A stretch of DNA of 62,983 nucleotides, filler included, from Hyphochytrium catenoides (GCA_900088475.1; 16 parts of 16 records of this genome joined end to end with filler, not necessarily neighbours in it); one strand, 5' to 3'. Counted from the whole stretch's first letter, positions 1 through 62,983 are shown. Translations and numbers: made by a program. Notes: generated by a model from the sequence alone, not told the origin.

Positions 1-71
1 TCGTCCTTTCATACGTTTACCCAATGTTGCCTCAGAGTTGACCCAAACTTTACTGATGTCGTTTTACAGTG
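1..71. mobile_element. Right end of a CACTG-terminated (CACTA/EnSpm-like) DNA element
   Basis: 58-71 GTCGTTTTACAGTG is the reverse complement of CACTGTAAAACGAC, matching 13/14 with CACTGGAAAACGAC at 4332. Both ends carry TT(T/G/C)ACCCAA subterminal repeats. Confidence 0.55.
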
Positions 72-237
72 TAGTGTGGTAGAAAAATTGAGGGATCGTT
101 TCTTGACGGTAGTGGCCTTTGGGGTTGATAGTTATCAATGATGATATAGATGCGTCCTGCACGGGTACCCTGCGATCACAGTGCTCCCACGACTCGAACT
201 GCTTGTGGCGATATGTGCACGCCTTTGGCATTCTACC

Positions 238-930
238 TTAAGCCTGATGTATTTGTAAGTTCTGATATTGTAAGTCCTTCTCACTAGTGGCGCAGGGTGC
301 GTCCTTGTCAAGGTTCAACCATCGAAAGGCGTCAACAGCTGTTGTTCTCTCTGCTTCGGAACCGTCTTCAAGTACTCCAAGGAGCACGTCAACCCCACCA
401 AGCTTCCGAATCTGAGTTCGGTTATCCTCATTTTGAGAGGCAAGATTTGCTAGCTGGGAGAGTGCGGCTTCCTTCTCTGCAGGGCTTCCATGCAGAATGA
501 ACTCCAATAGGGTGAGTATGCCAGCGCGCGCCCTCTTCTCTCCGCCTTGCTCCAGAGCCTCTTTTGCTTGACTCTCCTTTGATTTACTTTGGAGCTCTTC
601 GATGAACCTATCTACGTTGTCCATAAGCCCAGCAGCCGACAGGCTCTCTAATGCAAAGAAGTCATACTCCGCATCTAGTGTCATATCGTTCAGCTCATAA
701 TGGACGAGGCCCTCGCTGTATGTCGTAAGCTCCCCGAAGCCAGCTCCTGCAAGCGCGATCCCAAAGCGGTGAGCGCGTGAGTCTTGAATAGCTTCTTTGT
801 CACAGAAGCCGCCGCAACAGAAACACTCTTCCTTGGTGGTAGCGGTTATGCCGTATGCGCAATGGCTCCATGCCGCCTGAAGCTTCTTTAGCCAGGTGTG
901 GTCGTCATCCACCTCTCCTGGATGCTGCAC
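238..930 (-). CDS. Armadillo (ARM) repeat-containing protein, probably a terminal exon or fragment
   Basis: ARM-like segment GILTLLEFILHGSPAEKEAALSQLANLASQNEDNRTQIRKLGGVDVLLGVLEDGSEAERTTAVDAF. There is no ATG start, so the 5' end is uncertain. Confidence 0.6.
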   Translation of the reverse strand: MQHPGEVDDDHTWLKKLQAAWSHCAYGITATTKEECFCCGGFCDKEAIQDSRAHRFGIALAGAGFGELTTYSEGLVHYELNDMTLDAEYDFFALESLSAAGLMDNVDRFIEELQSKSKESQAKEALEQGGEKRARAGILTLLEFILHGSPAEKEAALSQLANLASQNEDNRTQIRKLGGVDVLLGVLEDGSEAERTTAVDAFRWLNLDKDAPCATSEKDLQYQNLQIHQA

Positions 931-1636
931 AGACTAAGTGTGTGCGCAAAAAAGACTTAGAATTTTATTGCCGAGATTCGCTGGCTTCACTGGAGAGTGC
1001 TGCCAAACTGAGACAGTGTCATGGACGGTTTTAGAGAAGGGTCCCTCTATGCGCTACACTATAGCCCGCTGAGTCCCGGTTGGCTGCAGTCAGGCAGTAT
1101 GGTCTGCCTGAGAAATAAAGTTAGCTTCAATTGGAGAAACCCCCATGCCCACCCCACGTTGCGAAAGTGTAACCTCCCCGTATGCGGGGGGTTATCTGCA
1201 GCAGAAGGGAATCCGAGGCACTGCTAGAAAGCTATAATACTCCATAATAATGGAGTAGTAAATAAGGCTCTGTTCAAGCATTCTCAGCAAATAATGGCAG
1301 AATAAATAAGAGTAAACAGGTAGAGTTATTATTATGTTCAGTGGTGGTATCGCCTGTAACCAGCCCTTGACATGATCCAAATAATCTCTAATAAGCAATT
1401 TCCCAGTTCCTTTACAAGGCCACCTGTTATTGAACAAAGGTTCAGTAGGTGCAGTCTTGATCATAACAGGATGGATAGCAAGCTCTTCGTCCGCGATGGC
1501 TTTGTCAAGCTCTTGGAGGGTGCACCGCCTTTGGAAACGAATGGCCGATAGCATCTTCTTCGTGTAAGAGCCGCTATTGACAACGCACTGCAGGTGTCTG
1601 ATGAGGTTGCCAATATAGCCAAGGGAAGGAAGTCGG

Positions 1637-2480
1637 TTGGTAGTGGACGAAGGCAATACCATTTCCAAAGCAAGTGCCTCGGTGTCTTTGTCCAAATCGG
1701 CTGTGGTGGTAGTTCGTCGGTCAAGGAAGCAGCGTATTCTCGCTGCGGTGTACCCCTACACACCTCTCACGCTTGAACAAAGCAGTGAGACCTTCATGGA
1801 AAGAGCCATCAGCAAACAGCTCTCCAGACTTTACTGGTCAAAACCCTGCTGGCTAGTCCACCGTCTCTCGTGGTTCAGTTCATTGGCGACTTGTGTCCTA
1901 TTTCCGATATCCTTCTGTGTCTCCGTAGATGATGCGGCAGGCTTCATAGTATACCTCTCGTATATTCTCGCCGCCCTAACGAGCACCATTCATCAGTTAT
2001 CCGTGACTAACTTCGACCTGGTGGCCAAGTGTACAAGAAGCTATGAGAGGCACTACTTGTCACCTTGGAGCTCATCGCCGTTCTACTAGCTCTTTGGACA
2101 CTACTATGCTTTAGAGTCGTGGTGCTGGTTTGGTGTTTCGCTGCGTTTTGAACACAGCGACCCTCCTTCTATCGTACGATGATGCTCTGCCCGTTGCCGT
2201 CAGAAAGTATTGCCGGCACTTTTATGGTGCTTTCTGCGCCTCCCTACTTGGCGTCGCTCTGCTGCTTTACCTACAGCGTCTGCCTGACAAGATGTGTTTA
2301 TATCGAATGGACCTATTGCATGGTCTAGTGGACGAGTCAAAGGAAGTAACTCCAAGAAGTAAACTCAGTTTTTCTGTGCTGGAGTTCCTCCTCAACCGCA
2401 TCTTCACCCTGCACTTTCCTGACAGCTAAATTGACCTGCTTCCCGTTTAGATGTCATCCGCTTTCGCGTTCAAGCCCACG
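1637..2480 (+). pseudogene. Multi-pass membrane protein, frameshifted
   Basis: Hydrophobic helices are spread over consecutive ORFs 1637-2089 and 2130-2429 that need frameshifts to join. I do not recognise a named family. Confidence 0.4.
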
Positions 2481-3240
2481 CGCAAGACATCATCGCGCTC
2501 CAAAGGAAGTTCACTTGCGAAAGAATTCTTCAGAATCTCATACAACTGCTGCTTCTTCTCGGGTGCAGCAAACTCGTGGCGCAAACTGTTCCTGATCTGG
2601 CGGAAGTGAGATACTGTCAGTGGTGGCAACATTGTCTTTACCATCTGGTGTCTTGTAACGGCTTTCAAGCTTTGCTGTGAACCTTATAGCTTGCACAGTA
2701 TCCTGAGTGGTAAAGGCTTGCTTGATCTTAGTTGGTGAGTGAGCGGCGATCAAGGGATGCCGTGTGATATCCACCATCGTCCGGCGCTTCACTTGATGAT
2801 CCCTTTCCAGGCACCGATGTGCAAGCTCTACGATGGTTTCTGACCTCGTCAGCTTCCGTAGACGATCTACAGATGCCTCCATGGCCTCTTCAACATTATC
2901 AACAACGACGTCGTTTTCAGGAGGGGTACATGTCAGCACCAGGTTTTCACTGACTCCTTTCAAAGCCTCTTTCCGTCTTATTGGATAAAACATGTCTAAT
3001 CAGAGTAAGAGCCCACCAAGAATATTGCCAGCAAATAGAAGCTCTAGCGGGACCAAGAGGTGACTTTGGCCAGCTATTTCTTCGGTTGTGATGGAGCTAC
3101 TATGATGTAACGACGAGGACTCAACTGATAAGAGCCAGGTCAACTCTATGCCGGGAATACAAAGGTGATTCAGTGAGTTGATCATCATCCCTCCTCAATG
3201 GAAGTCACTCGCTTTTATAACAACAGTCTCCTCGTACTTT
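2447..3240 (-). pseudogene. Degenerate protein-kinase-like C-lobe
   Basis: VELAHRCLERDHQVKRRTMVDITRHPLI resembles kinase subdomain XI. Upstream in the same frame are VVIKASDF and GLLL*LDMFYP, interrupted by stops. Confidence 0.3.
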
Positions 3241-3911
3241 TATTTAGTCTCGTTTTATCACGGCAAAAGTAACGGACAGTTCTGACAACTTTTACGCAAG
3301 CAGCGCTAACGTCCCCTAGTGGCTCTCTTCAATACAGCTAGCGATGGATGACTATCCGAAGAATGGACGGCCCTTATACCCCTAACCTTCTTTTGACCAG
3401 ATTATACCTGCCGACCAGATCCCTTTCTTCCATTGCGGGTACTTATGATCGGAGTCCAGTCTGCGAGGGTTTAGCATCGCTACTGAAATGGACACTTGCA
3501 AACCTGTCAGAGCTTTAACCTATTTCATTCTCTACAAAAGGACTTCTTTGTACTGGTGGAGCTGGCACGTGTGGGTTGACTCACAAGGGGGCGAAAGACG
3601 ACGGCATTGAAACCTTGTGGAGCTTTGTTGCCTCTGCGGCCAGCCGTTGCGCTTTAGGGTGAGAAGAGAGCAACGAAAACCTTCAGATGATAAAGCAACA
3701 TCGAGAAGGCAATGCTGACAGTCTCCTTTTGCACAAGTCTGCCGCAGACCTTTTGTTGCTGTTCTCATTCACCGCTGCCTCTTGGTTGCTGTTACGATAG
3801 CCTCTTTTAGCGTTAATATGAACGACATGGCTCCGAAGGAAGAGAAGAGGTGATGAACTTCCTTCGCCTCCATCTACGGGGTCGACCCATGTCTCCGATG
3901 GTAAGAGCTCA

Positions 3912-4331
3912 TTGACGCAACAAGAGAATCATGGCATCACCGCGCAAACTGCAACGCCAAGAAGTAAAAGGCACCGCCTCTCGGTGTGGAGACGTCTCTT
4001 GCTCTATCATCAGGGACTCCAAGTAGACTCGGCTCTCTTCTTACTTCCACGGTTCCATACTCTAGGAACTCTGTGGACGCTGTTCGAGCTAAGCATCTTC
4101 CTCCTGACCCTTTTCCAGACCGACTTTGCTGTCAACATAGCGGACACGCCCACCCAAATGATCAAGTCTCGGTTGCGGCAGCAAGTATTTCTGAGTGAAT
4201 ATGTGCGCATTCTTCAGGACCTGGAAAAAGATTCTACTATCACCATGGTTATGGGTTCGTTAGAACTATCATCAGATCGCTGTGATCCATTGCCTAACTC
4301 GCCTTATAATACCTTCATTATGGCACATTCG
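3912..4331 (+). pseudogene. Membrane protein paralogue A, interrupted by a CACTG element
   Basis: WRRLLLYHQGLQVDSALFLLPRFHTLGTLWTLFELSIFLLTLFQTDF aligns with the 5055-5726 protein. Homology stops where the CACTG terminus begins at 4332. Confidence 0.55.
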
Positions 4332-4684
4332 CACTGGAAAACGACCAGCCCTCAACCCGAGGATTACCCAAAGTTCCTCTCCATGTTCACCCAAGGTTCC
4401 CTGTATCTTCACCCAATGTTCTCCCTTATGTTTACCCAAATACCCTCCCAAGATTACCCCGTGTTACGGCTTTTTTTCAACTTTTACCGGCTAAAACTCT
4501 GATTCGGAATATAGGCCAGACTTTCTGTTCTAATACCATATTTGTACCACCTATTACTGTATTTCACCCTACCACCCTGTTTTAATAGCAGCCATGAACC
4601 CATTTAGAATATACTGCATTACTACTACCCTCTTGAAGCCTATGTTTATATTAGAGGACTAACGCCATACATTAGTATAGATGA
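4332..4684. mobile_element. Left end of a CACTG-terminated (CACTA-like) element with subterminal repeats, truncated by an N gap
   Basis: Starts CACTGGAAAACGAC, followed by about five degenerate ~22-bp repeats built on TTACCCAA/TCACCCAA (4363-4465), then AT-rich sequence. Confidence 0.55.
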
Positions 4685-4954
4685 NNNNNNNNNNNNNNNN
4701 NNNNNNNNNNNNNNNNNNNNNNNNNNNNNNNNNCACAGAAGTGGATGGTCGACAGAACGAGACGGCCAGAGTTAGCAAGAAAGGAGCACCAGCGGCGGAA
4801 AGAAAGGGACAGAGGTTAGAGGGCAGAAGGGCGGCAATACAGGTAGCGAGAGGGGGAGACGGGGAGTTAGTAGCAAGCAAAGGTCAGACGTTAGTTTAGT
4901 GCAACAAAACGTTACCAGCAGGAGAACAGACAGAAAGCAGACAGCAACAGTTCA

Positions 4955-5054
4955 NNNNNNNNNNNNNNNNNNNNNNNNNNNNNNNNNNNNNNNNNNNNTT
5001 AATTAATTAANNNNNNNNNNNNNNNNNNNNNNNNNNNNNNNNNNNNNNNNNNNN
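4955..5054. other. Artificial 100-bp contig spacer N44-TTAATTAATTAA-N44 (first of 15)
   Basis: Identical spacer with stops in all six frames at 4955, 7666, 10436, 13558, 17146, 32250, 40949, 45883, 48379, 52210, 53535, 54974, 56206, 59077 and 61838. Confidence 0.97.
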
Positions 5055-5726
5055 AGTGGTCTCGCTCTCCTCTCGCAGGACGTCTGCCTTCGAGCGTTGC
5101 TGGTCTTCTTGTGCCTTAGAAAGCCAATCACCTTGAGCGATGTCAATGGCCAACAGAGACTGAGTCCTGGTGAACATAAAGAAAGGAGATCCTGGAGGTG
5201 GGCCGCAATAGTCCGTGTATGGGTCACGAAAGGCTCCAGAGAATATTGATATGACAGAGCTGTTCTCCATGCTGATGAGGCTGTCCCAATCTATCGCTGC
5301 CGCACTTCCGACGTCCAGCCCTTTCCGTGACTTGAGAATCTGTGTGATGAGGTCCAAAGACTCGAAGGAGTAGTCCGTCTCCCATAGCGCCAGCAGAAAG
5401 ATGAACAGCTCTATAACTGCCCACGCGATGGCCAGCAGTGGAAAGCGTGGGAGGGTGAAGATTACCTTTCTGACATGCAGTGTGTCTCTATAGAGCAGCA
5501 ACCTTCTCCAGAATGACAGGCGTCTCGTAAGGACAGAGCGACGTGGCAGTCTGTCCGTAGACGGTGAGGAGGTGACATTGCTAGGGCCCTGAGGAGAAAT
5601 ATTATCACCAGCAGCATCACGCTTCTCGGCTCTACAGCTCGGTTCCGGCTGGCCTTTCTGAAACTGATCTCTGGTGGAGAATAGAGGACCATTCTCATTG
5701 CCCGCTGAGCTTCTTGCACGTTCCAT
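5055..5726 (-). CDS. Membrane protein paralogue B, 3' truncated by a spacer
   Basis: Open frame from ATG 5726 with the TM segment FPLLAIAWAVIELFIFLLALWETDY. Clear homology to 3912-4331. Confidence 0.6.
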
Positions 5727-7166
5727 GCTGCTCTAGGAGTCCGTCGTGACCGGATGGAGAGAGGATGAGAGCAACGACCAGGCAGCTCACGGGTGATGTC
5801 TCTAAAGAAGAAGTGTACGGCTGTTGTTATCGGCAGGGAGGATGTTAGCTCGTCATTGGCCCGCTTTGGCAGCAGGCCGCTAAAGGCCAATCCTCATGTC
5901 ATTTTAGATAGTAGTGGAAAGCTCCTAGTAGTAGGGACGGGGCTCCACCGGGAGTAAGTAGTGGAAGGTATCAGCAGATCGCCGTCGGTCGGAGTGTCTG
6001 CCACTGGTGGGGGAGATCGAAAAGTAGCTCGAGTGTCGGCCAATCTGCTGTTATCGATAGCGAAAGGAGGAGACAAGAGGTACGGATCGTGCGGCGTCCC
6101 AGGTCAATAATAGCTGTTGCGGACTTAGTTAACCATCATGATGGTCCCTCATCTGTTCTCTTTCCAACTCCTCTAGCAGTGGGGCCTGCAGGACAGTAGT
6201 AAAAAGATCAGGGACGACCTAACTCTCCTCCTGTGTCTGCACTAGAGCAGTACGATGCAGCAGCTTAAAGGACGGAGACAACCTGAGGAGTAGAATGCAA
6301 AGGCAGACTGGCAGTGCTCACGGTCGGTGGTGATGTATGATGGCAACAAGAACATACATAAGGGACCAGCTTTCTAGCAGGAGGGGCCAAGACACCAAGA
6401 ACGGTCTTCCCTCACGAGCCCGCGGCTGCTCCCTGTTGCTACCTTCCGCCTGCCGCGAACATCCGGCATCGTCAATGGAAGCAGCAGCAGCAAGAACAGA
6501 AGAGGACTAAGAAGTGAGAGAGACAGACGGCCGATGGTCAAGGACAGTTGGGCCGTTACTTCGCTAATAGTCGTTACTGGCTACGGAGTCCAGAAAGGGG
6601 AGCATCTCTCATGAAGATAGCCTCCTTCATACACATGCACCGGCGATGGGCTGATCAGCATCCATCATCCGACAGAGGACAAACCAACGTCGTCAGAGCC
6701 ATAGGCCAGCAATATTATTAGGAAGAGAATGACAAGTCGGGGAGGATGGAAGGAAAGTCTCTACTACTGCCACCACGAAGGAAGAGAACAACGAGTGAGG
6801 CGGTGACGTCTCCCGAGGAGGGACAACGGCGAAATGGTAAAGAGGAGGGGTAAGAAGGGGAGTGAGGGCGTTGTTATGGAGAAGAAGAGAAGAGGGAACG
6901 AGCGAGCCATTGAGCGTCCAGCTACCAGCGAAGATCAGAAGAAAGAGGCGGGGAGAAGATGGAGAAGAAGACATATATGGTGGGAGAGGAGGTCTATTTA
7001 CTTCCGTCATTCAAAGGCAATGACGGACGACTCCACTGCTACGAGAACAAAGATGGTCGCGTCTCTCTGAAGTACTCCGCGCTCTTCTTTCGCGACTCTT
7101 TCTACCTATTGCCGGCCCTAACAATAGGGTCCAGTCCAGCTCAGCGGGTCGTGCTCGGTGGTGGTC

Positions 7167-7665
7167 TTAACCCTCCAAGGACGAAAGTTGCGAGGAGCGA
7201 AGGTTTGCACGCAATCTTGCGCGAATGTTGATTTACAACCTGGGCTAAATTGCCAAAATGGTGGCAAATGGCAAATAAGATTTGTAGACTTGGTGATTAT
7301 TCGACCCCTCAAAAGCACACCATCTGCCCGTACCGGCTCCCTTGGTTTGTTTTGGTGTATTCGGAAGATGGTTTACTCTTTCCTGATTCGATTAATCAGG
7401 TTAGTTTGGGCCAAAGATCAGTTCATGGGCTAATTTCGGTACTGGCACGTCTTCACATCTGCAGATTGTGTACAGTACAGCTGTAGCGGCGCTGTTGTTC
7501 GGTGCAGCTTATCGCTGGAAACAATAAAAAAATGCGCAGCAGCTGCTGCTGCTGCTTGCTGCTGCTGCTTGCTGCTGCTCCTCCCCGGATGCTGCTCGCT
7601 GGTGCCCTCTGCTGCTACTACTTGCCTGTTTCATGACTTGTTGACACCGAGTGACGAAGTTTTTT
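7167..7665. mobile_element. Possible piggyBac-like element end
   Basis: TTAA followed by CCCT (TTAA|CCCTCCAAGGACG) at a visible change in sequence character. The other end is not present because of the spacer at 7666. Confidence 0.3.
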
Positions 7666-8099
7666 NNNNNNNNNNNNNNNNNNNNNNNNNNNNNNNNNNN
7701 NNNNNNNNNTTAATTAATTAANNNNNNNNNNNNNNNNNNNNNNNNNNNNNNNNNNNNNNNNNNNNCTGCGCTGAGAGGTAAGACTCTGGGGGAGGAGTTC
7801 AAAGCATCTTACTCAGTCGGAAGAGGCGCCTATCCTCCTCGATTTGCCTTGTCTCCATCTGTAGAGGCCGAGACTTCGCCTTGAGATCTGTTCTCTGCTC
7901 TACAGGATCAGTGGTGCTCGAACAGCCGCTTCTGCAGCAACACAAGATCGGGGCAACAGACAACATAACAGACAGACAGCTGCAGCACATAGGTGCCTGC
8001 CTACTTGTAGCAGGGTCCGGAAGTTGTCGTGTGCCCGCCTTGTTTGCTGAGTCTTTTGGCTGCCCGGTATACTCTAGGTTACCGTAGCTCCTGAACAGG

Positions 8100-10435
8100 A
8101 TGAGACAGCTACTGGGCCAGTCTGGCGGCTCCTACTTGGGCCTCTCAGTCCGCCACCTGGTGCGGAGGAGACGTGGGGTTCAGTTGGTGGCACGGACCGT
8201 GCAATGCTCAGACCACCCTACTCCCATGCTCAACCGAGGGTTTGCCCGGCGAAGAAAGCTTGTGGAGCAGAAGAACGAAACTGTGGTCCCTAGTGCCAGC
8301 TCTTTAGAGTCGTCGTTGTTAGAGAGTTTTGGGACAGGGGCGGAGTTTGGGACCCTGCCGAAGAGCGTAGAAGAGAATTCTTCACTGGGTATTCTATCTC
8401 TCACAGAAAGTGCGGAAGAGGACTCCCCTGGGCCCACGAAGTCTGAGCCTGACAAGCCGGCTGCTTTATCTACAGCCGACCTGCTAGCTTCGCTACGGGA
8501 AACCCTCGTCACAGGGCAAAGTCAGAGGTCTAAGCCTATTTTCAATGCCGAGAAAAATGCACCGAAGACGAAGGTCAAACCCCAGCTTTCCCTGTCACAG
8601 TTGTTTGACGATGAAGAGCTATTTGGTTCAAGTGACGATGAAGCTGACAGTGATGAAGATGAGGACGAGGACGAAGATGTGGTTATTGAGGTGGTCAATC
8701 AGAAGCTTGATGAATTATACTCCAAGTCAAAGAACGTCCATAGCATGTGGACTAAGAAGGGAAAGAAGAGAAAAATTTACCGCTTTCTCAAGGCCATCGC
8801 CAACCACCGCGTAGGCTATCGCATTGGGAAGCAGCATTATATCCCTCACGATGTGTGGATGGCCGGCATCAAGCGTTTCCAGTTAGAAGTGATGACTGCA
8901 CCCAAGGCCCTGTTCGCCGGCGCTATCTCCACTGTGGAACAGGACATTGATAGCTTTTTGAAGAAACCTTCAAACAAGCTAGCAGCGCTTTTTCATAAAA
9001 AGCACATAATTCCCTTCATCGCATCAAGGACAGACCTAGAGCACGACGATGAGAACTACAAGTCTCTCGTGACTTCTACTGACCTCACTCTCCTCCACGA
9101 GTGGTATCCTCTGGCGCGATCTATGAAGCGGAAGATTATCTATCACTCAGGCCCGACCAATAGTGGAAAGACGCACCAAGCGTTGACGAGTCTGAAGGCA
9201 GCGGAAAGAGGGATCTATTGCGGGCCATTGAGGCTCTTGGCACTAGAGGTAAGAGGCTAGACAGACGCCATCATATAGTTATCTGCATTAGAGCTTGCCC
9301 TCATGCGCCCACCGGATGCTTAACAGCAGGGCCGTCTCTATTGGCTTTCTTCACTTACTCGCTGGGTGTAATAAGTTCACCGTTCCGTCGTCGATAATGC
9401 TTTTACTGCTCTCTATTCTAGGGTTAACCCACTGTTCGATGTTTTGCACCCCGACAGGTCTATGAGCGCCTCAATGTGGACGGGGTCTACTGCTCCCTCG
9501 TGACGGGCCAAGAGAAGCGCATTATTGAGACAGCCAATCATGTCTCTTGTACCATCGAGATGACAGACACGAACAAGATGTATGACGTCGCCGTGGTAGA
9601 CGAAGTTCAGATGATTGGCGATCAAGACCGAGGTCATAACTGGACCAAGTGCATTCTAGGTCTTCCTGCCACCGAAATACACGTCTGCGGATCCTCAGAG
9701 GCTCTGAAGCTAGTCAAAAACATGGTACAAGTAACGGGCGATGAGCTCCAGATCAAGCGATATAAGAGACGGACGAAACTTGAGCCTACGAACAGCTTGA
9801 GTGGAGATTTGTCGAAGATTGAGCGCGGGGATTGTGTCATAGCTTTTTCTAGAAAGGAAATCTACAGGCTCAAGGACATGATAGAGCGTGCGACAAAGCT
9901 TAAGTGCTGTGTGATATATGGCAGTCTCCCTTCTGAGACCCGCTCACAGCAGGCTCGTCTTTTCAACGACCCTTCGTCGGACTATGACGTGCTTGTGGCT
10001 TCAGATGCGGTGGGCATGGGACTGAATCTAAATATCCGCAGAGTAGTTTTTTCTACTCTGAGGAAGTTCAACGGAACCGAGATGCAAGAAATCACTCCTT
10101 CTCAGGCAAAACAGATTGCTGGCCGCGCAGGAAGATTTGGCTCAGCATATCCCGTGGGCTATTATACGACACTCCACGATGTGGACCTACGGGCGCTTAT
10201 CAGCGCGTACGAGTCAGACCCCCGTCATTTGGAAGTGGCTGGTTTCTTCCCTACTGTTGAGCAGCTTGTGCAGTTTGCAGAACTTCTTCCCGTCAAAGTC
10301 AGTCTTTCGGATTTGCTGGACCGCTTCACTACGCTGTCAAGGCTCAAGCAGGGCTACTTCTTCTGCAAATTTGATGAGATTAAGATGGTCTGTGGCAAGC
10401 TAGAAGCCCTCTCACTCCCTCTTGCGACACAATGG
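8100..10435 (+). CDS. SUV3: SUV3-like ATP-dependent RNA helicase (mitochondrial degradosome), 2 exons, 3' truncated
   Basis: Motifs [37 protein letters not shown]|[41 protein letters not shown] and [12 protein letters not shown] intron 9249-9457. Arg-rich N-terminus consistent with a targeting peptide. Confidence 0.95.
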
Positions 10436-10535
10436 NNNNNNNNNNNNNNNNNNNNNNNNNNNNNNNNNNNNNNNNNNNNTTAATTAATTAANNNNNNNNN
10501 NNNNNNNNNNNNNNNNNNNNNNNNNNNNNNNNNNN

Positions 10536-11366
10536 AGATGAAATTCTTATCGGAGAACAACACCGAAGACGTGCTATGCGCTTTACCAACAAGAGTTATG
10601 ATGAAGAAGACGGCTTTGCAGCATACACTCTACATCAACAAAGGATAAAGGAACCTCATCATCACCGTCATCAAGAGACCAAGAACAAGGCTCATCCAGG
10701 GTCATCAGCATCATCAACAAACATTAAAGTTCGCGACGGAGTGCCCATTTTGCGGAAGTCGCAGCCATCCTTCAGAGAAATGCTGGGAACTCGAGCAGAA
10801 CGCTCATCACAGACCGTCTTTCTGGAAATCACGCTCTAAAAGGAATCTGACAAAAGCTTTGAAGAAAATTATTGATTTATCTTTATCAAAGAAGAAGACT
10901 TCTTATCGTGAAGCAGTCAAGGCAATACTGAGAAGAACTGAAGAACCAAACCAGCTCATCACTAAGGAAACATCTCAACAACCAACTAAACTATCACTTT
11001 CTGAAGAAGAAGCACGGACAGGAGTCAACCAACATCAACGTCCCAAGGATCCAAATGAAGGACCATTAAGCAATACGCAGGCTCTGAATCAAGAAAAGCT
11101 TGACGCTGCTAACAATACTCTCCATTCTTTTTACCTAGCGCTGAAGCAATCAGACAATGGAATTTTTCTGGAGATCTCGACGCGTTTATCAAAGAGGCTA
11201 AGGAAACAGCACCTTGCCAACCTCGCTGTCCATCGTACGTCAAAAAATGTGTGCAGTGGAAACCCAAAAACCAAGTACTCTCTTTCTAGCGGGTCTACAG
11301 CATGCGGGGAGGTGTTGAATGGTCAGCTTCGACCCTTCACAATAGGGAGTTCGAGCTGCGGGGAGG
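10536..11366 (+). mobile_element. 3' internal region of an LTR retrotransposon with ORF remnants and a duplicated polypurine tract
   Basis: Broken ORFs 10576-10839 and 10859-11416 precede TGCGGGGAGGTGTTG, which occurs twice (11303-11317 and 11357-11371). Confidence 0.55.
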
Positions 11367-11689
11367 TGTTGGAGTCAGAGGGCACAGCTATGTGGCCTAC
11401 AAGCTGGCAAGCTTAACTACCCAAGTTTCAGCTCTAAACTCCCAGTAGAAGCCGAGATATGAAGCAAACGAAATGTCCCTGTTATATCTATGGCTTATGG
11501 TCAGTACCCCGGAATACCTTCAGGACTGACTGTTCTAGACAGGGATTTCTCTATGACTGAATATCTTCGGGTTTATTAGGGATAGTTGGCATAGTCAGAA
11601 TAGCTCTAGATTATGGGATCCCAGTTGGGCTTATAAGTAGAGCACTCTCATCTAATGACATTGTCCAATCATCCCATACAAATTCAACA
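11367..11689 (+). mobile_element. Long terminal repeat (~323 bp)
   Basis: TGTTG...CAACA inverted termini, directly preceded by the PPT GCGGGGAGG, with a TATA-like TTATAAG near 11630. Confidence 0.75.
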
Positions 11690-12161
11690 AAACACCTTTT
11701 AGAGCTCTTGTCAGCTTCGGCTCTCAACACATCCCTACGCTCAATCCTGTAGTTTGAGCCATCCCGCGTACGCTGATTCTTGCCCTTCCAGCAGCGACAG
11801 GAGCTCATCAGAGACTAGGGGAACCAGTTTGTTGATCGTCTTCCGATCATTCTTCTTCCAGTTCTTCTTGCTCGTCTCTGTGAAATCCTTACTGGTGAGC
11901 GGGTCTTTGCCATCAGCCAGCAGTGTTTGACTCTCATCCTCGATGTGGACGAGAAGGTCTAACTCATCCAGGTAACTTCGAACCCTTCTTGACCAGATAG
12001 AATACTGGTCCTTGCTGTGTAGAACAGCGATATTGTGCGGATGAAGTCCGCCTTCCTTTGATGTCATTGTTGGATGTGACAGGATCGTCACTCTAGCAGC
12101 TCAAGTGAGAAGAGGAGAAGCAACAGTCACGACCAACTGCGAGTGTGGGCCTAACATAACC
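11690..12161 (-). mobile_element. Ty1/copia gag N-terminus with primer-binding site, interrupted by the LTR at 11689
   Basis: YSIWSRRVRSYLDELDL...WKKNDRKTINKLVPLVSDELLSLLEGQESAYAGWLKLQ matches copia gag. On the minus strand, CA|GGTTATG(TTA)GGCCC at 12147-12163 resembles the copia half-tRNA-iMet PBS GGTTATGGGCCC. Confidence 0.8.
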
Positions 12162-12508
12162 TGATGAACTTTACAGAGCTGGGTGGCAATGCCTGAAGCT
12201 TCTGTATGAGCACAATCTAGATGAAATGATAACAAAGGGACTTGGTATTAATGTGTGATGGAGATTTCTGTGAATGATGACTCAGTCCTGAGAGCCTGGT
12301 CTGGGCTCGAGATCTTTTTGTTGGGCCTCTAGGAATATTAACTATGGGGTTTCGGATGAGAAAAACTCACAAGGATGGGTAGGCCGAGTGCCTACCCGTT
12401 CGTTTTTGGGAGGCCTGGCGCTCCGACAACTCCATAGATAATATTCCTAAAAGGCCAGATTCGCAACTTTTCCCTAGAAATGACTTCCCCGGAAGTTAGC
12501 TCTTCGCC

Positions 12509-13130
12509 CTTAATGGCATGAAGAAGATCCTCTCGGATAGGTTCGAGGTCAAGGATCTCGGAAACTCAAACGTTTCCTCGGGATCAAGGTACATCGTGAC
12601 AGGACAGCAAGGACCATAACACTGTCGCAGCCAATGTACATCACTAGTATTTTAGAGAGGTTCAACATGGCTGACTGCCACCCAAGTCCGTTGCCAGTGA
12701 CCCCGAAGTCAGACGTGCCGAGACGAGACATTCCAGTTGCACCGGAGACTCGAGAGCTTCTGAGCCAGATACCATCATACCGGGAAGCCGTAGGGCGCCT
12801 TATGTACCTTATGGTCACCACCCGGCCCGACATTGGTTATGCGGTACAGTTCGTAAGCCAGCACACGTCAACGCCAAGAGTCGTGCACTGGGAGGCTGTA
12901 AAGCGGATCTTCAGGTACTTGAAGGGCACAGTGGACCTAGGTTTGACTCTTGGGGGAAAGAGTATGCCATGCCTGAAAGCGTTTGCGGATGCCGACTGGG
13001 CCAATGACCCTTCGGATCGGAAGTCCATTTCAGGGTGCTACTTCACTTTGGGTGAAGGCGCCTTTGTGTGGAAGTCGCTGAAGCAGCAACTCACAGCTTC
13101 TTCGACGGAGGCGGAATGCATCTCTTTGGG
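12509..13130 (+). mobile_element. Ty1/copia reverse transcriptase C-terminus and RNase H fragment, frameshifted and truncated
   Basis: KKILSDRFEVKDLG / FLGIKVHRDR...LSQPMYI...YREAVGRLMYLMVTTRPDIGYAV...HWEAVKRIFRYLKGT...FADADWANDPSDRKSISG...SSTEAE. Confidence 0.93.
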
Positions 13131-16100
13131 CGGCCGCCAAGCACGTGGATCATATTCTGTGTCTTCTTTGTTGAGGATCAAACTTTTCTCTCACGTTCTT
13201 TCATCTGACTCTTTGTGGTTGTTGTTTTACTTTGGTCTTATCTAGGCTAATTAGGAAAGGAAGAGTTCTAGACTTAGAGGGAAAAGTATTGAGTTGCGCT
13301 TTCAGAGAGTCAAACCTTAGACCCTTAGATACTTAGCAAGAGTAAGGCTAGTAGCATATTTCGGTAGAAGTAGAAAGCAGAGTTGGACCGGTCAGAAGAA
13401 GCGTCACCAGGCACGCGCCTTTGATCTGGTCGTAAAGAGTAGCTTAGCTATAGTTTATCTTAGTGGTGAGAAGATTAGAGTCGTAACGTTACGACTCTGT
13501 TGGAAGACACTAGAGTAGAAGGTAGTATAGCTCATAGTTAAAGTTAGGGTAGAGCAGNNNNNNNNNNNNNNNNNNNNNNNNNNNNNNNNNNNNNNNNNNN
13601 NTTAATTAATTAANNNNNNNNNNNNNNNNNNNNNNNNNNNNNNNNNNNNNNNNNNNNCTCTCTCTCTCCTTTCTCCCTCTCTCTGGTTATCATTTAGTTG
13701 CTCACTTTCTTCTCTCTGCCGCCTTCTCTTCCTCTCTTCTCCAATGAGAAATGATAAGGCCACTCTTCTCTCCTCTTTCTTCTCTTACTATGATCTATCT
13801 CCCTCTCCTCCCCCATCCTTCTTTGTCCTGGTGGGGAGGTACCTGGTAATCTGTTTCCCTTGATGGGCTTACCGTTGGCCTGTCTCGTCTCCCATCGAGG
13901 AGCAATGATGTTTGTTGGTTCCTTAACTCTTTCTCCCTGAGGTGCTCCACCAGCAGTGTCCTCTGCTCCCGCTTTCGATCGTCCTCTTCTGCTTCAATTG
14001 GGTTCTTTTTCCTCTCTCCCCCCTTCTCATCTGTTGTCAGCTCCCATCTCAGTGTCTCTCTTCCCTTCCTACGTACGTCCTCACAATCTCTCTCTCTCTC
14101 CTTTCTTCCGCGCTATTTTTGGTCCATGTTACACGCAGCTCCGTTCTTCGCTCCTCATCGTAGCTTCTTCTACCTTACTTCTCCGCCGTCCCGACGCTCG
14201 TTGTTGGTCTCTTCCTCCTTTGAGAAGATGGAGATGACCTGCTAAAGCCGCCATCTTCTTTTTTGTGACAACAACTTCCTCCTTCTTTAGCTCCTCTGCA
14301 TCCGCCGTCCTCCTGTCTCGTGCTCGGTCTTCGCTTTCTTCAAAGAGAAGAGGCACGGGGGGAGGTGGAATGGAGTGAGTGAGAGAGAGATAGCAGAGAG
14401 AGAGGAGATAGAGGACAGAGAGAGAGAGAGAGAAAGGGAGAAAAAGCGAAGGTCTCATCAGAACAAGGAAAGAGAGGAATGATGTGCTTACACTAAGAGG
14501 TACCAGGCAGAAAAGGGAGGCCCATCTTCCTCTTTCTTTCTTCTCCTTCTCTTTTCCGCTACCTTTGTACCTCGTTGTTCTTCCGCCGCATCTTTTCTTC
14601 TTCTCTTTCTCATTGGGCGCGCCTCGTTCTAGTGACGGTCTGTCTCTCGCACTGATCGGCGCGCCTTTCTTCTTCATGCTGATCATCTGGGCCGCGGACG
14701 CCTTCTCCTCCTCTCCCATCATCACGTGCCTTCCTAACAACGCTAATAATAGAAGAAAGCGTAGTATAAAGCTCAGATTGCTGTCTCGTTTGCTGCCTCT
14801 CCCCCGCCGATTCCTCGCCTTCTCTCTCCCTCCACTCTTCCTTCAACTCTACCCACACACTCTCTCTATCTCTTATCTTCACTGATCTTCTCCATCTAGT
14901 TCTTTATCTTCTTCTCTTTCTGCCTCTCTCTTCGTCACCTCTATGACTTCCGCTGCTCTGACGCTTCTGGTGTCTGCCTGCCGGAGGCTTTGCTCCCCAC
15001 TTCTTCTTGCTTTGTCTTTATTCCTCTCTCTCGACTCCGTAACCTTGACTCCTTTCCTCGTCGCTTTCTCCATTATCCTACTTCTTCTTTGGCTATTATT
15101 AGCACTAACTAGTCCCATCATTGCTTGTCTTCCTCAGTGTTGGCAAGGTCCCTAATAAGAGCACTATCGCCTCCTCGCTCTGTCTCTCTCCATTGCCTTG
15201 ATCCCCATCCAGGCCTAAACCTCGGACAGACAGGTGGAGATCTTCCTTCTCTTTTCTCTATGTCCGTTTGTACTTGGCCGGTAAGAGATAGGAGGACGAT
15301 GCTAGTGCTGCTGTGCTGCTCCCCTCTCCACTTCAGCACATGGATGCGAACTCCTTGTTTCCAAGGCGCTCCCAGGATTATTGCTGCTCACGAAGCGAGG
15401 TTGGCACCTGCTTCAGGCGGAGCAATGGGCCCCGCCCATCAGCCATACTAAGTAACCTTAAGATGATAAGCTCAGGCCTACTTCTTCGGGCCCATCAACA
15501 ACATCGACCGAGCTCCTCCTTCTCCTTCGACGATTTTTCGTTGTCCTTGCATGTCTGCTGCAAAGCCTCTGCTCTCTTCTTTGTCCATCCTGCCTATAAC
15601 ACGTTTCCCATCGCTCTGTCTCTTCCGGATGAGTTTCGTACTTACAGGTTTTCTTCTCTATTATCATTGTTTATCCAGCTGTTGCTATCTTCTTTCTTCT
15701 CCTGGTGTTGCCGACAATACTGTTGCCTCATGGCGCTTGTTACACTTGGAAGAAATACTATTAGGAGTGGTCACTTCTCTGGCAACCTTTCCTCTGAGCA
15801 GCAGCTGATTATCTACAGGAGCACAAGCGCCTCGGCATGAGCTGGCTTATCAAAAGTGGCTTGTGCGTGAGCGCTCCTCTGGGTCAATCACCTCTCCTGC
15901 CTCCTGCTATGTCCCTCGTTTTTCTTTCTTTCTACTTCGCAGAAGTACAGCGACCATCAGCAGAGACTTTGCCCTTCTACAATCCGGCATTATTCCCGGA
16001 ACTCTCTCAATTTCTGGCTGGGGCAGGTACACTCTGCGATAGAAATCTCTAAAATTGCGTCTCCCAGATGTCTGCAGATATTCTTTCTGAAGCCTTTCAG

Positions 16101-17499
16101 AGTTTCAAACTCTCAGGGTCCACAGAGTTCGTGTGGTTTATGTAAGCAATTTTGGTACAACTACAACAGAGTAGGTCCAATTGTAGCGGCCTCGGGAGAT
16201 GTCTGTGTGTTCGTCGTATGTTTGCTGACACAAAGAGAGAGGTAGAGACAGGTCTCGAGACAGAACGTGGAGAGAGAGAAAATTGAAGAGAAAGAGGGAG
16301 AGGAAGAACGAGAGAGAGAGAATGAAAAGGGGAGAGAGAGAGACGGAGAGAGAGAGACAGAGGCAGAGAGAGACAGAGAGACAGTCAGAGAGACAGAGAC
16401 AGAGAGAGACACAAAGAGGGTGAGAGAGAGAGCAAACGCACATACAGAGAGAGGACAGCAGGCAGACAGAGAGACGGCAACAGACAGAAAGAGAGACAGA
16501 GAGATTAGAAAGAAGCATTATTGCTGCCTCTGATTCAACCAGTACAAAAGAGAGACAGAGCGAGAAGCAGAGAGAGGGGGACATAGAGAAAGAACCAGTA
16601 CAAAAGAGAGACAGAGCGAGAAGCAGAGAGAGGGAGACATAGAGAAAGACAGACAGAGAGCGAGCGAGAGAGAGAGAGTTGGTGATGGAGTGCGACTACT
16701 GCTCCGAGCTGTAGCTCTTCTGAGAGGAGCAGCAGAGAACAAGGAGCAAGGAGCGGTGCGAGCAGCGAAGCTTACACAGAGGAAAGGAGCGCAAGAGGAG
16801 CAGCTGCGAAAGAGAGGAAAGCAAGCAGAGGCCCAGAGGAGCTTTCCCTGAACCTCCGTGCCCGGCGTGCAGACCGCCTGTTCCCCTCCTCTCTCTTTCC
16901 CTCTCCTGCAATTTCCAGGGGTGATCGGTCTGACGCTGGCTGGTAGCACTTGATCTCTACTTCTTCTTTCTCTCTTCTTGAGTGCAAGCACCTGCCTCTT
17001 GTCAAGCCCTTTGGCGTCATTGGCCGCTTTTCCGGGAGGGAAGAGGGCGCGCACGGAGCTAGTAAATTCTTACGGACCAGACAGTCCTCTGCAGACGCGA
17101 AGCGGGGCAAAGAAGCCACAAGGAGGGGAGACAGAGAGAGAGAGANNNNNNNNNNNNNNNNNNNNNNNNNNNNNNNNNNNNNNNNNNNNTTAATTAATTA
17201 ANNNNNNNNNNNNNNNNNNNNNNNNNNNNNNNNNNNNNNNNNNNNAGAGAGAGAGAGAGAGAGAGACAGAAAGAAGACAGAGTCGCTGCGCTCGCGGCAC
17301 TCTTGTTCAAGCTCTGGATGGTCTGGCTTCGGAAGCAGAGCTTTTTGCTGTGACACCTTTACCTCATCCTCGCTTGGCCGTGTCCTTCCTTGGTCGAGCT
17401 GCAGAGCTTTCTAAATTGCTGTCCTGGTTAGCACTCTTAGAAGACGGTCAAGGGCATTGGAGGGACGAAGAGATCAGCGATAGAAAGCTAGTGAGCACG

Positions 17500-20400
17500 A
17501 TGGCTGGCGATGCTGAAGTGTCAGAGACAGAGGAGGCTGTCCTAGGGCAGGAGGAGGTGGATCCAAACTTTACCCAGGATGCCGGGCTTGAGAACAGTCC
17601 AGGCAGGAAGCGCCCTCCCTCTGGAGAGGATGAAGGGGAGCCAAGGTAAGCTTTTTATCTTGTCTATGATAAGAACAGACGCAGAGCAAAAGGAAGCCTT
17701 ATCAAGTTTCTCTCTCTCTCTCTCTTCTCTTACAACCATTAGCCCTGAAGATGGCATTGAAGGACATTCCCCGACAACAAAGGGTAAACAAAAGGCTAAA
17801 CGTCAGAAAAGGGTGGCGGATGACGAGGAGGAGGGCGAAGACGAGGGAAGGCATCAGTCCGAAGCCGGCATCATCCTGAAGGTCAATGTGCAGAATTTCA
17901 TGTGCCATCCCAACCTCACTGTGCGAATGAATCGGCACATCAACTTTATTACGGGCCAGAATGGTAGCGGCAAGAGTGCCGTTCTGTGTGCTCTCCAGAT
18001 CTGCCTGGGAGCTAGTGGTAAGTCACTCTTAGCAGCTCTGGCTGATGCAGGCGAACCCCACTAGCTATTTCTCAATCTCTCATTAACTGGTGGTGTCTCT
18101 GCAGCGAGAGTCACTCATCGTGGCAAAGGACTTAAGGATCTTATTCGTCACGGCTCTCACCAGCCCGCTTTTGCCAGAGTCACCCTCTCTAACACCGGCA
18201 AGTCTTGGCTTCCCTTGCCTCTTCCTCCTCTTACTTAGCCCACTGACAATCCTTACCCTCTTTCTTCTCTCTCTGCTGCGACTTCTCGTCATGGTCTTCC
18301 CCCTCCCTTCCCCAGGCCCCGATGCCTACAGACCAGACGAGTTTGGCCCTAAGCTGACAGTAGAGCGGAAGATTCTGCCCTCAGGAACGTCAGAGTACCG
18401 GCTGTTGGACCACAATGGTCATTTGGTGTCTAAGAAGCGCTCCGACCTGGTTACCATGCTTGATCGCTTCAATATCCAGGTACAGAAGAAGCTCTGCTTA
18501 CCGTCACACGTGCCCCTCTCTGGATACCTTGGGTGGCGCTCCATCAACTTAGATACTTTCTACAGGCTCTGAAGTTGGCTGTTCTCTCTCCTGAAACAGA
18601 TCGATAATCCTTGTGCTGTCCTGGACCAAGAAGAGGCTAAGAAGTTTTTGAAAGGAGACAACAAGGAGAAGTATTCTTTCTTTCTTCGTGCCACCGATTT
18701 GAAGAAGATGAAGGTCACCTACGCTGAGATAGAACATGAGATCGAAGTAACCCAGACGGTCATGGCACAGCAAGAAGCTAAGCTTGAAACCTTGCGCAAA
18801 GAAGTAATGGAGGCGAAGAAGCTTTGTGAGGAGGCGGGTAAAATGAAAGAGCTAGAAGAGCAGGTAGAAAAGGCCCTGAAGAAGCCTTCCATGACCTGCA
18901 GGTCGCACTAATCTGCTTCTTATTCCTAGGTCAACATGCTCAAGATTAAGCTGGTGAGAACGCAGCTGAAGGAAGAGGAAGATAAACTAACCGCTCTCAG
19001 GGACACACTCCAAAAGGCTCAGGCCAAGTACCAGAGGTACATACTTCCATCTCCTCTCTCCTCTCGCGAGCACGAGCTAACCTAGATTCTTGGTGATGGC
19101 AGCTACCTGTCTGAATATGAAAGACAGAGAGAGGAGGAGCTCATAGAAAGAGAGAGACTGGAAGCTAAGCAGGCAGAGATGCAGGAGCTCAACCATCAGT
19201 ATCAAGAACGAAAGGAACAGGAGGACCAGCTTGTCAGAGAAATCCAGAGACTGAAGAAGCCGATGAGGGAGTTTGAGGTTCGCGATAGATCCTTCCCTTG
19301 CATTGTTTATCTTGCTGCTCGTTAACTTAGCCACCACATCCCTTCAGGCACAACTGAAGGGTTTGGACAAGCGGCTGCAGCAGCAAAAAGCACAGCATAG
19401 AGAGGCCATCTCCGAGCTCTCCAGAATCCAAAACGAAGCCTTGAATCGGAACAAGGATAGCCAACAGAGGCAGCAAGAATTTCTGCTGAGAGCTGAGGAA
19501 GATCTTGCACGCAAGAATAACGAGCACGCCCTGCATATCGAGGTAGCTCAGCCTCCTCTCTTACAACCCTGTGCTACCAGAAGTCCAACCTCCCCTTACC
19601 CTGTCTCCCTGCGTTCCTGCCTTCTTTCTCTCTCTCTTCCCGGTCCCTTCTCTCCTTCTCTCTCTCGTTCTTTCAATCTCTAACTGTATATCTCTACCTC
19701 TCGCTATTCAGGACCGCCAGAGAATTCAGCAAGAACTTGAAGCTAAAGGGGAGGAGGAGCATCGGTGCAAGGAGATGCTGGAGCAAGCCAATCATCAATA
19801 CAACCAAGCAAGTGGGAGGCTCAAGGCTTTACAGAGCCAGAGGACAAACAAGTAAGATTCTTTAGGTGCCATGAACAAGCTCGTAGCGGTTGTGCTTACA
19901 CTCTTTTCTCGGCCAGGGCTGCTCTCTTTGGTGCCAGAATGGGTGCTCTTCTGGAGGCTATTCAAAGAAATATAAGGCGCTTCTCTGCACCTCCGATTGG
20001 TCCAATTGGGATGCACGTAAAGCTAGCGGAAAGGAACAAAGACTGGGTGAGATCAGTTGTCTGTTGGAGTCCAGCAATGATTGATGGCAGCCAGTTGACA
20101 GCCATCGCACTTAGGCAAAAGCTATCGAAGCATGTCTCGGCTCCACTCTGGCCATGTTTATTGTGCACAGGTCGGAGGACAAGACTCTTATGGATGAATT
20201 GCGGCGTCAGGTTCGCACGGCAGAATGACAAGTGCTCTTTATGGTTCTCATCTTATCCCTTGTACTATCTAGGTTGGCGCCAAGGCTGGTGAGGGAGCTT
20301 GTCTGATTGCAAAGAAGGGCGGATCCCGTTACAATCAGCTTCGTCTGCCTGAGGGCGAGTTAAGGGCAAAGGCCATTGCCCTGCTCATTGACGTTGATAA

Positions 20401-22966
20401 TGACGAAGTCTACAACGCCTTGATTGACCAGACACAAATGGAGAGCAAGGTAAGGAAACTCTAGGTTATGCGGCAGCAAGGATCTCTTGGCCTCTGATGC
20501 TAGAGCCTGCGAGAAGTTAGTCACTAGGAGAACGAGGAAGAAACGGCCAGCTCACTTCGCTTCATCCTCACAGCTAGTCTTCCAAAATATCCATGAGCTG
20601 CGTGCTATGATGCTTCTGGGCCCAGATGGCCACTTGAAGACGCCGAAGAATGTTAAAGAAGGCTACGTCCCTGACGGCTCTAAGGTCTACGTCCGTAATG
20701 GGAACGACACCTTCGTGGCCTCATGGAATAGAGGTCCCAGTCGGCTTACCACCAACGTGGAGGATCAGATTGCGGTTCTTGAGGAACAAGTCCAAACAAG
20801 TCAGAGGGAAATGGTATGTCTGAACTATTTCCTCTCTCTAACTGTCTTCCTGGTGAACCATTTAGTCTTCTTCCTCTAACCATTGTCAACGCATGGCATC
20901 ATTCCTCTCCTGTTTAGAATGTCCACAGGGCCAATCAGCAGGAGATCCGTCGAGCTATCAATATGCTAAAGCAGGAACTGGCTGCCGTGAACAAGCTGAT
21001 CAATGCGGATCTAAAGCAGATTGCTCAAGCAGAGGACAAAATCAAAGATATAAGGGACGCAGTAGCAGAAGTACGTAGCACTGCTAACCCATGGCACACC
21101 AAAGAAAGAGGCCTCTTAGACGCTGTTAGAAACAGAAAAATGGCTAAGATTACTGGCACTATTGGATCCCCGACAACCATGAAAGACGGGTGAAGGACTA
21201 ATGTTCCCTCTAATTGACAGGACACTGAGATGGACACCAGCGCCCTCGAACAGGAGATCCAAGACCACGACAACAAGATTCAGAGTCTCATGGAGAACAG
21301 AGAGGCTATAATAGAGAGAATAGAGGCAAAGAAAGCGGAGCTCCTACCGTACGAGGTATGCTGTCTTCTGTTATATCTTCTACTCAATGACAGACATACT
21401 CATCGGCTCTTGGTCTAGCAACAATTGCAAGCGTTTAGGGGACAATCGCACGTGGACCAGTTCCAAGAGGAGCTAGCTAGAGAGCTTGAGGCCATGGGTG
21501 AGAAGCTCTCCGATGCCAACAAGAAAACGCAGGTGCTTCACAGAAAGGCAAATCAGCACAAGGCTAGCGCCGCCAACTTAGAAAAGGAGTTCAGAGCAGG
21601 AGAGGTATGGAACCATGCCTGCTTATATGTAGACGATACTCTTCCTAAAGGTCTGACCTCCGACAGCAAAATCTTCTGGAAGTAAGAGCCAAAACTGAAC
21701 TCTTGGAAGCGAAGATAGACTATCCCTATGCAGACAAAATAAGACTGAAGGAGCCAGCAGCAGATGTAAGATCTGCCCTCCTTATAGCGAAGGTAAGAAG
21801 GTAGCTTGTGTGGCAAGCAAAGCCCTATCCTCTGCCTCTCTCACATCTTGGCATACTAGAAACGTGTAGAACAGCATCAAGCAAAGTTCAATGTCCTAGA
21901 TTCGGCCGAGCTGTTCCAGCGTTATGACGATCTCAAGCGTAAGCTAGAGGTGAAGCAAGATGGCTATGAAAAGGTAGCGATCGGCTCTAGCACCCCTTAT
22001 GTCTGGGAGTGTTGACTAAGCAAGAACATCCTCCAGGTGAAGTACAACTCAACACAGCTGCGGAGTATGATGGACAAGAGGAATGACATGTGGAAGAAGT
22101 TCCAAAAGTCTATCAGCACCACCGTCTCGGCCGGCTTCGGTCTCACTTTGAGCGAGAAGAATATGTTGGGAAGCATCCAGTTTGACCATAAGAACCAGAC
22201 TCTGGAGCTCAAGGTCAGCCATTAAGCGCCACATTCTCCTCTCAGAAAAGGAGAAAACCATGATTTCTAATGCTTTGTCTTAGGTCAACCAGAATGCTCG
22301 TTCCTCGACCACTGTAGACAGCGATGTGAAGACACTGTCCGGCGGAGAGAGGTGAGCACCTTGTGGACGCAAGAAAGGCCCTTCACCTCTACCATCGCCT
22401 TGGCTCTCTTTATCGTGCTCTTGCCTTGTTTCTGGTGGTGCTTGCATTTGCATTGTGATTAGCCTGAGCATTCGCAATCTCCATTCCTTTCTCGACGACA
22501 CGTTAACTGTCATTTCTAATGCTGAGCACTATCCGGGCTGCTCTTGGTCCATTTATTACTTTAGGTCTGCTGTCCAGCTTGCCTTCTTATCAGCCGTTGG
22601 CGCGGTCTCCGATTGCCCCTTCCGGATTATGGACGAGTTTGACGTTTACATGGACAACAAGAACCGAACCACAGCGCTAAACAACCTGGTGGAGATGGGA
22701 CTCAACAACCCAGGGAAACAGTTCATCTTCATCACACCAAATGACATAAGGTTAGCCATACCTACGCAATGATGGACCCTGTGAGGTGGTAGATAGACTT
22801 TGTAACCCTTTTCTTGTGTTACCTCTGCAGCTCGATCGATATGAAGAAAAGCCCTGAGAAGATTGGCATCGTTAGAATGAGACCGCCTAGGCCAGCTGGA
22901 CCTTCAGGCACCACCCAGTCAACCATCAACTTCGGCCACGCCCAGCATGCCGCTCATGAAGATTGA
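17500..22966 (+). CDS. SMC6: SMC6 paralogue 1 (complete, about 22 exons)
   Basis: NFMCH, Walker A GQNGSGKSA, NIQIDNPCAVLDQEEAKKFL, hinge PPIGPIG, signature LSGGERS, Walker B/D-loop PFRIMDEFDVYMD and QFIFITP. ATG 17500, TGA 22964-22966, and the splice phases join in frame. Confidence 0.95.
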
Positions 22967-23578
22967 GCAGCTTCTTCATGGAAGGTCCTTTGAGACTTGA
23001 GAGCTATAGAAGCAGAGAGATCTCTTCGCAGTTCAATGTTTATAGCAAGAGTATATATCTACCACTAAGAAGATTGCCTGTCCTTCTCATGGACTCTCAT
23101 CATATCAAACAGCGACCTCCCCGGTTGCCAATCGATACCCAGCAAGCGCAGATCTCCGTCATCTTTCTGAAGATTCAGACGAAGATCTGTGATTCCAGAA
23201 AAGAAAGTGACAAAAGAACTTGACTCAAAAAAACTAATGTTCACGTTTGCCCTACTGATCTTTTGAAATTCTGATTTTCCCGCGCTTTTTTATCGTTCTG
23301 AATGGCTTTTTGTGAACTTGTTGCTGTGAAGATTCTGAAGCTTTTCAATGGCACCAAAAGCTCAATAAAAAGATCTCTGGAAAGTGAGAGCTCTTTGCTG
23401 AGGCTCGGCTCGACAGCTGTAGCTGGCCCGGCAAGTTTGCTGGCTGTACGATGACTAGTAGCAGCTGTCTCTGATGGGTAAGATCGCCTATTGACTCCTA
23501 GCGCCAGGTAGCCACCCGATGCCCAACCTTCGCTGTTTTGGATGAGGGCACGGTGCCAGCAAGAAAGGCAACTCTACG

Positions 23579-26500
23579 ATGTCTCCACACAGTCTGGCAG
23601 AGCATGCTGCGACCTTAGACAATAGAAGAAAGCGCCGGAGTCGGGAGGATGTCGGAGACAGCCGGGAGTACAAGTAAGTAGCGCACGGAGAGCTGTCTGT
23701 GAGGTAGAGAGGAGCCGCGTGGATGCGTAGGCCTCTTATTTGTTGACATTATCGCCCCAGCGATGGGAATGAGCCTTCTTCAGATGATGGTGCCCCCGGT
23801 TCGGTGCACGGCAGTCCTAAACGAAGGAAAGGACCCGGAGAACTCACACCAGAGCCTCCGGAGGCCGGCGTCATTGTGGAGGTCAATGTGCAGAACTTCA
23901 TGTGCCATGCGAACTTTACGGTTAAGCTGAACCGTCACATTAACTTCATAACCGGACAAAATGGCAGTGGCAAGAGTGCCATTCTCTGCGCTATCAAGAT
24001 ATGTCTTGGCGCCAGCGGTAAATGTCTTGTACAGAGTCGTGCTATCTCAGGCAACCGTCATCTTAGTTATTAGCGCTTTTGTCACCTTTCTTATGTCAGC
24101 GAGAGTTACTCATCGAGGAAAAGATCTGAAGAGTCTCATTCGCCATGACTCGCCCAACCAGCCTGCCTTTGCCAGGGTCACCCTATGTAACGTCGGTAAT
24201 TGGTCTTCCGTGTGGGAATACGCTGCCTCGCATGATACATGACCTTCATCTGCCCACGACGCCAGGCCCTGATGCCTACCGGCCAGAAGAGTTCGGCACC
24301 AAGATCATGGTGGAGAGAAAGATCCAGCCCTCGGGGACATCAGAATATCGACTACTAGCGCATAACGGGCAGCTGGTGTCCAAGAAGCGAGTTGACCTCA
24401 TCACTATGCTTGACCGCTTTAACATTCAGGTGAGGCAGCCAAGAGGACCTACAATGGTATATCTGGAGCGAGAACATCTCAGCCTTAACATAACAACAAG
24501 AGAGAGGGGACGGTTAGAGCCCGCCATCACAAAGAACAGAGTGCTGTTGTCTCAAGTTCTACTTTCTTCTCCATAGATTGATAACCCTTGCGCGGTGCTG
24601 GACCAAGAAGAAGCCAAGCTCTTCATCAAGGGTAACAGCAAGGAAAAATACTCTTTCTTCCTCAGGGCTACCGATATGACGAAGATGCAACTCTTGTATG
24701 GAGAGATCGAGAAAGAATGTGCCGTTATGAGAACTGTCATGCAGCAGCAGGAGAAAAAGATGGAGATACTGGAGAGCGAGGTTGCCGAGGCGCGGCGAGT
24801 GTGGAAGGAAGCGGCCAAGATGCAACAGCTGGAGGAGCGGGTTTGAGTCTGCAGCGACTTTTCTCTCGTTTCACCTCCTAAGAGCTCTCTTTCTAATGGC
24901 TGCAGGTTTCTATGCTGACAATCAAGCTTGTACGGACGCAAGTTAAGGAGGAAGAGGATAAGCTCCAACTGCTTAGAGAAGCCGTGGACAATGCTAGAGA
25001 TGGTTACCAGCGGTACGCCACATCTATCACAGCTATCGCATGGGACGGGACTCTTACAATGAGTCCTTAGTCTGCTGCAGAAATATGAGACGCAGAAAGA
25101 GGAAGAATCGGTGGAAAGAGAGAAGCTAGAGGCCAAACAGGCAGAGCTGCAGGCACTGAATGAGGAGTACGCAGAGAAAAAGGAGCAGGAAGATCTGCTG
25201 GCCCGGGAGATTCAAAAGATGAAAGTCCCGATAAGAGAGTTCAAGGTAGGTTCTCTCTCGAAGGCACATAAAGACGGGAGCTTTGACGAATTTGATGCTT
25301 CTGCGGCCCTTCCCTTGGGTGGTAGAGCAAAGTAAAGGACATTGATAATAGGATAAGTAAAGCGAAGATGCTCCAGCGAGAGGCGATCACAGAGCTGTCT
25401 CGACTGCAAAATGAAGCTCTCAGAGGCGAAAAGGATAAGAAAGAGAAAGAGCAGAGACTCTTGCTGGAGGCGGAGGAGGAGCTTGAAAGACAGAAGGATC
25501 AAAACAAGAAGCATCTTGAGGTCTGTCTTTCTGTTGGACGAGTGGACGATGCACATTGACACTACGTCTATGACCTCTACTTTTTTCTGTTGCTTTGCAA
25601 TTCTTACCACGGCTTTCTGGCTCTCTCTCATATTTGTTCTTCTTCTCTCTGTTTCCAGGAGCAAAGGGATATTCTTGACCAGCTGGAAGCAAAAGAGGAG
25701 GAATATCGACAATGCAAGGAGCAACTGGCAAAAGCTCATGAACACTTTCAGAGGTCCTCAGGCAGCTTGCGATCCCTTGAAAGTCAAAGTACCAACAGGT
25801 CTGCTGCTTCTATATACATGACTTGTAAGACACGGACCGCAACCTCTGACATCCCTTTACTCTCGTAGAGCTGCTCTTTTTGGCAGCCGCATGGGGGCCT
25901 TGCTGGAAGCTATCAGAACCAATATCCACCGTTTCTCGAGCCCGCCAATCGGTCCCATTGGATTGTATGTCAAACTGCCTGAGAGTGAGAAGCAATGGGT
26001 AGGTGACCAAACTTGTGAGAGGGAAAGACCCCCTTTATCTTTCTTCTTCCGTAGTGCCGACAATGTAGCAACTGGTGCCTCTCTCTGTCACCCTTGCTCT
26101 CTCCTTTTCTTTGTCCGTCTTTCTCTGTCTCTATCCTCCTGCTGACCTCCTGCATCTAATCAGGCTACTGCTATTGAGGCTTGCATCGGCAGCACTCTCT
26201 CCACCTTTATCATTCAGAGAGCAGAGGATAAGCCACTTATGGACGAGCTTCGTCGACGGGTAAGGGGTCACAGTATCGAGAGAAGCAAAAAAGTGGAAGG
26301 TCCCAACCATACGCGAGTTGACAACCAATCCACGGACAAAAGAACTTGTCCGGAATACTGCTTATATGTCGCTGTTTCATCCACACAGGTCGGAGCAAGG
26401 GCAGGCGAAGGCAACGTCGTAATTGTTCCCAGAGCCTCAAGCCGCTATACGCAGCTTCGATTGCCCGAGGGCGAGCTTCGGTCAAGAAGTGTGGCGATGA

Positions 26501-27052
26501 AGATTGAAGTAGAGAACGACCAAGTATTTAATGCGCTTATAGACCAGACAGGGATGGAGGGCAAGGTAAGCGCCACCAACCCTAAGCGGTACAGCTAGGG
26601 CAAATCAGGGGAGGATAAAGAGATCAGGGAGAGAGAAAGGAGGAGAACTCAAAAGTGAACACGGAGAATACCCGGTATGGATGGTTGTCCTGCTAGAACA
26701 ATAGCTGGTCGGGCAAGGGCTTCAAGATCCCTGCACTGCTTAGCGAGGACGAAACCTAACCCTTCGCTGTTTGACAGGTGGTCTTCAAGGACATTCACGA
26801 GCTGCGTGCCCTCATGCTCTTGGGGCCAGAGGGCAATAAGAGAGCCCCGAAGAATGTAAGGGAAGGTTATATTCCTGACGGCTCGAAGGTCTACCTCAGG
26901 AACGGCAATGATACGTTTGTCTCGGGATGGAGCAAGGGAGCCAGTCGACTTACAGTCAACGTCGAGGACAGGATCGCGGCTTTGCGGGAAGAAGTCCAAG
27001 CCCAACAGGCTGAGATCGTTAGTACATTAATGCTCCCCTGACTGCGCTACCA

Positions 27053-27101
<49 letters not shown>

Positions 27102-27154
27102 ACTGGCACGCGGTAAATGAGTTACACTCTCTCTCTTTCATTACTTCTTTGTCG

Positions 27155-27190
<36 letters not shown>

Positions 27191-30100
27191 GACTCTCACA
27201 CAACTGGCACGCGGTAAATGAGTTGCACTCTCTCTCTTTCGGTACTTCTTTGTCTGACTCGCCATCCATCACTTTCCTTCACTTTCCCACATTGCTATTC
27301 ATAATGTGCTGCCTATTGTCACCATCGGGAACTCTGTGCATACCTCGCTCTGACTGCTATGCTCGTCTCTGCTCTCTGACCTCTGCGACCCTTGCTCTTT
27401 TGCATTATGTCTGCTTTGGCGATGACACAGGCCATTCACAAGGCAAAGTTGGAAGAGATTCAGCGCTCCAAGCAGGGCCTGGAGCAGGATAAGGCAAGGG
27501 TGGACCGGCTGATTGCTAGGGACAACAGCGAGATCCCTCGAGCAGAAAGAAAGATTAAGGACTTACGGGATAGCCTTGCAGAGGTAAGAATAACAACAGG
27601 AAAATAATGCTTTCAACGGGCTGAAGGATGGGGAGACAAGGACCAAGCTCTGGGTGGTGGCCTATCGTCCTCTTTGTTCCCCTCTCCCCCTCCGGGGCCT
27701 TTTTTTAACTCTCTCCTCTCTCTTTCTCTCTCCTCTCTCTCCCTCACCGTCGTCTTTGATGATATTAGGAAACAGAGGTCGACACAACGGCTATTGAGCA
27801 AGAAATCGAGGATTACAACCAGCAGATGGAGGAACTCAGTGCCAAGAAAGAAGAGATCTTAGAGAGAATCGAGGCCAGAGAAGGAGAGTTAGAGCCCTAT
27901 GAGGTATGGAAGAACCTAGCTAGCTAGGTGGTGTCCTCAAAGGTGTCCTCCCTTGGAGGGGTCAATAGAAGGGAAAAGAGATGGATGGAGAGGAAGGAAA
28001 AGCGAGGGTCTCAGAGAGGGAGAGAGCGACAAGCAGTGTCAAAGAGACCGTCAAAACCTACCGGAAGAATCGCTACACCTTTCACTCACTGAGGCTTCAC
28101 CGCAGTCTCGACTGGAATCCCTGAGATTCGAGAACCAAATAGAGGTTCGGCAGGAACAGATGGAGAAAGAGCTGGAGAGCATGACGGCAAAGCTGGAGGA
28201 TCAAGCCCGCAGGACTAGGCGTAGGCTGAAGGCTGTCAGTGAACATGAAGCCGCTGTCTCCACACTAGAGCAAGATTTTCGAGAGAAACAGGTTCGTCTT
28301 CGTCTCATAAATCTCTTTCTCTGAGAAGGATGACCGGTACAAATAAGCCAGAGATGGGGCTCACCTTCCGCTCCCTTGTAGGCAAAGCTCCCAGAAGTTA
28401 AGGCAAAGGCTGCGAGAATTGAGCAGAACGAGAATTATCCCCATGGTGATAGAATCGAGCTTGGAGAACCATCCCATAAAGTTAGAGAGGCCTTAGACGT
28501 CACAAAAGTAGGGAAGGAGTATCTTTGCACCTCTCTCCTGCGTATACGTTACTTACTCGCATCTTTTCTCGTCAGTACGGCTCTCTCTTGCATCTTTCAT
28601 CCCTTAGCCTCCTACTTACGATCTATGTGAGGTCTCTCTTCATCTCTTTGGCTGACTCTCTCCTTCCTAGAAACGCGTAGAGCAGCATCGAGCCAAGTAC
28701 AAAGTCGTTGACTCTGCGGATCTTCTTCACCGCTATGAAGGTCTCAAAAGCAAGCTTGAAGGAAAGCGCGAGGCCTATCGCACGGTAGAGTCTGTCAACT
28801 CTCTGGCTTTGACCTTCTCTTCTATCATTAAGACTTATCCTCGCTAGTCTCAACGCCTTCTTCAGAGGTCTCTATCTCTATCTGGTGGTCTCTCGCTCTC
28901 TCTCCGTCCCCCTGAGGCAGACTTCACTCTTTATCTGCCCCTTGCACTTGAGCTATCCTTGATATTGCGCTTCTCTCCTTCCTCATTAAGTTCCATCCAC
29001 TTCACCTTCCAAGCGGTCTGTTCTACCATTCTCTTCTGTCATTCTCTTGATTATACGGTCAGTCTTGCTTCTCCTTTCCATGCTCAGGCTAGAGGTTTAT
29101 GCAGGCCTTACTCTGACTTCCGTCGTCCTCTCTGTGCCAGGTTGAGGAGAATCTCAGCATCATTGAGAAAATGCTGATCTCCCGTGAGAAGTTATGGAGC
29201 GAGTTCTCAGTGGCACTTTCCCGCGCTGTGTGTTTGGAGTTCTCCCGTCTTTTGTGTGAGAAGAATATTCAAGGTCGGATTCTGCTGGATCATGCCAAGA
29301 AGACGCTGGACTTCAAGGTAGATAGGGCTTCTCTGAGTTTCCTCCCCCAATTATCTGGCCCCTAAGACCTTTGAGCTCATTATGTTTCAGTCTATGGCAT
29401 TACTTTCACTTCTGCCTGAAGCACTATTGCTATTGTCTCTTTGATAGATAGGTGGACTCTCCGTGTTTCTTCTTTGCAAATGACTACCAAGCTCTACTAA
29501 GAGGTCTGCCACTAACTGCTGCTGAAGATTGAAGGCAAGGGAGCGACAGTCTCTGCCCGAGAGGGAGACAGCGCCGGTAAAAGGAGGAAGAAAAAGGATG
29601 CTCAAAATGCTGGGGTCGACATGTCTGCGGTTGAGCCCAGTGAGAGCGAGAAGGAGAAAGAAAAGACAGACTCCAGTACTTTGTCAGGAGGAGAGAGGTA
29701 AGCCTTGCTTCATTATATATCTGACCGTACGAATAATTGCTCACATTCTTTTTGGCTCTTCTTCCTTCTCCATTCTCCATCATGCAGGTCAACAGTCCAG
29801 CTAGCTTTCTTAGCTGCTGTGGGCCAGTCTTCGGACTGTCCTTTCCGGATTTTCGATGAATTTGATGTTTATATGGACAGTAAGAACCGCACCACGGCCC
29901 TCAACAGCCTGGTGGAGATGGGTCTCAATCGTTCGACGCAGCAGTATATCTTCATCACGCCCAATGACTTGAGGTAGAGGGAAATGTTTTTGATTCTTTC
30001 TTCCTCTCTCTTCTTCTACCTGCCCTTTGGCTCTCGCTTCCTCATCTGAGGAAGGTGCTTTTCAAATTCTACTCTATCTTAGCTAACGCCACAGATTCCC

Positions 30101-30481
30101 TCTTGGTCTCTCTTGCCTTAGGCGAACTGTGCCTTTACTCCTCTTAAAATGTCTGACAAACCTTCTATACTCTCCTCTCCCCCCCTCCCCTCTTTTCTTC
30201 CTCTCTCTCTCTCTTTTTGTCTTCCCTCTCCCCCCGCCTCTCTCTCTCTCTCTCTCTCTCGCTCGCTCTCTCTTCATTCTCTCTCTCTTCTCTTTGTCTC
30301 TGTGCTCATGCCTTACCTCTATCATTTCTTTCTCCAACCCAACTCTCTCTATCTCTATAGCTCGATCGATCGAGAGAGCGCTGGCGCCATGCTGTCGATG
30401 CACAAACTGAGGGCTCCACGCTCCCCGGCCGATGCCGCCACCGCCGCGGCAGCAGGTCGGGAGGGCAGCAGAAGCCCCTAA
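23579..30481 (+). CDS. SMC6: SMC6 paralogue 2 (complete, intron positions shared with paralogue 1)
   Basis: NFMCH, GQNGSGKSA, IDNPCAVLDQEEAKLFI, PPIGPIG, LSGGERS, PFRIFDEFDVYMD and QYIFITP. ATG 23579, TAA ending 30481. Confidence 0.93.
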
Positions 30482-31191
30482 AGCCAGCCCTCATCCTATT
30501 TATTTCGTGATTCTCTATTTGAAGTGACACCTAGCACTTATGTTAGGCATAGGAAATAGCATATAGAGGTCAAATTAGGCCTTTGCTTCTGTTTACCTCC
30601 TTGTTTTGTCGTGGTGCTTCGAATCAAACTAATCTATTTGATCTAATTAATCTATGGCTCAGCTATAGTCGTATTAAACTCATGTTGGGACATTAGGCTC
30701 GCTTACGAGATCTAAAGTTTGTTCAAATAAAAACACATTATAGCAGTCTTATATAGGAGCTTGTAAGGTTAATCCGGACTTCTTCGCTTTTTGGGAGGAT
30801 TGTTGAGGGACCGAAACGGCCTTGGGCTTCTGATGCTGTGGCGTGCCGCTTGGAGACCTGCCGTCTCATGACTCGGCAGCCGGTCTGCAGATGGAGCTCA
30901 GGTGAAGCTCGCATGGAGACTGTAGCTTTCAAGTCTCCAGCCATAGAACTCCATGCTAGCCCCAGACGGCCAAAGAGGCAATGCGGCTACGTGTAGTCCG
31001 TCCCACAGTTAGCGCTAGAGGAGGTCGACTGGAGGTGAAAGGCAGCCTTCTTAGAGCTATAACTACAGGCCAAGTCTTCTTTGCACTTGGCGGAAACGAG
31101 ATGCTCACGGGTCAGCTAGACTACTGAAGGAAGTAGGTCAGGGGCAGTCAAAGAACAGGCAGGGTGCTTTCCAATCAACCTGAACAGAGCT

Positions 31192-31809
31192 ATGGGTCCA
31201 AAGACTGCCACAAAGAAGCGCTCCGCTCCAGCCACGGCAGAGGAGGAGGACCGTGACCGAGAAGAAGAAGACGATGAAGATAGGTAGGCCAGTCGTTTAA
31301 GGAAAGGAATGTGGAGAGAGGTATTAACGAGAGAGACTTCAAAGGAGCGGGGAAGAGAGCATGATGGAGAAAGTATGCCCTTAGACAAGAGTTGGAATTC
31401 TCTAATTGCCATTTATGCAGTGCTGAGGAGCTGCAGTCCTCGTCTGAGGCCATTCCTCGTCAACCTGGTTCCCTAGCTAGACAGAAGGCAAAGCGCCCAC
31501 GTACAGAGGCGCCAAGAGAAAGACAGCAACGGACTCTCCAAAGTGAGCCGGGAGTCATACAAGAAATAACGGTTGAGAACTTCATGTGCCATCGGAAGCT
31601 GAAGGTGAAGCTGAACCCTTCGATCAACTTCATCACGGGGCAGAATGGGAGTGGAAAGAGTGCCATTCTGTGTGCTCTGCAGATCTGTCTTGGAGCCAGT
31701 GGTGAGGGGCGATGTCAGGATGGCGACGCAATGCTTATTTTTGTCTGAGAAGCTTTCTTTAGTGACAATGGCTGTTGTCTCTCTTCTTTCTCTCTCCCTC
31801 TCATTCTCT

Positions 31810-31846
<37 letters not shown>

Positions 31847-32173
31847 CTCGCTCTCTCTTTCTCTCTTTCTTGCGCGCTGTCTCTCCTTTTCTCTTTCTTG
31901 CGCTCTCTCTCTCTCATTTTCTCTCGCTCTTGCACTATCTCTTTGCGGGCCGTCGTCCCTGATGCTGCAGCTTCCTTATTCGTGGCATTGTACTTTTCTC
32001 ATATCCCGCTGGTCCTTGGTTTGCCCTTTCTTCCTCGTGCTTACTCCCTCTTGGTTACCTTTCCGCGTGACTTCTAGCTAAAGTCACCCATCGAGGGAGA
32101 GGCTTGAGGGATCTCATCCGCCATGGCTCCGCTAGCCAGCCTGCGTATGCTCGGGTAACCCTTTGTAACACGG
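31192..32173 (+). CDS. SMC6: SMC6 paralogue 3, first three exons only (cut by the spacer at 32250)
   Basis: EPGVIQEITVENFMCHRKLKVKLNPSINFITGQNGSGKSAILCALQICLGAS|AKVTHRGRGLRDLIRHGS, with the same intron positions as the other two copies. Confidence 0.9.
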
Positions 32174-32422
32174 GTGCGGGTCTCCCACTCTGTCTCTCGG
32201 ACTCTTTTGGTCTCTTTCCTCTCTCTCTCTTTCCCTCTCTCTCTCTCTCNNNNNNNNNNNNNNNNNNNNNNNNNNNNNNNNNNNNNNNNNNNNTTAATTA
32301 ATTAANNNNNNNNNNNNNNNNNNNNNNNNNNNNNNNNNNNNNNNNNNNNAGAGAGAGAGAGAGGAATACAGGGAGACAAAAGTGGAGAGAGAAAGTCTAC
32401 AGAGGGAGAGGAAAGAAGGAGA

Positions 32423-32460
<38 letters not shown>

Positions 32461-33000
32461 TACAGGGAGGCAAAGAGCGGAGAGAGAAAGTTCACAGAGA
32501 GAGAGAGATACAGAGGAAGAAGGAGAGAGGGACATAAAGAGAGAAGGAAAACTCAAGAACAAAGGGATAACCAGCGAGAGACAGGAAAAGTAAGAGAGGG
32601 GGTCGTGCAAACTCAGAGAAAGGCCATACCATGCGTCACACATTCTCACACACTCTCTCTCTTTCCTTACCCTCCTCCCTCCACCTTCTACCCCATTTAC
32701 TATCCGGCATCGTTTTTCTCTCTCTCTGTCTCTCTCTCCTTTCTTTCTTTCTTTCTTTCTCGCTCTCTCTATGCCTGGGTCTCTCTCTCTTTCCTCTCTT
32801 TCTCACATACCCATGCATTTTCTGGTGTTGGATCTCTCTCTCAATGCACGGTCTCCATCCTTTTTCTCTTTATCTCTCTTTCTTTCTCTCTCTCTTTTTC
32901 TTTCTCTGTCTTTTTTCTCTCTCTCTTTCTTTCTCTCTCTCTCTTTCTTGCTCTTTCTTTCTCTCTCTCTCTCTTTCTTTCTCTCTCTCTCTCTCTTTCT

Positions 33001-33041
<41 letters not shown>

Positions 33042-33042
33042 G

Positions 33043-33209
33043 GTCGGTTAGTGGACGATGAGATCAATGGTCTGCTGGTCCGTCCTCTGGTCCCTGGCTG
33101 TCGCCTTCACTGTGTGATCGATGCGTGTCATAGCGGAACCGTCCTCGACCTTCAGTATCTCTCTCATGGAGCACACGGATACCAGCCCTGGGTCTGGCAG
33201 ATGCACGTA

Positions 33210-33241
<32 letters not shown>

Positions 33242-33570
33242 GGGAGAGAGTGAGAGAGAGAGGAGAGAGTGAAAAGGGGGGGAGAGAGAGAAGAGAGGGG
33301 GGAGAGAGAGAGAGAGAGAGAGAAGAATGAGGGCATTCAAGAAGAGAGACTTCAAGACAGAGAACGACAGGGGAAAAAGGGAGAGAAGGGAAAAGAGACA
33401 GAATGGTGGAGAGGCAAAACAATAAAGAGAGAGAGAGAAGAGAGAGAAAAATGTGAGCAGACCGAAAGCACAGACGATGTCTCGGTATCTTTATTTCTAA
33501 CAGGCTTTACCCTCCTTCTCTCTGCGTTCGCTCTTCTTTGTTCTCTCTCCTGGCGTCTCCCTTCTCTCTC

Positions 33571-33614
<44 letters not shown>

Positions 33615-35547
33615 CAATGTGGGGCGGATATAAAGGAAGCGCAGGAGGCGAAGTGATTTGCTTCTCAGGCTGTGCTGACCATCAGACCTCGATCGACACC
33701 ATGGCTTACTCAAAAGTAGGCACCAGCTCTCTCTTTCTCTCCTTTTCCCTCTCACCCTCTCTCTGTTCTCCTTTCTTTCTCTCTCCTCCCACCGGTCCCT
33801 CCAACTCTCTCTCTCTCTTCCGTCTTGGTGTTCCCCTCTGTATATCTCTCTCCTCTTCTGTCTAGCGTTAGGTTTACTCTCTTTCCTGTGTTTTCACAGT
33901 GCTTTTGCTGCGCATTCTTGTGCTTCGCCTCTCTGCTTTCTCTCTCTTTCTCTCTCTCTCTTGTCTTCACTTTGCGTTTCCACCAGTTCGCGATAATTTG
34001 TCGTTGGTCTCCTCTTATCCTGACGCCCCTGTCCCTTTCTCTCTCTCTTTTTTCTCTCTCTCTCCTTCTCTCTCTTTCTCTCTCTCTCTCTTTTTATTCT
34101 CTCTCTCTCTTTCTCTTCCTCTTTCTCTCGCTCTCTTTTTTTTCCCCTCCGTCTCTGTCCCTCTCTCCTCCTCCTCCTCTCTCTCTTCTCTTCCTCTTTC
34201 TCTCGCTCTCTTCTTTCTCCCTCCATCTCTGTTCTCTCTCTCCTCCTCCTCTTCTCGCTCTTTCTCCTTCTCTCGCTCTCTTTGTTTCTCCCTCCGTCTC
34301 TGTCTCTCTCTCTCCTCCTCCTCCCTCTCTTCCTCTTTCTCTTTCTCTCGCTCTCTTTCTTTCTCTCTCCGTCTCTGTCTCTCTTTCTCCTCCTCCTCTT
34401 TCTCTTTCTCTTTCTCTCGCTCTCTTTCTTTCTCTCTCCGTCTCTGTCTCTCTTTCTCCTCCTCCTCTTTCTCTTCCTCTATCTCTCGCTCTCTTTCTTA
34501 CTCCATCCGTATCTGTCTCATTCTCTCCTTCTCCTCCCCTCTCTCTTTCTCTTCCTCTTTCTCTCGCTCGCTCTCTTTCTTTCTCCCTCCGTCTCTGTCT
34601 CTCTCTCTCCTCCTCCCTCTCTTTCTCTTCCTCTTTCTCTCGCTCTCTTTCTTTCTCTCTCCGTCTCTGTCTCTCTCTGTCCTCCTCCTCCTCTCTCTCT
34701 TCCACTTTCTCTCGCTCTCTTTCTTTCTCCCTCCGTCTCTGTCTCACTCTCTCCTCCTCCTCCTCCCTCTCTATCTCTTCCTCTTTCTCTCGCTCTCTTT
34801 CTTTCTCTCTCCGTCTCTGTCTCTCTCTGTCCTCCTCCTCCTCTCTCTCTTCCTCTTTCTCTCGCTCTCTTTCTTTCTCCCTCCGTCTCTGTCTCACTCT
34901 CTCCTCCTCCTCCTCTCTCTCTTTCTCTTCCTCTTTCTCTCGCTCTCTTTCTTTCTCCCTCTATCTCTGTCTCTTCTCCTCCTCCTCCTCTTCCTCTTTC
35001 TCTCGCTCTCTTTCTTTCTCCCTCCGTCTCTGTGTCTCTCTCTCTCCTTCTCCTCTCTCTCTTTCTCTTCCTCTATCTCTCGCTCTCTTTCTTTCTCCCT
35101 CCGTCTCTGTCTCACTCTCTCCTCCTCCTCCTCCCTCTCTTTCTCTTCCTCTTTCTCTCGCTCTCTCTCTTTCTCTCTCCGTCTCTGTCTCTCTCTGTCC
35201 TCCTCCTCCTCTCTCTCTTCCTCTTTCTCTCGCTCTCTTTCTTTCTCCCTCCGTCTNNNNNNNNNNNNNNNNNNNNNNNNNNNNNNNNNNNNNNNNNNNN
35301 NNNNNNNNNNNNNNNNNNNNNNNNNNNNNNNNNNAAGTCCATCGAAGGCGGACGAGGCCGGACATATTCCCAATTAATGGGGAGCATGTTTGACGTTATC
35401 AAGAATCCAAGCCATCAGGCCTCTCCCGCTGGGCCTCAGAGTCAAGGTCTTTTCTCTTTCCTTCTCTCAGGCTCCAGAGGCTTCGAGCAGAACCCAACCA
35501 TCACCTCCAACGCCCCCTTTGATCCTAATAAGCCTTTCTCTCTCTAG
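33043..35547 (+). CDS. Type I metacaspase, C-terminal exons (33043-33206, 33614-33715, and gap to 35547)
   Basis: VDDEINGLLVRPL...LHCVIDACHSGTVLDL contains the catalytic Cys. Also GGEVICFSGCADHQTSIDT and the C-terminal TYSQLMGSM...QNPTITSNAPFD. Confidence 0.92.
34090..35256. repeat. Polypyrimidine minisatellite in a metacaspase intron
   Basis: Roughly 15-20 copies of a ~60-70 bp unit of the form CTCGCTCTCTTTCTTTCTCCCTCCGTCTCTGTCTCTCTCTCTCCTCCTCCT..., running into an N gap. Confidence 0.9.
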
Positions 35548-35805
35548 GACAGATGTAGAGAGAAAGAGAGAGGAAGACAGAGAGGGTAGAAAAGGAAAGA
35601 GAAGAGACAGAGACAACCCACATTTACTGAGAAGATGAAAGGAGTACTGTAGGAGCAACAGAGAGGGAGAGAGCCAATCCGTTTGCTCTCAAGATAGGGC
35701 AAAAATAGATTTCAAGAGAGGATAGATGGGGAAACTAGCTATACAGAACGCGGTTAGACAATAAAGAGGGGATAAGGCTGCGGTTGCGGGAGGCGAGAGG
35801 GAGAA

Positions 35806-35848
<43 letters not shown>

Positions 35849-36436
35849 GAGAAGACAAGCGGAGGGATAGAAAGAGGTAGAATAGAGAATTAGACGACTA
35901 GGCATGAAGGTACAGGATCGTTTTCCCGGCAATATCCCTTCCTGCTTGGTCTCTCTCTCTCTCTCTCTGGTCCAGCGATGTTATTAGTTAGGTCTTTGTC
36001 AGAAAAAACGTGAGATGAAGGAGATTCATATCAATATATATATATTGCTTAGCCATATATATCTCTCTCCGCTCCCTTTCCAGATCTCTCTCTCTTCCAG
36101 CAGTGTCCTGAGTTTCTCTTCTAAAGCTTTAGGCCCCGTAAGGCTCCTTCATACACTCCTTTCACTTTTTTCTGCTCCTTTGCGCTCCTCTTTTCTCTCT
36201 TCTCTCCTCGTATTCTCGGTTTTCTCTGTCGTTCCCCTAAAGTGAGATCGCCTTTAGCAGTTTTGAGTCTCAGAAGCATTTTATTGGCAGTCGCTCTTCT
36301 GTTTCGCTGCCTAGTAACTTCTCTTCGCCACTCTCCTTCTCTACGCAAAAAGGAATAGGAAAAGAGGGAGAAAGAGAGAGAGAGAGACGGAACTGGATGC
36401 TTTCTCTCTTTTCCCTCTTCTGGCCATCTCGCACAG

Positions 36437-37026
36437 CTAGCTCCACAGCCAAGGGAACGCACTGGGCTTCTCCGCCTGCACCTTCTCCATTGTAGAGAGA
36501 AAGATCTGTTCTTTGAGCTTCAGCGTGGCTTTCGATCCGTTCAGCGTCACATCCACCGCGCCCGCCGCCGCCACATCCGAGAGCTTCAGTGCCGCCACAT
36601 AACGCTGCAGATCCTATAAATAATGAATAAACCTCCATTAGAATCGCGTCAAAATGCAGTCTTTCTCTTATTTTTTTAAAGAAAGTTTGAATAGAGATGA
36701 GAAAAAGACAAAGGGAAAAAAAGGAATAATGGACATTATGAAGAACTGGCTTTCTTTATAAATAGCACAAAGAGGTCAGTACTTTTTCCTCAGTAAAGAG
36801 GAATGAAAAGCCACGCCGCCACACATTAGAGTTTAAGGGAATTATGTGACCTTTATTGGCATTTTATTGCAGGTTTATTCTTACCTCGACAAAAGCGCCG
36901 TCCTTTTCCTTCTCCAGCGCGGCCCAGGCGCCATTCTCAGCAAAGGCGACGCCCTCGCGACGGAAGACAATCTTCAGAAGGCTGCTGCCTACTTCCGTCT
37001 CCTAGAGAGTAAGAGAGTAAGAGAGA

Positions 37027-37087
<61 letters not shown>

Positions 37088-38211
37088 AGAGATAAGGGAC
37101 AAGGTGGGAGGTGAAGAGACACAAAGAGAGAAGGACGGCAACGAGGAAGAGATCCACATTGAGAGAGAGAGAGGAAGCGAGAGAGAGAGAGAGGGAGAGA
37201 GAGAGAGAGAGAGGGAAAGAGAGAGAGAAAGCAAGCGAACGACTCTACAACGATCAGCCGCTTTATAAATCTCACCTCTGAGGCGATGATAACTGAATGC
37301 TTGGGCAGGAGAGAGAGAGGGAGAGGTTTGAGGTTGAGAATGTTAACGAGAAGAGGGACATTCTTCTCTATCGCAGTCGTTACGCCGCCATCTCCTTTCT
37401 CCTCAAAGAAAACTTCCACTCTGTCTGACACCTGCAGACCCGCCTTCTTCCTAAGCTTCTGCACTCGGTTGGTAACCTCACGAGCAAGGCCCTAGAAAGA
37501 GGAGAAGGAGGGAGAGAGAGAGAGAGAAGAGAGAAAACGAGGAGAGAGAGAGAGTGAAGGTAATTCAGAGAGGCAGTATATATATACAAGGAAGAGAAAG
37601 CGACAAAACAGAGGTAGAAAGATAGCAGGTAAACATCGAATAGAGAGAAAGAGATAAAGAAAAGAGACGCTGAGAGAAAGAGAACACGAGAGAGAGAAGA
37701 CGCATGTGTAAGAATGACCAGCAAGAAGGATGCGAGACAAGAAGGAAAGAGAGGGGGAGAGAGCGAGAGAGAGAAAGAGCCTCTTGTCTCCTGCTATGTC
37801 TCACCTGAAGCTTGAGTTCATCATCCTGCCGCGTGTCCAGCACCACCACCAGAGAACCATCGTCAGAGGGAACGGCCTCGAACACCACTAATAAAGAGAG
37901 ATAAGAAAGAAAGAAGAGAGAGAGAGAGAGAAGGGGTGGGGGGAGAGAGGGAGGACGTGGAAGAAGAGAGAGAGAGACGAATGTGGATTGTATTAGCAGT
38001 GACACACTGGGATGGACTGTAAAAAAAAAAGACACAAAAGATCACCGATATACCGCAAGGGAGGGTGGCGAAGTGACGAAGAGAAAGAGAGAGAGGAAGG
38101 CTACAAAAAAAAAGAGAAGACACCGGAAAAAGAGAGACATTGCAAAGAGAGAGAGAGAGACAAAAAGCAAGAACGAGTCCATGCGAGCCCCAAAGAGAGA
38201 GAAAGATGGGG

Positions 38212-38245
<34 letters not shown>

Positions 38246-39202
38246 AGCGCTTATATACCGGAGTCTCCCTTGAACTCTCTCTTGATCTGCAGCTCCTGAG
38301 GAGAGAGAAGGTGTCCAGCCACCTCGATGCCTCCTTCCTCTCCCTCTCTCTTCTTCCTCATGAACTCTACAAGCTCCTCATGAGAAAGCTTGGCGATCGC
38401 CTGTTTCACAGCGTTGAATTGCTTCCCCAGACGCCTGCCTAGCGCCTAGAGAGAGAGGAAGAGAGAGAGAGAGTCAAAGGGCGAGAAGATTCTCCAGTAT
38501 TGGGAACATCTACTACGGTGGCTTTTAGAGAGAGGAGAAAGGAGAGAAAAAGAGAGAGGAACTGAGAGGAGAGAGAGAGGAGAGATACAGAAAGAGAGCT
38601 AGAGAGAAGACGAGCGCAAGATAGTGGAAAAAGAAAGGGAAAGAGGCAGAAAAAAGAAGAGAGACATGTTGTGCACCACAAAAACAAAAAAAGCTACGGA
38701 ACCACTCCAAACTGGGAGTAATCTTGGTGCTTCTCGTCTTGCTCTCTCTCTCTCTCTCTCTCTTTCTCCTTTGCTCACCCTTGCATCAGCCTCAGCTTTC
38801 AAGGTGCACCACTTCTTCTCATCAGTAGTTAGCGTGAGGGTCCGCATATTTAGCTCTTCCTGGATGTAAGGCTTCAACTCCTCCAAGGCTTTCAAGCGCT
38901 GGGTGAGGGAGAGAGAGAGAGAGCAGAGAGAAAGAGGGAGGGAGAGAGAACGAGAGAGCACAGAGAGAGGAAAGTCGAGAGAAGAAGAAGAAAGGTTAGC
39001 GAGTGCAGAGGTGCAATCTCTCCAGAGGAAAGAGACTAGACAAGAGAATAAGCCGAGAGAGAAAGAAAGAGAGAAAGAGAGAGAGCTAAACTTTAAAGCA
39101 GCTCTAACCGGAAAGAAAGGCACGGAGAATTGAGGAACACACCAGAACAGGGAAAGAGGGCACACCACATAAAAGAGCGAGAGAGAGAGAGAGAGAGAGA
39201 CA

Positions 39203-39238
<36 letters not shown>

Positions 39239-39438
39239 AAGAAGGATCGATGAGCACCTTCTCATCTCCAAAGACAACAATAACCTCCTTCACAGGCGTC
39301 TTAAGAGAAATGTTCCGTCTCTCTCTTGCGATTCTTCCTTTCTCAATCACAGCCTGCCAGAGGGGAAAAGAGAAGAAGTGTGAGCAGCATATTAAGTAGA
39401 CCTTGGGGAAAGAAAAAGCTAAGAGTGAGACAGAGAGG

Positions 39439-39471
<33 letters not shown>

Positions 39472-40547
39472 GGAGGGACTATGCGTTCGCAAACATCGAA
39501 GCCAAAAAGTCACTGCGATGCGAAGATGGCGCCAAGGGACTACCGAACAGCGTGACGTCGAGAGAGAGAAAGAAGGTAACGGAGAAGGAGAGAGAAGGGA
39601 GAGAGAAACCTGCAGAATCTTCATTCTCTCATCAGCTTCTGGGTCCAGCTTCTTCTCATCAAAGGAAGGGATGAGAAGGTAGTGCACACTCTCCGCCACA
39701 CCTGGAGCATCCACCGGCAGACCAGACTTTCTGGAAGAGACACAGAGATAGAGAGAGAAAGAGTCAACAAGGAAGAGACAACAAGAAAAGAATGAGAAGG
39801 ACCGAGCAGAAGAGAAATGGCAAACTAAACGCTTAGGTCGGAAGAGAGAGAGAGGGAGAGAGGGAGAAAGGAAGAGAGAGTGGCATGTTACAGAAAAGTG
39901 TTTTGCACACACACACAAAAAGAAGAAAGTGAAAGAAAGGAAGAGGGCGCTTCTCTCTCTTCCTCTCTCTCTCTTTCTCTTTGTGTGCTGACCCGAAGTT
40001 TGGATGTATGGTCCTGAGCTGCTGGTAGAGGAATTCCACGAAGAAAGGCGTGAATGGCGCCATCAGCTGCGTCATAGAAAAGAGAACTTGGAAGAGAGCA
40101 GAGAGCGCCACACGCGCAGCTTCCTCTCCTTCTCCTCCCTTGAGACGACGGCGGTTCAACCGGACATACCTTCCCGGGAAGAAAGACAGGAGAGAAAGAG
40201 AGACAAAGGAAGAGAAAATGAGAGAGAGAGAGAAATAAAGAGAGCGGTTAGGGAAGATATCAGCCACCAAACTTTGTATCTCTGAAACTGTATCTCTGGG
40301 AAGAGAGAACGTGAGCAGAATAGAGCAATTGTTGGAAAGGGACGAAAGAGAAACAAGCAGAAGAGATGTGGAGAAGTAAGATTCTCTAGAGAAGAGAGAC
40401 GAAAGGAGAACTGTGGTGGGAGAAGGAGAGACATAGAGAGGAAGAGATAAAGAGAGGAATATGAAAAGAGACACGAGGAAGAAGTGTATCTACCAGTTAG
40501 TTAGCTGCTCAAGGAAGCCAACGAGACGAGGAACGACTGTGTATAGG
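36437..40547 (-). CDS. IARS: Cytosolic isoleucyl-tRNA synthetase, C-terminal 10 exons (5' part beyond the spacer)
   Basis: LYTVVPRLVGFLEQLTNW|YVRLNRRRLKG, MAPFTPFFVEFLYQ, ESVHYL, ISLKTPVKE, YIQEELN and GLAREVTNRVQKLRKKAGL. The last exon 36613-36437 ends PWLWS*. Confidence 0.95.
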
Positions 40548-41112
40548 CTGCAAAGACGGGAGAAAAAGAGAGAGAGAGAGAGAGAGACTGTGTCAATCGC
40601 TTCTGTTACATCGTTTCCTGGCCTCATTAGTCTCCTTGTCTTCCTAGAACTTATCAGTTTTCCTCTTTACAAGTCGTCAATTTCTCTCTCCTGCGCTCTC
40701 TGATGATTCACTTCCCATTCTCCCTCATTTCTCCTGCTCCGGCTCCTATGACCTTCTTTCAAACGGATTCTCTCCTCAGATCTGTGTCTCTTTCTGTTTA
40801 AGTCCAGATTCTCTCGCGCTCCCTTTTCTCACCCTCTCCGTTGTTTTCTGTCCCTGTTTGCTTTCTCTTACTCCCTCTCCTCTCCATTTTTGGCTTTCTT
40901 TTTCTCTCTCTCTCTCTCCCTTCTTTCTTCTCTCTCTCTCTCTCTCTCNNNNNNNNNNNNNNNNNNNNNNNNNNNNNNNNNNNNNNNNNNNNTTAATTAA
41001 TTAANNNNNNNNNNNNNNNNNNNNNNNNNNNNNNNNNNNNNNNNNNNNCTGCCAGCGTCAAAGCACCCTCTTCCTGCATCACGATAGTGGTACAATTTTT
41101 GCTGCACTGCCT

Positions 41113-43535
41113 ACCTGTTATTGTTTAGAGAAATGAACTCGAGAGCTGCAAAAGATTGCTCTTCTCCCTGCTCCTTCCCCTCTTCCATCACTCTCCTCCA
41201 TGTTTGAAGAGGAGGGACTTCTTCGAGAGCATTTTGAGACAGGTTCAGACTGCGGAGCGAAGGAAGAAATGCGACGGAGAGGACTGTTCTCCATCGCCTA
41301 ATATCGTTGTTGGATAAATCCAGTGACTTGAGGCTCTGGAAGCCTTGCAAGACAGTCAGATCCTTGTCCTCCTCCTTCCTTCTCAGGGTTCGTAAGCACC
41401 CTTTATCTGCACAGGCTACGGGACAGGGTTAGTGACAGCTACTCATTGCAATGTGTGCAGGGGTTAGCGCAAAAAACAACTATGTCTTCAAGTCCTAACG
41501 CGCACGTCCCTAAAAAGAGTATACAGGGTCAAGAGCAGCTTGTTACAGCTCCTTCTATCACCTTTGTCGTTAAATCTGATAAACAAGTGAGGCAACATAT
41601 TATAATCAATGGCAGTACATGCCTCCAATTGGCCATTACCAGCTATGACACCATCGTCCAGCTCGCCGAGGTTATTTCCTGACACGCTTAGCTCTTCCAA
41701 TTGCGGAAAACTGTGCTCCAAGGCCAACAGCGATACCCAGTCGAGTCCGCAGCGATTTAATATGACGGCTGATTGTTAGCACAGAGATCCTTAGCGCTGA
41801 GTGGCGATCTATAAGCAGCATTGACGTGGACAAGGAGGGAAATAGACCAGGCGAGGTATGAACGTGCTGAATACACTTCCATTATTTACCTTTGAGTTGC
41901 TGAAACTGAGGTTGAAGGGGAACGGAAGAGGGAGAGAAGCGAGCCAAGCCTTTATTGAAGCTCAGGTTGACTCTTTCTACGGCTTTCAGTTGCTGAAGGA
42001 TCTTGAAGACCTGCAGCACCACCAGCATAATCAGTAAGACAGAGGGACCGTACTTCAAGCGCGCTAAGGAGTCAACACCTTTTAGAAAGAGACAGAGTAA
42101 GAGAGCAGAGGGAGTCCACGTGCCAAAGCGCTATCAATCCCATTCCAGCAAAGGTAGAAGTCTATACCTCTGTCCAATCCCTGAAGAGGTTGCCTTGGAG
42201 ACTTAAATCCATAATAAACTGAGAAACGGCAGCAACTTCTCCCTCTGGACCGGCCTTACATATCCCACAATTCTACAGAGAAAGGAGGAAGACTTGGGCT
42301 TGAGCATGCTTCTTCTTCATCTATGGCACTTCACCAGCTTACCTCCAGGGTGATTGTCCCGGCTTGTCCACGGTATTGTCGCAGTCTATTATGAGAAGCA
42401 ACATCAGACAATCAGCCCTCATTGATAGAAGTAAACAAGTGTAAGAGTGACCAAAGCAAGAGATGAGATGATAGAGAGGAGCAAATCTGCACACAGCGGG
42501 TCAGGAGTCAAAGGAAGAAACCATGGGCCGAACTTCATGCTGGCATACACCTAGCTGTATGGAGGAACCCTCAAGAATAGGAGAGGCGGACGAAGTGTCG
42601 TTACAAGGGACAGAGCACACACGAAGGGAGACTAGGATACGGGACTAAGAGAGATGAGATGAGGATAACTCTAGAGGATGACAGTGCCAAAGGAAGAAGT
42701 CAACTGAGGTCCTCGAACATTGCCCAGTCATACTTGATTTTGTTGACTCCTAGTAATAGAATAGGCTTCATCCCTGTCTTGGTGCTGACCTGCCCAGTAA
42801 TAGTCTGGTCATCCTTCTCTCCTTCCGCAGCCTCAGGAGGCTCGTAGCGTTCCATTAGCGCGGACATGAAGCTCCGCCCACGAGTAACGGCCTCAAGTCG
42901 GAGAAAAATGCCTCTGCCAGCCTCACACTGGAAGTATTGTACCTTGTTACCCTGGCGGTAGGGCATGCGCGAGGGTAAGAGAGACAGGTAAGGAGAAGAG
43001 GTGAGCGGCACTTCTAAAGTAGTGTCCAATGGCCAATGCAAGCTACACTAGGACTCGAACCTCCTCAAAGCAGACGAGCCGGTAAGAGGACTAAAGAGAT
43101 GTATGGAACCGGCAGCCACGCGGAGAAGATGGCTACGGGGGTTACCTCTTTATCGATTGCCGAGCCATCGTGCTTGCCTCGAGTAGAGTCATCAAACTCC
43201 ACGCCTACAGCACAGTCCCCAATGTCAGAGGAGCTGAGGGCGCAGACGAATGCGAATCAAGCTGTAGAAGTGTGCAACGAGGGCTCAAGGATGTCCGAAG
43301 TAGAAATGTGCGCGAGCGCTTGCCACCTACCAACCCAAATGGAGTTGGGATTCTTGGCACTGCACACAGGACCAACGTATCTGACCACGCCTTGGAAGCT
43401 GTTCTTGTCTTCTACTCTCTCTCCTATCTCCGGTAAGCTAGAAGAAGAGCAGTGTGTTAGTGGAGCGATGGCAGGTGCGCCGACGAGGGTAAACCAATCT
43501 CACGTTAGTTCACTCTCTGGCTGATCTGAAGACAT
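41113..43535 (-). CDS. TBCE: Tubulin-specific chaperone E (CAP-Gly plus LRR), 3' truncated
   Basis: IGERVED...GVVRYVGPV...WVGVEFDDSTRGKHDGS (CAP-Gly), FMSALMERY, then LRRs LEELSVSGNNL, LKSLDLSNNDI and LRSLNLSQNAL. ATG at 43535. Confidence 0.9.
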
Positions 43536-43699
43536 GGCTGGCAGTCCCACGCGAATTGGATGGGCCGCCTATCTGAGAAAGCGAAGCGACAGCAGGAGAT
43601 AATGCGCGAACTCGGTCGTCTCACTGCTTCACAAGCACTTGAGCTTATCAAGTCAGCCCTTGGCACACGTTAGGCCACCGCTCCCACTCGTACACCGTT

Positions 43700-45040
43700 C
43701 GTCAGATCTGCTACCACTGAGAGCCAACAACAGCTTGCACCTGGACACAGCTCTGCTCCGCTGATCCTTACGCTTGTTAGAGGTGCAGATGGCTGTCCAG
43801 GCCTGGTAAGCGGTGATCGTGCGGCCAGGTAATGCCCCATGCTGCCACGGACGAAGCCTCAAAAGCGCGATTTCCCCAGCGACCAAAGATCTGACACGAC
43901 AACGTTTCCTTCATAGGAGCTTGCAGTCATCCTCCCGGAGCTCTTAGAGCTCCCCCTGGAGCTGAAAGGAGCTCATGGAAGGGGTGATGGTTCGGTCTCA
44001 AGTCTCAAGAGCCCTTAGAAGGATGATGGAAGGAGGCGACGAGCGTGTGAAGATAATTGGAAGGAGGAGGGCGAGGAGGAGCGAGAAGCTTGGAAGTGGA
44101 CGTTAGGGAGGCGGCAGGCGGCAGTCCACTCCGTCGTACAGCTACTCCTCACTCTGAGTCGTCGAGCTGCCATACTAGCGCAGACACAGGCTGGCAGATC
44201 CCTGAGCGTTGAAGAAACCCTTGTGATTCGCAGCGTCAGCTCTGTGTGGATAGATGCTGCAATGGTCTGGCGTATGTACCAAAGCTGAGGCATCATTGAT
44301 GATGAAAGCCTTCGAAGTATCGTCTGAATAATCTATCCATACAGAGTTGATGCTGCGAATCACAAGCTTTCGTTCGAAGCTCGGGGATCTGCAATCTGTG
44401 TCTGTACGGAGCACTGCGCTGCGTGCTTGTAGACTTTGACCGGACGTGAAGGGCCATTCTCCCCGCGCCACCGCTTCAACCATCAACCAAAATTGTTGAT
44501 GGCTCTCTATGATCTTGTTTTCAGTCTCTCCAGTCTGTCCATGGCACGATATGGGGGACGAGGTGTAATGTGCCCAGCCCATAATCCTTTGAAGCGGATA
44601 TAGAGATGTAAGGAAGTCGTCCAGCTGCTCCTGAGTAACAGTCAGCGCCACTACGTAGAGAATCTGTAGGAGTACATAAGTTCAGGCTTAGAAGCTCCCT
44701 TGAAGTGGCAAAGAACAATCTGCTCACCTGAGTTTGGCTTGCCCTGACAAACAGGGCATCTTTTTACCCCCGTTACTAGCATCTGATGTACCACCTGACC
44801 GCGCTGCTCGGTAGGGACTGCCTCCCACCAGTCCCCATCTCTCACGTTGGTGACTATCAGGGCACGCTGCTGATTCCGTATAGCCTTCGCCGCAAGGATG
44901 GTCGGGTTGGTCGTAGCTGTCTTGATCTCAAGAGTCCCCACCACCATCCTTTTGCTTGTGCGGCTACCATCCCATGGCCAGGGCTTGTCTACTAAGGCAT
45001 ACATACCACAGTCGCAAGTAGCCTTCACCTATCGCACCTT
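43700..45040 (-). mobile_element. Decayed element encoding a YqaJ/lambda-exonuclease-like PD-(D/E)XK domain
   Basis: ATCDCG...VGTLEIKT...VPTEQRGQVVHQMLVTGVKRC fits the D..ExK..QxxHQxxVTG pattern. The sequence is intronless and broken by stops and frameshifts. Boundaries are approximate. Confidence 0.55.
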
Positions 45041-45982
45041 CTTCATGGCAGCAATAACCAACTTACATGGATGAGGCCAAGTTAAAAGAAAAGGTGCCAA
45101 AGTGAAAGTTCTAAAGTACATGTGGCGGTGTTGGACTTTCTCCATGGGCGGCCTCTTGGCTTCTTCATAAGAGGTGGCGACGTCCCCGGTGTTCTCCTGC
45201 TGCTTCTACTATCCCCTCTTCATTATTCTGTGAAGGCTTAGTAACCCGTGTTGATTATCCGAAGGCTTAGCGCCACGCTTTTTATTGGAGCGACAGGCAA
45301 CAGAAGAGGCTACCAGTGCAGATGAGAGAGTCTTCCTTTTCCTGCTGTATCCAACGCCTGCGGGAAACTAGACTGCCCGCGATCGCTGCCCGTCGGGCCA
45401 TGATCTTGGCGTTGCTTATCAGCCTTCATTCGGGCAGATGAATCGTAAGATACCCTTAGGTACTATAATGTATCGGGGAAACTTCTTATCAGAGACAGAG
45501 CCAAATCTCTCGAATGGATGGAGATTTTTTAATGAAAGTTCAAAGCTGATCGGATCAGTCATAAGCTCAACATTCCCGCCTTCAGATTGACGCTCAAACA
45601 CCTTGGGGATCATCTTCTATCGCGCTCTGCTGCAACTCGACCGTCAGGAAGGTCAAATCAAAGTGATGCAACTCCACAGTAGGGATAGACTATGCGCTCT
45701 CTGTACAGCAAGACATACGCTTCTAGCCCTTGTCCTCTTAACCAGACAAGCAAATCTAGCTCCTCACTCCTCTCTTCGCTGTCGTCCTACACTTGTTCTT
45801 CGCTCTGGCGATGGCAAGACCAGCACTATTACACTCAGGTACTTTGATAAAAGCTACCTTTATTTTACAAGTGGTCTAACTCNNNNNNNNNNNNNNNNNN
45901 NNNNNNNNNNNNNNNNNNNNNNNNNNTTAATTAATTAANNNNNNNNNNNNNNNNNNNNNNNNNNNNNNNNNNNNNNNNNNNN

Positions 45983-46244
45983 GTGCAGTGGCGTCAAGCT
46001 TGGCAATGCGGATGCCCTCAGCCTTTAGAGTCTTTGCAGCCTTGGCATATTCAGGGGCTAGAGACTTGCAGTGGCCGCACCACGGTGCGTAGAACTCAAC
46101 AAGGAGTGGAGAATGCTCCTTGATGGCATCCTTGAAATTGCTGTCGGTAAGAACGAGAACATCCTCGTCTTCTTCGATGTCAAGCCCAAAGGTGAGGCCG
46201 ACGAAGGCAAAGCTCAAAGCGGTGAGGAACTTCCACGCGACCAT
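45983..46244 (-). CDS. PDI: Protein disulfide isomerase, N-terminal fragment
   Basis: Signal peptide followed by VLVLTDSNF...[24 protein letters not shown]...IAKLDAT. Confidence 0.95.
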
Positions 46245-46454
46245 CCTGATGGAGAGCTCTCAGACTTCTCTCTCCTGAGAAATGTTTTTTATGTTTGGGG
46301 CTCTGCGCCTGACCAGAAAATTGTAAGTGATCTGATTCTTGACCAAGTCCAAGAGAGCGAGACCCAAAAGAGACAGAGAGCACTCGTCAGCCTGACAAAG
46401 GAGGAAGCAGGGATTGGCAAAGCGCCACTAAAGCCCTCAAACAAGAGGGAGAGT

Positions 46455-46507
<53 letters not shown>

Positions 46508-48478
46508 CAGCTGTGAGAGCCACAATCTGCAGCACAGCAACCGCAACAATCTTTCTGCCAAGTTCTGGAGTTCACTGCCCGTCTGTCTGCCCTTGGCTTC
46601 GACAGTGCATTGTGCGGCTGACGCGGAGGAGAAGTAGTAATATCCTCAGATTGTTAGATTCCATACATATTATTCCTTAATAAAATATAGTAGGATGGGT
46701 GGGGAAGTGTAAGGAAGGCTCCAAAGATGTTCTGTAACGTGGAGCTCTCACAGCCGCTGTACTGATTCTGTATATGTATCCTGATATACTTAAATAGAAC
46801 TAGATTGGTTTGGAATAGTGTCATGGTGCGCATTCCACTGAATGTGGGCTTTTATCTCGGAGGATTGTCCACATCGTAGGGTTCATTCTTCATAATCACA
46901 AGTATTACGCTTATGACAATTGCTATCTATGTCCCCTCTGTCTCATCTTTTTGCTGATGTGTACCCTGCGGGCCGTAACTCGCTCCACTCGTTCTCTTGA
47001 CGTTCTGGCTCTTTTGCCCTTCCTCCAATTCTCATTCTCTCTCGCGCGCGTCCCTCTCTCTGCCTGTCTCTCTCTCGCTCTGCCTCTGCTTCTCCCTCTC
47101 TTCCTCTCTCTTTCTCTCTCTTCTCTCTACTTTACTCTCTTCTTTCCTCTCTTCTCTCTTCTTTCTAGTCTCTGTCTCTGTCTCTCTCTCTCTCTTCTCT
47201 CTTCTCAGTCTCTTTCGCGCTCTCTCTCTCTCACGAGCCAGTGTCTGATGCTTTATGATCATTGATCTCTCTCGCTGCTCCCCTCTGTCTCTTATCAAAC
47301 GAATCTCTCTCGTCAGCCAAATAGTCACACCTCACACCGCTCTCTTTCCATCTCTCTCGCCAGCAGCAGTGTCTGCTTCTCCCCAACTTCCTGACGTGGT
47401 CAGACAGAGAAAGAGACACCAAGGCCAGCATCATCAGCCCAAAAGCAGCCTTATGGTTGACGTCTTTTCCTTCTTTCCACTCCGTGATCTCCTTCCCTTC
47501 TGATGAGACCTCCTCATCACTCAAGGAGAAGCTTTCCACAGAGGAAGAAAGTTCAGATGAGCTCGAAAGAAGGCTGGTCGCGGCCTCGACGTCGAGTCTC
47601 AGAAGCTTATATTTTCTTTTGGAAGGTTCTCTGTTTGCTCTCTGGTCTTTTTCTCTTTTTCTCTCATTAAGGGTCTCTCGCTCTTCTGCCCCTCTTCCCT
47701 CTCTCTTTCGCCAGCCCGCTTTGTCTTGTTATGTTCACCCCTTAGGACTCTTGCCGCCTTACATCTGATGCTCTCTCTCTCCTGCCGCTCGGTTGAGCCT
47801 TGTACGTAGCACCTTGACAAAAAGCTGAGCTACAGAGTACCGCATCCTTGCCACTAAGAGGTGCACGTATGACCTGACCTATCGACCACCAACAGTCCTG
47901 TCAGTCTGAGAGCACACAGCGGGATGAATGACAGAGCGGTTGAGTGTCTCCCTGCAGCACCGTGCCAAAGAGTGTCCAGCGGCGGCTCTCCTCTCTTGTG
48001 CTGCTTCTCCGGGTGCTGAACAAGCGACAGAGGGAGAGAAAGAAAGTGGCTGATGGGGAACGTTTCAAGTGTGAGCTGGTCCTCAGCTCCATCCTCACTC
48101 TAGATCCCTCTAGGATGACATTCTCTTCACAGACCACTGTGATGCCCTTCCCCTCCCTTGCAGCCGAGCTACTTGCCCATCAGCGACGTACCTTGGGACA
48201 TCTTTTGACTTCCGCTCACTTACTAAGCAATGGCCCAGTAAATGACAGATCTATGTAGAGGATAGGTCAAGAGATCGGTAGCTCTGAGAGTGAGAAGGGC
48301 AATATGTTAGCACAGCTCTGAAGAAGATTGACGGTGAGATGACAAGAGGGGACAACTGCGAAGACAGGAACAGGATAGNNNNNNNNNNNNNNNNNNNNNN
48401 NNNNNNNNNNNNNNNNNNNNNNTTAATTAATTAANNNNNNNNNNNNNNNNNNNNNNNNNNNNNNNNNNNNNNNNNNNN

Positions 48479-50980
<2,502 letters not shown>

Positions 50981-51218
50981 CGCTCACTCTCTCTCTCTAA
51001 CTGTCTCTCTTCCTCTCTCTCTCTCTCTCTCTCTCTCCCGATTCCTCGCTTAGTCAGATGCTTGTCAAGGGATAGCGTGTCTTTTGAAGATCGTTGCCGT
51101 CTGCGGACGTCAAGTTTCTTCTAAAGGTCTGTTTCTCCCGTGACCTGTACGCGCATCCGTCTCTCCCTCTCTCTCTCTTGTCCTCTTGCTGTCTCTTCTC
51201 TCTGTCCTTTCTCCGGGT

Positions 51219-51287
<69 letters not shown>

Positions 51288-51481
51288 TGTCGCCTCCATC
51301 CAGCTGACATCATCATCTCATTGACATCCTTTCAGGAACCAAGGCTCAGCCTCTAGGCGTGCATATTAGGTATCCCTCGTTCTTCTATCAGGGATAACGT
51401 CTGCTTGGTGCTACAATACTCTAAGCTTTTACTGTACAGTACTTTACAGGCATCGGAGACATTCAGAATGGGGCACATATA

Positions 51482-51529
<48 letters not shown>

Positions 51530-51887
51530 TTTCTTTGTCTCCCTTTGTGTCTCACTCTCTTCTTCCCTTGTTGCTCTCTCCCTGATTCTCCCATAGCAAA
51601 GAACTATTGCTCGTGCCGCTAATGCTCGTCTTCCCCGTGCTTCCTCCTCATTCTGTCATCAGCAGCCTTTCTCTTGCATCCTTTGTTGGGCCCTAACACC
51701 TCCTCTCTGCCATTGCAGCACCTCTTTCTCTCTTTCTCCCTAGCCTATTCACTCCATTTCCTCTTCTTCCAACCTTCTCCTGGTCATCTCTTTCTGATAT
51801 CTATTGTTGGGCTCCCAGGCACGGATCCCACGATATCCTCTGTTCTCTTTCTCTCTGTCTCTCTGCTCTCTTCCTCTCCCTCGCTCT

Positions 51888-51941
<54 letters not shown>

Positions 51942-52065
51942 TTCTGCTGCCTCCTCTCTCTATATATATTTAGGCCCCCCGCTTGCTCGGCTCCGGCTTT
52001 TCTTCCTCACTAGCGCCTTCCTCCCCTTTCGTCTCAGTCTTTCTCTCTCCTCTCTTCCGTTGAGT

Positions 52066-52209
52066 ATGGAGAAGGAAAACGGAAAGAGGATAGACGAGGA
52101 GGAGGAGAGAATAGAAAATGAGAAGAAGAGAGGCAATGAGTGTTTCTCTGCAGGGAAGTATGACGCCGCTGTAGAGCACTATTCAACAGCCATAGAGAGC
52201 TTTCTCTCT
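52066..52209 (+). CDS. TPR-domain protein, N-terminal fragment
   Basis: EKKRGNECFSAGKYDAAVEHYSTAIE is a carboxylate-clamp-type TPR. It is divergent from PLPBP and cut by a spacer. Confidence 0.75.
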
Positions 52210-52963
52210 NNNNNNNNNNNNNNNNNNNNNNNNNNNNNNNNNNNNNNNNNNNNTTAATTAATTAANNNNNNNNNNNNNNNNNNNNNNNNNNNNNNNNNNN
52301 NNNNNNNNNAGAGAAGGAGAGAGAGAGAGAAGGAGGGAGAGAGAGAGAAAGAGAGAGAGAAGGGAGAGAGAGCCTTGGGAAGGGTTGGAAACGAGAGACC
52401 CCAAAAACGAGAGAGAAAGAGTAACAGTAATTATCTCCATTCTTACGGAGGGAGAAGAAGAGAGAGGTTCCTGCAAGCGGTTCTCTTCGCAATGTTCCTC
52501 TCTCTGCAGACCGGAAGCTCCTTCTGTCTCTCGGAAAGTGCTCTTCTCCGCTTCTTGAACAGCCTGGGGAAGAGAGTGAATGACCAAGAAAGAAGAAGAA
52601 ATAGAGTAAAAGAGAGAGAAACGTGAGCAGGAGCAAAGAGAAGAGAAACAAAGAGAGGCCTGTTACTAAAGAAAAGAGTGCAAGACGAGGAGAGGGTTTA
52701 GTCGAAGGACTGAAAGAGAAGAGACAGAGAGAGGAAAATGGTGGAGAGAGAGAGATACAGAGAGAAGGGAGAGAGGAAACAAAGACCTAGGGAGGAGACG
52801 AAAGAAGGAATGGGACTTTTTATGCGGGAGGAAGCGTTCAGATAAACGATACAAGGAGAGAGAGAGAAAGAAAAAGAAAAGAGAGACAGACAGACAGACA
52901 GACGGACAGACAGACGGACAGACAGACAGAGAGAGGCAGAGAGAGGCAGACAGACAGACAGAC

Positions 52964-53009
<46 letters not shown>

Positions 53010-53659
53010 ATGCCAGCCTTGGCAGAAAAACTGGCCCTACCCTGGGCCCAGCACGGACGCCTCCTGTTTTGGGTCTGGAGAGAAGCATTCTTAAGCCTCA
53101 GATGATCTCCGCAAGTCGTGCTCTCTCTCTCTCTCTCCCTTTCTCTCTCTCTCTCTGCGTCTCTCTTATTTTCTCCTCTATACCGCCGCGCGCCTCTCCC
53201 CACGGGAAAGAGACCTTGAAGGAAAAGAGAGAGGAGGCCGTCTATGCCTTTCTCACACTCGGGGAGAGACAGGTCTATTCTCTGTGCTACGGAGATAAAG
53301 TTATACCCACCGCTTCCTTGGGTCTCTTGATGTTGGCTATGCGATCTCTCTCTTTCTTTCAAGGGCAAACCTGCGGGAGCATTGGAGAGCTCTGTATCTG
53401 AGGGTCCTCTCGCTTATTGGTTTCCTTTTCTCCTCGCTTTTCTCTCTGTCCCGTTCTCTCCCTCTCTCTGTCGCTCTCTCTCTCTCTCTCTCTCCCTGTC
53501 TCTCTCTCCCTATTTCTCTCTCTCTCTCTTTCTCNNNNNNNNNNNNNNNNNNNNNNNNNNNNNNNNNNNNNNNNNNNNTTAATTAATTAANNNNNNNNNN
53601 NNNNNNNNNNNNNNNNNNNNNNNNNNNNNNNNNNTAACGCTTCTGAATGTCTTGGTGCT

Positions 53660-53691
<32 letters not shown>

Positions 53692-53707
53692 CATAACTTG
53701 GACTTTA

Positions 53708-54096
53708 CCTGCATCGCAGTGCCCGCACACCGTCCCTCTTCCTCGGCTGTACCCTGGAGGACAGGAGGGAGGGCTCTCGCTCTTCATCTGACTGTCAGAC
53801 ATTGACTCTCTTGCTTGTGCTAAAGCTCTAGAAGATAAGATCTGCATCTCTCCCTTCTCTGTCTCGATGTCCAGCTGTTGTCTAGGAGGAAATGCATCTG
53901 TGGAGGCGCTGACTGGCTGCTGTCCATGCTCTGTCTCTCTTCCATTTGTTGCCCAAGGTAAGAGTGCAATCGAGGAACTACTGAGCAAATCTTTCAGCTC
54001 TGCGTCTGCGGAAAGGGCGCCATACGGAAGAGAAAGGAGAAGGACAGTGGCCAGCAAGGAGTTGAGCACCCGCCGGTCTCCTCCCCCGCCTGCCAT
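53708..54096 (-). CDS. Secreted or surface protein, first exon, with a Cys-rich GCC/ephrin-receptor-like repeat
   Basis: Signal-like LLATVLLLSLPYGALSA, then SCPPGYSRGRGTVCGHCDAG followed by a GTAAAG donor. Confidence 0.55.

Positions 54097-62983: not shown

What the first reader, a model, noticed from the sequence alone, without database searches (positions are those of the whole stretch)
17500..32249. Tandem array of three diverged SMC6 genes: candidate specialised Smc5/6-like complexes
Seen: three head-to-tail SMC6 genes on one gap-free contig, separated by about 0.6-0.7 kb. They share intron positions (DNA-level duplication) but have dissimilar intron sequences and N-terminal tails, so they are not haplotype or assembly duplicates. 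Copies 1 and 2 are full length with intact Walker A, signature and Walker B motifs, and copy 3 has an intact Walker A. Known: SMC6 is usually single copy (Arabidopsis has two), Smc5/6 silences extrachromosomal viral DNA (HBV HBx degrades it), and bacterial SMC-family Wadjet restricts plasmids. Inference: a retained, diverged triplication suggests alternative Smc5/6 complexes, for example for antiviral or anti-mobile-element surveillance, meiosis or life-stage-specific repair. This is the best candidate for an undescribed system in the window, but no function can be read from the sequence.
Basis: partly seen in the sequence, partly recalled or inferred. Interest (0 to 1): 0.8.

Follow-up and report, generated by a model that had tools for sequence, protein, structure and literature searches.

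The report
Three old tandem SMC6 gene copies
A protist contig carries three ancient head-to-tail copies of the chromosome-maintenance gene SMC6, at least two of them intact and kept by selection; three copies are unusual, but lineage-specific SMC6 duplication is already known from Arabidopsis and Daphnia, and the sequence shows no new function.

Summary
The piece (17246-32249, no N) holds three same-strand, intron-rich SMC6 genes. Copy 1 (17500-22966) has 22 exons and encodes 1160 aa. Copy 2 (23579-30481) has 22 exons and encodes 1131-1167 aa. Of copy 3, only exons 1-3 (31192-32173) lie before the piece ends. All 21 intron positions and phases are shared by copies 1 and 2, and the first three by copy 3. 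Intron and intergenic sequences are no more alike than shuffled sequence. Copies 1 and 2 are 56.6% identical in protein, with synonymous sites near saturation and dN 0.35 (omega roughly 0.2). Both keep every ATPase motif and about 90% of the residues invariant in other stramenopile SMC6. In trees the three copies form one clade, sister to oomycete SMC6, with copy 3 splitting first. These are therefore two old, lineage-specific tandem duplications of an orthodox SMC6, not haplotypes, assembly artefacts or decayed pseudogenes. The most likely role is alternative, partly redundant or differently expressed SMC6 subunits of one Smc5/6 complex. An antiviral or other specialised role is untested: no RNA data were reachable, and the rest of copy 3 and the SMC5/NSE gene counts could not be read. 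This is a new member of a known kind, of modest interest.

The parts
17500..22966 (+). SMC6 copy 1: 22 exons, 21 introns (20 GT-AG, one GC-AG at 18198-18315), 3483-nt CDS, 1160 aa, intact
   Evidence: Junction enumeration and model check. One collinear tblastn HSP covers 1066 residues against a full-length environmental SMC6 ORF. PDB phmmer of three exons gives SMC6 as best hit.
17954..17977 (+). Copy 1 Walker A (GQNGSGKS). Other copy 1 motifs: Q-loop 18618-18635, signature LSGGERS 22335-22568 (split by intron 20), Walker B DEFDVYMD 22632-22655
   Evidence: Motif mapping, alignment with 14 stramenopile SMC6, Pfam AAA_23/SMC_N.
22967..23578 (.). 612-bp spacer between the copy 1 stop codon and the copy 2 ATG; no similarity to the other spacer
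23579..30481 (+). SMC6 copy 2: 22 exons, all introns GT-AG, 1131 aa (1167 aa if exon 20 starts at 29528 instead of 29636), intact; introns total 3507 bp against 1984 bp in copy 1 and are rich in CT microsatellites
23954..23977 (+). Copy 2 Walker A. Other copy 2 motifs: Q-loop 24595-24612, signature 29681-29791 (split by intron 20), Walker B 29855-29878
30482..31191 (.). 710-bp spacer between the copy 2 stop codon and the copy 3 ATG
31192..32173 (+). SMC6 copy 3, 5' part only: exon 1 31192-31283, exon 2 31421-31701 (Walker A 31638-31661), exon 3 32078-32173; intron 3 runs off the piece at 32249. 156 aa are visible, with intron positions and phases as in copies 1 and 2
   Evidence: 29 of 30 outgroup-invariant residues are kept.

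Best explanation
The locus is a tandem array of at least three old, lineage-specific paralogues of the orthodox SMC6 gene, which encodes the nu-SMC ATPase of the Smc5/6 complex. The host is a stramenopile whose SMC6 is sister to that of oomycetes.

Shown:
- Two successive whole-gene tandem duplications took place, with copy 3 splitting first and copies 1 and 2 later.
- Both happened long ago, because synonymous sites, introns and spacers are randomised.
- Copies 1 and 2, and the visible part of copy 3, have since been kept by purifying selection with all catalytic motifs.

Inferred:
- Each copy encodes a working SMC6 that pairs through its conserved hinge with SMC5 and through its conserved neck and head with the Nse4 kleisin. 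The cell can therefore build Smc5/6 complexes that differ only in their SMC6 subunit.
- The copies most likely persist through partial redundancy together with partitioned expression or partitioned tasks (replication-stress repair, meiosis or a life-cycle stage), as with Arabidopsis SMC6A/SMC6B.
- The unrelated spacers (promoters) and unrelated N-terminal tails are the most likely places where regulation differs.
For: - Gene models: intact 22-exon ORFs of 1160 aa and 1131-1167 aa with canonical splice sites. 17 of 22 exons have the same length.
- SMC6 identity: PDB phmmer with three separate exons (N-head, neck, C-head) gives SMC6 chains as best hits, and SMC5 is weaker or absent. Copy 1 aligns collinearly with full-length SMC6 ORFs over about 1066 residues. 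Identity to oomycete proteins, some named SMC6 by their sources, is 33-35%.
- Age and selection: 56.6% protein identity, pS 0.80, pN 0.28, dN 0.35. Four-fold sites are 34.7% identical against 25.9% expected at random. My arithmetic from these figures gives dS about 1.6 and omega about 0.2. Head-core dN for pairs involving copy 3 is 0.15-0.17 with pS 0.63-0.76.
- Conservation: of 111 columns invariant in 14 outgroup SMC6, copy 1 keeps 102 and copy 2 keeps 97; copy 3 keeps 29 of 30. Walker A, Q-loop, signature and Walker B are intact.
- Trees: copies 1 and 2 join with 100/100 support. Their clade is sister to oomycete SMC6 with support 1.0. In the head-only tree the three copies are monophyletic (90/94) and copy 3 lies outside copies 1+2 (91/94).
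- Precedents: PMC9099584 (Arabidopsis SMC6A/B partly redundant, double mutant lethal) and PMC2680839 (Daphnia SMC6A/B).
Against: - There is no expression evidence: no RNA run holds the locus.
- The models rest on sequence alone, and the exon-20 acceptor of copy 2 is ambiguous.
- Only 156 aa of copy 3 are visible, so it could be truncated.
- Pairwise dN/dS averages over both lineages and cannot exclude a burst of change in one copy. Copy 2 has the longer branch (0.50-0.56 against 0.33-0.34).
- Partner binding is inferred from conservation, not tested.
- The head-only tree uses 83 columns.
Confidence: 0.7

Rival explanations
1. Neofunctionalised paralogues: one or two copies have become subunits of a specialised Smc5/6-like complex, for example one that restricts extrachromosomal viral or mobile DNA or is dedicated to meiosis, with a mechanism distinct from the housekeeping complex.
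For: - The copies have been retained over a very long time.
- Copy 2 evolves about 1.5 times faster than copy 1.
- The N-terminal tails are unrelated.
- Copy 2 may carry an optional Lys-rich insert before the signature motif.
- If the host is Hyphochytrium catenoides (inferred only), its genome holds giant-virus-derived insertions (PMC5795050), and a survey table lists 4 SMC6 but single SMC5 and Nse1-4 (10.1101/2024.01.07.573240, Suppl. Table 1).
Against: - All catalytic motifs and about 90% of outgroup-invariant residues are kept in both full copies.
- Head, neck and hinge are the most conserved parts, which suggests unchanged partners and chemistry.
- There are no viral or mobile-element genes in or beside the array, and no Rfam hits.
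- No expression or selection test for a shift was possible.
Confidence: 0.12
2. Copy 3 is a truncated relic or a pseudogene, so the array holds only two working genes. This is compatible with the main explanation for copies 1 and 2.
For: Only exons 1-3 lie on the piece, which ends in a TC microsatellite inside intron 3. No other contig with the rest of the gene could be found.
Against: - The visible 156 codons are open.
- The two complete introns are GT-AG, and intron 3 starts with GT at the homologous donor position.
- Walker A is intact.
- 29 of 30 outgroup-invariant residues are kept.
- dN to the other copies is 0.15-0.17 while synonymous sites are near saturation.

A gene dead since so old a duplication would not look like this.
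Confidence: 0.15
3. Assembly artefact: collapsed or expanded haplotypes, or a misjoined repeat, mimic a tandem array.
For: - The assembly is fragmentary, and the piece ends in microsatellites.
- The read check failed, so nothing was laid.
Against: - The copies differ at 43% of residues and at nearly all synonymous sites.
- Introns and spacers are unrelated.
- Two DNA runs from different samples hold 74-82% of the sampled words of a 10-kb stretch spanning the copy 1/copy 2 and copy 2/copy 3 spacers.
- There are no N gaps.
Confidence: 0.01

Closest known systems
Arabidopsis thaliana SMC6A / SMC6B
   Same: These are lineage-specific paralogues of orthodox SMC6 that serve one Smc5/6 complex with a single SMC5. 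They are partly redundant: single mutants look wild type and the double mutant is embryo-lethal (PMC9099584).
   Different: Arabidopsis has two copies at separate loci (At5g07660, At5g61460). Here there are at least three copies in a head-to-tail array 0.6-0.7 kb apart, in a stramenopile, and their function is untested.
Daphnia pulex SMC6A / SMC6B
   Same: Two SMC6 copies lie on the same scaffold and were interpreted as an old tandem duplication (PMC2680839).
   Different: The Daphnia copies are 165 kb apart and number two. Here the copies are adjacent and number at least three.
Canonical SMC6 of the Smc5/6 complex (for example PDB 7qcd_B and 9lwi_A)
   Same: It is the best hit for N-head, neck and C-head exons. 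It shares Walker A, Q-loop, LSGGE signature, Walker B and a length of about 1100-1200 aa.
   Different: Identity to the solved proteins is low and was measured only exon by exon. The N-terminal tails are lineage-specific.
Oomycete SMC6 (Phytophthora and Pythium proteins P0012, P0019, P0073)
   Same: It is the closest full-length relative at 33-35% identity and the sister clade in the tree. It shares the ITPND variant of the C-terminal head motif, where diatoms have ITPQD.
   Different: In the survey table of 10.1101/2024.01.07.573240, oomycetes have one or two entries (Saprolegnia 1, P. infestans 2). The genes here have 21 introns.
Bacterial Wadjet (JetABCD) anti-plasmid SMC system
   Different: Wadjet is a prokaryotic four-gene operon with a nuclease subunit. 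Nothing of that kind lies in this locus. These genes are eukaryotic SMC6 by sequence and tree.

Membership tests
SMC6 (nu-SMC of Smc5/6) | N-terminal ABC-type head half with a Walker A P-loop | tested here: met
   GQNGSGKS is present in all three copies. Pfam AAA_23 scores above its cut-off, and SMC_N matches just below its own.
SMC6 (nu-SMC of Smc5/6) | C-terminal head half with the signature motif (LSGGE) and Walker B / D-loop (hhhhDEFDV) | tested here: met
   LSGGERS and FRI(M/F)DEFDVYMD are present in copies 1 and 2. This cannot be seen for copy 3.
SMC6 (nu-SMC of Smc5/6) | Full SMC architecture (head, arm, hinge, arm, head) of about 1100-1200 aa, collinear with known SMC6 | tested here: met
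   A single tblastn HSP covers 1066 of 1160 residues of copy 1 against full-length SMC6 ORFs. blastp to oomycete SMC6 aligns over about 1100 residues. No fold was predicted, because the spliced protein has no reference.
SMC6 (nu-SMC of Smc5/6) | Closer to SMC6 than to SMC5 or other SMCs | tested here: met
   PDB phmmer results: N-head SMC6 4e-11 against SMC5 3e-7 to 3e-5; neck exon SMC6 only; C-head SMC6 1.4e-8 against SMC5 4e-3. The copies cluster with proteins named SMC6. No SMC5 sequence was included in the trees.
SMC6 (nu-SMC of Smc5/6) | Forms a heterodimer with SMC5 and binds Nse4 and the other Nse subunits | not testable with these tools
   The partner genes are not on the piece, and the spliced proteins could not be passed to the complex predictor.
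Functional gene rather than pseudogene | Open frame, intact splice sites, dN much lower than dS, invariant residues kept | tested here: met
   for copies 1 and 2. For copy 3 this holds only for the first 156 codons. Expression was not tested.
   No RNA run is available, there is no genome-wide view, and no complex prediction was possible.
Wadjet-like defence system | JetA/B/C/D-type gene set with a nuclease partner | tested here: not met
   The 15-kb piece holds only SMC6 genes. The spacers are 612 and 710 bp with no other conserved ORF.

The most novel reading that the evidence does not exclude
The three or more SMC6 paralogues, paired with a single SMC5 and a single set of Nse subunits, define functionally distinct Smc5/6 holocomplexes in a hyphochytrid-like stramenopile. 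At least one of them is dedicated to a non-housekeeping task, such as silencing or restricting integrated or episomal giant-virus DNA or a life-cycle-specific chromosome process.
Probability: 0.1. Interest if true: 0.65.

Novelty: new member of a known kind. Interest (0 to 1): 0.3.

Why it matters
Smc5/6 is the least understood eukaryotic SMC complex, and its SMC6 subunit is normally single-copy. A natural system with three old, selected SMC6 variants next to each other, probably sharing one SMC5, would be a convenient case for asking which parts of SMC6 set the complex's task. The candidates are the arms and tails, which diverge here, and the head, neck and hinge, which do not. As it stands, the finding is a well-documented gene-family expansion without functional evidence. 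It matters mainly for annotating this genome and for surveys of SMC evolution. One such survey table already lists four SMC6 entries for Hyphochytrium catenoides, without comment.

Tried and rejected
- Whole-library phmmer with the hinge exon stretch 20454-20876 returned only spurious beta-propeller and RING proteins.
- Sequencing runs: only three DNA runs from one study hold the locus and none is RNA, so expression could not be tested.
- Handling of places 31775-31868 afterwards: those letters were sent to no search tool. The Rfam scan stopped at 31770, and exon references avoid them. A self-comparison of the whole piece inside the closed sandbox did include them.
- The look-up of encoding contigs with three ATG ORFs of the piece found nothing on record, so the contig could not be extended and the rest of copy 3 was not found.
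- The search for homologous proteins with the exon-5 alignment gave no hit. With a profile made of a full-length environmental SMC6 plus window exons as separate rows, it gave only oomycete, diatom and environmental SMC6 at 35% identity or less to copy 1. No close relative and no protein of this genome appeared.
- The metagenome scan gave 61 SMC6 loci, none close (about 28-34% over the full length) and none with a second SMC6 beside it.
- Rfam gave no hit, there are no tRNA genes, and Pfam finds nothing for single hinge or arm exons.
- Joined spliced proteins were built only inside sandbox scripts, from window coordinates, for alignment, dN/dS and trees.
- Rejected explanations: haplotype or assembly duplicate, recent duplication, SMC5 identity, horizontal or viral origin (the copies form one clade beside oomycete SMC6), and a Wadjet-like system.
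Full report
**What is there.** The piece 17246-32249 is gap-free eukaryotic DNA of about 50% G+C, and both ends lie in AG/CT microsatellites. A six-frame self-comparison shows three collinear sets of + strand coding blocks. I enumerated GT/GC-AG junctions that keep the frame between blocks and read the ends by eye. The resulting models are:

| Copy | Span | Exons | Protein | State |
|---|---|---|---|---|
| 1 | 17500-22966 | 22 | 1160 aa | intact |
| 2 | 23579-30481 | 22 | 1131 aa, or 1167 aa if exon 20 starts at 29528 rather than 29636 | intact |
| 3 | exon 1 31192-31283, exon 2 31421-31701, exon 3 32078-32173 | 3 visible | 156 aa visible | next intron runs off the piece |

Copies 1 and 2 have no internal stop. 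All introns are GT-AG except intron 3 of copy 1, which is GC-AG. The spacers are 612 and 710 bp.

- All 21 intron positions and phases coincide in copies 1 and 2, and 17 of 22 exons have exactly the same length.
- Copy 3 shares the first three intron positions and phases.
- Homologous introns are no more alike than shuffled sequence (47% against 42%), and the spacers share nothing.
- The N-terminal tails (88, 65 and 72 aa, each acidic with a basic cluster) do not align usefully.
- Walker A is present in all three copies. The Q-loop, signature and Walker B are present in copies 1 and 2.

**Identity.**
- Pfam finds AAA_23 and SMC_N in the head exons.
- phmmer against PDB sequences with three separate exons (N-head, neck, C-head) gives SMC6 chains as best hits each time, with SMC5 weaker or absent.
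- A metagenome scan with the exon-5 alignment fetched 61 SMC6 loci, many of them intron-less full-length ORFs. Copy 1 aligns to these in one collinear HSP over about 1066 residues at about 30% identity. This also validates the spliced model.
- A profile search returned oomycete and diatom SMC6. The closest are oomycete proteins at 33-35% identity, while diatoms are at 28-31%.
- The C-terminal head motif reads ITPND as in oomycetes, where diatoms have ITPQD.

**Age and selection.**
- Copies 1 and 2 are 56.6% identical over 1121 aligned residues. Heads are 76-80% identical, the hinge region about 64-66% and the arms 38-55%.
- pS is 0.80, pN is 0.28 and dN is 0.35.
- At 242 four-fold sites within identical residues, the third base is identical in 34.7% of cases against 25.9% expected at random. 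My arithmetic from these figures gives dS of roughly 1.6 and omega of roughly 0.2. This is rough, because the sites are near saturation.
- Of 111 alignment columns invariant in 14 oomycete, diatom and other stramenopile SMC6, copy 1 keeps 102 and copy 2 keeps 97. Copy 3 keeps 29 of the 30 it covers.
- In the 83-codon head core, copy 3 is 74-75% identical to the others (copies 1 and 2: 81%), with dN 0.15-0.17 and pS 0.63-0.76.

Intact 22-exon frames at this divergence exclude pseudogenes, haplotypes and assembly duplicates for copies 1 and 2.

**Phylogeny.**
- Copies 1 and 2 join with 100/100 support on a long stem.
- With named proteins added, their clade is sister to oomycete SMC6 with support 1.0. 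Copy 2 has the longer branch (0.50 against 0.33).
- A head-only tree of 83 columns makes the three copies monophyletic (90/94) and places copy 3 outside copies 1+2 (91/94).
- The array therefore arose by two successive tandem duplications after the split from the oomycete lineage, not by transfer.
- None of the environmental loci with long flanks shows a second SMC6 nearby.

**Organism (inference only).**
- The sister group of oomycetes is the hyphochytrids.
- Supplementary Table 1 of the preprint 10.1101/2024.01.07.573240 lists 4 SMC6 for Hyphochytrium catenoides, against 1 SMC5 and 1 each of Nse1-4. Other stramenopile genomes there have 1-2 SMC6. The main text does not discuss this.
- That genome is fragmentary and intron-bearing (PMC5795050), which fits a 15-kb contig that ends in microsatellites.
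- This is a lead and not a proof, because run and organism names were coded.
- The same table gives 2-3 entries for several other SMC-complex genes of that species. This may reflect fragmented or split models, and it tempers any claim that SMC6 alone is expanded.

**Mechanism.**
- Shown: the locus holds at least two, and probably three, selected orthodox SMC6 genes.
- Inferred: each copy makes an ATP-driven SMC6 that pairs with SMC5 at the conserved hinge and with Nse4 at the conserved neck and head. This would give Smc5/6 complexes that differ in the SMC6 arms and tail.
- The likeliest reason for retention is partial redundancy with partitioned expression or tasks, as in Arabidopsis SMC6A/B (PMC9099584). 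Daphnia has a similar pair (PMC2680839).
- A dedicated antiviral or meiotic complex is not excluded. H. catenoides carries giant-virus-derived insertions (PMC5795050), but nothing here supports such a role.

**Limits.**
- No RNA data were reachable.
- The rest of copy 3 and the partner genes could not be reached.
- The joined spliced proteins exist only in sandbox scripts.

**Verdict.** This is a real and well-supported tandem triplication of an orthodox SMC6. It is a new member of a known kind (lineage-specific SMC6 paralogy). The copy number is unusual, but there is no functional evidence. Interest is about 0.3.

Noticed in passing
window 18198-18315: Intron 3 of copy 1 has a GC donor (G|GCAAGT). 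Copies 2 and 3 have GT at the homologous donor (24196 and 32174).
   Followed up: partly
window 29318-29697: The acceptor of exon 20 of copy 2 is ambiguous. Several in-frame AGs lie between 29528 and 29636. The longest choice adds a 36-aa Lys/Glu-rich insert just before the LSGGERS signature motif, and the shortest matches the length in copy 1 and the outgroups but has a poor acceptor.
   Followed up: partly
window 27018-27430, 28785-29140, 29318-29635, 29974-30360: The introns of copy 2 total 3507 bp against 1984 bp in copy 1. The enlarged ones carry CT microsatellites, and intron 13 holds a 100-bp direct repeat (27056-27153 against 27152-27254, 87% identical).
   Followed up: partly
window 17246-17266 and 32211-32249: Both ends of the piece lie in AG/TC microsatellites, which probably caused the assembly breaks. 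The array may continue on either side, since only 254 bp lie upstream of the copy 1 ATG.
   Followed up: no
window 22731-22745 and 29954-29968: The C-terminal head motif reads ITPND, as in oomycete SMC6, whereas diatom and other ochrophyte SMC6 read ITPQD. This may be a lineage marker for pseudofungi.
   Followed up: partly
window 17500-17860, 23579-23860, 31192-31540: The three N-terminal tails are unrelated in sequence, but each combines acidic runs with a basic, NLS-like cluster (KAKRQKR; RRKRR and KRRK; KKR and KAKRPR).
   Followed up: no
Nothing was laid, and the stretch was kept out of all later searches.
   Followed up: no
L013, L019, L035, L037 (metagenome loci with 10-kb flanks): Environmental SMC6 loci with long flanks show a single SMC6 copy with no tandem partner, so the array is not a general feature of protist SMC6 loci.
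   Followed up: partly
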